From Vulcanimicrobiota bacterium (GTDB taxonomy: Bacteria > Vulcanimicrobiota > Vulcanimicrobiia > Vulcanimicrobiales > Vulcanimicrobiaceae): a DNA stretch of 64,000 bases. A program made the position numbers and the translations under genes. The notes under the pieces were generated by a model. The model made no database searches. It worked only from the letters and a program-made list of their open reading frames with translations, and had not been told where the DNA came from. Location: NCBI GenBank assembly GCA_963714015.1, contig OY970223.1, positions 2,656,001 to 2,720,000 of the forward strand, written 5' to 3'. The stretch's first letter is position 1. Every line of letters starts with the position of its first letter. Positions 1-64,000 of this stretch are shown here, piece by piece.

Positions 1-1
1 T

Positions 2-631
2 CCATGCCGCACCGGTTGCCGGCGCACCGTTCGTCGAGAGCGAAAGCGTGGTGCCGCCCTGGTCGGTCGCTGCGGCAATTCCGGTCGAAAGCGCGCCGTT
101 GTTCGTACGGTCCGTCGCGATCGCCGCGACGAGGCCGTCGACGAAATTCTGCAGCGTTCCGCCGGCGAGCGCCGTATACGAGGCCGCTTGCCCGACGATC
201 ACGCCGTTATTGTAGAACGAGATGATGCCTTCGTCGCCGGTTGCCGGAGCGCCAGCGAGCACGAAGGTTGCCGTGGCCGGGCTGCTGTTGACAATGATCT
301 CGCTCGAGCCGTTGTCCATCAGGACGCACTGCGCAGCAACGTCGGTGCCGTCGGTCACGCGCTTGCCCTTGAGCTTCGTATTGCCCATCAGCAGGTCGAC
401 GTAGAGCGCCGTGGCGAGGTCGTGTTTGGCGACCGAGGGCGGCCCGAAATGGAGATTCAGATCGTCGAAGCTGCCGATGTCGGCCTGATCGCCCCACGTC
501 CCGGTGCCAACGCGAGCAATGCCGTTTGTACTGACGATCGGGAGCGAGCCTGCATTGGGGGCCAGTACGTCGACAATGACGTCCGGCGGTCCGCTGAGCT
601 GCGAGAGGTTGGTAATGTCTTGAACGATCAC
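2..631 (-). CDS. Tail sheath protein, N-terminal part (runs off window)
   Basis: Open frame from GTG 631, not in the ORF track: MIVQDITNLSQLSGPPDVIVDVLAP..VGTGTWG..HDLATAL..KRVTDGTDVAA. Resembles sheath N-termini and follows the neck genes. Confidence 0.7.
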   Translation of the reverse strand, partial: MIVQDITNLSQLSGPPDVIVDVLAPNAGSLPIVSTNGIARVGTGTWGDQADIGSFDDLNLHFGPPSVAKHDLATALYVDLLMGNTKLKGKRVTDGTDVAAQCVLMDNGSSEIIVNSSPATATFVLAGAPATGDEGIISFYNNGVIVGQAASYTALAGGTLQNFVDGLVAAIATDRTNNGALSTGIAAATDQGGTTLSLSTNGAPATGAAW

Positions 632-904
632 TTACTTCGCAGCCTCCATGGTCGGGGTCGAAACCGTCTTGGCCGGCGCCTTGGCCGGAATGGGCGCAGC
701 CTCGGGCGGCTGATACCACGGATGCGAGTGGTGATTGCAAGTCTTCTCGCAGTTCACGCTCGAGTGCGGAATTCGCACCAGGGCGTGCGCGTGCGTTTTA
801 CGCAGTTCCTCGCCGAGGTCGTGCGCAATGCGCGAACCACGCGCAAACGACACCCGCTGATCCCCGACTTTCGCCGAGATCGCGGACTTGGCCACGTAGG
901 GCAT
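632..904 (-). CDS. Small phage structural-region protein
   Basis: AAGGAG RBS; abuts the sheath start. Confidence 0.55.
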   Translation of the reverse strand: MPYVAKSAISAKVGDQRVSFARGSRIAHDLGEELRKTHAHALVRIPHSSVNCEKTCNHHSHPWYQPPEAAPIPAKAPAKTVSTPTMEAAK

Positions 905-919
905 GTAGGCACTCCTTGC

Positions 920-1858
920 TTAGAGTTGCGAGGCAATCGGATCGGTATAGCCCGGGTTAACTCCGCCCGGGAAAACGCCGGCAAGCGTTGAGAACGTGGC
1001 GACGATCGTCGTCTTAGTGAACGTGACGACCGACGTAAAATCGATCACCCAGCGAACGCGCCGAATGAGCACGCCCTCGGCCGACTCTTGGTCGTGGTCG
1101 ATGGCGCCCGGAATATCCATGATGGTCGCGACCGTGCCGTCGACCATCGGTAGACGTTGACCGAGATCGTAGAGCGTCTCGATGTAGCGTCCGAAGAACT
1201 GCCGGTCGTACGGATTCGGCGTCCAGATGAGCGCATCGAAGAAGCGCCGGCGATACGAGACGGGGCGAATCCAGGTCGAGGTTGTTCCGAGGTTGACCTG
1301 CAGCGGTGGCGAGCTCGCCGGAACATTCACCGTGAATGAAGCGCCGTTCGTGGAGATCGGAAAGAAATTGTCGCCAACAGCGGCCGTTTGCAGCCCCGTC
1401 GCGATCCCCGCGAGCGTATCGCCCGCTTTGACGAGGTAGGAGGTGCTGGAATCGCCGCACTGCAGACCGATGACGTTGCCGGGCGTTACCACGCCGCTCA
1501 GCGTGACCGTGTCGCCGCTTTGCTCGGCATTTAGGGTGAGAGCGTCGTCGCCGACTTGCGTTTCCGGTTTATTGGTATACTGCTGGCGCGGAACGTCGTG
1601 ATTGCCGACTTCGATCGAAATGGACGCCTTGCCGGACGTCATTCGTTCGGTCAGTTGCGAGAGCATCGGACGCGAAGGAAAGATGGTGCAATTGGGAACC
1701 GTGCGCGTCTGCCCGTAGGCAAGCAGATCGGGCGTCGGTTGCACCGTGCCAGTGAGGTCGACGTACTCCGGCATCGCATAGGTCGTGCCGACGAGCGGAT
1801 TGACGACGTTGGCGATGTCAGCGACAATCTTGTACGCGATATCGTTGATTTCAGCCAC
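920..1858 (-). CDS. Putative neck/tail-completion protein
   Basis: GTG start overlaps the upstream TAG (TAGTG); position between head and sheath genes. Confidence 0.55.
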   Translation of the reverse strand: MAEINDIAYKIVADIANVVNPLVGTTYAMPEYVDLTGTVQPTPDLLAYGQTRTVPNCTIFPSRPMLSQLTERMTSGKASISIEVGNHDVPRQQYTNKPETQVGDDALTLNAEQSGDTVTLSGVVTPGNVIGLQCGDSSTSYLVKAGDTLAGIATGLQTAAVGDNFFPISTNGASFTVNVPASSPPLQVNLGTTSTWIRPVSYRRRFFDALIWTPNPYDRQFFGRYIETLYDLGQRLPMVDGTVATIMDIPGAIDHDQESAEGVLIRRVRWVIDFTSVVTFTKTTIVATFSTLAGVFPGGVNPGYTDPIASQL

Positions 1859-2217
1859 TACAGGATGCTCTTCATATCGCGCAGGGTGAGAACGTCGTCG
1901 TACGGTTTTTTGATGAACAGCGCGATGCCGATAGCCTCGAGTTGCCGCTTTACGGCGCCCACATTCAGGCCGCTGCAAGCCACGATCTTCGTCGGGCATT
2001 TGCTTGCCTTGAGATGCCTAGCGATCTCCAGGCCGCTCATCATCGGTAGATTGATGTCGAGGGTGCAGATCGTCGGCTCGTGCTTGAGAATAGCGGCAAG
2101 CCCCGAATCGCCCTTGTGCTCGATCTGTAAGACGGTGACGCCGACGCGCTTGAGGATGCCGGCGAGTTGGTTGGCTTCGAGCGGGCTGTCGTCGACGATT
2201 ACGGCCGTTACGCTCAC
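1858..2217 (-). CDS. Stand-alone CheY-like response regulator receiver
   Basis: VIVDDS, TLDINLPMMSG (phospho-Asp), ACSG, FIKKPY; translationally coupled to both neighbours. Confidence 0.9.
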   Translation of the reverse strand: MSVTAVIVDDSPLEANQLAGILKRVGVTVLQIEHKGDSGLAAILKHEPTICTLDINLPMMSGLEIARHLKASKCPTKIVACSGLNVGAVKRQLEAIGIALFIKKPYDDVLTLRDMKSIL

Positions 2218-2513
2218 AGTCCGATCTCCTCGCGTAGTTTCCGGCACGTTTCCTGATAGTGTCGATTCAGGTCTGCGATATCGTCTTCGAGCTGCGCGGC
2301 AATTGCATCAACTTGCGGTTGCACAGCCATTGCCGCAAGGGCGAGCCCAAGGGCCCAATAGCGTCCGCCGGTTCGACCTTGCGCAGACCGGGCGACCGTC
2401 TCACGTCGCAGGAAGTCGGCTTCGCCTTCTAGGCGCTCTTGATCGCGGTCGTACTGTTCGCGAATCGGGGTAATGCGGCGGATGTACTCGGCGATTTTCT
2501 CGTCGTCGGTCAC
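2214..2513 (-). CDS. Hypothetical phage protein
   Basis: 99-aa ORF coupled to neighbours. Confidence 0.55.
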   Translation of the reverse strand: MTDDEKIAEYIRRITPIREQYDRDQERLEGEADFLRRETVARSAQGRTGGRYWALGLALAAMAVQPQVDAIAAQLEDDIADLNRHYQETCRKLREEIGL

Positions 2514-3274
2514 TAGTCGCGGCGCTTTTCACATCGCAGTATCTGGCCTTGAAATCCCGCAAACTGCGGGAACGGCATGTGCACGCGGTACTTGTCACCG
2601 TTCGCGCCGACAATGACGTCGTTCTCGATGATTACCGTGCCGTTTAGGAGCGGCACGTAAATGTCCCATTGCTGCATCCGCACGTCGTCGTACAGGCCGG
2701 TATCGCGTGGCGGATACTCGCCTTTACGCTCATTGCCCTGAATGCACATCGGGATAGTCGCAAACATGCCGCTATCAGGCTGGAAACTGAATAGGCCATC
2801 TTCGAGCGTGATGATGTAGTCGGAATCCGCCATTTGCGTCTGCATCGGTACCGCTCCGCTATCGATGCCGAGCGGATTGCGGTTCGGCCGGCGGATCGTT
2901 CCGTAAATCGGGGTGAAGACGAACAGCGGATCGTGAAGCGGCCGGTCGTAGGCCAGCGTAAAGACCGAAAGGTCCGGACGGACGGTGTCCGAGCGCTCGA
3001 CGAACACGTCGCCGATCTGGTACGGCCGAACGTCGATGTCCGCGCGGAAGACGAGGATCTTCCCCATGAGGTTGATCTCGATGTCTTTCGCTTTGGTCGT
3101 ACGTTCGAATACGACCGGCACATTCGCGGCGATCTGGTTTTGGGTGGAGACGACGCCGGTGCCGCTGCTGGTTGGGCCGACGCGGTAGACGTCGAATCCT
3201 TGTCCGAGGATGGAGGCGACGATGCCGCCGGCCTCTTGGAGAACGTCGTCGATATCCGGCAGAAACGACGTCAC
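2513..3274 (-). CDS. Putative head-closure/neck protein
   Basis: GGAGG RBS; position after the head-tail adaptor. Confidence 0.5.
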   Translation of the reverse strand: MTSFLPDIDDVLQEAGGIVASILGQGFDVYRVGPTSSGTGVVSTQNQIAANVPVVFERTTKAKDIEINLMGKILVFRADIDVRPYQIGDVFVERSDTVRPDLSVFTLAYDRPLHDPLFVFTPIYGTIRRPNRNPLGIDSGAVPMQTQMADSDYIITLEDGLFSFQPDSGMFATIPMCIQGNERKGEYPPRDTGLYDDVRMQQWDIYVPLLNGTVIIENDVIVGANGDKYRVHMPFPQFAGFQGQILRCEKRRD

Positions 3275-3286
3275 GCTACCCTCCGG

Positions 3287-3784
3287 CTATCGAAAGCGAA
3301 ATAACCCTCGCCGGCGGCGCGGAAGAATGTCCGGATCGAGTGGCATGGCCAGCAACTTTGAAAGTTGCGACCGGAAATAGTTGTAGAGCGCGAGGCGGTC
3401 TTGCGGCTCGATCGCATTGAACTTCACCGATTTCGCTTCGGTAAACGTGCGAAAGCGGCGGATGTTCGGAATGTCACCCTCGAGCACGCGTAGCGTCGGG
3501 ATGTACCCGTTGTACGTCGTGTTCGTTGTCGGATCGGTCCAAGCGATACCGGGTGGCTTCGCGGCTCCGTACGTGCCCCAGAATGCGCTTTCTTGACCGA
3601 AGATCTGCACTTCGGCATCTTGGGAGAGCGTCTGGATGCGCTGCTGGAAGTAGCCGACCGGATCGAGGAACCGGAACGCCGATGCCAGGCTTGCGAGCGC
3701 GACGTTTGCTCCGACAGGCTGGCCGAGGTCCGGATAGCCCATGAAGCGCGAGAGTTCGTTTTGCTGGGTCGTAGTCAGCGCCAT
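3287..3784 (-). CDS. Putative head-tail adaptor
   Basis: MALTTTQQNELSRFMGYP N-terminus typical of adaptors; follows the capsid gene. Confidence 0.55.
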   Translation of the reverse strand: MALTTTQQNELSRFMGYPDLGQPVGANVALASLASAFRFLDPVGYFQQRIQTLSQDAEVQIFGQESAFWGTYGAAKPPGIAWTDPTTNTTYNGYIPTLRVLEGDIPNIRRFRTFTEAKSVKFNAIEPQDRLALYNYFRSQLSKLLAMPLDPDILPRRRRGLFRFR

Positions 3785-3797
3785 GGCGCCCTACCCG

Positions 3798-4166
3798 TTA
3801 GCGCTTGATCGGCGCGAGCGGCCGCAGCGGAACGTCGTGATCCCGCGCGATGTCGTACTCCCGCGAGTCGGCTTGGACGATCTGTCCTTCGCGGAACGTG
3901 ACCGTCGAGCCCATCAGCTCGAACACGGTCTGCGTCTCGACGATGTACCGATCGGCATCCCTGATCGTTTTCTTCGGTTGCTCGAAGAGTTGCGGCTTTG
4001 CCGCCTTGTAAGCCTCGACAACTTCCGGTACATCGACGATCTCCACGTCGGGATGCGCCGAAAGAAACGCAACGGTGACGACTTCGGCATCGACGGGTTT
4101 TGCCGCGGTTATCGCGGCGGTCGCCACATTGCGGAACTCTGCGAGTTCCTCGGCGGTGCGTTCCAT
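3798..4166 (-). CDS. Hypothetical head-associated protein
   Basis: ORF with RBS directly after the capsid gene. Confidence 0.55.
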   Translation of the reverse strand: MERTAEELAEFRNVATAAITAAKPVDAEVVTVAFLSAHPDVEIVDVPEVVEAYKAAKPQLFEQPKKTIRDADRYIVETQTVFELMGSTVTFREGQIVQADSREYDIARDHDVPLRPLAPIKR

Positions 4167-4186
4167 GAAAAACCTTTCTCTGAAAT

Positions 4187-4210
4187 GCCGGGAGCCCGAA
4201 GGCCCCCGGC
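4187..4210 (-). terminator. GC-rich hairpin after the capsid gene
   Basis: GCCGGGGGCC-TTCG-GGCTCCCGGC followed by ATTTC on the - strand. Confidence 0.5.
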
Positions 4211-4233
4211 GTTGCGTTCAGTTCGGCGACGCG

Positions 4234-5776
4234 TTAGACGCTGGCGCCGTGAGGCAAGAGGACCGCACGTTTGCGGCGCCCGCCGCCGGCGGTCAGAATC
4301 ACGTTAGAGTTGACCGTGACGTCGGTCGGCGCGATGATGTCGCGGATCGTGAGCCACGACATTTTGCACTTGCGACGCAGACGGTCGATCGGCGGCGTGA
4401 TAACCTGCGCGATGCCGTCTTGCATGGCAATGTACGCATCGTTGAACGAGCTGCGCGCCCAGTGCTCCATCCCCTCGTACCACGAGTCGATGAGCGCACC
4501 TTTACCGATGAGCATCGGCACGTGGACGTAACCGCCGCCCGGCAATGCGATGCGCGGAGCGTTGGTCGTGACCAGGAACGTGATGCCCAGGTAGTTGTCG
4601 ACGCGGCCTTTCTTGAACTCGGGCGAACGGCCGAGGGCCTGGAACGCCTGTTTGAAGTCTGCATCGCCGAAGAGGCCGCGGAACGAACGGGACGACCCGA
4701 TGCACAGGTACGTACCGTCGCTGAGCGGTTCCATCTTCTGGTCTTCCAGCCACGATTTACCGTCGAGCAGTTGCGACTGCGTCAACAGATTCGCCGCGGT
4801 CAGCTGCGACCAATGGATGTTGCCGGCACCGGCAAGGAATTGCCGCGGCGCGTCGATCGCAACGACGATGTCGCCGTTCGCCGGCGTTTTGCCGACGCCC
4901 GAGATCCCGATGGTTCCGAGCGCACCCAGACCCGCCGGCGCTCCGTACATCGAGAGCAGGCCCGACGCGCCGTTTGCGCGCGTCGGCGAGGCCGTAGCGC
5001 CGCCGGTCGGGGCCGGCGAACCAACGAGGTTCGTCAGCGTTTCGTTGACGGCGTCGGCCGCAGTGCCCACGACGACGACGTTGTATGCGCCCGCTTGCGA
5101 TCCGCCGGGGAACACGGTCGCAGCGAGCATGTAGTTCGCCGCATTTTGCGTCGACTGAACCTTACCATTGTAGATAATGGTGTCGAAGCCGCGGATGTCA
5201 TCCACTTCCCAGGTTGCGGCCGCACCGCCGACCGCAGCGAGCGCCGCGGAGGCAGCAGCTGTGCCCTTCGTGTCGCTGGTGAGGTAGCCGGAAAGCAATG
5301 TGTTGCGTGCGAGCAGGTCGCGCGACTGATACGACTGGATGACGTTGGTCTTGACGTTGTGTCCGAACCGGTCGACGATTGCGAAGTTCGTGCCGAGCAA
5401 GTCCAGATCCATGCCGTCTTCGTACGTCTCCGGCGTGATCGTGTATTGCTCGACGTTCACGTCCGAAGGCGTGATGCCGTTGTTCAATACACCGTCGTCG
5501 GCTGCCGTCGCGGCGTTGGTCATGATCTGAATGGGAGCCTTGAGGCCCGGACGCGTTTTCGTCAGCGTGGTACCGATGTGCTCGGCAAACGTGTCGAAAT
5601 CGCAGAGCGCTGCGTACTCGTTTTCGGGCTCGGCGAATTCCTCGAGTTTGCGCTCGAGATAGCCTTCCTGCAAGAGTGGCTGTCAGCTGCGCCGGCAACG
5701 CGGCGAGCGCGTCGTCGAAGAGAGCGACGACGAACGGCAGCGCCGCGATGGCGCAGCGCGCCTTCGTGGTTTTCAT
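4234..5776 (-). CDS. Major capsid protein (1-nt frameshift near 5683)
   Basis: Follows the scaffold gene. Removing one base joins MKTTKARCAIAALPFVVALFDDALAALPAQLQPLLQEGYLERK to the 479-aa ORF. AAGGA RBS before ATG 5776. Confidence 0.8.
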
Positions 5777-5902
5777 GTAAACGTGTCCTTTACTCAGTGT
5801 GAGAAGAGGATCGTCCGCTGCCGACTCGTCCCGAGTCTTGCGGTTCTAATCCGTTAGTGCCGATCGCGTCACGCGTTCGGTTTCGAAACTGCCGCCTCGC
5901 GT

Positions 5903-6748
5903 TTAGCGAAGCGAACGTTTGTAGCGATCGAAGGCTTCGTCAGCGTTGACGTTCTTGTCCCGGAAGTTTGCGACTTTGAAGCCGCCCTCACCGTTTGCAG
6001 TCCCGCCGCCGTTCACCGAAGCTCCGGTCGCCGTCGCATTGCCGCGGTTGTCAGCACTGCCTTGACCGCTGCCCTGCCCGTTATTTTGTCCGGTGCCCTG
6101 TCCGGCGCCGTTCGCGCCGTTTGCACCGGTGGCTACACCGTTTTGACCGTTCGCTGCGCCGTTCTGGCCAGCGTTTTGTCCATCTCCCTGTCCGCCGGTT
6201 TGACCGTCGGCTGGTTTGAAGAAGACGGGCTTCGCCTCTTTGAACTTCGTAAGCGCATCGCTGACGCCAGTGACGTCGCCTGTTTGCTCGTCGATCTTGA
6301 TCCCCGCTCCCGCGTGTGCAAGGAAGAGATCCACAACGTCGCCGTCGATGACGCCGCTATTGCGGAGAGCCTCTCGCGCCTCGGCGCGGATCGCACGCTT
6401 GTCGACTAGTGACTGACGCGATTGGACGCCGTCGAGCGATGTCTTTAGTTCTCGGTTCTCGCGCCGGCGCTTGCCGTTTTCGTCGTTAAGCTCGCCGATG
6501 CGGCGATCTTGGTCGGAGATGATGCGGTGCGCCTCGGCCAGGTCCTGCGGTAGATCGCGCGCACGATTTCCGGCGTCGGCTCCGCGGGCGAATTGACCGC
6601 TAGCATTCCGGTTTACACCGGCCGCTCCGTTATTATTCTGGCCGGAACCATCGTTTTGGTTGCCGCCATTTTCCCCGCTGCCGTCGCCGTCATCGAAGAG
6701 GGCCACAGCAAAGGGCAGCGCCGCAAGGCGCGTCAGGGTTTGGTTCAC
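5903..6748 (-). CDS. Capsid scaffolding protein
   Basis: Coiled coil LNDENGKRRRENREL, KEAKPVFF motif, G/N-rich tail; lies between portal and capsid. Confidence 0.8.
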   Translation of the reverse strand: MNQTLTRLAALPFAVALFDDGDGSGENGGNQNDGSGQNNNGAAGVNRNASGQFARGADAGNRARDLPQDLAEAHRIISDQDRRIGELNDENGKRRRENRELKTSLDGVQSRQSLVDKRAIRAEAREALRNSGVIDGDVVDLFLAHAGAGIKIDEQTGDVTGVSDALTKFKEAKPVFFKPADGQTGGQGDGQNAGQNGAANGQNGVATGANGANGAGQGTGQNNGQGSGQGSADNRGNATATGASVNGGGTANGEGGFKVANFRDKNVNADEAFDRYKRSLR

Positions 6749-6784
6749 GTGGAAGTCGCTTCCTTTCCGCGGCGCATCACGCGC

Positions 6785-8647
6785 CTATTCGGGTGTAACT
6801 TGATAGGCCGCCGTAATCTTCGCGTGGCTCTCAGCAATCGAGAGTTCGCGCTCTTCCGACGCGGCCGACTCGGCCTGAATGTCCGCCAGTTCTTGGTCCG
6901 GGTTGGCGACATCGAAGATGCCGGCACTGGCCGCAACGGCGGTTTCCTGGGTCACGATTTTTCCGTCGCGCGCACCGACGATTGCAGCGACTTCGGCCTG
7001 CTTTTCCGTACCCGTCAGCGTGTATGGTTGCGGCCATTTCGTTTCGATGTACGCATCGGATTTCGGCTGTGCCGCGCTGACATTGACGTCGATGTCTTTC
7101 GGCTCGACGGGCTCTGGCGGAGACGCCGCCGGCTGACCGTCTGCCTGTGTCGCCTGCCCCGCGCGGAACTGCTGGGTTTGCTGCAGTGTCTGCTGCTGGG
7201 CTTCCGCACGTGCGCGACGTTCGAGCAGCTCCGTGAGCATTGCTTCAAACGAAGGGAGTTGCACCTTCACTTTTTCGTACAGGCGCATCCCCAAGCGTAA
7301 CAGCGGCTCGATGCCGCGGTCTCCGTACGAGAGCTTGAGCACGCCAACCATACCGACCATCGCCTCGTTCAGGCGATACATCGCAGCGCCTGACAGTTCG
7401 CTTCCGGCCGTTTCCGGATCGATGCGCGAACCAGCACAGACTTCGCGCGCGATTTGGCGCAGCTTGTCGACGTACGTTTCGATCGCGACCTTAAGCCCCT
7501 CGCCGTGGATTTCGAGGAACTTTGCATCGCCGCCGGCTGGAATCTTGAGCGTATCGGATGCCGTCGCGCCCGGCGAGTCTTCCGGAGCATCCCAATCGCC
7601 GCCACCGTCTGCCGTGCTTCCGGTTGCGCCTTCGATTTCAGCGACTTGCGGGTCACCGGCGTAATCGAACGCCCGTCCCGTCTGCGAGAGCGTCCGGTCA
7701 ATGCGGAATTGAAAGTCGATGGCCGGCTCGAACGTGCACAACCCGTCCGGAAAGCATTCGTCGCGCTCGGGACCGTTAACGATCCAGATCGCGCACACTT
7801 CGCCGACGCTATGCGCGAACGATCGCCCGTTGTCGATGGGCCATTCCGTACGGTCGTTCCAATCGTCCGAATCATACAGCCACTTCGGAATTGGCTCGTA
7901 CCAGACTTCGGCGTTTTCTTCGAGGCGCAGGCGCATCGCCCACCAGAGCGAGGCTTGCGGCTGACCCGCGTTTGCCTGAGCCAGTGCTTTGAGCCGCTGC
8001 GCTTTCGCGGTGCGACCGTACTTGAACGCCTGCCATTTCTCTTCGAGCGCGTCGACGTCGTAGCCACGCGCACGCAGATTATCCGCTCTGACGAAGTAGG
8101 TGCGCTCGAGCGATTCGAGATCCGTCGGTGCCCACGGTTTGAAGACCGGGGAACACTCGACCGCGTCCCACACCTCGAGGAAGTACCGGCCCGGCGAGCT
8201 CTGCGTGGCGTTCGGGTCGCCGGACGTGAATGTGTTCTTCGCGAGCACGCGCAGCACGATCGCGACCGAACCGGACTGGCCGTGGAGCGCCGCCTTCCAG
8301 AGGTGCCACCACAAGTTCGTGTCTTTGATGAACGCCATGATCCAGGCGTTGGTCGCGTCATCGTTTCGAACGAACGGCACCGGCCGGTGACCCTCGCCGA
8401 AGAGCATGTTCGCGAAGCCGCGCGCAATGACGAGCGGCAGGCGGTCTTGCACCGATGCGCGCCGATCGTCGAGCGATATCCGGTCTTCGTTGACGCTATC
8501 TTTGAACTCGCGCGTGAACGGGTTCGCGATGTGCGCGTACAGTTTGCCGTCGAGCGCGAGGTCGCGCGCATTCAGCAGCCGCTGACGGTCCGACCATTTA
8601 CGGGGCTGCGCCGACTTGATGCGCTCGATGAACGCTTTGAAGTCCAA
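6785..8647 (-). CDS. Portal protein
   Basis: 620 aa after the terminase; LSGAAM, KWPQ and VTQETA motifs of SPP1 gp6-like portals. Confidence 0.8.
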   Translation of the reverse strand: MDFKAFIERIKSAQPRKWSDRQRLLNARDLALDGKLYAHIANPFTREFKDSVNEDRISLDDRRASVQDRLPLVIARGFANMLFGEGHRPVPFVRNDDATNAWIMAFIKDTNLWWHLWKAALHGQSGSVAIVLRVLAKNTFTSGDPNATQSSPGRYFLEVWDAVECSPVFKPWAPTDLESLERTYFVRADNLRARGYDVDALEEKWQAFKYGRTAKAQRLKALAQANAGQPQASLWWAMRLRLEENAEVWYEPIPKWLYDSDDWNDRTEWPIDNGRSFAHSVGEVCAIWIVNGPERDECFPDGLCTFEPAIDFQFRIDRTLSQTGRAFDYAGDPQVAEIEGATGSTADGGGDWDAPEDSPGATASDTLKIPAGGDAKFLEIHGEGLKVAIETYVDKLRQIAREVCAGSRIDPETAGSELSGAAMYRLNEAMVGMVGVLKLSYGDRGIEPLLRLGMRLYEKVKVQLPSFEAMLTELLERRARAEAQQQTLQQTQQFRAGQATQADGQPAASPPEPVEPKDIDVNVSAAQPKSDAYIETKWPQPYTLTGTEKQAEVAAIVGARDGKIVTQETAVAASAGIFDVANPDQELADIQAESAASEERELSIAESHAKITAAYQVTPE

Positions 8648-8667
8648 GGCTAGCTCCTACAGGTCGA

Positions 8668-8847
8668 CTACGCGAACGCGTGCTTGTGAAATGCCGTCTC
8701 GCCGACGAAATACGCCATATCGATGTCGCGCTGGAGTTTCTCCAGGCTCTGAATGAGACTTATATGCTCACCGCAGTACTCAACCCAGTGGGAGAAGGAA
8801 CCGGTGATAGTGTACGGCTGACCGTGCCAGTCCAAATGTTGCATCAT
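8668..8847 (-). CDS. Small hypothetical protein (59 aa)
   Basis: ATG overlaps the terminase stop; MMQHLDWHGQPYTITG... Confidence 0.4.
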   Translation of the reverse strand: MMQHLDWHGQPYTITGSFSHWVEYCGEHISLIQSLEKLQRDIDMAYFVGETAFHKHAFA

Positions 8848-10315
8848 CGCCTGGGATCGGCTCCCTTCGCCGGCGCGCGCACCGGAAAGTCCTCAGCGAT
8901 CGGATACGAGAACGCGTCGCCAAAATGTGTGTTCGTGGCGCCGTCATCCGCCTTCTTGACAAGCGGCTCCGACGTGCCGGGTTTGTAAAACTGCGTATTC
9001 AAGTCGATCGCCAGGTACTTGCAGCGCGGATGAATCACCACGCCGATCTCGCCTAGGCCGTTGACGAGTTTGGCGTTCGTCGCATTGTACCGATTACGCC
9101 GTAGCGGCGCACCCTCCGGAATCCGCCGCGAGATCGCAAGTCCGTAGGCGACGAGCCCCTTACGCAGCGCAACCCAATCCGACTCGCCAGTCTGCCGGCT
9201 GCGCTGATTGCCAGCCGGGTCGCCATAGAGAACCAGGCCGTTGCGCTTTGCGATTTGCAGCGGCAACGGTTCGATTCGCCGAACTCCACCGCGGCATGCT
9301 CGATGCGCGCGTCGCGGATCCGCATTTCGTCCAGCACGTACATGACGATCGCCTGGAAGCCGTTAACCTTGAGGCGGCGCCACTGAAAGAGCACCGTACA
9401 CAGCGGATCGATGTTGAAATCTTGCGACCAGCAGACTTCGCTTTGCGGGTCCCACTCGAGCGCCGGGATTCCGTAATCGCTGGCCATCATCGGCGTCACG
9501 ACGTGCTTGCCACGGCTGAACGACCGCCAGATCTTGCCCTTGCCGATGTCGCCGAAGTTGCCTTTGAGTTCGATGTCGACGAGCTCGGGGTCCATCGTCT
9601 CGAGCAGGGAGCGGATGTACGCCTTCGGCAGAAATGGATTGTCGAAGGTGCTCGACGTGTAGAGTTTCATCGGCGGCGCTTTTGGAGCGTCCGGAGCGCC
9701 TGAGCGTTCGGTCTCCATCACACCGACCAGCGCCATCAAATCGTCGTCGGTCTCGTTCGCGGGCTTGGTCGTGAAGTCAACCAGCCAATGGTCTGTCGTG
9801 TGCGGCGGGTTCGCCGTGACCCACAGTTGCTGGCCGATCTCGCCGTAGATGTGGCGCGTACCGTCGTAACCGCGCAAGCGGCCGAGGAACGTAAGGAACG
9901 CCATCTTTGGCCAGACGTGACCCTCGTCGAGCCATCCGAAGTCGACTTCAAGCGACCGGAACAACTCCCAATCGTCAGCCGTCCAGCATTCGATCTTGGC
10001 GCGGACGAGCCGCGGGCCAACCCACTTCGAGACGATGACGTACTTTTCGCGAATGCGATCGACGTACTCGAAGCCCCAGTGCCGGCACCGGGCGAAGAAC
10101 GTCATCATCGTACCGCTCTTCAACTGTGCGAACGTGTTCGACAGGATGAAGAAACGCGCGAGCGGGTAGCGGATGACCTTCGCAAGCAGTTTGTCGCTGG
10201 CGACGTAGGTCTTACCGGTGCCGACTCCGCCGACATACGCCACGAGGCGGCTCTCGTCGTAGAAGAAATCTTCTTGGGCGGGCAGATGCTTGAGGTTGAT
10301 GACTTCCTGTCGCAT
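8844..10315 (-). CDS. terL: Terminase large subunit (frameshift near 9270)
   Basis: Walker A GGVGTGKT, Walker B WLDE, TANP, nuclease QDFN, then YGDPAG and HFGDA in the second frame. Confidence 0.9.
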
Positions 10316-10358
10316 CGCCGTCGCGGCACTCCGTGAGCATCACGCTCGGGAAAAATCG

Positions 10359-10733
10359 TTAGCGAGACATCAGGTGCGCAAGAGACCGCCGACGCATTGT
10401 GCGCCGTACTGGCGTGAGCGGCTTCATCTCGCGTTCGACCGATCCGCGCGCCATCTCGAATACGTCCGCCACGCTCACCCGAACAATCAGCGTCTCGATC
10501 TTGCTCGGCAGCACCGCTCCGGATGACTCATCCCGGAACGCCTCCCCGTAGAGCCGTCGGATAACGAGCCCTTCGCAGCCGCAATCGACGCCTTCCGTGA
10601 AGAGCATCGCAACGTCGACCCGTAAGGCCATCGTTTGTCGGCCGGCGGGAATCGCAAGTTCGATCGTGTTCAGCCCGCGCCGCTGCGCATCACGCGCTTT
10701 GCTGTAGGCCGTCTCCATCGTGTCGTACTGCAT
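10359..10733 (-). CDS. Hypothetical phage protein
   Basis: ORF within the packaging operon. Confidence 0.5.
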   Translation of the reverse strand: MQYDTMETAYSKARDAQRRGLNTIELAIPAGRQTMALRVDVAMLFTEGVDCGCEGLVIRRLYGEAFRDESSGAVLPSKIETLIVRVSVADVFEMARGSVEREMKPLTPVRRTMRRRSLAHLMSR

Positions 10734-11043
10734 CGCGTCTTTCGATTGTGATAGCCGCCGGATATTTCTCGGCTAATTGCTCGAGCAGCAGCAAGACCTC
10801 GTCGACGATCGCCGCACACACCGGCAGATTGTCGCGCCAGGCAATCATGAACCGCGGCAGCTCGGCCGTCTGTTCCACCGCCTCGAGCGCCTCGAGCGCC
10901 TCGAGCACGTGCGCCAGCGTGCGGAGCACGAATGTCATGGCGATGCAGGCATCGCGATTCCACGCGTGGCCCGTCGCGGTAATCCGCCGGACCGGAAACC
11001 CGAAGTCCACCGAATCGACCCGCTCGAGAACGACGGTCGTCAC
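10690..11043 (-). CDS. Prp-family (ribosomal-processing cysteine protease-like) protein
   Basis: 117 aa; ITATGHA..DAC (His/Cys pair) and C-terminal LEQLAEKYPAAITI match the Prp/DUF464 pattern. Confidence 0.72.
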   Translation of the reverse strand: MTTVVLERVDSVDFGFPVRRITATGHAWNRDACIAMTFVLRTLAHVLEALEALEAVEQTAELPRFMIAWRDNLPVCAAIVDEVLLLLEQLAEKYPAAITIERRDAVRHDGDGLQQSA

Positions 11044-11666
11044 GACGCTTCCTTCGTGGCCATAACCTCGGCCCGATTCGCCGGCGCTATCCGTTCCGTC
11101 CGAATCACCACTTCGACCGGCTCGTTCGTATCGGCACCGTCCGTACTCGCCTCGCCGTTCCCCTTGCCGGCAATCATGCGATTCATCTTTGTCGCCCGTT
11201 CCGCTGCGCTCAGCAACGCGTTCAAAACGTCGGCCTCGGACTGATGCATCCCCGGCACGATCGCGCCGCGCATGTATCGCCGCAACCCGCGCCGCGCCGC
11301 CCGCTGGGCCATGACGCCGAGCTTCGTCTGCTCGAGCAACGGATCAATGTCTTGCTGCTCTTCGTCGATCGGCTCGTCCGGAATGTCACCCGGATCGGTG
11401 TCCGACTTGGGGCGACTTTGCCCGTCCCCCAAGTTCCGCTTTGGAGTGTGTCCACGGCGTTGCGAGAGGTCGATGACGTTTGTTTCTTGCGCGCGCGCGA
11501 TCTTAGGAAGCGGCCATGGATTGCCCGATTTTTGGTCGGCTTTGCGTCGATTGCGAATGGCCTGCTCGGTGGCGCCGTACTTTGCGCTGAGTTCCGCGAA
11601 GCTTCGCACGCGTCCTGACTGGATGTCCGCCCGCATGGCGGCCCAATCGTACCGATCCGTGGACAT
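11040..11666 (-). CDS. terS: Terminase small subunit
   Basis: N-terminal HTH (YDWAAMRADI..SFAELSAKYG..AIRNR..W); upstream of terL. Confidence 0.7.
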   Translation of the reverse strand: MSTDRYDWAAMRADIQSGRVRSFAELSAKYGATEQAIRNRRKADQKSGNPWPLPKIARAQETNVIDLSQRRGHTPKRNLGDGQSRPKSDTDPGDIPDEPIDEEQQDIDPLLEQTKLGVMAQRAARRGLRRYMRGAIVPGMHQSEADVLNALLSAAERATKMNRMIAGKGNGEASTDGADTNEPVEVVIRTERIAPANRAEVMATKEAS

Positions 11667-11705
11667 CCCGTCCTCCTTGCGCCCGCGTCGCGCGAGCCTC
11701 CGTTC

Positions 11706-12065
11706 CTACCCTGCGTGAATCGTCACTTTCGGCGTACCGGCAGTGAGCGCAGAGCAGCGCGCCTGAATCATGACGTAACCGCTGACGTCTGCAACCCACA
11801 ACCCGACCGCTGATGCCGACGTAACGGCGGCACCGCCGCTGCTGGGCGTCATCGCAAGCGGATTCCAGTTCTGACCGCCGTCAATCGACACTTCGAACTC
11901 GAACGTGGCTGTGAAGGCGCCCCCGAATTGCTCGATCTGGATCGATGCCGTCTTGGCAAGGCCAGGAAGAGTAATGCCGACGACGGCCGTGGCCGGCGCG
12001 GGATTCGCACTGGCCGATGAAATGATGTCGGCGTAATCGCGAACCTTGTCGATCGCAAATCCCAT
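11706..12065 (-). CDS. Beta-rich phage protein, possible virion decoration
   Basis: FEVSIDGGQNW motif; good RBS. Confidence 0.5.
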   Translation of the reverse strand: MGFAIDKVRDYADIISSASANPAPATAVVGITLPGLAKTASIQIEQFGGAFTATFEFEVSIDGGQNWNPLAMTPSSGGAAVTSASAVGLWVADVSGYVMIQARCSALTAGTPKVTIHAG

Positions 12066-12066
12066 G

Positions 12067-12312
12067 CTATCCTTTCACGGCCGGGTAGAACCCGCAAAAC
12101 TGCCCGCGCGCCGCCAACTCTCGAGCGATCTTACGCTGGTCGCGCGTCTTCGGCCCGAGCAATACGCGGCCGTCAACGGCGTACACCTTCGTGAGGACGA
12201 CATAGGCGCCGTCGATGGGCGGAATGCTCTTCGCCTTCATGGCCTCGACAGCGGCCTCTATGTCGGATGCTCTCGCACTCTTTACTCTCGTCCCTGTGCG
12301 AAGTCTCGACAT
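12067..12312 (-). CDS. Hypothetical protein
   Basis: ATG 12312 with GAGG RBS. Confidence 0.4.
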   Translation of the reverse strand: MSRLRTGTRVKSARASDIEAAVEAMKAKSIPPIDGAYVVLTKVYAVDGRVLLGPKTRDQRKIARELAARGQFCGFYPAVKG

Positions 12313-12483
12313 CCGGCCCTCAGTTTCATCGAAAGTAAAGCATACGCGGTTTCCCTTGGGCGCGTCCCTTCGGGACCGGGCTGTCGTGCCTTCGGCATCG
12401 AGCCCGCAAGCGGTCTCGCCCCTGCGGGCGTCCATCCCTCGCGCGCTCGCCAGCGCCGTCAAAAAAATCTTTTCGCCAGGTAC

Positions 12484-12535
12484 TTGACGGTAACTGTAAC
12501 ACGCGCTATAGTAACTGTAACAGGTAACTGTAACA
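12484..12535 (+). promoter_or_regulatory. Sigma70 promoter with three GTAACTGTAACA operator repeats
   Basis: TTGACG (12484) N17 TATAGT (12507); exact 12-mers at 12490, 12511 and 12524. Confidence 0.85.
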
Positions 12536-12553
12536 CCAGAAAGGACCGCCGCC

Positions 12554-12745
12554 ATGACCATCCAGATCGAAGTCCGCAACGTCTACGGCCAAATCAAAGT
12601 CTATCCGGCCTGCGAGAAAGCCCGCCACTTCGCCAAGATCGCCGGCACCACGACCCTCACGCACGCCACCCTCAGTGAAATCGAAGCCCTCGGCTACGAG
12701 ATCGTCAACGCCACCGAGTCGCTGAGCTGGAAGCACGCGGCCTAA
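12554..12745 (+). CDS. Small phage protein
   Basis: AAAGGA RBS; first gene after the promoter. Confidence 0.75.
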   Translation: MTIQIEVRNVYGQIKVYPACEKARHFAKIAGTTTLTHATLSEIEALGYEIVNATESLSWKHAA

Positions 12746-12747
12746 TC

Positions 12748-13005
12748 ATGACGATAGCAAATGCAGTTCGCACCCTCGCCAAGCACGGCGAAGTCAAGCA
12801 CTACGGCGGCAACCCGGAAACGTGGAATGGATTCTGGTTCGTCGAGATCGGTACGGACGCCGTGGAAGTGTTCTCATGCGGCCAGGGACCAGACCGGGAA
12901 GCCGTGATTTCGGTCCGGAGCGCTACGCACGACGGCTGTGGCGCGACCTTCTTCCCCTCGCTGCGCTCAGCCATTCGGTGCGCCTCAAGGACGATGGCAT
13001 CATGA
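12748..13005 (+). CDS. Hypothetical protein
   Basis: Coupled ORF in the + strand cassette. Confidence 0.6.
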   Translation: MTIANAVRTLAKHGEVKHYGGNPETWNGFWFVEIGTDAVEVFSCGQGPDREAVISVRSATHDGCGATFFPSLRSAIRCASRTMAS

Positions 13006-13142
13006 ACACGGTCACCGTAACGCTAACCAGCGCTCAGGCAGCCGCCCTAGCGGAAGCTGCTCAGATGGTCGTCGATGATCTCGACGAGGACGTCCAGGAA
13101 ACACTGAAAACCGCTATCGGCATACTTCAGGAGGCACTATGA
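13002..13142 (+). CDS. Small acidic protein
   Basis: ATGA overlaps on both sides. Confidence 0.55.
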   Translation: MNTVTVTLTSAQAAALAEAAQMVVDDLDEDVQETLKTAIGILQEAL

Positions 13143-13324
13143 AACCGCGCGATCTCGCCGACCTTGAGACCATGGTTCACGCCGATGAACTGCGCCTCTC
13201 GCCCGCGTTCATGGCTGACGGCTCCGTCGTCTGGAGACTTATCGCCTACGACCGCTATAACGGCGGATGCTGGTCGGGGCTGCTCGTCGAAATGGGACGG
13301 ACGAATGGCTCTCACACCCGCTGA
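13139..13324 (+). CDS. Hypothetical protein
   Basis: GGAGG RBS; coupled. Confidence 0.5.
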   Translation: MKPRDLADLETMVHADELRLSPAFMADGSVVWRLIAYDRYNGGCWSGLLVEMGRTNGSHTR

Positions 13325-13463
13325 AAAGATGCGCCGACGGCGACAGACGCTCCGAAACAAGGGGCTCTGTACCGTTTGCGGACGCCGTAAGGCCGTCAAG
13401 GGCACCGTCTGCAAGCAGTGTAACGATGAAGCGAAAGAGCGCGTCAAAAAGTCTCGCGCCTAG
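13305..13463 (+). CDS. Basic C4 zinc-finger protein, putative DNA-binding autoregulator
   Basis: MALTPAEKMRRRR..CTVC..CKQC. Confidence 0.65.
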   Translation: MALTPAEKMRRRRQTLRNKGLCTVCGRRKAVKGTVCKQCNDEAKERVKKSRA

Positions 13464-13849
13464 TCTGCGTCTCGCAATCTGCGTCCGGTCGCCTCGATGA
13501 CTTTGCCCAGCATACTGATCGCCTCCGGCCTCGTCGCCATACTGAACATGTACTTGAGCTTGTCGTCGGAATCCTCAACAATGAGCACCGCGGGCTTACC
13601 CGCTCGAACCGCAGCGATCATCTTGTTGAGATAGGCTTCATCCTCGGGACCGAGCACCGTCGTACCCTGCTCTTTGGCCGTGAATTGGACTCCGGCCGAA
13701 ATCGACTTTAAGAGCTCGTCCGGGTTCGGCTTGTCCATTGGCGCCCTCACCGTTTGGGATAATGTTCGGACCATGTCAGCTCCGCAGCGCTGGCAATCGC
13801 GGCCCGCTGGCCCGATGTGAAAGCTACAGGGCTTCATCGCAGACTCCAA
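13460..13849 (-). CDS. Hypothetical protein
   Basis: 129-aa ORF; start uncertain. Confidence 0.45.
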   Translation of the reverse strand: MESAMKPCSFHIGPAGRDCQRCGADMVRTLSQTVRAPMDKPNPDELLKSISAGVQFTAKEQGTTVLGPEDEAYLNKMIAAVRAGKPAVLIVEDSDDKLKYMFSMATRPEAISMLGKVIEATGRRLRDAD

Positions 13850-13977
13850 AATTGCAGACGCCGCGGCGCGGAGGTGGACGCTGCGGCGTCATCTTCCGCA
13901 AGCGCAGATCGGGCGCCGACAAACCACACGCAGTGCCTGCCGTGGCCGCAGCCTATCGCCCCGCTCGCGAAACCTGC

Positions 13978-14346
13978 CTAGGTGTACGCGTCCTTGACGC
14001 GCACCAGCAACCGGTCTTTGAAGTAATCGCCGGTCACGCTGTTCTTGCCGTGGAACTCCACGACGAATAGTCCGCCGGTCGGCGGCGGGAATTCCGTGCC
14101 TTGCAGCGTCCAGAGCGCCTCGGTTCCATCTTGGCTCGGCGCACAGTTGTACCGATTGGGAGTACTCCCCGCGCCCGACTGCACCGAGTACGGCGCCACC
14201 AATACGTAGACCGACCATCCGGAATCGTTCAGATTGATCGACGGATCGCCAACCGGAAGACCGATGACCTTGCCGGCCTCACCGCAGTAGCACAAGACTG
14301 CGACGGGTTGGCCGTTAACCTCCCCGTACATAGCCGTCGTGCTCAT
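13978..14346 (-). CDS. Hypothetical beta-rich protein, possibly fibre-associated
   Basis: GAGG RBS; follows the fibre-like gene. Confidence 0.55.
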   Translation of the reverse strand: MSTTAMYGEVNGQPVAVLCYCGEAGKVIGLPVGDPSINLNDSGWSVYVLVAPYSVQSGAGSTPNRYNCAPSQDGTEALWTLQGTEFPPPTGGLFVVEFHGKNSVTGDYFKDRLLVRVKDAYT

Positions 14347-14350
14347 GCGA

Positions 14351-16282
14351 TTACCTCACCGGCGATGTCCGCAGCGTAACCTTCGATTGGAACCCGCTCC
14401 TGAGCGTCACGTGGGTTACGAACGACGTCGCTAAACGCGGGATATCGTTGATATTGAACGCAAAGGCAACGCCCGAAGCCGCAGAAACAAGTACTGCACC
14501 GCCTTGCTCAGCGCTGTACGACTGCCCAGCGGCCGCGTCGAACAGTGTCGCTGCACCGCGCGAAAGTATGAGACCGAAGCCGCGCGCCGCCGAGGCGAGC
14601 GCTGCTGCGCCACCGTTGAACCCATGACCAACACCGCTGGCCGCCGATTGCAATACGGCGCTTCCGCGCTGAACAATGACGTTCGCGCCTGCCGCTGCTG
14701 CGGCAAGAACGGCTGCGCCGCCCGAAACGCCCCAGGCGCTGCCGCTCGCATACGCGGCAAGCTCTGCAGCACCGGCAATCGCGTTGACAATGCCATGGCC
14801 GATCGCCGTCGCGGAGAGCACTGCCGCGCCGCGCGCGTGAATGAGATCGTAGCCGGCGGCATGCGACGCTAGGACCGCTGCGCCTTCGAACTGCGAGTTG
14901 GAAAACCCGTGCGCGTACGGCGCGAGCTCCGCTGCACCGGCGCTCAGAACGACGTCGGAACCCGATACAACCCACGACGAGAAGATGAGCGGGATCGAAA
15001 CCGCGCCGGAGTTCGGTAGAACCGCCCAGCCAGCCGAATAGACAATCGCGTGTCCGGCGCCCGCCGAAGCGAGCACCGCTGATCCGGAAGACTGTTGGAC
15101 GACGCCGCCCATGGCATGCGAAGCGAGTTGCGCTCCGCCGGTAGAATAGACGAGACCCCTGCCGGAGGCATTCGCCGCGAGCAACGCTGCGCCGGCACCA
15201 TTGACCTGCGCACCGCCGGATCCGTTCGATCCCAGGACGGCGTACGCCCCGCTATCGACGACGTTATGGCCGCCTGCACCGCTCGCGATCTGCGCCGCGC
15301 CATTCGAATTCCCGAACGCCTTGCCGCTTGCACTCGAAACGAGAACCGCGGCACCGTTTGAATTGCCGTGCGCGGAACCGGAGGCATGCGCAATAATCTG
15401 GGCTGCGCCGACACCGTCGACGATACCGTGGCCGACGGCCGCGTTCGCTAGCGATGCAGCGCCGTTGCTGTTGCCGCGATCGGTCCCCGATGCAGCCGAG
15501 GCGAGGACGGCCGCGCCCTTCGAGTTGCCGTGGTCCGTCCCGCTCGCTGCAGCCGCAAGGACCGCAGATCCTTTGGAGTTGCCGTGCGCGCTGCCGCTCG
15601 CATTTGATGCGAGAACCGCAGAGCCGCTCGATGATGCAACGGCGCCGCCGGGCGCGAGAAGCGCTATCGCTTCGTACGTCGAGTGCGAATGCGTCGCGCT
15701 CCACGTAACTTGCGCTGTGGCGGTTGCGCCAAGCGCGACCAAACTTCCGTCGTACTGCGTCTCGATTTGGCAGTGGCCTGAAGAGGATGCAGTCCCTAAA
15801 TCCGTCCAGCCCGAGCCAACGCCCGAAACCGTCTGGGTCGTATCGACGTCTGCAAACGCCGCAACGGCTTGCGCGTTCGCCGCTGTGCACGTGTTGCTCG
15901 TTATCGTCGCCGGATTGACCGTGCCGGCTTGATTCGCGATCTTCGACCCGGCATCCGGGGAAGAATTGTTGACGCCGCCCCACTCCTCAACGGACCATGC
16001 GGCGTACGACGAACCACCCCACGAGACGGTGCCGAGCGCGGTAGTATCGCCGCTCTGATTCGGACGCCAGTAGATCCCGAGATTGTTCGTCCCGCTCGCG
16101 ACCTTGATCGTCTTCCAGTTCGCATCGCTGAACGTAATCGTTTGCGAGGTCGCGTTGGAGATGAACAGGAACAGCAGGATGCCGTTGCCGAGCGTCGGCG
16201 TTTTGCCTGCGGTCAGGGTGAGCGAAGTGACGGCCGCGGCCGCACCATTCTTGAATGATCCTGGGACGAGGGCAATAGCCAT
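14351..16282 (-). CDS. Gly/Ala/Ser-rich repeat fibre-like protein
   Basis: About 210-aa globular N-domain, then many roughly 16-aa G[AS]AxLAxxAxG repeats. Confidence 0.7.
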   Translation of the reverse strand: MAIALVPGSFKNGAAAAVTSLTLTAGKTPTLGNGILLFLFISNATSQTITFSDANWKTIKVASGTNNLGIYWRPNQSGDTTALGTVSWGGSSYAAWSVEEWGGVNNSSPDAGSKIANQAGTVNPATITSNTCTAANAQAVAAFADVDTTQTVSGVGSGWTDLGTASSSGHCQIETQYDGSLVALGATATAQVTWSATHSHSTYEAIALLAPGGAVASSSGSAVLASNASGSAHGNSKGSAVLAAAASGTDHGNSKGAAVLASAASGTDRGNSNGAASLANAAVGHGIVDGVGAAQIIAHASGSAHGNSNGAAVLVSSASGKAFGNSNGAAQIASGAGGHNVVDSGAYAVLGSNGSGGAQVNGAGAALLAANASGRGLVYSTGGAQLASHAMGGVVQQSSGSAVLASAGAGHAIVYSAGWAVLPNSGAVSIPLIFSSWVVSGSDVVLSAGAAELAPYAHGFSNSQFEGAAVLASHAAGYDLIHARGAAVLSATAIGHGIVNAIAGAAELAAYASGSAWGVSGGAAVLAAAAAGANVIVQRGSAVLQSAASGVGHGFNGGAAALASAARGFGLILSRGAATLFDAAAGQSYSAEQGGAVLVSAASGVAFAFNINDIPRLATSFVTHVTLRSGFQSKVTLRTSPVR

Positions 16283-16297
16283 GCTGCGATGCCCCCG

Positions 16298-16700
16298 TCA
16301 GAATACTACGGCGTGAGATCCTCGGTGAAGCTTGATGCCCGTGTTCGATCCGCCCTGCTGAACCGCTACGGCCGAACCAAACGTGCGATGGTACAAGCAG
16401 TTTCCGCCCGTTAGCGCATCGTAGATCGCGACTTCGGTGATGTTGATGGCCGCTCCGGAGTTCGCCGCGTTGATCGTTCCTGTGCATTGCAGCGTGTCGT
16501 TCGCGATGTTCAGGGTCGTGAGCGTCTTCGTCGCGGCCACGCGCGCATAGCCGGCGGTCGTGTCCTCGGTGAACAGTCCGGTATCGGTTGCACCGGCGGT
16601 TCCCGCTCCGGTTCCCCAGGCCAGATACAACGCGATGCCATCGAGATACGCAGCCAATTTGACCGCGCAGGTTTGCGTTACCGCCGCAGACTGCAGCCAT
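16298..16700 (-). CDS. Fibre/baseplate-attachment-like protein (frameshifted near 5' end)
   Basis: YLAWGTG..DTGLFTE..GYARVA..ITEVAIYDALTGGNCL; ATG 16700 with GAGGAG RBS is in another frame. Confidence 0.6.
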
Positions 16701-16839
16701 GAACTTCTCCTCTTCAGCCTAAAACCTAGACAAATCCGCCGGGCGGGTGATCTTCTGGTTCGCGCGCGAACGCGCCCATACGCTCGAGAATCTCTACAGC
16801 CAGCGCGACGAGCACAACGGCAAGAACGAACCAGCGCAT

Positions 16840-17025
16840 TTAGCACTCCTCGTCCGGATCGGCAACGTGCGGCAACGGCTTCGAATCACGACAGCTCACA
16901 AGCGCGATCGCCCAGCCCGCCGCAGTTCTTGTCCGGACGAGGTAGCCTTCCGACGTCCGGTCATACACCTGCCATCCCGCTCGCAAGGCTTCAGAAAGCG
17001 ACCTAAATACGAGAATCCCTGGCAT
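16840..17025 (-). CDS. Small conserved-looking protein
   Basis: MPGILVFRSLSEALRAGWQVYDRT..; GAGG RBS. Confidence 0.55.
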   Translation of the reverse strand: MPGILVFRSLSEALRAGWQVYDRTSEGYLVRTRTAAGWAIALVSCRDSKPLPHVADPDEEC

Positions 17026-17033
17026 TAGCAACC

Positions 17034-17522
17034 TCACGCTTTCGCGATGTGGAACCAACTGCTTCCGCGAATTATTTTGCGTAGGTGACCCGGAGAAAGC
17101 CCGTACAGTGACGCGATCTCAGCCGTCTTAACGGTCTTCGCTAAGTCACGAATTCGAGCGACGTCGGCGTCGCTGATCTTGGCGGTATGACAACGAGCAC
17201 CGTGTACGTGGCGCATTTTATCATTGCGATCTTTTGCGTTCACAAGAGCATCGCCAAGGAAAAGGTGGTCCGGATTAAGACACGGCGGATTATCGCATGT
17301 GTGGCATATCTCGAAGCCTGCAGTCTTAACCTCAGGGTTAGCCAAGGCAAACGCTATCCGATGAGCCTTGTACATCGAGCCACGGATCTTGACGGCTCCG
17401 TATCCGTTGCTAAATCGAGCCCCAGACCACTCCCAGCAGCCCGCAGTCTTTCCTACTTTCGACCAAAAGCGCGCGAGTTCGGCATCGTCAAGGAGCGGGC
17501 TCTCCTTCCCGGTTGCCGGCAT
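17034..17522 (-). CDS. HNH homing endonuclease
   Basis: CWEWSG, GYG, AHRIAF, HTCDNPPCLNPDHL, C-terminal HTH. Confidence 0.92.
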   Translation of the reverse strand: MPATGKESPLLDDAELARFWSKVGKTAGCWEWSGARFSNGYGAVKIRGSMYKAHRIAFALANPEVKTAGFEICHTCDNPPCLNPDHLFLGDALVNAKDRNDKMRHVHGARCHTAKISDADVARIRDLAKTVKTAEIASLYGLSPGHLRKIIRGSSWFHIAKA

Positions 17523-17614
17523 ACCGTGCTCCTATAGAAAATCTGAAAAGTGCCAGCTTTGAGCGCGTCGGCGAGCGACTTGAAAACCAGTATCCCGGAC
17601 ATCGGAGCACCCCG

Positions 17615-17809
17615 CTAGCCGTTGGGCCAGACTTTGTGGATGATCTCTCTAAACACTTTGCCGATCGCTTGATTTTTGCGATCTTGCGTGCGGTAATACC
17701 GCTCGACGTGCGTTACCCGGTCCGACGTCGCCATGGAATGCAGCAGCGCACCGAGCGAAAAGACAAACGTGACGAGCAGGATCGCGACAAACGCCGGATC
17801 GACGCTCAT
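17615..17809 (-). CDS. Small single-TM protein
   Basis: Hydrophobic N-terminal helix. Confidence 0.45.
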   Translation of the reverse strand: MSVDPAFVAILLVTFVFSLGALLHSMATSDRVTHVERYYRTQDRKNQAIGKVFREIIHKVWPNG

Positions 17810-18192
17810 ATTGAAACTTTACGAGATTCTCGCTCCGCGGTCGCTCGTAACCGCGCGGCCAGCGATTCAAAGAACACGCGGGCTTCGATACCAGCGTTTT
17901 GGACGGCCTCAGACTGAAACGCGAGATACTCGCAGCCGGCCGCAAGAGCGCGAGCAGTGGCCGGATCCGTTGGAAAGGCAACATGAGGCAGCGCAGTGTC
18001 CGCCGGCGTGGACTGAACAATCGCGGGGCTTCGCTTTGGGCGCGCGAGAACCGCGCGGCCTTCGTCGCCACGCCGCTCGGCGCGTCCCGGATCGAATTCG
18101 GTCCAGGGGACGCCGCGATGCTTGACGCACGCGTGCACGCTCAGTGAATTTTCGCTTCCATAGCCGCGCCCGCAAATTCCGCAGATCAACAT
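17806..18192 (-). CDS. C2H2 zinc-finger protein
   Basis: CGICGRGYGSENSLSVHACVKH. Confidence 0.6.
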   Translation of the reverse strand: MLICGICGRGYGSENSLSVHACVKHRGVPWTEFDPGRAERRGDEGRAVLARPKRSPAIVQSTPADTALPHVAFPTDPATARALAAGCEYLAFQSEAVQNAGIEARVFFESLAARLRATAERESRKVSI

Positions 18193-18518
18193 GAGGCACG
18201 GCCTCTCAGCGCGGCGGCAGCGGCGCGCGCAATCTCCTCGACGGTCCGCGTATCGGCGCGTGGCTGTTGAGACGCCGGGACAACAGCATGCTCTTGGGCA
18301 GCCATAGCGGCCCGCGCATTCTCGCACTCGATGGCCTGATACGTCGATTGATTGCGGTAGTGATTCGCCCGCTCCCAACGTACGCGCGCCATAACTGCGA
18401 CTCCCGAAAGCAAAAACGCGCTCGGCGTTTCCGCCTGCGCGTTCCTGAATTTACGTATACGTTAAATCAACCGATGACTCTTGACGCCCAAGATCGTATC
18501 ACACCGGAGATCGGTTGT

Positions 18519-19229
18519 CTAGGCCGCCGCTTTCTTTTCCGGAAGACCGAGTTTTTGGCGCGCGTTATCGAGCGTGAGTCCGTTTTGAATGGCAAAGCCG
18601 AGTTCATCGATGAGCGCTGCAACGCCAGGCGTTTTCAACCCCTCTTTTGCCGGCTCGCTCACGCGGAAGGCAATCGGTGAAGAACGCCCGTGGATTCCGT
18701 CGACGTCAATCCGCTTTCGCCGGCCGCGCTTCTGCTTGACGCCATCGCCGCCTACGCACGTGCAAAATTCCAGATGGCACTCCTCACAAACCGGAGATCC
18801 CATCTTCTCTTCGCGACCGCTACCGTTGCTGCCGCCATGAACGTCCAAGCCGCCTGGAACTTCCTGAATCATCTGTTGCCATTCTTCCGTGGTGCGCGGG
18901 TCGCGCCCGACCCGTTCCTCATCTCGCTCCACAACGCCGCGGAGCACGTCGTTCACTCCACCGGTCAGCCGATCGTCGTACTCGCTGTCTCGAGCGGTGC
19001 GCACGTCGGGATCCGGCCGAACTTGATTCTCGGGCAGATCGGCCATGTGGCCCGATTCTAAATTTCGACGCTTCGTGCTCGGGCAGCGAACGCATAGGGC
19101 GCCTTCGCACTGATGGTCTCTTTGGCCGTACCCATGAATGTCAGAAGCGAGCGTTTCATAACGCCCGTCGTTCGTGACTCCTGTTTTAACGGCATCAGCA
19201 TCGACTGCCGACTCGTATCGGTCTTGCAT
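18519..19229 (-). CDS. Hypothetical protein (start uncertain)
   Basis: 236-aa ORF. Confidence 0.4.
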   Translation of the reverse strand: MQDRYESAVDADAVKTGVTNDGRYETLASDIHGYGQRDHQCEGALCVRCPSTKRRNLESGHMADLPENQVRPDPDVRTARDSEYDDRLTGGVNDVLRGVVERDEERVGRDPRTTEEWQQMIQEVPGGLDVHGGSNGSGREEKMGSPVCEECHLEFCTCVGGDGVKQKRGRRKRIDVDGIHGRSSPIAFRVSEPAKEGLKTPGVAALIDELGFAIQNGLTLDNARQKLGLPEKKAAA

Positions 19230-19367
19230 CCGTCTGGCAACCCCGCAAGCGACCGTGTTTATTATTCATGAGTATACGGTATACTTTTTGTTATGCCTAC
19301 TAAAGGCATGATCTAATTTGCGGGTATTTTCTAAAACGAACGCAGTTTTGCGAACTGGTTTTCGTTT

Positions 19368-20162
19368 TTACGAACGCCGTTTCGATTCGCTGATGAGCGC
19401 GAGCGCTTCGGACGCCGGAACGATGAATCCATCGACGATCGCCATGCCCTCCGGGATCGGGCCGCCGGTATACCGCTGCGCCTTGGAATTCTTGGACTCG
19501 GCTATGCGTATCCGGTTATCTGCACTTTCGACCGATTTTGTCCGGGTATCGCGTTTCGGACGGTCGACGATCCGCACGTGCGCCGGCTCGTACAGCTTCG
19601 TCACGATGATGTTTACGCGGTGCGGTCCGGCGTCGTCATATCGGACGAGCATCTGCGAAGGATTGGCAAGGCGGTCATCGGACCAGACGCCGGCGGCGGT
19701 CAACGCGTCCCATTCCACTTTCGAAAGGTTCGACGCGTCGACGCGTGCACGCCGATTCAATACCCGAATGATGGTCGCCGAGCATTCGCATTCCGCAGTT
19801 ATCCAACCGGTGCGGAAGATCGCGTCTTCCGCCGCGCGCTTGACGAGATCGAAAACGGCCTTGTAGATCTCCGACTTGCGGGGATCGCGAAGGCCGCGGT
19901 TCCGATTGTTGACGGAGGCGTACTTGCCGTCCGGAAGTTCGATCGAGAGCGCTAAGACATCCGCCACGCGATCTATTCTATCACGACTGCCTTCTTGTAC
20001 GAGCCGCGCGTCGACGTAATCACCGTCGAGTAAGAACCCGATCTTCGGGGGACAGAAAGAGACCTTCGTTGCGCGCAATATTGCCGTAAAGCCAACCGGC
20101 CTGATACGCTGCGTTGAGAATCTCTCTCTTGTCATGGGGTCCGCCAACCAGACCTGCGTCAA
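19368..20162 (-). CDS. Hypothetical protein, probably frameshifted near 20060; candidate late regulator by position
   Basis: Long ORF just upstream of an AT-rich palindromic region. Confidence 0.35.
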   Translation of the reverse strand: MTQVWLADPMTRERFSTQRIRPVGFTAILRATKVSFCPPKIGFLLDGDYVDARLVQEGSRDRIDRVADVLALSIELPDGKYASVNNRNRGLRDPRKSEIYKAVFDLVKRAAEDAIFRTGWITAECECSATIIRVLNRRARVDASNLSKVEWDALTAAGVWSDDRLANPSQMLVRYDDAGPHRVNIIVTKLYEPAHVRIVDRPKRDTRTKSVESADNRIRIAESKNSKAQRYTGGPIPEGMAIVDGFIVPASEALALISESKRRS

Positions 20163-20204
20163 AGCCGCGCTTCCATTCCTTGGGGTACTTGCGGTGCAGC
20201 TCCG

Positions 20205-20531
20205 CTATAAAATCGTCGAAATCATCTCGGTCAGACATTCCCGAAGAGCCTCCTCGTCGGTCGGCTCCATGTACGGCTCCGCCCACTTCGACGGCGGCGG
20301 CTCGTATTCGCCCACGACCATCGTTCCCAAGTCTTTGCGCTTGCCTTCGAGCAAGCACCGCTCGCAATTTGCGGCGTTCTCTCCGTGCTCGCAGCAGTAA
20401 ATGCAATGGTCGAACCCGTGAGAGATCCGCACGCATTGCCGGCACAGATGGTAGGGCTGGTCGGCGCCCGTCGCCTTAACCAGCCACTTTCCACCGAAGT
20501 AGAGGACCAGCCCGATTATCAGCAGTTCCAC
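20205..20531 (-). CDS. Membrane-anchored Cys-rich protein
   Basis: N-terminal TM segment plus three CxxC. Confidence 0.5.
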   Translation of the reverse strand: MELLIIGLVLYFGGKWLVKATGADQPYHLCRQCVRISHGFDHCIYCCEHGENAANCERCLLEGKRKDLGTMVVGEYEPPPSKWAEPYMEPTDEEALRECLTEMISTIL

Positions 20532-20538
20532 CCCTCGA

Positions 20539-20928
20539 TTATACCTCGCTAGCGGCCGCCGCGGACGAAATCAAATCCGCCCGGAGTTCGTAGCAGAGAT
20601 ACCCCAGCGCTCGGGTGTAATTGCCCTCAGCCGTACACCTATAGTATGCAGCGATTTTCGTGTTCCGAATGTCGTCTACAAGACCCGGGCACTTTCCTGA
20701 GTTCACCGTTAGGCCGTATCCCACGTTAGACCGAATTTGCGCGTTCAAGGCATTGATTCGGTCAGGAATGCTGGGATTTCCGCATCGAACCCGCATTTCG
20801 ACGGGAATGTGATATGCGCGAAGAAATCGTTTTACCTCCGCATACGTCCAGCTCGAAGCGCTATCGCCGTAAATTTGGACGCCGTTCGCTCTAGCGATCT
20901 CTCCGAGTTCTCCTTCAAACGCTGACAC
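20539..20928 (-). CDS. Stand-alone terminase-nuclease-domain-like protein
   Basis: Colinear similarity to the C-terminus of this phage's TerL (NGVQIYGD, DRINALNA, KCPGLVDD, ALGY). Confidence 0.6.
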   Translation of the reverse strand: MSAFEGELGEIARANGVQIYGDSASSWTYAEVKRFLRAYHIPVEMRVRCGNPSIPDRINALNAQIRSNVGYGLTVNSGKCPGLVDDIRNTKIAAYYRCTAEGNYTRALGYLCYELRADLISSAAAASEV

Positions 20929-20949
20929 GCTTGCGCCCGCGCTTTCGCA

Positions 20950-21320
20950 TCTAAACTCGCGTAGGAAATGAACGACGGCGTGAGTGCCAAGACTATCGCG
21001 GCAACCGCACCACCCCGCGATCCGAGAATGGCCTGCCCCGCGCGATAGGTGAACGCCAGCGCCCCGAATGCGAACACCGCCGAGAGGGAACGGATGGCGA
21101 TGGCGCTCTCGCCGACGTGCAGCCACAGATGCAGCAAAACATAATAAAGCGCGAACACCGCATCGCGGCGATGAAACTCCATCCACAAGTCGTGCCAGGG
21201 TAACCTTGCCGCGGCGACCGAGAAGGCTTCGTCAACCCACAGGCTGCGCGCATTGATCGTTAGGGCGATAAGCGCGCCGGCGACCAAGAACGAGGGAACC
21301 AGGAAGAGGAACCGTGGGAC
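20950..21320 (-). pseudogene. Fragment of a GT-C (PMT/ArnT-like) membrane glycosyltransferase
   Basis: SLWVDEAFS..LYYVLLHLW..GESAIAIRSLS..LALTP..Y; N-terminal part only, boundaries approximate. Confidence 0.7.
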
Positions 21321-21482
21321 GGAAGTGACCCGTTCGAGCTCGCGCCCACACACCTTGTGCAATCATGGTAATGGAAATCCGGCTTGGCCGAGCAAGCGCC
21401 CTTCGTCCACCTGGCCCAAAGATTTATAGCCTCAACGGCCCAGGTATCGGCTCGGGTCTGCATCCCCGATGTATCGACACAT

Positions 21483-21827
21483 TCACGCAGCTTCCCCATT
21501 CCTTACGAAGCCATGCCACGCGCACGGCGCATGTTGAAGCAAAACGCTCGCGGCAGCGGGGCCGATAAACGTAAGATCGTCAATCGTCGTTCCTGATGGT
21601 ACCCAGCGTCCCGGCAAGGGGCGCTCGTCCTCCGGCACGCCGCGATCTGCGAACCAGCAGATGACGCTATGCGTTCCGCGCTTGCCGCCGTTCGTCGCGT
21701 AACACGCCGGGCACAGAAACGAGACGCCCTGCGCGTCGTTAACCATATCGACGTGCCGATACACGGTTCGACCGTCCTCTTGCGCGATGCGAACAAGTTG
21801 CGCTTCAAGGTCACGCAGTCTGGGCAT
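21483..21827 (-). CDS. Zn-binding phage protein (DUF6527-like)
   Basis: FLCPAC..H..GRW..DLTF..SV..CAWHGFVRNG. Confidence 0.55.
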   Translation of the reverse strand: MPRLRDLEAQLVRIAQEDGRTVYRHVDMVNDAQGVSFLCPACYATNGGKRGTHSVICWFADRGVPEDERPLPGRWVPSGTTIDDLTFIGPAAASVLLQHAPCAWHGFVRNGEAA

Positions 21828-22170
21828 TTCCTATCTCCTTGCTCGACTCATCACACCATGCGGAAAACTCGCGCCACACCGCACCGTCTCTGCCGCCTTC
21901 GACGAGAATCTTTACCGCATCGCGCTTTAGCGCATCAAGTAGCCATCGCGGAACCTTGATCCGTGCGTGTGGATCGCTACGGTCGGATTGAAACGTGAAG
22001 AATCGCTTGAAGCGCCCGTTCTTAAATGTTTCGGAGCTGCGCGCCATAAGGGTAACGCAGTGAGCGTCCGCGTCGATAGCCACGACGACCTCCGACGCAT
22101 GTAACTGGGGTACTGTTTGCTTGTCGCTCAAAAGTGCATCCCTCCGGCGGCGCGATACGCTTTCCGCCAT
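21811..22170 (-). CDS. Hypothetical protein
   Basis: 119-aa ORF in the operon. Confidence 0.4.
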   Translation of the reverse strand: MAESVSRRRRDALLSDKQTVPQLHASEVVVAIDADAHCVTLMARSSETFKNGRFKRFFTFQSDRSDPHARIKVPRWLLDALKRDAVKILVEGGRDGAVWREFSAWCDESSKEIGNAQTA

Positions 22171-22522
22171 TTGCTTCGGGCATACGGCTTCATGTGATAG
22201 AGGCCGTGCGATAAGTGCATGTAGCGCGGTCGTGCATGGCGCTCAGGCGCGTGCTTTCGGGTCGAACTTGAAGAACCGCTCAACGGCAACGGGCAAGTGT
22301 CTCTGGCACGCCCAAATGCCGTGGCCTTGAATGGTCTCGACGCGATACTCCGCGAACGCTCCGCATTTCTCGAACTTCGCCAAGCAGCACGGCTCCTTGC
22401 AATCGAACGCAGCGAATACGCGTGCCACCATGCCGACGCGAAGGCGATCCCGTTTTTGCCGCTCAACATAGAGGCTTGTGACGCTCATGTCTATGCGAGA
22501 CCATTTAGGTAGATGCTGACTT

Positions 22523-23257
22523 TCACGATGCAAACAACTCCCCTTGCGCCAATCGACGCGCAGCTCGTTCGGCGTACTTCTCGTTAACCTCGAAGCCAAT
22601 AGCGCGCCGACCGGCGATACGTGCGGCAGCGAGGGTCGCCCCCGAACCAGCGAACATATCGAGCACGACGCCTTTCGGCGGGCACGCGTACTTTATTAGT
22701 GGGACCAGGATTTCGACGGGCTTCTCGGTGGGATGCAACGCCTTGCCGTGCATTGACGCGGCGTACATAACCGACGTGGCGAGAACGGGCCCACCATCAA
22801 CGGTTTCGTAAAACGTGCGCGATTCAGCTTTGCCAAACTGCGTCGGGCGGCTTTTACTGCGCACGGTTCTTTTTGTCGTGGTGTTCGTGTATTGCGGCTC
22901 ACGGTAGATGTCCGCCCATTCGCCACGGTAGAAGTGGATCGCGTGTTCGTGTACGCGCCGGAAACGGTCATTGTGAAAACCTGAACCGTTGTGCTTCTCC
23001 CAAACAATATCATGGCTTTGCTGCCAGCCAGCAGATTCAAACTCAGCCGCTCTGTCCATGAACATGCGCATGGAGCCAAAGCACCACATCGAAACGCCTG
23101 GCGCTTTCGCGGGCCAACCATCGGGCCAGCGGTCCCACTCGAGCGACGTTACTCCGTAAGGCGGGTCCGTAACGATGACATCGGCGCGCGGCAACGCTAC
23201 TTGCAGAGAGTCCGCAAGGTAGAGCGTTACGCATCCGTCGTCAAAGTACGGCTTCAT
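22523..23257 (-). CDS. DNA N6-adenine/N4-cytosine methyltransferase (beta class)
   Basis: TDPPY, HPTEKP, VLDMFAGSGAT. Confidence 0.95.
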   Translation of the reverse strand: MKPYFDDGCVTLYLADSLQVALPRADVIVTDPPYGVTSLEWDRWPDGWPAKAPGVSMWCFGSMRMFMDRAAEFESAGWQQSHDIVWEKHNGSGFHNDRFRRVHEHAIHFYRGEWADIYREPQYTNTTTKRTVRSKSRPTQFGKAESRTFYETVDGGPVLATSVMYAASMHGKALHPTEKPVEILVPLIKYACPPKGVVLDMFAGSGATLAAARIAGRRAIGFEVNEKYAERAARRLAQGELFAS

Positions 23258-23281
23258 TCGTCAGTAGTGCCCGATGCTGAC

Positions 23282-23563
23282 TTACGCGGCAGCTTCGACC
23301 GGCGAACCGTACCGCGCACCCAGGTACGCGATAACGCGGTCGTAGCCCGATTGATCCAGCTCCTCAATAGCGATCTCTGCGTCGAACAATCCAGCGGCCG
23401 CGTCGAGTAGGGCGCGCTCGCGATCAGCGGCGACCTCCGGTGCTGGTTTCGCGCGACGGCGATACGTCGTTTTGTGGCCAGCCTCTTTGTAGTGCTTGCG
23501 AAGCAGCCCGAGGCTCACGAATCCGTTTTTGCCGCAGGTCTTACATGAGAACGTTGTAGCCAT
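23282..23563 (-). CDS. C2H2 zinc-finger protein
   Basis: CKTCGKNGFVSLGLLRKHYKEAGH; AGGAG RBS. Confidence 0.65.
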   Translation of the reverse strand: MATTFSCKTCGKNGFVSLGLLRKHYKEAGHKTTYRRRAKPAPEVAADRERALLDAAAGLFDAEIAIEELDQSGYDRVIAYLGARYGSPVEAAA

Positions 23564-23731
23564 TAGTCTTTCTCCTGTTGTGGGTCAGAGTATCTTGGTT
23601 CTGCGTTACGCCGCGCCATTTCGGCCGCACGGCATGGCCCGTTGTGTCCGATGCCACCGCCGCGCTTGCGAACGCAGCCCACGCAAGAGCAGCGCCATTC
23701 CACCTTCGGCGCATCTAGTTTTCGCTTTGCG

Positions 23732-24139
23732 TTATTCACAGCCGAGCGCCTCGGTTACGATCCGCGTAACTTCAACCCACGACTCGATGCCCGGTCCACA
23801 TTCGTCGCCGGTGCTGACCTTCAGGACGGCTTCGAGCGCCGCTTTGTATTTGTCAGCATCTGCAGCATTGGTGTACGTTGCGCGCCGTAGCAGCGTAACA
23901 TGGGCGTCATATTTCGGCTCGATGACGACCGTGCTGCTGTCCCAGGTTTCGCGCATTGGGGACAGGCGTGGGTTCTTCGGCGTCACGGACTGGCTGAGCC
24001 ATGCGATCTCGATATTGTCGCCATCCGGCAGAACGTCCACAACAATAGCATCCCACCCGTCGCCCGGCAGTTCGCGATTTGGCTCCGGTAGATTGGGGTC
24101 AAGCGATATGCGAACAATGTCGCCAATTTGATACGTCAT
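23732..24139 (-). CDS. Hypothetical protein
   Basis: MTYQIGDIVRI..; 3' part of the 277-aa ORF. Confidence 0.5.
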   Translation of the reverse strand: MTYQIGDIVRISLDPNLPEPNRELPGDGWDAIVVDVLPDGDNIEIAWLSQSVTPKNPRLSPMRETWDSSTVVIEPKYDAHVTLLRRATYTNAADADKYKAALEAVLKVSTGDECGPGIESWVEVTRIVTEALGCE

Positions 24140-24146
24140 AACTATG

Positions 24147-24608
24147 TTATTCAGCACCGTGGGCATCCTCCGCGCAGCGCCAACCGTGCTCGAACATCTC
24201 GACGTTAAGATCGCGCGGCGTCGTGCCCTTGTATGTTTCCTCGTCGCCAAAGTACCGGCTAAACTCCGCGTCAACGTTCTCTTTCGGTGTTCGACGATAT
24301 GCTTGTTTTGGGACCTGAGCGCCGCAAACGTGTTCGCCTGCACGCAAGCAGTCTTTCCGATCCGGAAAATCGTCTGGATTCTCCGGGTCGATAATGCACG
24401 GCGCATCTTCCGGCTGCTCTGTCGCCTCAGATTCACGGATTCGTCGCAGAGTTGCCTGAAGTTCGCCAATGCGAATGTCGGGGCGTATGTCATCGACCTG
24501 AGCCGGATTTTGCCCGCAGTAGCGATGCAACTCGGCAATCCTCGCGCTGATGATTTTTGCCGCACTGTTTGGCAATACAGTCGTTTTTACGTCGCCGGCC
24601 ATGCCCAA
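24147..24608 (-). CDS. Hypothetical protein
   Basis: ORF in the operon. Confidence 0.45.
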   Translation of the reverse strand: MGMAGDVKTTVLPNSAAKIISARIAELHRYCGQNPAQVDDIRPDIRIGELQATLRRIRESEATEQPEDAPCIIDPENPDDFPDRKDCLRAGEHVCGAQVPKQAYRRTPKENVDAEFSRYFGDEETYKGTTPRDLNVEMFEHGWRCAEDAHGAE

Positions 24609-25108
24609 TTCCCTTTGCCGTATTTTGCGTTCATGGTATCTATGTACTGGCGCGCCAAGCTCAGCAGCTCGCCGTAAGCCCTCACCCGATCGTCTTTTTC
24701 CTTTTCGCGGTAGCGTTGCACGGCAATACGGCGCTCGTTGCGTCTACGCATTTTGTCGGGCAGGCAGGGAACATTCGGGTGCCGAGCCATGTATTGCAAG
24801 TCCGTGAGGCACTCCGTACAGCGCAGCGAAAGCATCGACAGTTTGTGCGCGCCTAACACGGATACAGTCTCTTTCATTTCGGCCAGCAAATCCCGAACGC
24901 GAGCGCAAGCCAGCCGACCCGCAACGTGCGGTAGTTTGAAAACTCCGTGACACCGATATGCGGCGTAATCCATACGTCTTTCCATGACCACTCGGCCGTC
25001 AGGAGAAAGTGCGTCCCGGGAATCCAAGCGCACGGACCCGGCTTACGCTTGTAGCCGCTCGGGTCAGGTTCCCGAACCTGTGCCTCAGTATATGAGGTTG
25101 AGGTGCGA

Positions 25109-25492
25109 TCAGTCATTGAAGTGCAGCCACCGTTTTACGGATGTGCGCTTGCTCTCGGCTTGAGCGTGAATCGTCTCCTTGTTGAGGTCGCCCGCTTCGC
25201 ATAGGCGGATCATCGCGTGGCGAACGTCGCCCAACTCGTTTTCGAGCAGCCGTCGATTCGTCAGGCCGTCGTCAGTAATCGGGTTGTGGCTTTCGTATCC
25301 ATGCCGAAGGACTTTGCCGATAACATGGATCGCTTCGCCCATTTCCTCGGCAAGCAGTGCAAGACGCTCGTATTCGGCGGGGCTGAGTCCCACACGGTAC
25401 GTCGCTACCGTCGAAAACAACTCGCGCTCAGGAAGCGGCTCGCTGTTCCGAAGTTCGTGGTCTAACTGTTCCCGCTTCGATCCGCCGGGCAT
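25109..25492 (-). CDS. MazG-like NTP pyrophosphohydrolase
   Basis: LAEEMGE..KVLRHG..LENELGDV (EExxE...ExxD); GGAGG RBS. Confidence 0.8.
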   Translation of the reverse strand: MPGGSKREQLDHELRNSEPLPERELFSTVATYRVGLSPAEYERLALLAEEMGEAIHVIGKVLRHGYESHNPITDDGLTNRRLLENELGDVRHAMIRLCEAGDLNKETIHAQAESKRTSVKRWLHFND

Positions 25493-25842
25493 TATATCGC
25501 CTCCAATTCGTGACCAAACATATTCATTAGGCCCCCGCGATCCCAAAGGACGCCCCATGCGGCGAAGCCTAGTCCGCGCTTCACAATGTATCCCATCCAA
25601 CCGCTGCGCTTGTCGCGAACGCGCTGTCCCACACGGAATGTATCTTTGGCGACCTGTTCAGCCATTAGCAATCTCCATCTCGCGGAACCTTGCGTAGTCG
25701 TGCGCTTGTCCCATGCAGGCGATATAACTCCGCAAGCACTCTATCTCGAAAGCCGCTCTACCGCATGTTGGACTCGGCCACGTCTTTTCTAGCATCCGCA
25801 GGTCGTCCACAATGTCAGTGTCCGCCGATATGGTCGAATCAG

Positions 25843-26905
25843 TCATGCGGCTTGCTCCCGTTCTGCGATTATCGCTTGTAGCATCGCCTTGCATACCGCT
25901 TTCGCCATGTACGCCGGCCAAGAGTTTGCTATCAATTGCCCGCGCTGCGTCTTGGTCGTCCCGGCCCAATCCCATGAATCGGCAAGGCTGTGCGCGCGCG
26001 CCATTTCGAGCAGCGAGGGATTGCGGCACCCTTCCGCTTGCGATAGGTCTGCGTGCCAACCGCTTGCGGTTAGTGATCGCATGAAGCCGTTGTCATCTAG
26101 CGGGATGGTTTCCGTCTTGGGCCAGTTACCGCGCATCCCAATCTTGAGCAATTTGCCGTTGCGAACGTCGTGGCCGTGCCAGACTATGTGCCGTCAGAGA
26201 GCCGAGCATTTCGTCGTCGTTGTAGTGGCCGTGATTGCCGGCCTTATGCAAACTTGGCGGAGCCATCGTAACGAACCCCGAAACGCCGCCTTTACCCGCC
26301 GTTAGGGAGCCCAGGAAGCCGTCGTCCGTCGCCGGATGCTTCTGCCCTTTCAGGCGCTTCCAAATCGCCCTCTCGTCGGCTCCAGGCTCGCGTATATCGT
26401 GAATGCGACGCGGCCCCGGCGTTTCGATGACGTGGAGTAGGTAGTTCGAGTAGAACCACCGCTCACGGGTCGTAACGTCACCAAAGTCTGAAGCGCACAG
26501 TTTCATGGCGAAGGGCGCATTTATCAGGCGCGAAGCGACGTTTTCCATGACCCACGCCGCACCTTCGGATAAGCGCAAGAAATCAGCGAGACAGCAACGC
26601 GGCGCTACGTATCCGCCGACGTTGCACTTACACTTCTTTTGGCCGGCTTGGCTATGGTCTTGGCACGGGGGACCGCCAATTACGATGTCGTGTGGCGGCA
26701 AATCTGCGCGCGTCAGTTTCTTCACGTCGGCCACCCGCGCCACGGGATGCCGTTGGTTGGCATTGTAAACCCGCACGGCCGGCCCCCAGGAGTCGATCGC
26801 GTCCACGACTTCAACCGGAACGCCTAACTCGTCTGCGGCCCAATAGAGCCCCAAGTCCGAACCGCCAATTCCACAGAAAAGCGAAACAACGCGAATCGGT
26901 TCCAC
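25843..26905 (-). CDS. DNA cytosine-5 methyltransferase (frameshift near 26170)
   Basis: SLFCGIGG, GGPPCQ, MENV, RER; motifs IX-X in the downstream frame. Confidence 0.88.
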
Positions 26906-27132
26906 GCTATGAATCGCCTTTCGGTGGAATGGTCGAACTCATAACACGCCTTCCAGTTCCTGGATCGCCATGCGCCGGCCAAAGCAGTGTTTGCACTCCG
27001 GTTTACAAGTGCAGGCCCCATTGAAGCCGCGCAGTATGTCGATACGCCGCTGGATGAACACTGAAGCCACAACATCGCTGTTCCCGATCTCGTCATCGGT
27101 GGGCTCATCTAAGACGGGTATGCTGCGGTTAG

Positions 27133-27246
27133 TCATGCTGGCACCGGAACAGGCTGCTCGACGGGCATCGGCTCAAACTTCTGCGGCAGCGGAAGTTCCT
27201 TCGGAGTCACAGTGATTTCGCGCAGCGGTTCGCCAATTTCGGCCAT
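27133..27246 (-). CDS. Small Pro-rich peptide
   Basis: MAEIGEPLREITVTPKELP..; GAGGA RBS. Confidence 0.5.
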   Translation of the reverse strand: MAEIGEPLREITVTPKELPLPQKFEPMPVEQPVPVPA

Positions 27247-27247
27247 A

Positions 27248-27976
27248 TTATTTCCTCGCGTGCGGCGGAATGTATCCACCCATGAATGACTTAAACGGGT
27301 GGCGCATCGTCTTTGCCGCGAAGCCCTTCTCGCGCTTGTCAACGGGCGTATCCGCGCACGGATCAATGGTAAGCACCAATGCCTCGCGGATGTCGGCGTA
27401 CGAGCTAAACATCGTCACGTGGGCCTGACGCGCTCGCCCAGCTTCCTCGGCGCGCTCCTTCAATTCCACGACGAGCTCCATCGGCATTGGTGCAACCTCG
27501 CAACCGTACTGCTGACTCAGCGTGCGCAGCGTGCCGTGCATCTTTTCGTCGGCCTCGGGGTGGACAAAGAACACCTGCGGGTACGCATATTGCGAACGGT
27601 AGCCGCCTTCGTGCTCGATGATGCGGCCCCACAGCGCGACGCGGCCATAGACGTTCCCGCCATTCGGAATGTCCCGCACGCGCTTCATTGCGTAGAATCC
27701 GCACTTGCACCCATAATTCGGCGCTTCGTGGTGCTCGTCGTCATCTGGAATCGCCTTTGCGGGGTTCTGGGCACCGCCCATAGCCGTGTACATATCAAGC
27801 ATACCGGAAAAATACGAATCCGCATGATGGACACACGCAGCAGCGGGGGCGGCGAGGCGCGGCCACGCCTTCCTGCCGTCCCCGGTCGATTTCACTTGGC
27901 GGCATGATGCGGACACCGCCCAAGAGCGGTATGCAATAATCGGGCTATCGTTCACAAAGCCTCCTTGGTTCGACAT
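27248..27976 (-). CDS. Conserved hypothetical protein
   Basis: IAYRSW..CKCGFYA..GRVALWGRIIEHEGGYRSQYAYP. Confidence 0.65.
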   Translation of the reverse strand: MSNQGGFVNDSPIIAYRSWAVSASCRQVKSTGDGRKAWPRLAAPAAACVHHADSYFSGMLDMYTAMGGAQNPAKAIPDDDEHHEAPNYGCKCGFYAMKRVRDIPNGGNVYGRVALWGRIIEHEGGYRSQYAYPQVFFVHPEADEKMHGTLRTLSQQYGCEVAPMPMELVVELKERAEEAGRARQAHVTMFSSYADIREALVLTIDPCADTPVDKREKGFAAKTMRHPFKSFMGGYIPPHARK

Positions 27977-27995
27977 TTGTTGAGAATGCTCACGT

Positions 27996-28112
27996 TTAGT
28001 TGCCCTCGCCGGGTCCGCCGAACAGCGCCTTCACCCAATCGAACGCATACGCAATCAGCGCAGCAACCAGCACGACGGCGACGAGCAACGCCCCCAGCAG
28101 ATGGCGGTTCAT
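27996..28112 (-). CDS. Small single-TM peptide
   Basis: MNRHLLGALLVAVVLVAALIAYAF; downstream of the SLT gene. Confidence 0.45.
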   Translation of the reverse strand: MNRHLLGALLVAVVLVAALIAYAFDWVKALFGGPGEGN

Positions 28113-28206
28113 TGCCACACCCAGCGAATCACTCGGTGCAGCGAGAGCGCACCCGGATACATCGGCTCCCAGCGCACGATGCGCACGAGTCTCAGCATCC
28201 CGCACA

Positions 28207-29052
28207 TCACAGACCCTCCGGCATCAGTACCTGTCCGCCGAGAGTCTTCGCAAACGCGTATTCAAGATGCGCGACGTGCAGCACATGGGAGGGCGTCGGC
28301 TCGTTCTCCGAGATCATCTTCTCCGCGCCTTCATCCCCGAAGTTGTAGGCCAGCGTGCTCACCGCGAACCGGTTCTTGTATACCGGATTCACCGTCGCGG
28401 GCAGCGTGGGAATCAGTTTGTCGGCAAAAGCCAACTCTTCACGCATCTTGTTCGCAAACCAAGGCACGGCTTTAGATGGATCGCAAAGGAACGCGTGCGC
28501 TGCGAACACGTCTTCGATCTCATTGCTTCCCAAGAGGTACCGGATCTTGCCTTGCGCTACGCCGACGTCGTAGCCGCACGGGTCCTTCGCCTTGTTCGAT
28601 CCGAGGAAGTTGCCGTTCTGGCATTGCACGTCGAATACCGATTCGATGCATAAGCACGCCAGCACATACTCGACGGTGAACCCGTCGACGGCTTCGGCTT
28701 TGACCCGATCGGCAACGGCCTGCCCCTGGGTTTCGTCGATCTTGTGGATGACGACGCCTTTTTCCGCGATAACGAGCTGGCCGTCGATGAACGACGTCTT
28801 CCAGTTCTGATCGAGAATCAGCTGCGTCAGGGGATCGGTATGCGCGACTACCGGAGCAGACTGCGCATTCGCAACCAGCGTTGCGGGCTCGACCGGATGC
28901 TCGTCGACAATGGTCAGATCGAGCGTCGCGTGGAACCGGTGATAAACGCGGTCTGCGATGCGTTCCCGCTCGCGATCGGTAAGGTGCACGAGCGCGTAGT
29001 TATGCTCGATGCCGTATTTGTCGAATTCCTGCCAGACTTCCAAAGTGCTCAT
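28207..29052 (-). CDS. Lytic transglycosylase (SLT/lysozyme-like) domain protein
   Basis: CIESVF (catalytic E), DVGVAQ, LAYNFG. Confidence 0.7.
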   Translation of the reverse strand: MSTLEVWQEFDKYGIEHNYALVHLTDRERERIADRVYHRFHATLDLTIVDEHPVEPATLVANAQSAPVVAHTDPLTQLILDQNWKTSFIDGQLVIAEKGVVIHKIDETQGQAVADRVKAEAVDGFTVEYVLACLCIESVFDVQCQNGNFLGSNKAKDPCGYDVGVAQGKIRYLLGSNEIEDVFAAHAFLCDPSKAVPWFANKMREELAFADKLIPTLPATVNPVYKNRFAVSTLAYNFGDEGAEKMISENEPTPSHVLHVAHLEYAFAKTLGGQVLMPEGL

Positions 29053-29567
29053 ACCGCCTCCGTTAAAACTTCCGAGCCCCATACGGTCCATCCGGATCGC
29101 GGCTCTCTCGCAAACATTTCAAGTCGCGGTCCAGGCGACACGCGCTCGATCGCGGCGTACGCTTCCGCCGGCTTCGCGCTATGACGTCCGCGCGGCGCGT
29201 GAACCACTGACGGCACGTTGCGGACTTCGGGTACCATCGCATCGCCGCGCACGCCGAATAAGCACAGCTCGTGCTGCCCGCGCAGGTACTGGCCGAGACC
29301 GATCTTGTCTTTGCACCAGACGAGATTCGTGACGTAGCGGAAACCGAGCGCCGACATCACGGTAAGACCGTCAGGTAAAAAATTGTTCGTTGTCCACAAC
29401 CAGAGGTGCGCGCTCTCGTCGATCGTCCAGACGTCGGCGCGCTGCACCGTGTAAATGATCGAGGCGATGTCCATCGTCGGATAATGCCGGTCGGCGCCGC
29501 GCTTGATCTGGCCGCCTCCGTGCTCCTGCCAGGGCGGGTCCATCGCGACCGTTTTGAACGCCGTCAT
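29049..29567 (-). CDS. MT-A70 family adenine methyltransferase
   Basis: MDPPW, HLWLWTTN, WCK..GLGQYLRGQHE, HSAKP, LEMFAR. Confidence 0.92.
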   Translation of the reverse strand: MTAFKTVAMDPPWQEHGGGQIKRGADRHYPTMDIASIIYTVQRADVWTIDESAHLWLWTTNNFLPDGLTVMSALGFRYVTNLVWCKDKIGLGQYLRGQHELCLFGVRGDAMVPEVRNVPSVVHAPRGRHSAKPAEAYAAIERVSPGPRLEMFAREPRSGWTVWGSEVLTEAV

Positions 29568-30149
29568 AGCGTCTCGCCGTAGCCAGCCTTCCGGCTGAGT
29601 AGATCGACGACCGTCCGAAGCATGCGTACGTGGGCATCGCGCGCCCCAGTCTTGACGTCTGCATTGATCTCGCACAGGCTCTTCGGCTCTTTGAAGACCG
29701 GCGTGGCTTCGAGAAGAGCGAGCAGCGCGCGGTCCGCCGGCGTAAAGAACAGCGTTCCGCGCCTCTTGGCGAGCTCCCGACGGATCTGCACGGCGTTACT
29801 CATCGCATGCGATCTCGGTAATGCGCAGCGGTAAGGCATCCGGCTGGACCTGGGCTTTCCGTGCCTGGGCTTTCCGTGCTGGAGATCGCCGATGCTTGCC
29901 CTATCTTCTCTGTAGAGGACATGCCCGGACTCCACCGTTTAGGGTCCGCGTATGAGCACGCTACGCTGGAAAAAGCCGGTTCAATCGGGAGGAGCCGCGT
30001 TGATTCTGGCACTTGCACGCGCAATGCCTCAATACGTACGATGCCCGCGGAAACCGCATAGGAGGTTCTTATGAACAAGTGGGAATGGCTTACGCGAAGG
30101 CTCGACCGCTTCGCTTGGCTGTTTTCGACCGGAGCCCAGTGGCGGCGAC

Positions 30150-30234
30150 TCACGCGGCTTCCTCGCCGTCTTGCGCAACGGGTTTGATGTCGTACAGCGC
30201 CGCAGAACAGGTCGGCTACGAGGAGACGCTTCAC
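30150..30234 (-). pseudogene. Internally deleted C5 methyltransferase remnant
   Basis: VKRLLVADLFCGA (motif I start) joined out of frame to ALYDIKPVAQDGEEAA*. Confidence 0.5.
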
Positions 30235-30503
30235 GCGAAGAGCCCGTCTTCGGGAAGGACCGTCTCGGCAATTAAGTCGGGATCTTGGCCTTTCATGGCT
30301 TGGTCGTAGGCAGACTTCTCGAAGCCCGGCGTTACAACGCGGCCGCCGCGGATCTTCGGACGAAACTCATGCGAGGGGTCCTCGACCGTGTGGCCACGGC
30401 CCTTATTCACCAGACACGCACCGCAGTTGAGATTGTGCTCGCTGTTCAAATGCCCGCACGTTTCGACATCGCAAATCGCGTCATGCGGATACTGCGGATT
30501 CAT
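30231..30503 (-). CDS. Small Cys/His protein
   Basis: CDVETCGH..H..CGAC. Confidence 0.5.
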   Translation of the reverse strand: MNPQYPHDAICDVETCGHLNSEHNLNCGACLVNKGRGHTVEDPSHEFRPKIRGGRVVTPGFEKSAYDQAMKGQDPDLIAETVLPEDGLFA

Positions 30504-30729
30504 TCGAGCACCAACTCATGCTCGGCGTAGGTTTGCGCGGGCCACAGATCGCGACGGCCCTTCGCGTTGACGAACACCGCAACTTCAGGCTTCGCGTCCG
30601 CTATCGCTTCGTCAATCGCCGAACACGAATGGTCGGCTCCCTTCGGATAGTTTTCATGGCAGAGCGGGCAATGCCGGTCGCCGAATCTTGTATCGCCACC
30701 ACACGGGACGCAACGGAAGTATGCCTCGC

Positions 30730-30945
30730 TCATCGATTGCTCCGTGCTGATGCGCTCTTGGCGCACGAATACGTTACGAGATAGTGGCCGGGATGGTTGA
30801 CGTCGAATCCAATGCTGGCAAGCTCCGCCTTTTGCCCAACCGGGCACAAAGGAGTTTGCGCCGGCGGCTTTCGCTCGACGACATACGCGAGCGCTAGCAA
30901 CGCAATCCCAAGCACGACGGCGCCGATCCGAAGGTAGACGTTCAC
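30730..30945 (-). CDS. Small membrane-anchored protein
   Basis: N-terminal TM segment; coupled. Confidence 0.5.
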   Translation of the reverse strand: MNVYLRIGAVVLGIALLALAYVVERKPPAQTPLCPVGQKAELASIGFDVNHPGHYLVTYSCAKSASARSNR

Positions 30946-31184
30946 TTCGCACCTCGCAGGAGCATCGCGCGCGGGAGCGCCTCGTTAATAAATCCGCCGG
31001 AGTAAACTTGCTGGCGAATGCCGCGAAGCCGTTCACGTAAATCGGCGAGGCTGTGCTCCTTCTCGTCAACTTGCGACCGTAGATCCTGAACCTCGCCAGA
31101 AAGCACGGTCATGTGCTCGGCGATGACGTCGCACAGCAGTAGGAGCTCGGAGTGAACCAGCGTCGGTTCGTTCGGTTCGATCAT
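30942..31184 (-). CDS. Coiled-coil protein
   Basis: Coupled ORF. Confidence 0.5.
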   Translation of the reverse strand: MIEPNEPTLVHSELLLLCDVIAEHMTVLSGEVQDLRSQVDEKEHSLADLRERLRGIRQQVYSGGFINEALPRAMLLRGAK

Positions 31185-31414
31185 GCAGCTTCACCCGGAA
31201 CCTTTTCGGTCAGTTGAATCGTGCGCGGGCAGCCGTCCTCGAGTTGCACGTAGCCCAAGCGGCGCAGAATCTTCACAACGCGATGCGCGTCCGAGACCGA
31301 CTTGTAGCCGGCGGCGTCGGCGATCTGCCGATAGGTGGGCGGAATACGCCTCGACGCCAAATGCGCAGCGATGGCTTGATAGACCCGCAGATGTTGCGAG
31401 GAAAGCCCATTCAT
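31181..31414 (-). CDS. LexA N-terminal DNA-binding domain only
   Basis: PPTYRQIADAAGYKSVSDAHRVVKILRRLGYV..PRTI; no peptidase domain. Confidence 0.85.
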   Translation of the reverse strand: MNGLSSQHLRVYQAIAAHLASRRIPPTYRQIADAAGYKSVSDAHRVVKILRRLGYVQLEDGCPRTIQLTEKVPGEAA

Positions 31415-31731
31415 GCGGCTGGCTCCTCAATCGGCGCGCGCATCACTTTATTGAGCGCTCGCACCGCGCGCCGGCGCACCGAAAGAGTAAACTTTAACTC
31501 GTCGCGCTCTTGTCGATCGTGACAGGAACGGCAACCGGGGCGGCCGTTTTCGATGGGACACGCGTAGCGCGCTTTCGGTCCGATAAGACTGCGCGAAATA
31601 ACGTGCATCGCGTCCGTAGCGCCCTTCTTGCCGCAGAAGTGGCAGCACGATCCATGCGCTTTGAATACGGCGCGATGGAACGCCGCCGCTTCCACATCGC
31701 GTTTGGGATTCGCTATGAGTGGACGACTCAT
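31411..31731 (-). CDS. NinG/HNH-like nuclease
   Basis: CHFCG..DAMHVISRS..EN..CRSCH. Confidence 0.7.
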   Translation of the reverse strand: MSRPLIANPKRDVEAAAFHRAVFKAHGSCCHFCGKKGATDAMHVISRSLIGPKARYACPIENGRPGCRSCHDRQERDELKFTLSVRRRAVRALNKVMRAPIEEPAA

Positions 31732-32507
31732 GCGGTGCACCGGTGGGAATAGCCAGTCAGCTCGACCTTGAGTGAGCACATTTCCATCAGCCGGTCGATC
31801 AGTTTGCGGCCAACATGCTCTTCCACACCGCTCTTCGCCCACTGCATCCCCAACTTCGAGAGACTCAGGTTCGACGTGACGACCATGCCGAGGTTGCGCT
31901 CGTATCGGCCGTTGATCAGGGCGTACAGCAGCCGTCCCGTATCCGGCGTGAAGTTTTCCGTCCCGACGTCATCCAAGGCCAGCAGTCGCACCGAGATCAG
32001 GCGATCGATGATGTCGAGCTCGCCCTCTTTCACCGCGCCGCGGCGGTTGTACGAATCGCGGATCCGCATTAGCAATCCAACGCCGGTCGTAAAGACGGCC
32101 AGGGTGCCGCGCTCGACGCAGTCGTTCACGATTGCGCCGGCCAGATGGGTTTTCCCGATGCCGGGCTCGCCGCTCCACAGGTACGCACCGATCGATGGCG
32201 CGTTCGGATTCGCGGCGGCGTCTGCAACCTCGCGGGCAGCGACGTAGCCATCACGGTTCCCGTCGTCGACGGTGAAATTCTCGAATCGGCGCGTCTCGAA
32301 TCGCGGTCCGATCTCGGACAACTTCCGGCACAATTCCACGGCCCGAGTGCGGCGCTGGTCCTGCCATGCCGCGAACTCGGCCTGGTCACGCGCTTCGCGC
32401 TCCGCAAGCCGTTGCTCCGGCGTCTTGTTCCGTGCGCGCTCGAGCATCTCGTCGAACGTCTTCGGCCACGCAGATTCCATGCGATCGCTCACGCTATCGA
32501 GGGTCAT
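31728..32507 (-). CDS. DnaC/IstB-like helicase loader ATPase
   Basis: GEPGIGKTHLA, LLALDDVG, LINGRY, VTSN, DRLMEM. Confidence 0.92.
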   Translation of the reverse strand: MTLDSVSDRMESAWPKTFDEMLERARNKTPEQRLAEREARDQAEFAAWQDQRRTRAVELCRKLSEIGPRFETRRFENFTVDDGNRDGYVAAREVADAAANPNAPSIGAYLWSGEPGIGKTHLAGAIVNDCVERGTLAVFTTGVGLLMRIRDSYNRRGAVKEGELDIIDRLISVRLLALDDVGTENFTPDTGRLLYALINGRYERNLGMVVTSNLSLSKLGMQWAKSGVEEHVGRKLIDRLMEMCSLKVELTGYSHRCTA

Positions 32508-33403
32508 GCGGCACCTTTTCGGGCACGTTCTTGCTGCTCTTGACGCTCGATCCGGGCGATGTAATCGGCCGATTCTGCTGAGACATTGCCCTTCTGTCCA
32601 GCGTGCGGCGCGGTAGACTCGCCCCGGATTTCATCCCAATTCCAAGCGGAAAGCAGTCCGCCGGGTGTTACGGCACGCCGGATTCGGCGCGCTTTCGAGG
32701 CCATGAAGAACCGTTCGGCCCTCGCCGAAATGTCGTCAGCCGAATAGACCGCGATGAGTTTTTCCGCATCGCCAAGATGCTTCAGGCACCAGGAAATGGG
32801 ATCGAGCGACTCGTGCGCCGGAATAATCTCTTCGGCGAGGCCGCGGCGCAGGAACCAATCGCAGAGTTCGAACGCCGGGGAGCGGGCAGCTCGGGTGGCA
32901 TTTTCAGCCGCGCGCGCGCTCTCAGCGAGCGAAGCGAGCTGAGTATTGGAACATGGATCATGGAACTCATCACTTTGCGAAGCGTTTGCTACCGCATCGC
33001 TATGCGTTTGCGATGCGTTCGCTATAGGGTCGCTATTAGGTTTGCTATAGCCTTGCCAGCGTTTTGCTGCGCCCTTCCTACCCGAGTCGCTAGCACGTTG
33101 GTTACGCTCATGCATTTCAGATCGGACGGATTCCATGAACGGCGAGTGCTCGGCGTCTGGCACGTTGGGATGCTCTACCAACCGACTTCCGAGAGCCGCC
33201 CGGATCGCGCGCATTTTAGCCGGTTTTACACGTCCTAAGCGAGCTTGCTGCGCGACATCGGCTGGGATACTTCCCTTCGTCCATTGTCGGCATAAGAGCA
33301 GCAAGTAAACCCCTATCTCTTCAGCCGTTAGGTCGGGCGTATCCGCTACAAAGCGGTCGATATAAAACGGCATGGCTGGGGGCGCGTAAAGGTCTTCGGG
33401 CAC
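32504..33403 (-). CDS. Replication initiator (DUF1376/YdaU-like)
   Basis: MPFYIDRFVADT..LTAEEIGVYLLLLCRQW..GRKGAAKRW; next to the DnaC-like gene. Confidence 0.85.
   Translation of the reverse strand: MPEDLYAPPAMPFYIDRFVADTPDLTAEEIGVYLLLLCRQWTKGSIPADVAQQARLGRVKPAKMRAIRAALGSRLVEHPNVPDAEHSPFMESVRSEMHERNQRASDSGRKGAAKRWQGYSKPNSDPIANASQTHSDAVANASQSDEFHDPCSNTQLASLAESARAAENATRAARSPAFELCDWFLRRGLAEEIIPAHESLDPISWCLKHLGDAEKLIAVYSADDISARAERFFMASKARRIRRAVTPGGLLSAWNWDEIRGESTAPHAGQKGNVSAESADYIARIERQEQQERARKGAA
32975..33052. repeat. Probable phage origin iterons inside the initiator gene
   Basis: Clustered (T/C)GCTA(T/C) and GCGTT repeats in the low-complexity linker, as in lambdoid origins. Confidence 0.45.
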
Positions 33404-33404
33404 G

Positions 33405-33656
33405 CTATTGGTTCACCCAAAAAATATCGAGGTGATTATGGAAGTAGACGGCCGTCCAGATGACGACGCAGATCGCGAGATAGACTACCAGCCCGCGCAT
33501 TGCACCGCGCGCCACCGCCGGCGGGAGGAGTTGCCCGTCGTCGAGCCAGCGATCGCACGCGGCCGCAAAAGCGCGTCCAAGTGAAACCGCTCGCTTTACT
33601 AAAAGTGAGGGGTGGAGGCTATTGAATTGTCTGTTGAACCGTCTGCCCACCCTCAT
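33405..33656 (-). CDS. Small membrane protein
   Basis: C-terminal TM helix. Confidence 0.45.
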   Translation of the reverse strand: MRVGRRFNRQFNSLHPSLLVKRAVSLGRAFAAACDRWLDDGQLLPPAVARGAMRGLVVYLAICVVIWTAVYFHNHLDIFWVNQ

Positions 33657-34585
33657 GACGCGCGCTTCTCTTTCAACCGGACAATCCGGGCAACGATCTC
33701 TTCTGCCTCCTCGAGCATCGTAATCGTCGTATAGTCCGTCTGCTTCCCGCGCGTTACGTATTTGACGACCGCGGCGATCTGCGTCTGCGCGATAGCGTAC
33801 TGCGCAACCAACTCGCCGATCTTGGCGATGGTGCGCGCCAGTAACTCGCCGCGCGTGGGAACGTCGCCACGCGCCTGCGCGTCCGCTAACTGCTCACCCT
33901 TGAGCGGCGGAGGCTCAGCCTTCTTCTGTCGCGTCAGCGCGATGAACCGGGCATAGTCGAGCCCCTGGATCTGTTGGCCGACCTTCAGATCCGGCGCCGC
34001 GCTTTTCTCAACGTGGAAGATGGGCGGCGCCACGCGCGGATCGCCTTTGGACTCCAAACGGAAGATGTAGTCAAACGCGTACCGGAACTTCTCGTCGCCG
34101 ATAAATTTCAGGCCATCGGCGCGGAAATCACGGCCCTGCCGAACTAACTTCGTCGCCTGATGCGCCGTGAAGATCACGTTTTTCGCGGTGACGCCAAACG
34201 CGAAGTCTAGGCACGCCCCGAAGCGACGATTCACCGTCACCCAATCCGTAACGTACTTTCCGTTCTCCGTTCGCGACGTGTGTTCGACGACCAGGTCCGC
34301 ATAGATAGCGCTCGCGGAATCGGTGACGACAGTTTTACCGGGTGCACTTGGCGCGCGCAGTTCCTTGAATGCCGCAGCAACGTCGGAAAGGCTCGTCGGC
34401 GCGAAGTGCATGAAGTGGAAACGGTCACGGAAGTGCGCCGCACGGCCGCCCTCACGGTCAACGAATACCGGATCAGGCCAAGTCATGGCCGTATGCGTTT
34501 TTCCGACGCCGTTCGGTCCCCAAAAAAGAATCTTGTCGAAGACGTCGGCATCGGTGATCTGTCCGGAATCTTTGAATAGGCTCAT
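33653..34585 (-). CDS. Sak4/AAA_24-like recombination ATPase
   Basis: KILFWGPNGVGKT, VDREGG, VVTDS, IFTAH; GGAGG RBS at ATG 34585. Confidence 0.82.
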   Translation of the reverse strand: MSLFKDSGQITDADVFDKILFWGPNGVGKTHTAMTWPDPVFVDREGGRAAHFRDRFHFMHFAPTSLSDVAAAFKELRAPSAPGKTVVTDSASAIYADLVVEHTSRTENGKYVTDWVTVNRRFGACLDFAFGVTAKNVIFTAHQATKLVRQGRDFRADGLKFIGDEKFRYAFDYIFRLESKGDPRVAPPIFHVEKSAAPDLKVGQQIQGLDYARFIALTRQKKAEPPPLKGEQLADAQARGDVPTRGELLARTIAKIGELVAQYAIAQTQIAAVVKYVTRGKQTDYTTITMLEEAEEIVARIVRLKEKRAS

Positions 34586-34870
34586 TGCGCAGCCTCCACG
34601 AGCGGATGCGACGCCTCGGGCGGCTCGACGCTGATCTGATAAGCTCGACACGTCCGGATTCGAACGCACGAGTTGGTGGAACGCGGCGCCCGCGGATTCA
34701 GCGGCGAGAATCTGGTTGTATGTGTCCGCTGAAACCGGCGAGTAGTGCCACACGGCCGACCATCCGTCTTTGCGCGGATGGAACTTCAGTTCTAAAATGG
34801 CCTCGCCGTCGTGACCGACCTCGGCAAACGCGCTGGATGAGACCTTGACGCGTTCGATATCGCGGCGCAT
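34582..34870 (-). CDS. KTSC-domain protein (apparently fused to the next gene by a frameshift)
   Basis: VSSSAFAEVGHD..LELKF..Y..V..Y..AESAGAAFH. Confidence 0.75.
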
Positions 34871-35522
34871 CTATGACACGACCTTGAGCGGCGTAATGTT
34901 CTTCTCGCCTTTCGGGAGGGGCTCGAAGATCAATCGCGGCGGCCCGAACGTGTCGACAACGTTGGCGTCGACGATCTCGGCAACACGCCCGCCATACGCC
35001 TTGGCAAGGGTACGCAAGTTTCCGGCATGCGAATTATAGACGGGCTTCGCGCCGAGATTGACGATCTGCGCGATGATGTCGGGGTGCAACCCTGAAACAT
35101 CGACGCCCTCAACCCATACGGCGTTCTTCAATTCCGCTGCGGGGAGAATGTCGGAAGAGCTCCAGTAAGCCGGCGATGCGCTTGTCGATGATTTTCGACG
35201 CGGTTACCTCGCACCGATACGTGTCACTCGGAAGTTTTTTGGCCCCGCGCTCGATGATACGCTTTAGCGCTACCGCTTCCGCAAGGCGCACGAGCACACG
35301 GTCCGGGCCGACTTCCTCTTCAAACTTCGCCTGCTGAAGATGGACATGTGCTTTGATTGCGCCGGCAGTCTCAAGGAACGACTCGTCGTCCATTGAGAGG
35401 AACTGCTTAACCGCTTCGAGCGACCGAGGGTCGCCATCGGCGACGATTTCGTGCGCCGCTTTTTCGAGTGGGTCTGTGACGACCTGCGGCGGGGTTGTAA
35501 TCTTTTCTTGCGTTTCGTTCAC
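34871..35522 (-). CDS. Hypothetical recombination-module protein (frameshift near 35140)
   Basis: Two overlapping ORFs that read as one protein. Confidence 0.45.
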
Positions 35523-35870
35523 GCTGCTTTACTCCGTAACTTTCGAAATTCGAAGGCGTCGGCGAGATCCGGTTCTTGTTCCGAAATCAATCGCGCATAG
35601 TACGCAGTGTAGGAATTGTCTAAGGCGTAATCGTTCTCGCCCTTGGTGCGCACGCCGAATTCGTAGCGCAACTTCTCCCAGAGCATCTTCATGCCGATGC
35701 GATGGTGACCCGTGGCCTCGCGATACTCGCGCGCCAGCATGACCAGCGCGACGTAGACGTGCGTGTTTAACGCGTGAAATTCGCGAAAACGCTGCGCAAT
35801 CGGGCCGCGCTTCTTCCCGACCGGAATGATCTTCGTCGAGAAGAGACTGCAACTGCGCGAGATTGCTCAT
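35519..35870 (-). CDS. Conserved phage protein (frameshifted)
   Basis: FREFHALN..IGMKMLWEKLRY..ALDNSYTAYYARL. Confidence 0.55.
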
Positions 35871-36578
35871 TGCGCAGCCCACGGAAGCGTGCAGACCCAC
35901 CATAAGCCGGCGATGACGCTGCCGAAGATCAGCCAGCCGCCAAGATACGCGGCCGGAACCTCGAGGCACGAATACCAGGGAGCACGCGGGACTTCGGAAG
36001 CCTCGGCCGCTTCGACGGCCCGGACTTTCTCAAGTCGCGCGACGTCGTCGGGCGTCGCTTCCGGCATAATCTCCGCGCACCAGGGCGGAACATGCGATCC
36101 GCTGCGCGATTCGATCTGTCCGGAAGTGGTGAATACGACGCTCGGCGCGCTCGTCCAACGGAACCGAAGCTCGGCGAATTGCTGCGCGGTCATCACGCGG
36201 ACACCCGGCACTCTTCGCACGTCGGCGGACATTTCGCGCGCACAATGACGCACGACCGGCAAATCCACTTCTCAGGACCGATGACGACGTACGTGCCGTC
36301 ATCCTGCGGCCAAAGCCCAAGATTCGCGCCGTCGTAGCCAACCGGCTTCGCACAATCGGCGCACGGCTTCTGCGCGACCGCGACGCAGAACGGGCAGTAG
36401 GCGTTCTCTTTTGAACACGGAGCGCAGAGCAGCGAGTCCGTGCAGCCGGCGCAATTCGTTGCCGCCGTACCGTTGGCGTCCTCGTAGCCGCCGATGCTCA
36501 AGCCGTGATCCCCACCACCGCCTACGGCGAATAATTCCGACTTGCAGTCGGCGCAGACCGATGAATAGCCAGCCATGA

Positions 36579-36860
36579 TCAGGCGACTTCCGGTCTGAAG
36601 GACGTGAAAGTGCCGTCAGCGTTTCGCACGTATGGCCAGCCGTAGACGACGGCTTCATAGGGCCCGCCGGTCTGCGGCGGCTCGGACGCGACTTCCATCG
36701 CGACGTCATGCAGGTTCGCAGCGGCGTCAAGAACGCCGAGCAGGTTCCCATTGGGATTCGGTGTAGACTGGTGTTGCATCGTACGCTCCTTTACAGCGGT
36801 GATGCGAAGCGGCGTAGCGTTGACAGACGTTGCGCCGTTCTGATTTTGAAAGGTGATCAT
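36579..36860 (-). CDS. Hypothetical early protein
   Basis: ORF downstream of cro; start uncertain. Confidence 0.4.
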   Translation of the reverse strand: MITFQNQNGATSVNATPLRITAVKERTMQHQSTPNPNGNLLGVLDAAANLHDVAMEVASEPPQTGGPYEAVVYGWPYVRNADGTFTSFRPEVA

Positions 36861-36981
36861 GCCGCGTCGGACTCGCGCCGGCGCCGTTCGTTATTCAGGT
36901 CCGCGCGCTCGAGTGCGTACAGGACGGAGACCGCTTCAGTGCTGTCATCCAGCACGATCGGAGCCGGCGTAACCGCGTCGT

Positions 36982-37224
36982 TCATGCCGCCTCACGGCGA
37001 ATGATGCTCTTGATTGCATCGTCCGCAAGCGCGCGGCGGGCGCGCTGAAGGCGAACCGTCGCGCGTTCAACGGCTTGGCTCGCCAAGTAGAATTCTTCGA
37101 TGATCGATTCGCTGAGCGGAATCTGTCGATCGTCCAAGCGTGCCTTGCGGCCAGCGCCCAGGCGCGCACCGCCGCGTTTTGATTTCGCAGGCGAGCAGGC
37201 GGACTGTGATACGCTGGTTGCCAT
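36982..37224 (-). CDS. Basic early protein
   Basis: RGGARLGAGRK motif; directly after cro. Confidence 0.55.
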   Translation of the reverse strand: MATSVSQSACSPAKSKRGGARLGAGRKARLDDRQIPLSESIIEEFYLASQAVERATVRLQRARRALADDAIKSIIRREAA

Positions 37225-37226
37225 GA

Positions 37227-37427
37227 CTAGGCCACTGCCCCCAACGTAAGGCTACGAAAGCGCTCGGATGCTTTCTGCAGTGTTATTACCGCGTCGCCCG
37301 GCATACGGCTCGCACCATCTTGCCAGCGCTTTACGGTGTTTGCGGAGCGGCCGGTGAGGACCGCCACGTACTCGTCCGACCAGCCTTCGTGCTGTTGGGT
37401 CTGGGCGAGCGCGTCTTTCAGTTCCAT
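37227..37427 (-). CDS. Cro-like HTH regulator
   Basis: SDEYVAVLTGRSANTVKRWQDG..MP; divergent from cI. Confidence 0.8.
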   Translation of the reverse strand: MELKDALAQTQQHEGWSDEYVAVLTGRSANTVKRWQDGASRMPGDAVITLQKASERFRSLTLGAVA

Positions 37428-37436
37428 CGTAAGGCT

Positions 37437-37486
37437 ATGTTACAGAAATGTTCACCCTTTTGTCAACACTAATGTAAACATTTCTG
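37437..37486. promoter_or_regulatory. Lysis/lysogeny switch: cro promoter and operators
   Basis: - strand TTGACA N18 TAACAT; inverted 13-mers CAGAAATGTTCAC (37443) and GTAAACATTTCTG (37474). Confidence 0.75.
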
Positions 37487-37498
37487 GGGTAGCCTGAA

Positions 37499-37846
37499 GT
37501 GGTGACAGAGACGTTTTCAGAGCGCCTCGCTCGGTTATGTCAAGAGGCCGGAGTCAGTAAAACCGAACTTGCCACGATTTTGGAGGTCAGCGAAAACCAA
37601 GCAAGACGCATCCTTGATGGAACCACCCAAAGCCTGAAGCTGCTGCCTGCTTGGCGGCTCTCAAAACGCCTGGGGATCACCCTCTCCGCACTAGTCGGCG
37701 AATCTCCCGAGGACGCTACGCGATCCATCGACCGGGACGCGCTGATCGCGTTGGGGGGCATGAATCTTGTTCAGGCGCTGCGAGAGTTGCAATCTCGCGT
37801 TGAATCTCTTGAAGAACGGAGCCGCAAGACTGACCTAAAAGCGTGA
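37499..37846 (+). CDS. CI-like XRE-family repressor without peptidase domain
   Basis: FSERLARL..SKTELATILEVS..LSKRLGITLSALVG; C-terminal coiled coil. Confidence 0.85.
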   Translation: MVTETFSERLARLCQEAGVSKTELATILEVSENQARRILDGTTQSLKLLPAWRLSKRLGITLSALVGESPEDATRSIDRDALIALGGMNLVQALRELQSRVESLEERSRKTDLKA

Positions 37847-37904
37847 ACGCAAACTCTGCCACATCGAGGCGGTCGGTCATCTTCTTTACGTTCCTTACCG
37901 GAGG

Positions 37905-38663
37905 GTGTCCATGGGAGCATTTCTTGAATTCGTTGGTTGCGTTTGCATCTGCTGGACCATTTTCGCGAGTAGTGCGCGTCCAGAACGGCTACGATTCGTC
38001 GTCGGTTTCGTCGGCGCGTTGCTCGCCGCAATGGGCCTCGGCTTAGACCCACCAAACGCCGCAGTCTGGCTCATTCTTTTCGGAGTGCTCTTCGCCGGCC
38101 TGGGCATTGCGAAAAAGGGATATCGCGCCGCCGGAATAGGTAGTGGGCTCGTGTTGCTGGTTATCGGCGCAAGCTTCATGCCGGGCACGTCGAGATCGCA
38201 GCGCACTGCCGTGGCCGCAGCGCCGTCACCCGCTCCGGTACATGCATTCAAAGCAGCGCCAACACCTCGCCCAACGCGCTCGCCCAAACCGACGCCTCCT
38301 CCTCCGCCGCCGACGCCAACGCCAAATCCGATATTACAAGAGAAGCACGACTTCATCGCAAGCGTCGACGAATCGATCTCAGGCCCGATGATCGAAGGTA
38401 ATCCGTACAAGTACGTTGGCGATAACGTCGACCTGCGCTGCACGGTAGAGAATATTCCAGATCCGTCGATGTTCAATGCTGCGTGCGGCCAGGACGACGA
38501 CGGCACCGACGCGATCATCGTTGTGCAATATGACGACACGTCCAGCTTGGACAAAGGGCAGTCGGTGCGCGTGCTCGGAACCGTCGTAACTCCGATGCAA
38601 GGAACAAACGCCATGGGCGGGTCGATGAACTTCCCGACCGTCGAAGCGCATTTTATGGAATAA
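37905..38663 (+). CDS. Membrane protein with Pro-rich linker and OB-fold-like domain (lysogeny/exclusion candidate)
   Basis: Several TM segments, PTPPPPPP, NPYKYVG..LDKGQSVRVLGTV; downstream of cI. Confidence 0.7.
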   Translation: MSMGAFLEFVGCVCICWTIFASSARPERLRFVVGFVGALLAAMGLGLDPPNAAVWLILFGVLFAGLGIAKKGYRAAGIGSGLVLLVIGASFMPGTSRSQRTAVAAAPSPAPVHAFKAAPTPRPTRSPKPTPPPPPPTPTPNPILQEKHDFIASVDESISGPMIEGNPYKYVGDNVDLRCTVENIPDPSMFNAACGQDDDGTDAIIVVQYDDTSSLDKGQSVRVLGTVVTPMQGTNAMGGSMNFPTVEAHFME

Positions 38664-38676
38664 CGCGCTCCATAGC

Positions 38677-38700
38677 AAAAAGCGCCTCCAACGGATGCGC
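38677..38700 (-). terminator. Intrinsic terminator for leftward transcripts
   Basis: GCGCATCC-GTT-GGAGGCGC-TTTTT on the - strand. Confidence 0.6.
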
Positions 38701-38723
38701 GAGCTCGTTCCCTCATTATGGCG

Positions 38724-38809
38724 ATTATCGGCTAGCCAATCCGCTAGCGCAAGAGTACTTTTTGGATCACCTTATCCACAGCCGCAATGCATCTGGGTAC
38801 TTTTGTACC
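38724..38809 (-). promoter_or_regulatory. Putative promoter plus operator boxes
   Basis: TTGCGC N17 GATAAT; box TGGGTACTTTTGTACC 38794-38809; variant box 38753-38768; TTATCCACA 38772-38780. Confidence 0.55.
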
Positions 38810-38875
38810 GCACTCTGTCACCGCTTCGTTTGTATCTGTCACCGTTTCACGGTATCGGCGCAGACCGTAAGATCG

Positions 38876-40406
38876 TCAATCGTAACTTTCGTCACCGTAG
38901 TTAACTAGAAGATCGCGCGTCGTCTTGGCGCCGAGACTTCCGCAAAACCGTGACCGTTCGATTGCGCACCGTATTCTCGCTGATATTGAGGTCCGCGGCG
39001 ATCGCCGCCCGGTTCTTGCCCTTGAGAATCATCACGAAGATTTCGCGTTCGCGTTCGGAGAGCGTCTGCAAACGCGGATCGGAGAGCCGTTCCTGATGAC
39101 GGTCGACGAGCCGGCGGAACCAGATATGGGGGAAATTCGCGTCGATCGTCTTGGCCGCGTACTCGAGCAGGCCGTCTTTGTGCTCCATTTCGCCGAGGTG
39201 AATCGCGGCCAGCGATGCCCGCCACAAGAACCCGATCGATCTCCAGGTGCGCCAGGCCGATTCGATATGCTGCGTTGCGGCGCTACGGTCTCCGTTCGAG
39301 CGCTCGACAACGCCGCTCGTGTAATCAATCAGTGCACGGATGCGCAGGTCCGGACGCGAGAAGGCGAGCAGCGGATATGCGGACGTCTTGATCTCGGCGT
39401 ACTTGTCCAAGAAGAACTTCGATCTCGTTGGATTCTTCGGCGCCGTCAACTCCGCCGCGAGTAAGAGCGCAGCTCGTTCATCACCGATGACCGTATCCCA
39501 ATCAATGGGCGCAAGGAGCGCTTCGGCTTCACGCAAGCAATGCTCGGAGAACGCCGCTTCGTTCAGCCCCGCGGCCAAATATGCGCGGTCAAGGAACGTT
39601 AGCGCACGTAACGCCGGCTTCGGCGCAACGGAAGCCGACTTCGAAAAGAAGTCATACGCCGTTGGTCCCTGCCCGGCAGTCGCGTAAAACCACGCGATAT
39701 TGCGTAGCGTCTGACACTGCTGCGCCGCAACGGAGGGAACCCATGGGACGTGCGCCGCTTTCGCCTCGACGTAGCAAGCCAGATCCGCACTGTCGAGCTC
39801 GCGCGCGAGCGCAGAAAGCGTTTGCACGCACCACGCCGCCATCCATACGTCGTACGCTGGTTCGCGAAAGAGCAAATCGATTGCGTCACGCAGATGAGCG
39901 ATCTGCTTGGTGAAATGCCCGCGCACCCCGGCGAGTCCAGCCAGCAACTCGAAACGTCGCGCCGGTTCAAATTCTACGACGGCAGGCTCGTTGAGCAGTT
40001 GCTCTGCGTCCGAATAATTGCCGAGCACCCAATGCGTGAGTGCTTCTTGATAGCACGCCTCGCCAAGAGCCGCACGATCGTCGAATTGCATCGCGTACCG
40101 GCGTGCCGCAGTGTGAACGAGCAGACCGTCTTTCGTCATATCCGAGCGGCACATTGCTGCGCCTAGCAGTGCAAGCGGGCGCGGTTTTTGCTCGAGCGGC
40201 AGATCGTTTACGAAAAAATAAAACCCCGACTGCAGCAGATCGACGTGCTTCCCAAGGCGCATGAAAATGCGCGCTCGCAGCATGCGCGCTTCAAGGCGCG
40301 AATCGTCGTGCGTAGCGGTAAGGCATTCATCGAATCGGGCTTGCTGGAACAAACGGCTTGCGTCGTCCGCCGAGTACCCGACCTTGGCGTTAGTCGTCGG
40401 TAACAT
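38876..40406 (-). CDS. TPR-like helical receptor with C-terminal LuxR HTH (1-nt frameshift near 38937)
   Basis: About 430-aa helical-repeat region, then LSEREREIF..GKNRAAIAADLNISENTVRN; corrected end KLGAKTTRDLL. Confidence 0.85.
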
Positions 40407-40415
40407 AGAAAAGAT

Positions 40416-40446
40416 GGGGCACGATCTGTAGTATAGACCGTGCCCC
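40416..40446 (-). terminator. 12-bp hairpin between the peptide and receptor genes
   Basis: GGGGCACGGTCT-N7-AGATCGTGCCCC then ATCTTTCT. Confidence 0.5.
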
Positions 40447-40477
40447 CGCTCTTTTGAGAAATCAATCCGTAAATCTT

Positions 40478-40622
40478 TTAGCCGCCGCCGATTCCGCCCC
40501 CATTGTCAGCCGGCGGAGGTGTCGGTTGCGACGTGGCGTTGATCGTCACGTTCGCTGATGGCGGTTGAATCGGTGACAGAGCAAAAGACTAAACTGAGCA
40601 GCACGCCAAGAATGTAGATCAC
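40478..40622 (-). CDS. Small secreted peptide precursor
   Basis: AAGGAG RBS plus GTG and hydrophobic MIYILGVLLSLVF. As read it is 38 aa (stop 40506). Removing one T from a T4 run gives 47 aa ending PTPPPADNGGGIGGG (stop 40478). Confidence 0.65.
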
Positions 40623-40653
40623 CGTAGGCTCCTTTGCAGACAAAAGTCGCTAG

Positions 40654-40669
40654 TGGGTACTTTTGTACC
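40654..40669. promoter_or_regulatory. Palindromic operator GGTAC-N4-GTACC
   Basis: Identical 16-mer to 38794-38809; lies between the divergent peptide and integrase genes. Confidence 0.65.
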
Positions 40670-40734
40670 TAGCACGTTGCTTCGCGGCGCATGTGTCAGT
40701 GCCCTGAGATCGTCGGACGATCTTTACGCAAGCG

Positions 40735-42317
40735 GTGACAGAGCGGACGGAGGTCCCGCGCAACGCGTGGAAGGGCACTGCCCCAATCGTGAAGTTGAAA
40801 AAGAGCGGCCAACTGCAAGGTCACGCGGCATGGGCCTATTTGGTCGTCAGCTCCGAGCAGCAAGCCGATACGCTCGACGATCAGCAGGCGTGGGCAGATC
40901 GCACCGCGCGCGCGCACGGCTGGGAGATCACGCGCTGGTTCAAGGACACGTCGACCGGCAAATCCGGCGCGCGCAAGCTGCTCGATGATCTCGTCGAAGC
41001 ACTGCGCGCCATGAAACCCGCCGAACGCCCAGCACGCGTGCTGATGACGCGCCTCGATCGCCTCGGGCGCGGCGATGGCCTCGAGCCCATCGAATACTTT
41101 GCGAAGATCCGTACGCTCGGCCCGGTAATTCATACCAGGGAAGACGGCGACAACGCGATCCATCGCGCGAGCGATGCGCTCAAGCCGATCCTGCGCGTCC
41201 TTACCGGTGCGCTCGAAAACGAAGCGCGTCGCGATAAGATGATCGAGAAGTGGCGGAACTGGAAAGCCGGCGGCCGCAAAGGTCTGCTCCGGCCCTACGG
41301 TATCGCTACTGACGAGCATGGCCATGACGTTGCCCTCGAGCCCCAAGCGGAGTTCGTCAGGAAGGCGTTTCAGCTGCGCGTCCAAGGGCTCGGGCACGTG
41401 GCGATAGGCAACTACCTACGCGAACACGCGCCGCCGATGATCTACAAAAACCCGCGCAAGAAACTCTCCGAGCATCGCATGCGCTGGACGCGCGGGAGCG
41501 TTCCGCAGATGCTGCGCAACGAAGCCTACCGGGGCGTTGTCGTCGACGAGGCGCTCTGGGATGAAGTGCAATTCGTACAGCGGTGGGTTCCGCCCAAAAA
41601 GACGGTCAAGTGGGAATGGCCGCTCTCCGGAACGCTCCGGTGTTACTGCGGGTACAGCATGACCGGTCAAGCCTCCGGTGGCAGCTGCAACCGCTGCAAA
41701 GGGCGCGACCATCGGCATGAGCGCGTTCGCTATTATGTCTGCTCTGAGCGTACGCACGTCGGCGTCGAGCCAACGCGTTCGAATCAAGGACCGCCAACCT
41801 CAAGTAAACCGCATTCGCGTTTCGTGCGGGCCGATTTACTCGAAGAGAAGTTCGCCGATCTGTTGAAGCAGATGGCCGGCTCCCGCAGCTCGTCGCACGA
41901 TTCGCGTCCGAGAAACGGTTGTCAGCGCGATCGCGACAAGCGCTCGAGGACCGTGTGCGCAAATTGGGCGACGTCGTCGCCGGCGCCGAACTACGCCGCG
42001 AACGCGTTTGGGCACTACACGAAAAGGGACACGTGCGGGACGAGGATCTACAGCAACGCCTCGACGCGATCTCCGTGGAAACCGGTGCGGCTAAGCAGGA
42101 ACTTACGCGGCTACGGGCCGAGATCGCGCAGCAGGAACGCATCGGCGGTGCCGCCCGGAGCGCCCTCGAAATGCTTCGGCGCGCGGCGCAGATTTGGGCC
42201 GATGCGGACGTTGAGGACAGGCAATTCATTGCAACCGCAGTCGCTCGATATTGCGGCGGATTGACGGTAACGGCGGATGGAACGCTGCAACCGGGACGCC
42301 TCGTCCAGACCGCTTAA
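40735..42317 (+). CDS. Large serine recombinase/integrase (frameshift near 41880)
   Basis: AYLVVSSEQQ, DTSTG, TRLDRLGR, recombinase domain LRNEAYRG, Zn ribbon LSGTLRCYCG..YYVC, coiled coil in the second frame. Confidence 0.9.
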
Positions 42318-42332
42318 AAGCGAACAAGAGTT

Positions 42333-42348
42333 CGTTCCACGTGAAACG
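42333..42348. promoter_or_regulatory. parS-like site
   Basis: CGTTCCACGTGAAACG versus the chromosomal consensus TGTTNCACGTGAAACA. Confidence 0.7.
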
Positions 42349-42396
42349 GTGACAGAGTGTGGTCTCCTCCGAATTGCCGCCAGCGTACTTGACTTT

Positions 42397-42501
42397 GAAA
42401 ACATGCGCGAGATCAATACGCTTCGCGACGTTCAGATGGCGCAGCGTAAAGCAGACAACTCCATTACGAAGAAATTCATCCAGTCGATCGCGGAAGACTA
42501 A
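42397..42501 (+). pseudogene. 3' remnant of a small host gene interrupted by the prophage (attR region)
   Basis: ENMREINTLRDVQMAQRKADNSITKKFIQSI aligns to the C-terminus of the adjacent paralogue; no 5' part visible. Confidence 0.55.
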
Positions 42502-42800
42502 TGCGCGCGGAGAGTGTTTCATCGAGCCGGCCGGGTGTGGGAAAAACGAGCGCCGGCAAGACCGCGGCTTCCAAGGCGCCGGACGCGGACGCAGCGTCCG
42601 CGCTAACCGACGGGATGGATCGCGAGCAGGCTAAGGAAGTCCGCCTCGAGCTGCTTCTGCAGCGCCAGCGCGACCGCTTCGACTTTCAGACCGAGGAGCG
42701 CACGGAACTCGAACGCGAGTACAATACGATGCGAGATATGATGCTCGCGCAGGAGAAAAACGACGACGAGATCGTCAAGAAGTACGTCGCGATGATTTAG
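42501..42800 (+). CDS. Small coiled-coil host protein
   Basis: 99 aa; coupled to the upstream stop. Confidence 0.65.
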   Translation: MRAESVSSSRPGVGKTSAGKTAASKAPDADAASALTDGMDREQAKEVRLELLLQRQRDRFDFQTEERTELEREYNTMRDMMLAQEKNDDEIVKKYVAMI

Positions 42801-42883
42801 CCCGCGGCCGCTTCTCAAGAGGGAGGCCGGGGCTTGCGCCCCGTGGTAGAATCGGTTCTGCGGGCAGCCCCCGCGCCCGCGCC

Positions 42884-42960
42884 GGGCCATTAGCTCAGTT
42901 GGTTAGAGCGCATGCTTGATAAGCATGAGGTCCCAAGTTCGAGCCTTGGATGGCCCACCA
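42884..42960 (+). tRNA. tRNA-Ile(GAT)
   Basis: Cloverleaf, CATGC-TTGATAA-GCATG, encoded CCA. Confidence 0.97.
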
Positions 42961-43103
42961 GTTCCAAAGCCCCGCAGCGCTGCGGGGCTTCGCATTTCGC
43001 GCGAGCTTCCAAACGCGGCGGCGTATCGATTGACGCTCGCCCCGGGACCCGGTAAACTACCCCGCGCTGGGACATTTGGCCTATAGCCACGAATGATAAT
43101 ACG

Positions 43104-43325
43104 ATGGCGAAAGATCGGATTACGGCAAGGGGAGAGCCCGACCCGAACAAATGCTACCGCAGTGTCTGCTGCAATACCGTAAATTTTACCGCGGCAAAGC
43201 GCCGCGATGCGGCCGTCGTGAAAGGCTTTTGCAGCGTCGAATGCGCCTGGTGGTGCGGCTTCATCGTCACCCCCGAAGTGCGAGAGCGCTTGCTGGACAA
43301 AGCCAAAGTCGCAGTTAAAAAGTAA
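43104..43325 (+). CDS. Small Cys-rich protein
   Basis: CYRSVCC..FCSVEC. Confidence 0.6.
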   Translation: MAKDRITARGEPDPNKCYRSVCCNTVNFTAAKRRDAAVVKGFCSVECAWWCGFIVTPEVRERLLDKAKVAVKK

Positions 43326-43326
43326 G

Positions 43327-43806
43327 CTAACTCTTCTCGGATTGCGCGAGCAGCGGCGCTATCAATTCTGCGACGCGCTCGAGCACGTTGCGATCGCGGT
43401 CACCGAACGCATTGAGCCGATCGCTCTCTGCGTCGATCGTGCCTACGACTTGGCCGCCGCTGTGCGCTAAGACGATCATTTCCGATCGCGTGTCTCCAAA
43501 CGCCGTCAAGTAGTTCGGATCGTTTTTCACATCGCCGGCGACGACCGTCTTTTCTTGGCGAAGCGCTTCGCCGGTAAGACCGCGATCGCGCGAGAATACG
43601 GGGTGCGCCGGCGGATGCGGTCCGCTAAAGACGAGCATGCGAACTTGAGCCGGCGTGACCTCGTAGATTCCCACCCAGCGGTAGTTGCCTGCGGCATGGA
43701 TATCCGCGGCTAGTGCACGTAGCCGCTCCCGGCGAGAACCGTTGTCTGCGACGATTTCCCGAACGTGAGCTTCGAGCGTAGAAAGGTCGATGAAATGCTT
43801 GGTCAT
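43327..43806 (-). CDS. GAF domain protein (fRMsr/YebR-like)
   Basis: WVGIY, GLTG, DV..DPNYL..TRSEMIV, GTIDAES..F. Confidence 0.85.
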   Translation of the reverse strand: MTKHFIDLSTLEAHVREIVADNGSRRERLRALAADIHAAGNYRWVGIYEVTPAQVRMLVFSGPHPPAHPVFSRDRGLTGEALRQEKTVVAGDVKNDPNYLTAFGDTRSEMIVLAHSGGQVVGTIDAESDRLNAFGDRDRNVLERVAELIAPLLAQSEKS

Positions 43807-43873
43807 GGGATAAATCTTCGCCAAGGCAGAAGGTCGGGCACTGCTGCGGCGCCGAACGGGCGGCGGTCGATTC

Positions 43874-43946
43874 GGGGATGTAGCTCAGCTGGTAGAGCGC
43901 CTGCTTTGCAAGCAGGATGTCAGGGGTTCGAGTCCCCTCATCTCCA
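43874..43946 (+). tRNA. tRNA-Ala(TGC)
   Basis: Cloverleaf, G3:U70, anticodon TGC. Confidence 0.97.
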
Positions 43947-43991
43947 CAGGTCTGAAGCGGCCCGCGTGGAATGAACGCGGGTCCTTTCGCA

Positions 43992-44064
43992 GGGGGCATA
44001 GCTCAGTTGGTAGAGCATTACGCTGGCAGCGTAAGGGTCAGGAGTTCGAGTCTCCTTGCCTCCA
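43992..44064 (+). tRNA. tRNA-Ala(GGC)
   Basis: Cloverleaf, G3:U70, anticodon GGC. Confidence 0.95.
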
Positions 44065-44080
44065 CAAAATTCCAAGGGAA

Positions 44081-44108
44081 ATCCCTCGGTCTATACCGGG
44101 GGATTGTT
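44081..44108 (+). terminator. Hairpin terminator after the tRNAs
   Basis: ATCCCTCGG..CCGGGGGAT followed by TGTT. Confidence 0.55.
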
Positions 44109-44139
44109 CGTTCGAGCGCACACTCGATTTAGGCCGGCG

Positions 44140-44979
44140 CTATTCGCGCTTTGCTGCGAGCTCGGCGGTTCTCACCGCGCGCGCAGCGACATCCGAGACC
44201 CCGAGCTTCTCACAGAGCGACGCAAATTCGGCCGTTGGACCGTGCCACCGCAATTCGTCGACGCCGTCAAAGAGTCTCGCATCGGTTCGAAGCGTCGCCA
44301 AGTTCTTGAAGAGTAAGGCCAGCGCGCGGCTTTCGCCGAGCACCTCCGGCGGGAAATCCTCGATTTTGCCGTACCGCGTAAGCAGTGACGACGCGCCTTT
44401 TGCTCCGATGCCCTTGATGCCGGGATATCCGTCGGAAGCATCGCCGACGAGGGCCAAATAATCCGGTATGAGTTGGGGATCGACTCCGAATTTCGAGCGT
44501 ACGCCGGCCGCATCGCGAACGGCGTTGCTTCGTCGATCCACTTGCACGATGCGATCCCGGCAAACGCACTGCGAAAGATCTTTATCCGGCGTCCAGATGC
44601 AAATTTTTTCAACGCGAGCATCGTTCGCTGCGATCTGCGCGGCTGACGCGAGCGCATCGTCGGCCTCGAGGTCGACCATCGCCCAGACCGCGATGCCCAT
44701 CGCTCCCAAGGCAACCTCGAGCGGCTCGAATTGCGCCAGGAGTGCCGGCTCGACGCCCGCGCCCGTCTTGTATCCGTCCCAAAGCCCGTTGCGAAAAGAT
44801 TCGATGACGTGATCGGTAGCGACGCCGACGTGCGTGGCGCCCTCGGAAATCATCTGCAAGACGGTATTGAGCACCCCGGCCACGGCGCCGAACCGGGCGC
44901 CTTTACGGCTCCCGGCGCGGCTCAGGCCGTAAAAGTGGCGGAACAGCTCGTACGTTCCGTCGATTAGGTGCACGATCAT
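44140..44979 (-). CDS. 5'-3' exonuclease / flap endonuclease
   Basis: LIDG, EADDALAS, DKDL, LVGDASDGYPGIKGIGAKGA. Confidence 0.93.
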   Translation of the reverse strand: MIVHLIDGTYELFRHFYGLSRAGSRKGARFGAVAGVLNTVLQMISEGATHVGVATDHVIESFRNGLWDGYKTGAGVEPALLAQFEPLEVALGAMGIAVWAMVDLEADDALASAAQIAANDARVEKICIWTPDKDLSQCVCRDRIVQVDRRSNAVRDAAGVRSKFGVDPQLIPDYLALVGDASDGYPGIKGIGAKGASSLLTRYGKIEDFPPEVLGESRALALLFKNLATLRTDARLFDGVDELRWHGPTAEFASLCEKLGVSDVAARAVRTAELAAKRE

Positions 44980-45104
44980 GCGTTTGCCTTCATAAGCCGG
45001 CGAGTTGCGCCGGATTCACCAGGCCGTCTCCTCTTCTGCGCAGCGCGTAAGCGGGCCACTGCAACGTGTGACTGCTGCCGGGCCGGTGGTATGACCGAGC
45101 CACT

Positions 45105-46007
45105 ATGCGATGCATCCACTTTCTCTCCTCGCGTCCGCGCGTCGTTCTTCGTTCAGCATTAGCGGCATCAGCTTTGGCACTTGCCGCATGCAGCGGAGGC
45201 GGCAGCAGCATCGTGGGGCCCATCTCGAACTTCGGCCCTGGCGGAAACGCCGCGCAGGTGCGCTTCGTCAACGGTTCGCCGGACGCCGGTCCGGTTCAAG
45301 TCTCCCTGGACAATCAACAGCAATTCTGCACAAGCGGCGCAACGGGATCGGCCTGCGCGCTCAATTACGGAACGGTTACCGGTTACATCGTCAATCTCAA
45401 CGCCGGAAGCCACGCCATCGTACTTCGCGATCAAAACAACAACACAATCACCATTCCGAATGCCACCGTTGCCGTTAACAGCGGCTATCGATACACTATT
45501 GCACTGGTTGGTGAGACGCATCCGTCCGCATCGGGGCATGCTCTGGGCGTGGTGACGATTCAGGAACAGCCGTTCAGCACGCCGTCGGGCGGAAGCGCGG
45601 TGAACTTCAACAACGCCTCGCCGTCGGAAACTGCCGCGGCCGGCGGTCACGTGCAATTTGGGTACGCCACCGCGAACTCCACGGCTCCGGTCAACGTGGG
45701 CGCTCCAATCGGCGTGGGGGCCGAAACCAATCCGTCCGCCGGTGGAATTCCGTCCAGCAGCCTCAACGTCCCGATCACGTTTTTCGCCTCTTCGCAGGCC
45801 TCGGGCATCACCGTCACGCCTAGCCAAATTGACGCCGCAAACTGCAGCAGCAACGCGCTCCCGTGCGGCAACAACGAAATGAATCTCTCGCTGTACTTGA
45901 TCGATGGTCCGGCCGATTCGACGACGCCGATAGCGGGACCGTATCCCATAGGATTCAGTACCTCCACGAAGGCGGGATTCGTGGGCGCGTTCGACCCGAA
46001 CGGTTAG
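45105..46007 (+). CDS. Lipoprotein with DUF4397-like domain
   Basis: LAAC lipobox; VRFVNGSPDAGPV. Confidence 0.8.
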   Translation: MRCIHFLSSRPRVVLRSALAASALALAACSGGGSSIVGPISNFGPGGNAAQVRFVNGSPDAGPVQVSLDNQQQFCTSGATGSACALNYGTVTGYIVNLNAGSHAIVLRDQNNNTITIPNATVAVNSGYRYTIALVGETHPSASGHALGVVTIQEQPFSTPSGGSAVNFNNASPSETAAAGGHVQFGYATANSTAPVNVGAPIGVGAETNPSAGGIPSSSLNVPITFFASSQASGITVTPSQIDAANCSSNALPCGNNEMNLSLYLIDGPADSTTPIAGPYPIGFSTSTKAGFVGAFDPNG

Positions 46008-46040
46008 TCGGACGCAGCCGGCTGTGGTATACTGCGCTGC

Positions 46041-46435
46041 GCGGAGTACGCCGGACGGCCGCGCGTCCTAGCGACGTGAGGAAAGTCCGGGCTTCACAGG
46101 GCAGGGTGCAGGATAACGTCCTGTCGAGGTGACTCGAAGGAAAGTGCCACAGAAACATACCGCCCCAGCCTGCTGGGGCGATTTGGGGCCACCGCTCAGA
46201 GGTCCCCAAATTGCCTCATCAAGTTGGGGTAAGGGTGAAATCGTGAGGTAAGAGCTCACGGAGCCGCACGGAGACGTGCGCTCGGGTAAACCCCACCCGA
46301 AGCAAGACACGCTCGATATCAACGGACGGCCCGTCCGCACGAGCCAAGTCGCATCCAGGTGCGCGGTAACGCGCGCCGCAGAGAGATGGCCGTCGCCCTC
46401 AACGGTACAGAATCCGGCTTATAGGCGTACTCCGC
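46041..46435 (+). ncRNA. rnpB: RNase P RNA (type A)
   Basis: GAGGAAAGTCC, AGTGCCACAGAAA, ACAGAATCCGGCTTA; P1 GCGGAGTACGCC/GGCGTACTCCGC; TATACT upstream. Confidence 0.97.
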
Positions 46436-46458
46436 GCCCGTCACGTACTTTAATACCA

Positions 46459-48166
46459 ATGAACTCGAAGCTGTGGCGCGCGCTCATGCTGGCGCTGATA
46501 ATCGGGGCCGCGCTTTTTGCCGCGTTCGGATCGTACGTCGAGGTTTCGAACGATGAGTTCGGGTTGAGTATGCTTCCCTCGGCGCACACGTCAGCGTACG
46601 TGGTACGCGACGTCGATTCGAAATCAGCCGCGGACCGCGCGGGCATTCGTCCCGGCGATACCGTCGCGCCCGTGAAGCATGATTTTCTAAGCCGTGCTAC
46701 GCTGGCATACCCGGCGCGCGGTGCGAAGGTCATGGTGCTGGTGAACGGAATCCGCCGGGTTACACTGATCGAGACCAAGAGCGACCCGGCGTACACGAAC
46801 TTACCGTATACGATCGTGCGATTGTGCTTTCTCGCCGTTGCCGCGCTGCTGGCATGGCGCCGCCCCGACGATCGAAGCACGCGGATGCTCGTATGGTTTT
46901 TGTTCACGATCGGACTCGGAATCGCGCTGAACAATCACGAGTTCGGATCGCCGGTGCTGTCCGTAATCGTGCTGCAGATGGGCTCTGTCTCGCTGCTTCT
47001 GTTCTCGTTCGGCGCCGGAGCACGTTTCGCCGCAACGTTCCCCGAGGGCACCGCCAAGGGAATGCCGCGGATATTGGCGGCCCTCACGACCGCAATAACG
47101 ACCCTCGGAATACTTTGTTTGGCTGCGACCGTACTCGGCATACTGCCCGATCGGGCCCGCCCGCTGACCGCCGCGGCTGTGACCTTGGCTTTCTTGATCG
47201 CGATTGTGATGCTCGTCGCGATCTTGATCGAACGCTATGCAAATACGCGCGCGGAAGACCGCCGGCGGCGCCAGTGGATATTTTTGATACTCGGCCTGGG
47301 ACTTGCCGGACCCGCCGTGGACCTTGCATTTCAGCTGTTTGCGTCGTTCAATCAAACGGCCGATGAATTAGGGTCGCTCTCGCTGCTGATCATTCCGTTC
47401 GGCCTGGCATACGTAATTTTGCGGCACCGCGTCATCGACGTCGGATTCGTGCTCAACCGTGCTGCGGTGTATGGATTGATGTCGATTGTCATCGTCGGGA
47501 TCTTCGTAGTCGTCGAGACGCTGCTGGCAAAATACGTCGAAAACAGCAGCCATGTCACCAGCACCGCGGTGCAGCTTGCCGTCGCTCTGGGACTCGGATT
47601 CTCAATTCGGGCGATGCACGCGCGCGTCGATCGATTCGTCGACACGGTGCTCTTCCGCGAACGTCATGAAGCCGAAGCGGCGATTCGCAACTTCGCACAC
47701 GACGCGCCGTACATCACCGACGGCCCCACGCTCGGCAAACGCTGCGTCGAAACCGCACTGCGCTATGCCGGCACGTCGAATGCGGGGATATGGATGCGCG
47801 GGGAGATGGACGCCTACGTGCCGGTGGAATCGACGTTCCGTCCAAGTGTTCCGGTCAATGAAAACGACCCCGCAATCGTCGCCATGCGCGCCCGCCGCAT
47901 CGTCGTCGAACTGGGTGAGGATTCGAGCAGTTTGCCCGGTGCGCTCGCATTCCCGATGATCGTGCGCGGCGAGCTGCTTGGTTTGCTGGTCTGCGGCGGG
48001 AAAGCGCATGGAGAGACATACGCACCGGACGAACGCGACGCGTTGGAGGCGATGGCGCTGGCGGTCGGCCACTCCTACGATGCCCTGGAGATTAGGGGAG
48101 CTGCGCCGTCGCCTCCAAGCGCCGGAGGGAAGTTTCGCAACCGGCGGGGCCTTGGGTATGTCCTAG
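46459..48166 (+). CDS. PDZ + multi-TM + GAF-like membrane sensor (frameshift near 48095)
   Basis: AADRAGIRPGD, many TM segments, GAF-like C-terminus; extra G in a G run. Confidence 0.75.
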
Positions 48167-48204
48167 GCGAAGGGTCTTCCCCGCCAAGGAGTAGTTTTTC
48201 AACT

Positions 48205-48609
48205 GTGAGCGACAAACGTTTTACCCCTGAGATGACCGTCGATCAGGCCTTTAAATTGCACGCAGGCGCCCGGCGGGTCTTCGCCCGTTTTCACCTGGGC
48301 GGTTGCTCGAACTGCGCGATCAGCGAGTCGCATACCATCGGCGCAGTCAGCGAAGATTACGGTATCCCGCTGCCGATGCTGCTGGATAGTTTGAACGCGC
48401 TATGGGATCAGGGCGGGCTTTCGGTCGGCGACAAAGTGCGAATTCCGGAAGAAATCCGCTCCAAGATACCGCAGCTAGCCAACGTCCCGGAGATCGGTGA
48501 GATCAAGAGCGTCGAAGCGGGGGCATACACGGCCGAATTCGGCGACGTTCGCCTGCAAGGTTTGGCCGAGGACTTCCTGCCGGTCGTGGCGGACGTTACG
48601 CCCGCCTAG
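48205..48609 (+). CDS. DUF1858-like CxxC protein
   Basis: FTPEMTV..VFARFHLGGCSNC; AAGGAG upstream. Confidence 0.75.
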   Translation: MSDKRFTPEMTVDQAFKLHAGARRVFARFHLGGCSNCAISESHTIGAVSEDYGIPLPMLLDSLNALWDQGGLSVGDKVRIPEEIRSKIPQLANVPEIGEIKSVEAGAYTAEFGDVRLQGLAEDFLPVVADVTPA

Positions 48610-48620
48610 CGTTCCCGAAC

Positions 48621-49019
48621 TTAATCGATCGCCTTGCGGTCGGTGTAGCCTTCGTCCATGGCGTGCCAGTGGGCGATGCGGGGCTCGCCCGCCTTCCAGC
48701 AGAGATAGATGGCGCGCCCTTCGCGCATGGACGGAAAGTCGACCAAGCCGAGATCGATGTCTTTGACGATGCAGCCGTATGCTTCGATGCGGTTGATGAT
48801 GCGCACGATCTCCGCCTTTTGTTCGCTGAACCGTCCGGGCGCAAACGGCGAGCGAGGCGTGGCCATGCGCGAATGCGGCGCCGGTTCGATGCCGCGCAGG
48901 ACCGGATCGTTTTCCAGAAGTCTAATCGCCAAGTCGCGCCGCTTCGTCCACAGCTCTTCCATGAGCGGGGCAACCTTCGGGATGAGGGCGTTGGCCTTTT
49001 CGGGCGAAAAGAGTTTCAT
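48621..49019 (-). CDS. DUF2203 family protein
   Basis: FSPEKANAL..VKDIDLGLVDFP..LCWKAGE..WH. Confidence 0.9.
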   Translation of the reverse strand: MKLFSPEKANALIPKVAPLMEELWTKRRDLAIRLLENDPVLRGIEPAPHSRMATPRSPFAPGRFSEQKAEIVRIINRIEAYGCIVKDIDLGLVDFPSMREGRAIYLCWKAGEPRIAHWHAMDEGYTDRKAID

Positions 49020-49046
49020 GGACTTTGAACGCTCCGGGCGGTGCGG

Positions 49047-49925
49047 ATGACGCGGCTTGTCTTCGTGACCGGACTCTCGGGCGCCGGTAGGAGCCAGGCG
49101 ATGAAGACCTTGGAAGACTTGGGCTTTTACTGTGTAGATAACCTTCCTCCGAAGCTCGTTTGGCAAACCCTCTCGCTCCTGCGCGACGCGCAGATTCGCG
49201 AGGTTGCAATCGCGCTCGACGTCCGCAGCGGCGGCGCGCTCGGCGAGGCGGTACCGCTACTAACGGAGATATCGCGTAACGGAGCGCTCAGTGACTCTTC
49301 GCGAGCCGCCGCACCGGAGATTTTATTTCTAGACGCGCGCGACGATCTGCTGGTCCGCCGGTACAGCGAGACGCGCAGACGCCACCCGTTCGCTTCGAGC
49401 GGGTCCGTGCGAGAGGCAATTGCGATCGAACGATCCACGCTGGCTCCGTTGCGCGCCGTAGCAACCCAGGTCATCGATACCACGAACCTGACGCACGCGG
49501 CCCTGAAGGAGCGACTCGCTTCGGCTTTCGAGCCCTCGCATCCGGAGCGCCAGCTCACGGTGACAATCGTGGCCTTTGGATTCAAGTACGGGCTCCCTCT
49601 CGATCTCGACATGCTCTTCGACGTGCGATTCTTACAGAATCCGAATTACGTCGAGGCGCTGCGGCCGCTCACGGGTGCGGACCCCGCCGTCGAGAAGTAC
49701 ATAGAAAACGATCCTTCCACCGCACCGTTCCTCGAACGTCTCTTCGATATGATGGACTACTTGACGCCCCGTTTCCTGACCGAAGGCAAATCCCAAGCAA
49801 TGATCGGCATAGGGTGCACGGGCGGCCGCCATCGCTCGATCTACGTTGCCCGCAGGCTGTGCGCCCATTTAGAAACCGCCGGCCTGGCCGACGTCTATCT
49901 CGAGACTCGGGACACGACGCGATGA
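49047..49925 (+). CDS. rapZ: RNase adapter RapZ/YvcJ
   Basis: VTGLSGAG, CVDNLP, RYSETRRRHP, FGFKYG, GCTGGRHRS. Confidence 0.96.
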   Translation: MTRLVFVTGLSGAGRSQAMKTLEDLGFYCVDNLPPKLVWQTLSLLRDAQIREVAIALDVRSGGALGEAVPLLTEISRNGALSDSSRAAAPEILFLDARDDLLVRRYSETRRRHPFASSGSVREAIAIERSTLAPLRAVATQVIDTTNLTHAALKERLASAFEPSHPERQLTVTIVAFGFKYGLPLDLDMLFDVRFLQNPNYVEALRPLTGADPAVEKYIENDPSTAPFLERLFDMMDYLTPRFLTEGKSQAMIGIGCTGGRHRSIYVARRLCAHLETAGLADVYLETRDTTR

Positions 49926-51259
49926 TCGAGCGTCTGCCGCCTTTTATGCGCTGGGCTTATCCCGGGCTCGGCGTCAAACGCTGGCTGCTGGTAGCGATTG
50001 CCGGCATTCTGTTGCTGGTCAACGGTGTCGATCGGTATTTGGTCGCCATCGGTTACAATGTTCATGCAAACGAAGTCGTCGACAGCTTCGTCGCGGACTA
50101 TTTTTCACCGAGTTATTTGGCCTGGATCTTCATGGCGCTGGGCATCGCGCTGATCTTCCTGGGCATCCGCCAGTGGCTGCTCGCGATTCTGCGCGCCAGT
50201 GCTGCGGGCGGCGAACGCATCGTGGACACGTTGTACGAAATGCGGTTGCGCAACGGATATAAGATCGTCGCGATCGGCGGCGGTACCGGGCTCTCGACGC
50301 TGCTGCGCGGCCTGAAGCGCAAGAGCACCAATTTGACGGCGCTCGTGACCGTCAGCGACGACGGCGGCAGTTCCGGACGCCTTCAAAAGGAGCTCGGCGT
50401 GCTTCCTCCGGGCGACGTGCGCAACTGCTTGGTCGCGCTCGCGGACGACGAGGCCATGGTAACCGACCTCTTCCGCTATCGCTTTGCGGAAGGTGAAGGG
50501 CTGACGGGTCATTCGTTCGGCAATCTGTTCCTGGCGGCCATGACCGGCATCACCGGCAACTTCGATCGCGCGATCAAAGAGTCGAGCCGCGTGCTGAATA
50601 TCAAAGGCCGCGTTCTGCCTTCGACGCTCGGCATCGTCCGGCTGTGCGCGCGACTGCAGGACGGTACGATCGTCGAGGGCGAGTCGGCAATTTCGCAGTC
50701 GGGTCAGCCGATAAAACAGGTGTTCTTCGACCCGCCCTACGCCGCGCCGCTCACCGAAGCCGTCGCCGCGATTCGCGATGCCGATGCAATCGTCTTGGGT
50801 CCGGGCAGCCTGTACACGTCGATCATTCCGAACTTTCTCGTCGATCGGATCGCGCACGAAGTGGAGCGATCGCAAGCAGTCAAAATCTACGTGTGCAACG
50901 TCATGACGCAGCCCGGCGAAACGGACGACATGACCGCGGCCGATCATTTGGAGGCGCTTCTGGACAACGCCGGAACGCGCGTCTGCGACTACGTCATAGT
51001 CAACGACGAACCGCCTTCGAAGTTGCTCGAAGCGTATGCGGAGGAAGGTCAGGTTCCGGTCAAGCCGGACATCGAACGTATTCGAGCAGCGGGACTCACG
51101 CCCGTTCGCGCTCAGGTCATCAGTGAGACCGCAACGGTACGCCACGACCCGGAAAAACTCGCGCATGTCGTGATCGGCATCATCGACCGCAGCGTCGCAC
51201 AGCGCGCCGCTTACATGCGCCCTGCGCAAGTGTACGAGCAGCGTTCATCGCCCGCTTAG
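49922..51259 (+). CDS. yvcK: YvcK/GlmR UDP-GlcNAc-binding gluconeogenesis factor
   Basis: IGGGTGL, DDGGSSG, PPGDVRN, GPGSLYTS, MTQPGET. Confidence 0.95.
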   Translation: MIERLPPFMRWAYPGLGVKRWLLVAIAGILLLVNGVDRYLVAIGYNVHANEVVDSFVADYFSPSYLAWIFMALGIALIFLGIRQWLLAILRASAAGGERIVDTLYEMRLRNGYKIVAIGGGTGLSTLLRGLKRKSTNLTALVTVSDDGGSSGRLQKELGVLPPGDVRNCLVALADDEAMVTDLFRYRFAEGEGLTGHSFGNLFLAAMTGITGNFDRAIKESSRVLNIKGRVLPSTLGIVRLCARLQDGTIVEGESAISQSGQPIKQVFFDPPYAAPLTEAVAAIRDADAIVLGPGSLYTSIIPNFLVDRIAHEVERSQAVKIYVCNVMTQPGETDDMTAADHLEALLDNAGTRVCDYVIVNDEPPSKLLEAYAEEGQVPVKPDIERIRAAGLTPVRAQVISETATVRHDPEKLAHVVIGIIDRSVAQRAAYMRPAQVYEQRSSPA

Positions 51260-51591
51260 TGCGAGAGCGATACCGTGAGCTGGAGCGGTTTATCCGGAGC
51301 AACGTGCGCGCTGCCCGTATACGCTTTATACGATCCGTTTGCGGTTGAGACTTGATAGTCGATGTCGCCGACCGGAACTTGGGGGAAGGCGAATTTGCCT
51401 TGCGCGTCCGTCGTAGCGGTCAGTACGGTGTCGACGACGACTGTTGCCCCGGCGATGGGCTGGTTCGTCGCGGCGTCGACCACGACGCCTTGCACGGTCT
51501 GATAGGTGCCGCCCGGAGGCAACGAGTTGTCGTTGCACGCCGTGAGCACTGCCAGCGCAAGAAGGACGGTAAAAAGGCGAGCGCGTGTCAT
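51256..51591 (-). CDS. Lipoprotein, carboxypeptidase-regulatory-like domain
   Basis: LTAC lipobox; GVVVDAATNQPIAGATV..TTDAQGKF. Confidence 0.8.
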   Translation of the reverse strand: MTRARLFTVLLALAVLTACNDNSLPPGGTYQTVQGVVVDAATNQPIAGATVVVDTVLTATTDAQGKFAFPQVPVGDIDYQVSTANGSYKAYTGSAHVAPDKPLQLTVSLSH

Positions 51592-51695
51592 CGTCTCCTC
51601 CACTTCTTGCTCCATCTTACCTTCACCGCTCAATGCAACCAAGGGGGGTCCGTCGAAGCCCCTTGGACGAACGCTTTTCCAATGGAGGCCCAAAG

Positions 51696-53096
51696 GTGAC
51701 CACGACCGCGTCGGAACCACAGACCGGCATGCATTATTTCAGAGACGCCCTGGATGCGATCGGGAATACGCCGCTCGTAAAACTGAACAAAGTGACCGAC
51801 GGCGCCGAGTGCTTGGTCCTGGCCAAGGTCGAGTACATGAACCCCGGCGGAAGCGTTAAAGACCGCCCCGCCGTCGCCATGCTCGATGCAGCCGAACGCG
51901 CGGGGATGCTCAAACCGGCCGGGACGATCGTCGAGCCCACGAGCGGCAACACCGGCTCGGGACTGGCAATGGCGGCCGCCATTCGCGGCTACCGCTGCAT
52001 CCTGGTGATGCCCGACAAGATGGCAAAAGAAAAAGTCGACCTTCTGCGCGCTTACGGAGCCGAGGTCGTCGTCACGCCGACGAACGTGCCGAACGACTCG
52101 CCCGAGTCATATTACGGCGTCGCAAACCGCTTGGCGTCGGAGATCCCGGGCGCGTTCCAGCCCAATCAGTTTCACAATCACAACAATCCCGAGGCGCACT
52201 ACCACACGACCGGTCCGGAGATCTGGCGGCAAACCGCCGGACGGATCACGCATTTCGTCGCGGGCATCGGCACCGGAGGCACGATCTCGGGCACCGCGCG
52301 TTATCTGAAAGAGCAGAACGCAAAGATTCACGTCGTCGGCGCCGACCCGGAAGGCTCGATCTATTCGGGCGACACGCCCAAATCGTACGCCGTCGAAGGC
52401 ATCGGCATGTCGTACCTTCCCGAGACCGTAAACCTGAAGGTCATCGACGAAATGGTGCGCGTTCCCGATCGCGACTCGTTTCTGATGGCGCGCCGGATAA
52501 CGCGTGAGGAAGGGCTGCTCGTCGGCGGATCTTCGGGCACGGCGGCGGTCGCAGCCATGAAGCTCGCCAAGACGCTCCCGGCCGACGCCGTTTTGGTCGT
52601 GCTGTTCCCCGACTCGGGCCGCGGTTACATGTCGAAGATTTTCAATGACGAGTGGATGATAGCCAACGGTTTTCTTTCCGAAGGCAAGCGGCGAGCGACG
52701 GTTGGCGACGTGCTGCGCAGCAAACGTCCACTTCCGCCGCTGATTACGGTCAAAGACACCGACGTGGTAAAAGAAGCGCTCGATCTGCTTCGCCAGTATG
52801 AAATTTCGCAGATTCCGGTAATGCGCGGGAACGAGCAGATCGGCAGCATCAACGACGTCGCCGTCATGCAATCCGTATTCGACCGGGCAGACATCATTCA
52901 CAAACCGGTCAGTGAAGTGATGGGGCGTCCATTCCCGCTGCTGGACCAAAGCGAGGAAATCGAACGGGCGTACAAGCTGCTCACGCTTGCCAATCATGCC
53001 GTCGTCGTCACCGACGAAGACGAAGCGATCGGCGTGCTGACGCGGCAGGACATCATTTCGTATCTTTCCGCTGCGAGCGGATCGCCTAAGCCATAG
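51696..53096 (+). CDS. cbs: Cystathionine beta-synthase with CBS domains
   Basis: IGNTPLV, NPGGSVKDR, EPTSGNTG, GIGTGGT; C-terminal CBS pair. Confidence 0.93.
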   Translation: MTTTASEPQTGMHYFRDALDAIGNTPLVKLNKVTDGAECLVLAKVEYMNPGGSVKDRPAVAMLDAAERAGMLKPAGTIVEPTSGNTGSGLAMAAAIRGYRCILVMPDKMAKEKVDLLRAYGAEVVVTPTNVPNDSPESYYGVANRLASEIPGAFQPNQFHNHNNPEAHYHTTGPEIWRQTAGRITHFVAGIGTGGTISGTARYLKEQNAKIHVVGADPEGSIYSGDTPKSYAVEGIGMSYLPETVNLKVIDEMVRVPDRDSFLMARRITREEGLLVGGSSGTAAVAAMKLAKTLPADAVLVVLFPDSGRGYMSKIFNDEWMIANGFLSEGKRRATVGDVLRSKRPLPPLITVKDTDVVKEALDLLRQYEISQIPVMRGNEQIGSINDVAVMQSVFDRADIIHKPVSEVMGRPFPLLDQSEEIERAYKLLTLANHAVVVTDEDEAIGVLTRQDIISYLSAASGSPKP

Positions 53097-53104
53097 GCCC
53101 GGCG

Positions 53105-53920
53105 ATGCTGCACCTGTTGCTGGCCGCGCTGCAAATCACGTGGAGCGGCCCCGGCTTTCCTCCCGGCGTACGGACGACTCCGCCGGTGATCGTGGCGCAA
53201 CCGGTTGCGGGCCGGGTTCCGCAAGGGCACCTTCTGCTTCAGGCGATCGACGGCAGTGCCGCCGTTCCGGCGGAATGGTCCGCAAGACCCGACAATACGC
53301 TAATGTTCAATGACGCCGTCGACAGCAGTGCTGCAACGGGTCCCGGAACCTACGTCGGCATGATGGCGTATCGGGGACCGGCGCAGATCACCGCAATCTA
53401 CAACGGGCGGCGCGCTACGATTGAGGCGTTCGTGTATAACACGGCCACCGCGGCATGCTACATGGGCTTTCCGAACGGCATCCGCTTCGATGACCAGGGC
53501 AACGCCAAGCCGGCCGGACTGCCCCAGGAAAGCGACATATTCACCATCGGACCGCCTAACGAACCGCACATGGATGTGTTTTACGGATGCACCGGCGCGT
53601 TCGCGCGTCCAAGTTCGCCGTACGCGGTACATTTTCCATACGGTGCCCGCGTACTGCGCCGCACATCCGGCGTGTACTTTGGTGATGTACGCGTGACCGA
53701 CTGGCGGAATGACTTTACGATCGCTCCGCCGCTCCAATCCGGTGACATCGTCGTCTTTCGCCTGCACGACGGACGCACCGGCAAGATTTTGGTCGACCCT
53801 CCGGCACAGGGTACGTTCGGCGGAATTTACTTAACCGGACCGCGGAACGGCGATTTCTGGGATTACTCAGTCTATCACCATCTCCAACCGTTGCCGCACG
53901 CAATTTTCGGCCACATCTAG
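53105..53920 (+). CDS. Secreted hypothetical protein
   Basis: Hydrophobic N-terminus; 271 aa. Confidence 0.6.
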   Translation: MLHLLLAALQITWSGPGFPPGVRTTPPVIVAQPVAGRVPQGHLLLQAIDGSAAVPAEWSARPDNTLMFNDAVDSSAATGPGTYVGMMAYRGPAQITAIYNGRRATIEAFVYNTATAACYMGFPNGIRFDDQGNAKPAGLPQESDIFTIGPPNEPHMDVFYGCTGAFARPSSPYAVHFPYGARVLRRTSGVYFGDVRVTDWRNDFTIAPPLQSGDIVVFRLHDGRTGKILVDPPAQGTFGGIYLTGPRNGDFWDYSVYHHLQPLPHAIFGHI

Positions 53921-54270
53921 ATAGGCCAGCGGCTTCTTTAATGAACCGCAAACCGCGTCAACCGGCTCGTCGCAGTTTTAGACGCTCGATTATTGACGCC
54001 GGCTTTTCGCGTGGTACAGCAACGAGCCCCGGCACATCGACATTGTGCTCCTCACGCCGAGCGACGTTCAGCCACGGTCGCGCAAGCGAGTGCGGTGATG
54101 CTCGCGCTCTCGTGCTCCTCCATGCGTGGAAGGCGCATCCTTGAACATTTCGTGGATGGAAAACCGAACCGCTGAACTCCGCGCCGGTCGCTTCCATCAA
54201 TCGACCCGAAGCCGCAGCGTAGAAACTCCAAGTTCCGCTGCTCTCAAACCCACCGACACCTTCCGCCGGC

Positions 54271-55275
54271 TTACGGAATGATCGGAGGATTCACCGCGAC
54301 TGCGCCGGCTTTACCGAAATTAAGGACGCGTACCGGAGCGCCGCCGGCTGGATAATTAAATAGGCCGAGGCCATTCTTGAATATCGGCACCGCCCATAGT
54401 TGGTGTGTATCCGAGGTTAATGAGCATAGAATAGGTCCTTCCCCACTCATCTCCTTCAAGTGAGTCGTGTAGAGCGCTTTTCCCAGGTTGCCGTTTGACG
54501 GATGCGCATAAGTCACGACCAAACCCTGGTTGAGTGTTCCTTCATCCACAAGCAATTCGTTGTTGTTGTTGAACTGCAGAGCCTGCGCGCTGTTGAGAGT
54601 TGGTGTGTACGTCTCTAAGCCTTTCGGCGTGCATTCGCCTGCTACCGATGCGATCGTATATCCGTTCGTTACGACCAAATTAAAATAGAGAACGCCAGAT
54701 GCGTCGAAAGCAGGCGTTCCATTAAAATATCCGCCTCCAATCGGTACTGATACTGACGAACACGGCGTGGTTTGGCCACGTCTGAAAAACGATATGGAAC
54801 CATCGTACTCAGGGTCCGATGGAAGTATAGCCGCAGCAAAGACGCCGGTCTTATTGTCTACGGCAACCCCGCTAAGAACGCCGACACTCTCAAAAGAAAT
54901 CTCCGTTGGTTTAGTGGTGTACGGCGGCTTATAAATTCTTAGCCAGTCATGATACATGTTCGAGCTGCCATCATAAATATCGCCGGCGGCATCCATGGCA
55001 AGGTAGCCGTTCGGCGCATCGATGCTCCCTATGTGCTTATACTTTGCATCGAGCAGCAGAATTGAATGGTTGCCACTATCCACCGCGACAGCCGGCAAGG
55101 TAGACGACGAATACCGCACGCTTTCCGCGTCAGACGACATCTGGTACTTTGCCGGCAGCGTTCCGGTTTCGCGCGCACTACAACCCACAATCAACGAAGC
55201 GCACAGCGCAGCAGCTCCTAAGCGTGCGGTGAACTTCGCAATATTCGGGTCGGCTGCGCGTCGAATGACGGTCAT
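54271..55275 (-). CDS. Lipoprotein, beta-propeller-like
   Basis: IVGC lipobox; repeats LAMDAAGDIY, GVAVD, AFDASGVLY. Confidence 0.75.
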   Translation of the reverse strand: MTVIRRAADPNIAKFTARLGAAALCASLIVGCSARETGTLPAKYQMSSDAESVRYSSSTLPAVAVDSGNHSILLLDAKYKHIGSIDAPNGYLAMDAAGDIYDGSSNMYHDWLRIYKPPYTTKPTEISFESVGVLSGVAVDNKTGVFAAAILPSDPEYDGSISFFRRGQTTPCSSVSVPIGGGYFNGTPAFDASGVLYFNLVVTNGYTIASVAGECTPKGLETYTPTLNSAQALQFNNNNELLVDEGTLNQGLVVTYAHPSNGNLGKALYTTHLKEMSGEGPILCSLTSDTHQLWAVPIFKNGLGLFNYPAGGAPVRVLNFGKAGAVAVNPPIIP

Positions 55276-55313
55276 TTACGCTCCCTTACCTGACGTGGCT
55301 TTCCGAATCAGGT

Positions 55314-56527
55314 TGATCTAACCCCATTCGCTAGGCCGCTTCAAATTGTGGCGTAGTGTTTTGGGTCGATTCGCGATAACGGCGCGCAAATTCTGCCGGC
55401 GTAAGATAACCCAGCGAACCATGAGGCCGATGCGTGTTGTATCGAATGCGCCAGCGCTCGGCTTCAGTCCGAAGGTCACCGAGAGTCAAGAACCAGTGTT
55501 CATTGAGCAACTCATCACGTTGGCGTGCGTTGAAACTCTCGATCTTTCCGTTCTGCGTCGGTTTTCCGGGTTCAATGAAGTGCAACTTCACGTTTCGTTC
55601 TGCACCCCAGCGCAGCATTGCAAGGCTTGAAAATTCGCTGCCGTTGTCAAATTTCACGGTTTGCGGAAACCCGCGCTCTTTGGCGATACGCTCAAGCGCC
55701 ACAATAACGCGGCGAGAAGGCAGCGATGAGTCGACCTCGATCCGCAGGCATTCGCATGTGAAGTCGTCGATGATATTGAGCAGCCTGACTTTGCGGCCGT
55801 TGGCCAGCGAATCGTGAACGAAATCCATAGACCACCGTTCATTCGGCCTGGTAACGGTCGGCGATTCGCGACCACGCTCGTAGCGCACATGCCGTTTCTT
55901 TCGCTTTCGAACTTGCAGGCCGGCGGCACGGTACACGCGATAAAAGCGCTTGTGATTCACCTGAATCGCATAGTCGCGCTTGAGCAGAAAATGCAGCACG
56001 CGATAGCCCGAGCGCCGATTCTGGTCAACGAGTCTGCTTCATCGGCTCGAGCAGTGCCGCATCATCCGCTTTTCGAGCCCGGTACTGCGCGGTGGATCGC
56101 GCACATGCCACGAGTTGGCATGCACGCCGCTCGCTATAACCGCGCTGGCCTTTGAGCTCTTGCACGGCCGCGCGGCGCCGGGCAGAGCTTACCATTTTTT
56201 TTCATTCAAATATTTGAGGGCATCGATGTCCATCGCTTGGTTTGCCACGATGCGCTTGAGCCGGGCGTTTTCTTCCTGGAGTGCTTCATGCGCACGACGT
56301 CGCTGACTTCAAGGCCGCCGTACTTGGCCTTCCAGTTCCGCAGCGTATTGGGATGGATGCCGTGCTGCCGGCAGATCTCGCTGGTCTTGCCGGTCGCGTC
56401 GTGCTCCTTCAGAATCGCGACGATCTGCGACTCGGTGAAGCGGGATTTCTTCATCCTGGTCTCCTTGCGAGGCGTTTTGCCTCAGAGACCACAATTTCAT
56501 TTGGCCCGATTTTCGGGGGCTAGATCA
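55314..56527 (-). mobile_element. IS3-family insertion sequence
   Basis: IRs TGATCTAACCCC../..GGGGCTAGATCA; 4-bp TSD AGGT; orfA HTH; A8 slippery site near 56195; orfB DDE. Confidence 0.95.
55331..56454 (-). CDS. IS3 transposase OrfA/OrfB (with extra indels)
   Basis: MKKSRFTESQI; WSMDF, DNGSEF, PGKPTQNGKIESFN. Confidence 0.9.
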
Positions 56528-56552
56528 AGGTCAAATCGACATGTGTGCTGGC

Positions 56553-57478
56553 TCATGGGATGATCGGAGGATATACCGTGACGCCACCCACGGCATAGAA
56601 GTTAAAGAGCCGCGCAGGCGCGCCGCCCGCCGGGTAGTTATATAAGGCAAGGCCCTCGCCGAATACACGCGAAGCCCACAACTGGCGCGTATTGGAAGCG
56701 AACGAATACATTATCGGCGCTCTGCCGTCAATCTGTTTCAGAAAAGTCTTGTAAAGAACTTTTCCAGCTCCCCGCTTGATGGATGCGCGTACGTCACGAC
56801 TGAGGCCTTGTAAATCGTTCCTTCATTAATGACTAGTTCATTCTTGCTGTTGAACTGCAAAGGCCCAGGGTTCGAAAGATTCGGGCTGTACGTGATTATA
56901 TCTTTCGGCGTGCACTGACCCGCAAGCGACGCAACCGCAAATCCTTCACTTAAACTGACGAAAAAGTACAAGCTGCCCAACGCGTCAAAGGCGGCCTCAG
57001 AAATATACTCACCGGTTGGTAATTGTACCGAAGCGCACGGTGTCATGCGACCATGCCGGAAAAACAATATGGCTCCGGTAGAATCTGGATTCTGAGGAGA
57101 GGTCGTCACGGCAAAAACGCCGTTCTTGATATCTACCGCGAGACCGCTAATACCACCGACATCGTCAAAGGAGATTTCCGTTGGGGTGCTCCTGTATGGT
57201 GGTTGGTAGATTCTTAGTACGTCATCGCTTTGATAGCTGGCATCATAAATGTCGCCAGCCATATCCATAGCGAGGAAGCCCGCGGGAGCATCAACGCTCT
57301 GAACTTTCTTAAATGTCGAATCGAGCAGTAGGATCTTGTTATTTCCGCTATCTATTACGACTGCAGGCACAAAAGACGCTCCCGGTCCGACGTTTTGCGC
57401 TCGGCTCATCATCTTGTCTTTTGTTGGCGGCATGGCGATTTCGCGCGCGTCACAGCCGGCAATCAACGAACCGCACAA
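56553..57478 (-). CDS. Paralogue of the 54271-55275 lipoprotein (frameshifted)
   Basis: IAGC lipobox; PAVVIDSGN, LAMDMAGDIYD; the end YPAGGAP..PPIIP lies in another frame. Confidence 0.7.
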
Positions 57479-57537
57479 TACGGGATCACGTACATTTCAT
57501 GGCCGCGTGAAGTATTTCGTGGTATTATTGAAAGCCG

Positions 57538-58248
57538 ATGACGGTTTCGGCACAGACGAAATATTCGGCGGACCCAAACGTCGCCCATGTAGCATCGCTC
57601 ATAGGGGATCCGGTTCGCGCGGCAATACTATTCGCGCTTCTTGGAGGCGGAGAATTGACCGCGTCGGAGCTCGCGTTCCGGGGTGGTGCGTCACCGCAAG
57701 CATGCAGCGCGCACCTGAAGAAGCTCATCGAGGCCGACTTGCTTGCGGTTCGCGTCGCAGGCCGGCAGCGTTTATTCCGCATTGCCTCAATTCACGTGGC
57801 CGAGGCGATGGAAGCGCTCGCACTTGTCGCTCGGCCCACACCCCTCGTCGCACTCTCTCAAAGCTCCGCAGTTGCTCGACTCCGTGAAGCGCGTTCCTGC
57901 TACGATCACCTTGCCGGGCGGCTCGGCGTCGCCCTCGCCGACCGCTTCGTTGAGATGGGCGCGCTTTGCGCCGTTGGATCGCGTTTGGAATTGACGAGCA
58001 ACAGCGAAAACATCTTCTCCGAAGTCGGGATCGACGTCGCAAATGCTCGCGCAGGCCGGCGACCAGTCGTGCGGGCTTGCATCGATTGGACCGAGCGTCG
58101 ACGCCATGTGGCGGGTGCGTTGGGCGCGTTGATTCTCGAGTGTTTCCTCAGCCGGCGATGGGTCGTACGCAGCGATCGCGACCGTTCGCTGCACGTTACA
58201 CCTTCCGGGCGTCTGGCACTCGAGCGTAGTTTTCACATTCGGACATAG
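57538..58248 (+). CDS. ArsR-family transcriptional regulator
   Basis: [34 protein letters not shown]. Confidence 0.9.
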
Positions 58249-58266
58249 GGGCGCCAAGCCAACACT

Positions 58267-58693
58267 TCAGGCGTCGGCCGAAATCTCGGAAGCGCGGTTG
58301 AACGTTCCCTCGACGAGCCACACGAAGTTGCGCTCCTCGCGGAGAATAACGCGTTTGGATTGCGGCCATCTGAAAATTGTCACGCGCCTGCGCATCGGCT
58401 CGTAGACGCGTTTTGTAACGCTCGTATTCCGCGAGGCTCGAAAATGCAATCAGTCCCCAACCGACGTCACTGGTTCCCTCGTACGGAAGATAGTAGCCGA
58501 TCAAATGGCCACCGCATCGCGGAACGATCGCGCCCCAATTCTGGGCATACTTGTGGAACGCGTCACGCTGCCCGGGATCGATTTGATACCGAATCACGCA
58601 AAGGATATTCGTCGCCGGCTCGGCCTTCGTTGCAGTCACGGCCGTCTTCGACAGCCGCTTCATTCCCTGATTTTCATCATTGCCTTTCTTCAT
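58267..58693 (-). CDS. NIPSNAP family protein (frameshifted; start uncertain)
   Basis: [36 protein letters not shown] in the next frame. Confidence 0.8.
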
Positions 58694-58780
58694 TCTCCAA
58701 CCCTATCATGCGGTCGTTTCACGGTGAGTTGAAGCGTACTGCGAACGTCTCTTCAGTGCCGCGTGAACCGTTCCAATACT

Positions 58781-59533
58781 ATGATGTATTTCGTGAAGAA
58801 AATCGGCCTCGTCGGCGGCATCGCGTGGCTTTCGACCGCTGACTATTACAGTGGGCTCTGCAAGCTCAGCGAGCGGTATCACCGCGAACTCGGTTTGGAC
58901 GAGCCGCTTCCTACGCCGGAAATGACCATTGAATCGCTCGATTTGCGCAAGGCCGTCGCTCGGCTAGGCGTCGCGAACGATGAACCGTCATGGCGAGCGT
59001 TCGATGAGTATCATCGCGCTGCTTTAAAGCGTTTGGCGGCAAGTGAGGTGCAGGTGGCCGCTATCGCGAGCAATACACCGCACTGCCGTTTTGACCAAAT
59101 CACGACCGGCATTGACATTTGTGTCGTCAACCTGTTTGAGGCGGTTGCGGCTGAGTGCGCGCGGCAGTACGTCGCTCGCGCCGTTATCCTCGGAACGAAG
59201 CTTACCATGATGTCATCGACGTTGCCGGCGATGCTGGCAACGTATGGTATTGAAGCCATCGTGCCGGAAACGCAAACGCAAGACCGAGTCGCAGGTTTAA
59301 TCGGGCGCCTGCAGCGCGGGCTGGTTTCCGGCGAGTTGAAAGAGATTCATGATATCGTCCAAAGCGTTTGCGGCCATCGCGGCACGAATGGAGCAGCGGT
59401 GTGTTTATGCTGTACGGAACTGCCTCTAGCCTTTACTGGGCAGCGCTTCGAAGATTCATTTGTCGATCGAGGCGTACTCTTCGTAAACAGCGCAGCTGTT
59501 CACGTTTCGTCAATTTTTCAGGCGAGTCTGTGA
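58781..59533 (+). CDS. Asp/Glu racemase family protein
   Basis: KKIGLVGG..STADYY, ASNTPH, CCTELP. Confidence 0.85.
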   Translation: MMYFVKKIGLVGGIAWLSTADYYSGLCKLSERYHRELGLDEPLPTPEMTIESLDLRKAVARLGVANDEPSWRAFDEYHRAALKRLAASEVQVAAIASNTPHCRFDQITTGIDICVVNLFEAVAAECARQYVARAVILGTKLTMMSSTLPAMLATYGIEAIVPETQTQDRVAGLIGRLQRGLVSGELKEIHDIVQSVCGHRGTNGAAVCLCCTELPLAFTGQRFEDSFVDRGVLFVNSAAVHVSSIFQASL

Positions 59534-59600
59534 GAAAATCATCATGACCCGGTCGACGAACCGCGGCGCTTGCATTGCGCATTTGGGCGTCCGCAAGTAT

Positions 59601-61236
59601 TTATCGGCCTACTGCAAAAAGTACCGCGTTATTTATGGCATAGATCTGGCCGTCGGGACCGATGGCGGTCGGCGTGTACGCTTCGCCGATGCCGCTCGTG
59701 AGCGCGATGCGCTGCTTGAATGAATTGCTCGGCAAATCCCAGCGATACAAATAGCCGTCTTCACTGTTGGCATACACTGCGCTGGTTTGCGGATCGACCG
59801 CAGCTGTGTTGATGCACCATTCGCGCACCCCGCCCGGGTAGTCCGGGTCCGGAGTAACGCCCTCGATCGTTTCCACTTGCTTCATCACCGTAACGGACGG
59901 CACGATCGGATCGGACTGCGCCGATGCCGGGTCGAGAATCGCGATTTCGTTATGCCCATTGCCCGTTCCGACGCCGCCATAGTTGTTATACTTCGTCATG
60001 AGTAGATATGCTGATGCTCCCTTATAGGAAGGGACGATTGAAGCGGGCACGATCGAGGCGGTGTCGTCCCATCCGAATGAGCCGGGCGCCTTCTGCTGCG
60101 CCAGCGTCGCGTCAAAATGCAGCAGCCATCCACGCTCGTTATGCGAACCTAGCGGCGATTCGAGCACACCGTAGTAAACGTCGCCGTCCGGACCGACAGT
60201 AGGGGACGCGGTGCCGTCGTCCGGGATCGTTGCGGGTGCGCCGGTTGCCGGATCCTTCAAATACACCTTTGATTTCGTACCGAGAGACTGGGTGTCGAGT
60301 CCAAGCAGATAACCGTTCGTGCCGTTACTAACGGCGACGTAGACGGTGCTTTGATCGGGTGAAAGCGCGAGCGCGTCATTCATCGCGACCTCCGACATCG
60401 ACGCATCGCCGGCAGCGCCGGCTGCCGAAACCCACGTTCCTTGACCGTTCGCGGCGATGCGCGCCACACCGCTCGTCAAATGTGCCGGGTTACTGCCGTT
60501 GACGGTGAACCCGAAGAAAATATTCCCGTTCCCGTCTGCCGTAAGAGGCGTATCGATTGCTACGGCGGCATCATACGCGCTCTTTGCGGAGTTATATGTG
60601 CTACTCCCGTAGAAAAAGGCCGTCTGCACGATACTTTGCGGCGAGTCGACATTATCGCGATAGAATGAGCTTTCCTCCGGCGCCGGGAAAATACAAACGG
60701 CCCGACGCCGTTAGGACTGTGTTGTAGCTCGGGGTCCAATAGTGCGGGGGAAATGTATAATCGCTCGATGTTTGCCAAACGAGCGCTCCGGTGGCGCCCG
60801 CCCGCGCTTGGATTTGATAGGCGCCCGCAGCACTCGTTTTCACTGCCACGACAACGGTGTTCCCGGGCGTAATGACGGGCGAACCGTAATGTTCGTAGAG
60901 TGTCCCCTGCTTATACATTGGTACCAAATCGATGGGGAGGCGCCAGTGAATGGCATTGAGCGGCTGCGCTTGCGCTGTAGATTGCGCCGCGTGTTGCGCG
61001 TCGTTTGCAAAGCCGAGCCACGGAGGGCCTTCAACGGCGACGCCTGCAGGCACCGAGGGGGCCGAGCCGTTGCAGCCTGCCGGGAGCGCCGCGACGGCGA
61101 TCAGCGCAAGCCGTTTCAACTTTCGGCTCCCGAAGCAAGAGCGGATTGCCGTTCGCTTCTTCGTCCGCATCGTTCGAATCCGTATTTGCATATCGAATAA
61201 AAATAAGCCTGCGGCTCGCGCACCCATCCGGCCCAC
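59601..61236 (-). CDS. Secreted PQQ-like beta-propeller lipoprotein (frameshift near 60655; start uncertain)
   Basis: PAGC lipobox; HYGSPVIT, SPTVGPDGDVY, YTPTAIGPDG. Confidence 0.7.
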
Positions 61237-61347
61237 GCGTACGGCCCCTGACTCGGCGCAGAGATAACAGCGTAGCGTTTTAAATTTTCACGTGCGCGTG
61301 AACTGTCGAAGTGGGCATTCCCGGTCTTTGCGCAGAAGTCGGGAGCC

Positions 61348-62520
61348 ATGAAGTTCAGCACCAAAGCCATCCACGCAGGACAGGGAGCCGACCCGGCAAC
61401 CGGCGCGACGATCGTTCCTATCTACCAAACGTCGACGTACACGCAAAGCGCCGTGGGCGAGCACAAAGGTTTCGACTACAGCCGCACGATTAATCCCACC
61501 CGCCTGGCTTTGGAGACGCAGCTCGCCGCACTCGAAGACGCCCGATACGGCTGCGCGTTCTCGAGCGGGATGGCCGCAACGTCGGCCGTGCTCAACATTC
61601 TGTCCGCCGGCGACCACGCAATCGTTACGGACGATCTGTACGGCGGCACCTACCGGCTGTTCTCGCGCGTGCTGGCCCGGTACGGTCTGGAGTTCACATA
61701 CGTCGATATGGCCGACCTCGAAGCGGTGCGAGCCGCGATCCGTCCGAACACCAAACTCTTTTGGATCGAAACTCCGACGAACCCCTTACTGAAGCTCATC
61801 GACATTCGCGCGATTTGCGCACTGCGGGGAAGCGGACAGATTGTCGTGGTGGACAACACGTTTGCGTCGCCGTATTTTCAGCGGCCGCTCGCGCTCGGTG
61901 CGGACGTCGTCGTGCATTCAACGACCAAATACATCGGCGGCCATAGCGACGTGGTGGGCGGAGCGGCGCTCACCAGCGACAAAGAGCTTTACGAGACCGT
62001 CAAGTTCCATCAGAACTCCGTCGGAGGCGTTCCCGGGCCGCAGGATGCATGGCTCACCATGCGGGGGGCGAAAACCTTGGCACTTCGCATGCGGGAGCAC
62101 GCGAAGAACGCGCAGTCCGTGGCCGAGTTCTTGGAAGCTCACGACGAGGTCGACCGCGTTTACTATCCGGGGCTGCCCTCGCATCCTCAGCACGACTTGG
62201 CAAAGCGTCAGATGACGGGCTTCGGCGGCATGGTTTCGTTCACGCTCAAAGGGCCGGAGCAGCGCGCAATCGACTTTGCGAACCGCATGCATTACTTCAG
62301 TCTTGCGGAAAGCTTAGGCGGCGTCGAGTCGCTGATCTGCCATCCGGCGCGCATGACCCACGGTTCGATCCCCAAAGAGGAACGCGAGAAGCGGGGCATC
62401 ACCGACGGATTGCTGCGACTGTCGGTCGGGATTGAAGACATCGACGACTTGATCGAAGATCTGAGCTCGGCTCTAAAGGCCGTTGCTAAAACTGATTCTT
62501 TGGATATGCTACGGCGCTGA
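61348..62520 (+). CDS. metB: Cystathionine gamma-synthase/lyase
   Basis: PIYQTST, YSRTINPT, ETPTNP, DNTF, HSTTKYIGGHSD, AESLGGVESL. Confidence 0.92.
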   Translation: MKFSTKAIHAGQGADPATGATIVPIYQTSTYTQSAVGEHKGFDYSRTINPTRLALETQLAALEDARYGCAFSSGMAATSAVLNILSAGDHAIVTDDLYGGTYRLFSRVLARYGLEFTYVDMADLEAVRAAIRPNTKLFWIETPTNPLLKLIDIRAICALRGSGQIVVVDNTFASPYFQRPLALGADVVVHSTTKYIGGHSDVVGGAALTSDKELYETVKFHQNSVGGVPGPQDAWLTMRGAKTLALRMREHAKNAQSVAEFLEAHDEVDRVYYPGLPSHPQHDLAKRQMTGFGGMVSFTLKGPEQRAIDFANRMHYFSLAESLGGVESLICHPARMTHGSIPKEEREKRGITDGLLRLSVGIEDIDDLIEDLSSALKAVAKTDSLDMLRR

Positions 62521-63052
62521 CGTTCGAAAGGATCTTTTTCGCGCTATTGCCGTCGAGCGTTCCGTATCCGCCCGCTACCGAAAGCGTGACTCCGCGCACG
62601 TGGTCGACCCATAGGTATTCAAAAATACGCTGCTGTCCCGAATCCTGCGTGACCGTAATGTCCAAGAAGTAGGCGGGCATGCCGTTCGGCAGCGTCGTCA
62701 GCTGCTTCTTGACGAACACCGAGTTGTCGTCGTTGCTCTGGTTGCGCGCTTGCCCTTCCGCTTCTTGTTCGAAGCTGTCCAAATCGTCGGTATAGTTTTC
62801 CATGCGAAGCGTGATGATCGTGCGGTCGGTTTGTTTCGGACGGCGCACGAACGCCGCGACGATCGTCGGCGCCTCGTACGCGTCGGGAGCCGTCGTGGCA
62901 GCAGGCATCGGAATCGCAATGTAATCGGCCGGCGCCGTGTACGACATTGCCGGATCGGTGTACGTGTGCGAGGGTTGCGCGGTCTGAGCGTGCAGGCCGG
63001 CGGGCAACGCAAGCAGAGTCAGGACCAGAGCGATAGTCGAGGCGCGGTTCAT
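62486..63052 (-). CDS. Secreted hypothetical protein
   Basis: Signal peptide MNRASTIALVLTLLALPAGLHA. Confidence 0.7.
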   Translation of the reverse strand: MNRASTIALVLTLLALPAGLHAQTAQPSHTYTDPAMSYTAPADYIAIPMPAATTAPDAYEAPTIVAAFVRRPKQTDRTIITLRMENYTDDLDSFEQEAEGQARNQSNDDNSVFVKKQLTTLPNGMPAYFLDITVTQDSGQQRIFEYLWVDHVRGVTLSVAGGYGTLDGNSAKKILSNVSAVAYPKNQF

Positions 63053-64000
63053 TCCATCTCCAAAACGGCCGCCAGGGCGGGCAAAGAGCGTTCGTAGCGG
63101 TATCCGATATTTCGATGGTCGTCCTCGAATTCTTCGTGCTGCACCGGAAGGCCCATGCCGCGCATGCGCTGGGCCATTACCCGCGCACCGACGTCGAGCG
63201 CGTATTCGTCGCGGCGGCCGCAATCGATGTACCGCAGGCGCAGCCGCTTAAGCTCCGCTTCCTTGCGCAGGCACATCTGCGCAGGGTCGAACTCGAGCCA
63301 ACGGCTGAAAACCTCTTCGCGAACCGCGCCCGTCTTGCGGTCGAACGGCAGATCCAGGTCGAACGCGGTCGCGCTGCGCGGCGTGTAAGCGGCCGAATAC
63401 CCGAGCATTTCGATAGCGGCAAATTCCGACCCGGAGCGCTTGTTCTGCGACTCGAAGTGCTCGACGAACCGCTCGATGTTCCATTCGTGCCGCTCGAGCA
63501 CGCGATGCGCTTCTGCGAATGCGCGCGTTTGCGCATACAAGAAATACGAGTCGCCGCTGTGAGAAGCGAAAGCGGCGAAGGTCCCCGGATACTGCATGCT
63601 CAGATAGAGCGCGCCGAAACCTCCGGATGATTTACCTAATACCGCGCGGCCCTGCTCGCTCGCGACCGTGCGATACGCGCCGTCCACGTGGCCGACGACG
63701 TCTCGAATGACATACGTCGCATAGTCACCGTTATGTATCGAATTGACGTACTGCGAGCCGCCGAGACGCGTGAACCCGTCGACCAGAGCGAGGATCGCCG
63801 GCGGCATGCGCCGTCCGGTCACGAGTCGATCCATCCATTGGACTACATTCGTTTCCCACGCGCGCGCGCTAAGCATTCCGGCCACGTCGCCGCTATAGCC
63901 GTGCAGACAATACAACACAGGATACCGGCGCGAACCATCGGGATCGTAGGCCGGCGGCAGGTATACTGCGACCGGACGCTCCGCGGGATCGCCGAGCGCG
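63049..64000 (-). CDS. Esterase (Fes-like alpha/beta hydrolase), 5' end off window
   Basis: VYLPPAY, LHG, GKSSGG nucleophile motif, DDH. Confidence 0.85.
   Translation of the reverse strand, partial: ALGDPAERPVAVYLPPAYDPDGSRRYPVLYCLHGYSGDVAGMLSARAWETNVVQWMDRLVTGRRMPPAILALVDGFTRLGGSQYVNSIHNGDYATYVIRDVVGHVDGAYRTVASEQGRAVLGKSSGGFGALYLSMQYPGTFAAFASHSGDSYFLYAQTRAFAEAHRVLERHEWNIERFVEHFESQNKRSGSEFAAIEMLGYSAAYTPRSATAFDLDLPFDRKTGAVREEVFSRWLEFDPAQMCLRKEAELKRLRLRYIDCGRRDEYALDVGARVMAQRMRGMGLPVQHEEFEDDHRNIGYRYERSLPALAAVLEME

Follow-up and report, generated by a model that had tools for sequence, protein, structure and literature searches.

We find that the window, the whole 64,000-nucleotide stretch of DNA analysed here, carries a gene for a small, putatively secreted peptide next to a gene for a helical-repeat protein with a C-terminal LuxR-type helix-turn-helix (HTH). 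Judged from sequence, the two genes probably belong together as a signal and its cognate receptor, in a family specific to this lineage, and are carried in a prophage immunity region. The prophage pair belongs to a large family of pairs of this kind, which looks like peptide quorum sensing outside Firmicutes; no earlier description of the family was found in the literature searched. In that literature (PMC10075063 and PMC13389391 among it), all known cases of peptide signalling via cytoplasmic helical-repeat receptors, and of phage decisions that rest on peptides of this sort, come from Firmicutes and their phages. The host here belongs to the largely uncultured Eremiobacterota, family Baltobacteraceae, so the preliminary description was right to suppose that it is not a Firmicute.

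The pair sits inside the prophage immunity region. It had been placed between a cI operon and an integrase gene, and we do find it flanked by a cI-like HTH gene and a serine integrase gene.

37227-37427, minus strand: Cro-like gene, divergent from the cI-like gene (profile matches)
37499-37846, plus strand: cI-like HTH repressor gene (profile matches)
37905-38663, plus strand: gene that follows the cI-like gene and encodes a membrane protein of 252 aa containing a Pro-rich linker (no family match)
40735-42317, plus strand: large serine integrase gene (phrog_95), divergent from the peptide gene; 40735-42264 as read, with a frame break near 41870-41890

Terminase, HNH, RusA, DnaC-like, primosomal and Sak4-like genes lie further to the left of the pair. 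Comparing the integrase flank with the 90 kb to the left, we found no att-like direct repeats longer than 15 nt. None of 11 related serine-integrase loci had a receptor homologue within 1.5 kb. One further genome (G284) has a receptor homologue about 2.8 kb beyond the integrase, probably outside the element.

The small gene is read in two frames.

40478-40622, minus strand: small gene for a predicted pre-pro-peptide, in two frames; the leader is hydrophobic, the linker rich in Pro, and the core D-N-G-G-G-I-G-G-G stands at the C-terminus
40629-40634, minus strand: AAGGAG ribosome-binding site, 6 nt ahead of GTG 40622
40583-40586, minus strand: T4 run, the most plausible site of a frame slip (assembly indel)

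The AAGGAG, the GTG at 40622 and the position directly 5′ of the receptor gene had all been described correctly. Both genes are on the minus strand, and the small ORF lies 72 nt upstream of the receptor gene. Frame 1, as read from GTG 40622, encodes the 38-aa MIYILGVLLSLVFCSVTDSTAISERDDQRHVATDTSAG and stops at 40508-40506 (minus strand; ORF end 40506). This 38-aa version is unremarkable by itself. Frame 2 runs, with the letters unchanged, over 40588-40481 to the TAA at 40480-40478 and gives SFALSPIQPPSANVTINATSQPTPPPADNGGGIGGG, whose terminal residues are ...PTPPPADNGGGIGGG. Performing BLASTP, we find 10 of 15 residues identical at the C-terminal end between frame 2 and the peptide of locus L060 (E 3e-4). 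The small ORF is more than chance, and its frame 2 holds the motif of the family. The leader reaches a maximal hydrophobicity of 2.93 over 11 residues (Kyte-Doolittle), and the precursor has no lipobox. A sigma-70 consensus scan of 38600-40800 gave two matches, neither of them ahead of the peptide gene.

Frame 2 contains a TAG at 40591-40589, so any change that joins the two frames has to fall at or just after the T4 run. A frame change there is credible, given the indels elsewhere in the assembly. The rpoB, rpoC and gyrA genes are each divided over two frames (3/3 tested), which supports at the assembly level the earlier premise that such errors are common. The integrase reading continues in another frame from about 41870. 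The receptor's final HTH helix, LGAKTTRDLLVNYGDESYD, also lies in another frame and agrees with the relative P0002. Three frame breaks inside 3.6 kb could also signal decay.

We also checked the sequence and the predicted fold of the receptor.

38876-40406, minus strand: receptor gene, helical-repeat (TPR-like) superhelix then LuxR/GerE HTH; 38901-40406 as read, with the last helix in the other frame up to TGA 38878-38876
38937-39068, minus strand: LuxR/GerE HTH, residues 447-490 (Pfam PF00196, E 1.6e-9)

The C-terminal LuxR HTH given in the preliminary description was thus recovered, while the length of about 510 aa was not: the protein has 501 aa as read. In Pfam and NCBIfam, the only matches are to GerE/sigma-r4 HTH models and, below the Pfam cut-off, to TPR_MalT (residues 342-421, E 1.2e-4). 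The curated Pfam and NCBIfam models of the Rap, NprR, PlcR, Rgg and AimR families do not match. The confident model is an all-helical superhelix followed by the HTH, and the helical repeats begin at residue 13. A MalT-type sensor superhelix precedes a LuxR HTH in this model. By structure comparison, the fold is nearest to MalT domain III and then to Rap and AimR, with eukaryotic TPR proteins scoring level with Rap; Foldseek against the PDB returned generic TPR matches only (TM <0.5). An N-terminal P-loop NTPase (NOD) module is absent by Pfam and by the model. Also absent is an N-terminal effector part, be it an XRE-type HTH or a response-regulator-binding bundle, as the receptor HTH is C-terminal. 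The receptor has no signal peptide and no autoinducer-binding domain; the SdiA-, TraR- and PA1136-type NCBIfam matches do not extend beyond the HTH and score well under the cut-offs. One complex prediction of receptor residues 1-440 with the unchanged second-frame peptide, run without controls, scored 0.01, a value that counts neither as support for binding nor as evidence against it.

The closest relative of the receptor is P0002 (52% identical). The closest with genomic context is L060 (34% identical), its sister in the tree (SH-aLRT 94). The L060 receptor is preceded by a 50-aa signal-bearing ORF, MLISIILTLVLAAATP...PTPPPSGDTGGGPSGK. That pair stands among housekeeping genes with an S41/PDZ protease gene alongside, and nearly all family members examined are chromosomal. 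At E 1e-30 or better, we count 481 representative clusters of the receptor family. It occurs in 170/206 sampled genomes of Baltobacteraceae and is nearly absent from the rest of Eremiobacterota; its range is largely that of a single bacterial family. With E 1e-50 as the limit, relatives of the window receptor occur in just two of 347 further family genomes. No relative was found in a profile search of viral contigs or in metagenome contigs searched with the window receptor and P0002. A tblastn search of 50,697 phage records gave no match, and neither did megablast of 30000-42400. A profile search of genome contigs returned four loci, among them L059 from Streptomyces, which we rejected as a true relative because the match was short and chance-like. 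In the window's genome, SBP_bac_5 (Opp/Dpp-type) is matched 11 times, and LspA is present. The cultured member of Baltobacteraceae is a diderm with an outer membrane (PMC9758169), so a released peptide would have to pass this membrane as well before it could reach another cell.

We examined 82 homologue loci: a first set of 42, scored by hand, and a validation set of 40 new loci. A small ORF with a hydrophobic leader lies directly upstream in 38/82 loci, encoding a predicted exported propeptide with a C-terminal active part. Its D-x-G-G or PPY cores often come in 2-7 copies, and the last one usually lies at the C-terminus or at most 3 residues from it. At 24/82 loci the same motif follows the lipobox of a lipoprotein of about 260-350 aa, and 15/82 lack an upstream candidate. 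Adjacent small signal-bearing ORFs with D-x-G-G-rich ends, anticipated in the preliminary description, are very frequent and vary with the receptor clade. We judged export from hydrophobic leaders and lipoboxes. Lipoboxes (LAAC, LAGC, IAGC and similar) occur in many precursors, and many others have none. The small ORFs and the large lipoproteins have only the leader and the short motif in common, with no shared domain.

In the first set, the small ORF with its hydrophobic leader and its G-G or PPY cores was found immediately upstream of the receptor gene, in the same orientation, at 22/42 loci, a count that takes in the window and L044, both of which need a frame change, and the partly masked L040. 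Another 7/42 had a DUF4382 lipoprotein with the motif after the lipobox (Pfam was run on 2/7). The remainder were three short leaderless Gly-rich ORFs, two other ORFs and eight loci with none. Running Pfam on two large lipoproteins, we saw DUF4382 and a CarboxypepD_reg domain. An automated test, applied to 40 first-set loci and fixed before the validation set, was passed by 16/40 of the first set (9/40 by an exact 5-mer repeat alone) and by 16/40 of the validation set. By eye, 17 more validation loci were of the large lipoprotein kind and seven had none. As a control, 42/2170 long ORFs of the window's genome passed, 18 by repeat alone. Validation and control differ with a Fisher p of 2e-16, a value to be read with the kinship of the loci in mind, as kin are not independent. 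The motif regex was written after the first loci had been seen, a bias that affects neither the repeat criterion nor the validation set.

Within one precursor, the repeated cores use differing codons for the same residues and appear to be under amino-acid constraint. In L010, 17/27 codon comparisons between cores were synonymous changes. Over 10 precursors, core repeats differ by 144 synonymous against 15 non-synonymous changes in total, a count that is partly circular because an amino-acid pattern was used to choose the cores. Each genome has several pairs, and their cores differ. The peptide classes track the receptor clades in a quick tree, with support of 100 for the PPY clade, the DUF4382 clade and the GGMPL pair and 99 for the DSGG clade. 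The branch of the window receptor is long (1.57), which makes its own position there unsure. Three receptor homologues (L023, L025 and L048) have no HTH.

The DNA around the pair contains several candidate regulatory elements.

40656-40669, minus strand: palindromic box GGTAC-AAAA-GTACC, beginning 47 nt upstream of the peptide start; candidate operator for the LuxR-type HTH
38796-38809, minus strand: second, identical GGTAC-AAAA-GTACC box, about 70 nt past the receptor's corrected stop, facing the 3′ end of the cI operon
40416-40446, minus strand: hairpin (stem of 12 bp, followed by a U-rich tail) in the gap that separates the peptide stop from the receptor ATG
38726-38740, minus strand: the 15-mer ATTGGCTAGCCGATA
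38813-38844, minus strand: CGGTGACAGAG element, two copies (motif scan of the window)
37500-37510, 40571-40581, 40733-40743 and 42347-42357, plus strand: further CGGTGACAGAG copies (same scan)

The 3.56-Mb genome has only these two copies of GGTAC-AAAA-GTACC, and the second is a candidate output promoter or operator. In the sister locus L060, GGTAC-ATTT-GTACC lies at -42 relative to the peptide gene. The palindromes found upstream differ by clade: the window and L060 have GGTAC-N4-GTACC, whereas L019, L020 and L022 have TGGCAC-N4-GTGCCA, and L002 and L014 have GCTAGC pairs. The hairpin (dG -26.4 kcal/mol, z -3.61; 1/200 shuffles fold equally well) looks like a terminator or attenuator. ATTGGCTAGCCGATA has exactly two copies in the genome, the other being upstream of the peptide gene in the chromosomal paralogue pair L002. 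The CGGTGACAGAG motif matches seven times in the window, six of them inside 37500-42357; 1.15 matches are expected for the whole window, and 0/100 shuffles reach seven.

We propose the following course of events for the pair. The small gene, with its Pro-rich linker and D-N-G-G-G-I-G-G-G core, would yield a pre-pro-peptide that is exported by its leader. The core would be freed outside the cytoplasmic membrane, re-imported, probably by an Opp-type permease, and bound by the receptor on the concave side of its helical-repeat superhelix. Binding would alter the action of the LuxR-type HTH on the GGTAC-N4-GTACC boxes, both of which are present, if they are the sites that it occupies. The box ahead of the peptide gene could give feedback; the second box, past the receptor gene and facing the cI operon, would most likely be the phage output. 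The decision under its control may be that between lysis and lysogeny, as the preliminary description inferred, or induction or host manipulation.

A wider scenario can be put forward only tentatively. Here, the Baltobacteraceae, as diderms, would have evolved their own peptide-pheromone language, independent of Firmicute RRNPP, out of a MalT-like sensor, a LuxR HTH and multi-copy, often lipoprotein-anchored propeptides. A temperate phage would have captured one pair and built it into its immunity region as an arbitrium analogue, with feedback on the peptide gene at the first box; from the second would start a transcript, antisense or output, that is directed against the cI operon. Since the box of a host paralogue pair is found in this output region too, the phage would respond to the host's peptide besides its own.

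The observations raise the question of whether the receptor needs a peptide at all. It may sense another ligand, for instance a small molecule as MalT does, and simply control the secreted protein or lipoprotein encoded beside it. The D-x-G-G motif would then have a role outside the cell that does not involve the regulator. The large lipoproteins at 24/82 loci, with DUF4382 and CarboxypepD_reg on two of them, would fit this, boxes upstream of small genes suit plain transcriptional control, and the nearest fold, MalT domain III, binds a sugar. However, what unites small ORFs and large lipoproteins is a leader and a short motif, not a domain. The cores are multi-copy, appear constrained at the amino-acid level and are C-terminal as in known pheromone propeptides, and the several pairs of a genome each have different cores. 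We therefore consider such a regulator with a regulated neighbour rather unlikely.

Lower still is the chance that, in place of signalling between cells, lipoprotein-type precursors report on the cell's own envelope, being cut in the periplasm under some condition so that imported fragments are read by the same cell's cytoplasmic receptor. Many precursors, including that of the window, lack the lipobox that others offer for this reading, and cores that have diversified strongly from one paralogue to the next typify private communication channels. To sense no more than the envelope of its own cell would also be of little benefit to a phage. The diderm build of the cultured relative (PMC9758169) and the protease gene beside the L060 pair, a single case, speak for it. 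We hold it to be very improbable that the small ORF is a chance ORF, or that the module is a decaying remnant with real mutations in the peptide gene, receptor and integrase. The breaks within 3.6 kb would agree with decay, as would the want of a close orthologue of the phage module (matches at E 1e-50 or better in just two of 347 further family genomes; none in the viral, metagenome and phage collections). Yet rpoB, rpoC and gyrA are broken too and cannot be so in reality, frame 2 has the family motif and matches L060, and the ribosome-binding site, hairpin and conserved box are all in place.

If the peptides are the ligands, as the preferred reading of a cognate pair has it, peptide quorum sensing reaches a diderm lineage, and dozens of natural orthogonal peptide-receptor-operator triples are on offer. 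Whether phage communication arose more than once would then become testable. The predicted cores are short and unmodified, which makes synthesis and binding tests straightforward.

The RRNPP(A) systems of Bacillota (Rap-Phr, NprR-NprX, PlcR-PapR, PrgX, Rgg-SHP) have a small propeptide gene adjoining that of a cytoplasmic helical-repeat receptor, as predicted for the window family, and share with it many divergent pairs per genome and phage-borne copies. The mature core is C-terminal in Phr and AimP propeptides, as is the predicted core here, and Rap proteins lack a DNA-binding domain, as do L023, L025 and L048. According to PMC9765709 and PMC11343458, RRNPP(A) propeptides may also hold several core copies. 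In contrast, the HTH is XRE-type and N-terminal there, but LuxR/GerE-type and C-terminal in the window family, which also differs by its many lipoprotein-type leaders, its Gly-Gly or PPY cores and its Eremiobacterota host. RRNPP_detector has been applied only to Firmicutes and viruses, according to PMC10075063.

MalT/LAL regulators share the order of sensor superhelix and C-terminal LuxR HTH, along with the weak TPR_MalT match. The ligand of MalT is maltotriose, a sugar. Unlike them, the window receptor has no N-terminal NTPase module, starts with the helical repeats and is paired with a small, predicted secreted ORF. The TPR + LuxR regulators of Actinomycetota, which form uncharacterised clusters, have the same size and domain order (language-model features, 0.95-0.96), but are not detectable relatives in profile searches with context; we know of no peptide partner for them. 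LuxR-type AHL receptors also have a C-terminal GerE/LuxR HTH that acts on palindromic boxes near promoters, while the sensor of the window receptor is a helical-repeat superhelix in place of an autoinducer-binding domain. Phage-borne LuxR-type AHL receptors were reportedly found by Silpe and Bassler (2019, listed in the references of PMC13389391).

The preliminary description had called the pair arbitrium-like. This holds only by analogy: the fold of the receptor is nearer to MalT domain III than to AimR, and its sequence matches no RRNPP or AimR family. As in AimR-AimP-AimX of Bacillus phages, a phage-borne receptor and a propeptide lie in the lysogeny region, with a candidate output site, the second GGTAC-N4-GTACC box, beside the pair. 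Unlike arbitrium, the peptide gene precedes the receptor gene, the HTH is C-terminal and LuxR-type, and AimR sequence similarity is absent. No aimX-like gene is known at the window locus, the receptor's relatives are mostly chromosomal host genes, and 0/11 related-integrase loci carry the module. The window family appears to follow the genetic logic of the Firmicute systems with a different build, and one copy of it lies in a prophage immunity region.

We confirmed from the sequence that, as the preliminary description had it, a small ORF with an AAGGAG site lies upstream of a LuxR-HTH protein, between a cI-like gene and the integrase. The features of this region are:

37499-37846, +, cI-like gene, one flank of the pair, with a divergent Cro-like gene beside it
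37905-38663, +, membrane protein of 252 aa, downstream of the cI-like gene
40406-38901, -, receptor gene, 501 aa
40446-40416, -, hairpin with a 12-bp stem and a U-rich tail, between the second-frame stop and the receptor gene
up to TAA 40480-40478, -, second frame, read unchanged, SFALSPIQPPSANVTINATSQPTPPPADNGGGIGGG
40586-40583, -, T4 run, directly after which the second frame is open
from GTG 40622, -, small ORF as read, 38 aa, MIYILGVLLSLVFCSVTDSTAISERDDQRHVATDTSAG
40634-40629, -, ribosome-binding site AAGGAG, 6 nt before GTG 40622
40735 onward, +, large serine integrase, other flank of the pair
42884-42960, tRNA-Ile

Further left, PHROGs identified a terminase, an HNH endonuclease, RusA, methyltransferases, a DnaC-like loader, a primosomal protein and a Sak4-like protein. 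These phage genes and the flanking integrase place the pair inside a prophage, by its integrase end. Its att sites could not be defined, since no att-like direct repeat longer than 15 nt was found between the integrase flank and the 90 kb leftward. Pfam, PHROGs and NCBIfam gave no match for the 252-aa protein, which has membrane helices, a C-terminal domain and a long Pro-rich linker; a long ORF that overlaps its gene in antisense (37895-38716) is probably spurious.

Joining the second frame to the GTG start requires a frame change, and because a TAG stands just ahead of the second frame, the two can be joined only at the T-run or immediately behind it. Checking three essential genes of the same genome, rpoB, rpoC and gyrA, we found all three split over two overlapping frames (G000:C1:2035484-2038733, 2063474-2066972 and 1029558-1031985, respectively). 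This cannot be biological; thus, the assembly, a single 3.56-Mb contig to which the window belongs (marker completeness 89.6%), carries indel errors. They are spread over the whole assembly, so its gene calls require frame-tolerant reading. Besides the peptide gene, the locus has two further breaks: the integrase goes on in a different frame from about 41870, and the last HTH helix of the receptor is out of frame, the other frame giving LGAKTTRDLLVNYGDESYD, which matches ...LSVKSTRDLLVKF... of P0002, a receptor relative. Own-genome paralogues are also frame-broken, L003 twice and L005/L006 once. In L060, the locus of the closest relative with context (34% identical), the upstream ORF is MLISIILTLVLAAATPATPSGGAGTAPVAADTVMPTPPPSGDTGGGPSGK. 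BLASTP aligned TSQPTPPPA-DNGGG of the window's second frame with TVMPTPPPSGDTGGG of this ORF (10/15 identical, E 3e-4), which we regard as the strongest single argument for the correctness of the frame change. The correction at the T-run, first proposed in the preliminary description, is thus backed by both the broken essential genes and this match. The hairpin has a dG of -26.4 kcal/mol (z -3.61), a stability reached by 1 of 200 shuffles.

In the receptor, Pfam places a GerE/LuxR HTH at residues 447-490 (E 1.6e-9) and a TPR_MalT match below threshold, and the sensor part has no model in NCBIfam or Pfam. A word-based search returned P0002 as the sole relative (52% identical), and the own genome holds five paralogous places. 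Searching 1.84 billion proteins with a profile of four members gave 481 representative clusters at E 1e-30 or better; named relatives belong to Candidatus Eremiobacteraeota and Baltobacteraceae, and the nearest clusters in the protein atlas to Vulcanimicrobiota. Among 300 other genomes of the phylum, matches at the same threshold occur in 170/206 genomes of the window's own family, in 1/3 and 1/22 genomes of two neighbouring families, and in 0/69 genomes of 18 other families. Several copies per genome are typical.

We classed by hand what lies directly upstream of the receptor homologues at 42 loci with sufficient upstream DNA. A same-strand small ORF of 41-116 aa with a hydrophobic leader, in many cases with a lipobox, and Gly-Gly or PPY cores was present at 22; these include the partly masked L040 and two that depend on a frame change, the window and L044. 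A DUF4382 + CarboxypepD_reg lipoprotein of about 320-350 aa was found at seven loci (one, L011, from an unpublished genome, G023), a short leaderless Gly-rich ORF at three, all with HTH-less receptors, and another ORF at two. No upstream partner was found at eight, one being the third receptor of a tandem array. Cores include DSGGVMTGD x3 (L010), DTLGGGPV x3 (L016), DSMGGIPVG x3 (L017), ADSIGGPLT x5 (L055), NAGPLGGSGIG x7 (L024), EGSHPPY x3 (L019), ...PPDSGGSMPG (L002, own genome) and ...PPPPDSGGGMPGK (L013). In the large lipoproteins, a similar motif, such as KDTLGGIP or KGVYGGIGP, stands between the lipobox and the domain (Pfam was run on two).

As the motif pattern was written after seeing these data, an automated test (hydrophobic small ORF that carries the motif or repeats a 5-mer exactly) was fixed before validation. 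It passed 16/40 of the first set (9/40 by repeat alone) and 42/2170 long ORFs of the own genome used as control (18/2170 by repeat alone). The validation set, 40 new loci from other genomes picked from the 300-genome match list before inspection, also gave 16/40; the Fisher p against the control, 2e-16, is exaggerated by the non-independence of relatives. A further 17 of these loci were, judged by eye, of the large-lipoprotein kind (two listed from an internal start), and 7/40 had no partner. Adjacent small signal-bearing ORFs are a recurring companion of receptor homologues.

Repeated cores within one precursor keep their amino acids and differ in codons. In L010, 17/27 codon comparisons show a synonymous change and none a replacement, while the spacers differ; across ten precursors, there are 144 synonymous and 15 non-synonymous differences. 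The zero replacements arise partly by construction, because cores were chosen by amino-acid pattern; even so, the many silent differences exclude recent DNA duplication as the source of core identity. The final core is usually at the very C-terminus or 1-3 residues short of it. In a quick maximum-likelihood tree of 38 receptors (SH-aLRT support), peptide classes follow receptor clades, as co-variation of the two would have it: support is 100 for the three PPY pairs, the DUF4382 clade and L041/L045 (...GGMPL), 99 for L013/L002/L010/L014 (DSGG...), and 94 for the window receptor with L060. The window receptor's branch is long, which makes its place unsure.

Several arrangements vary on this theme. 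Receptors of a 445-458 aa subclade (L023, L025, L048; also L050, L061) lack the LuxR HTH (no GerE match in the three tested, L023, L025 and L048), and their upstream ORFs, without a classical leader, end in ...SGGGELGG, ...STGGSISG or ...SGPSSSG. Tandem arrays occur at L024/L051 (G006:C1:1632725-1636954), where one precursor with seven NAGPLGGSGIG units precedes three receptors, and in the own genome at G000:C1:3420680-3424933, with two lipoprotein-receptor units, one frame-broken. Divergent from a broken paralogue, the ORF at L003 2719-3240(+) has a lipobox leader and later a prepilin-like GFTISE...hydrophobic segment; an assembly indel has probably fused two genes here.

Palindromes upstream of peptide genes are clade-specific: GGTAC-AAAA-GTACC 47 nt before GTG 40622, GGTAC-ATTT-GTACC 42 nt before the ATG of the L060 peptide gene, TGGCAC-N4-GTGCCA, with a TATGAT/TATCAT hexamer after it, about 100 nt before the three PPY genes, and paired GCTAGC hexamers before the L002 and L014 peptide genes. 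Within the window, the 16-mer GGTACAAAAGTACCCA is present exactly twice, and genome-wide the same holds for its 14-nt core. From some 70 nt beyond the corrected stop of the receptor, the second copy (38794-38809) faces the 3' end of the cI operon. With one box only in the 18-kb surroundings of L060, the second box is particular to the phage. We read it as a likely output site.

Other repeats were seen here. The element TGAAnCGGTGACAGAG (11-16 nt) has six copies within the 4.9-kb lysogeny module, with 1.15 expected in the whole window: 37500-37510(+), 38813-38823(-), 38834-38844(-), 40571-40581(+), 40733-40743(+) and 42347-42357(+). In four copies, its GTGACAGAG coincides with a start codon (cI-like gene, integrase and two small ORFs beginning MTECG). 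The copy that immediately follows the T-run is within the peptide gene. The element may act as an operator or in starting leaderless transcripts. Inverted repeats of 21 nt (38807-38827 and 42343-42363, 90% complementary), containing the CGGTGACAGAG element, bracket the receptor-peptide-integrase block. The 15-mer ATTGGCTAGCCGATA has exactly two copies in the genome, one just past the receptor (38726-38740, -) and one within the palindrome that precedes the peptide gene of the chromosomal paralogue (G000:C1:1722869-1722883; L002 664-678), which could mean cross-talk between host pair and phage.

With the queries used, viral contigs, phage records and metagenome contigs yielded no homologue, and 0/11 loci with related integrases had the module within 1.5 kb. 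Hence, the phage copy looks like a captured host-type pair and not a conserved part of a phage lineage. L060, from one of only two among the other 347 family genomes that match at E 1e-50 or better, has housekeeping neighbours (TGT, LeuRS, enoyl-CoA hydratase, tRNA-Val, S41 protease). Directly upstream of its pair lie tRNA-Val and the S41/PDZ tail-specific protease gene (L062 10443-11864, -), whose product might, in this single case, be a processing enzyme. At L115 (G284:C1:312000-326000), a receptor homologue stands about 2.8 kb past a related serine integrase, with two small ORFs and a GAF-domain protein between them and no peptide ORF seen upstream; it probably lies outside the integrase element.

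The own genome has the parts that the model requires, namely LspA and 11 Opp/Dpp-type binding-protein matches. The cultured family member Vulcanimicrobium alpinum (family name, PMC10582173) has an outer membrane (PMC9758169), which counts as a reservation about cell-to-cell signalling. Literature searches, mostly at title level, returned no description of such a system; they covered quorum sensing, peptides, LuxR, pheromones and prophages in Eremiobacterota, Vulcanimicrobium or Baltobacteraceae, as well as RRNPP outside Firmicutes and TPR with LuxR and propeptide. Passages on RRNPP_detector report its use on complete Firmicute and viral genomes only (PMC10075063), and a section of a 2026 review places phage peptide communication in Gram-positive hosts (PMC13389391).

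Comparison of the receptor structure with known structures (one score per structure)
MalT domain III, 26.5 (324 residues aligned, rmsd 4.3)
RapI, 21.4
phage phi105 Rap with peptide, 19.1
SPbeta AimR, 18.3
phAimR, 17.0
RapH, 16.0
NprR, 16.0

Taken together, comparison strongly supports a peptide-receptor system, and we lean towards a true ligand-receptor pair; the arbitrium-like role given to it in the preliminary description is plausible, and we put it no higher. Multi-peptide propeptides are known from RRNPPA systems (parts of PMC9765709; PMC11343458). The HTH-less receptors with leaderless upstream ORFs recall Rap proteins and leaderless pheromones, and in its apparent capture from a host-type pair the phage copy resembles phage Rap-Phr.
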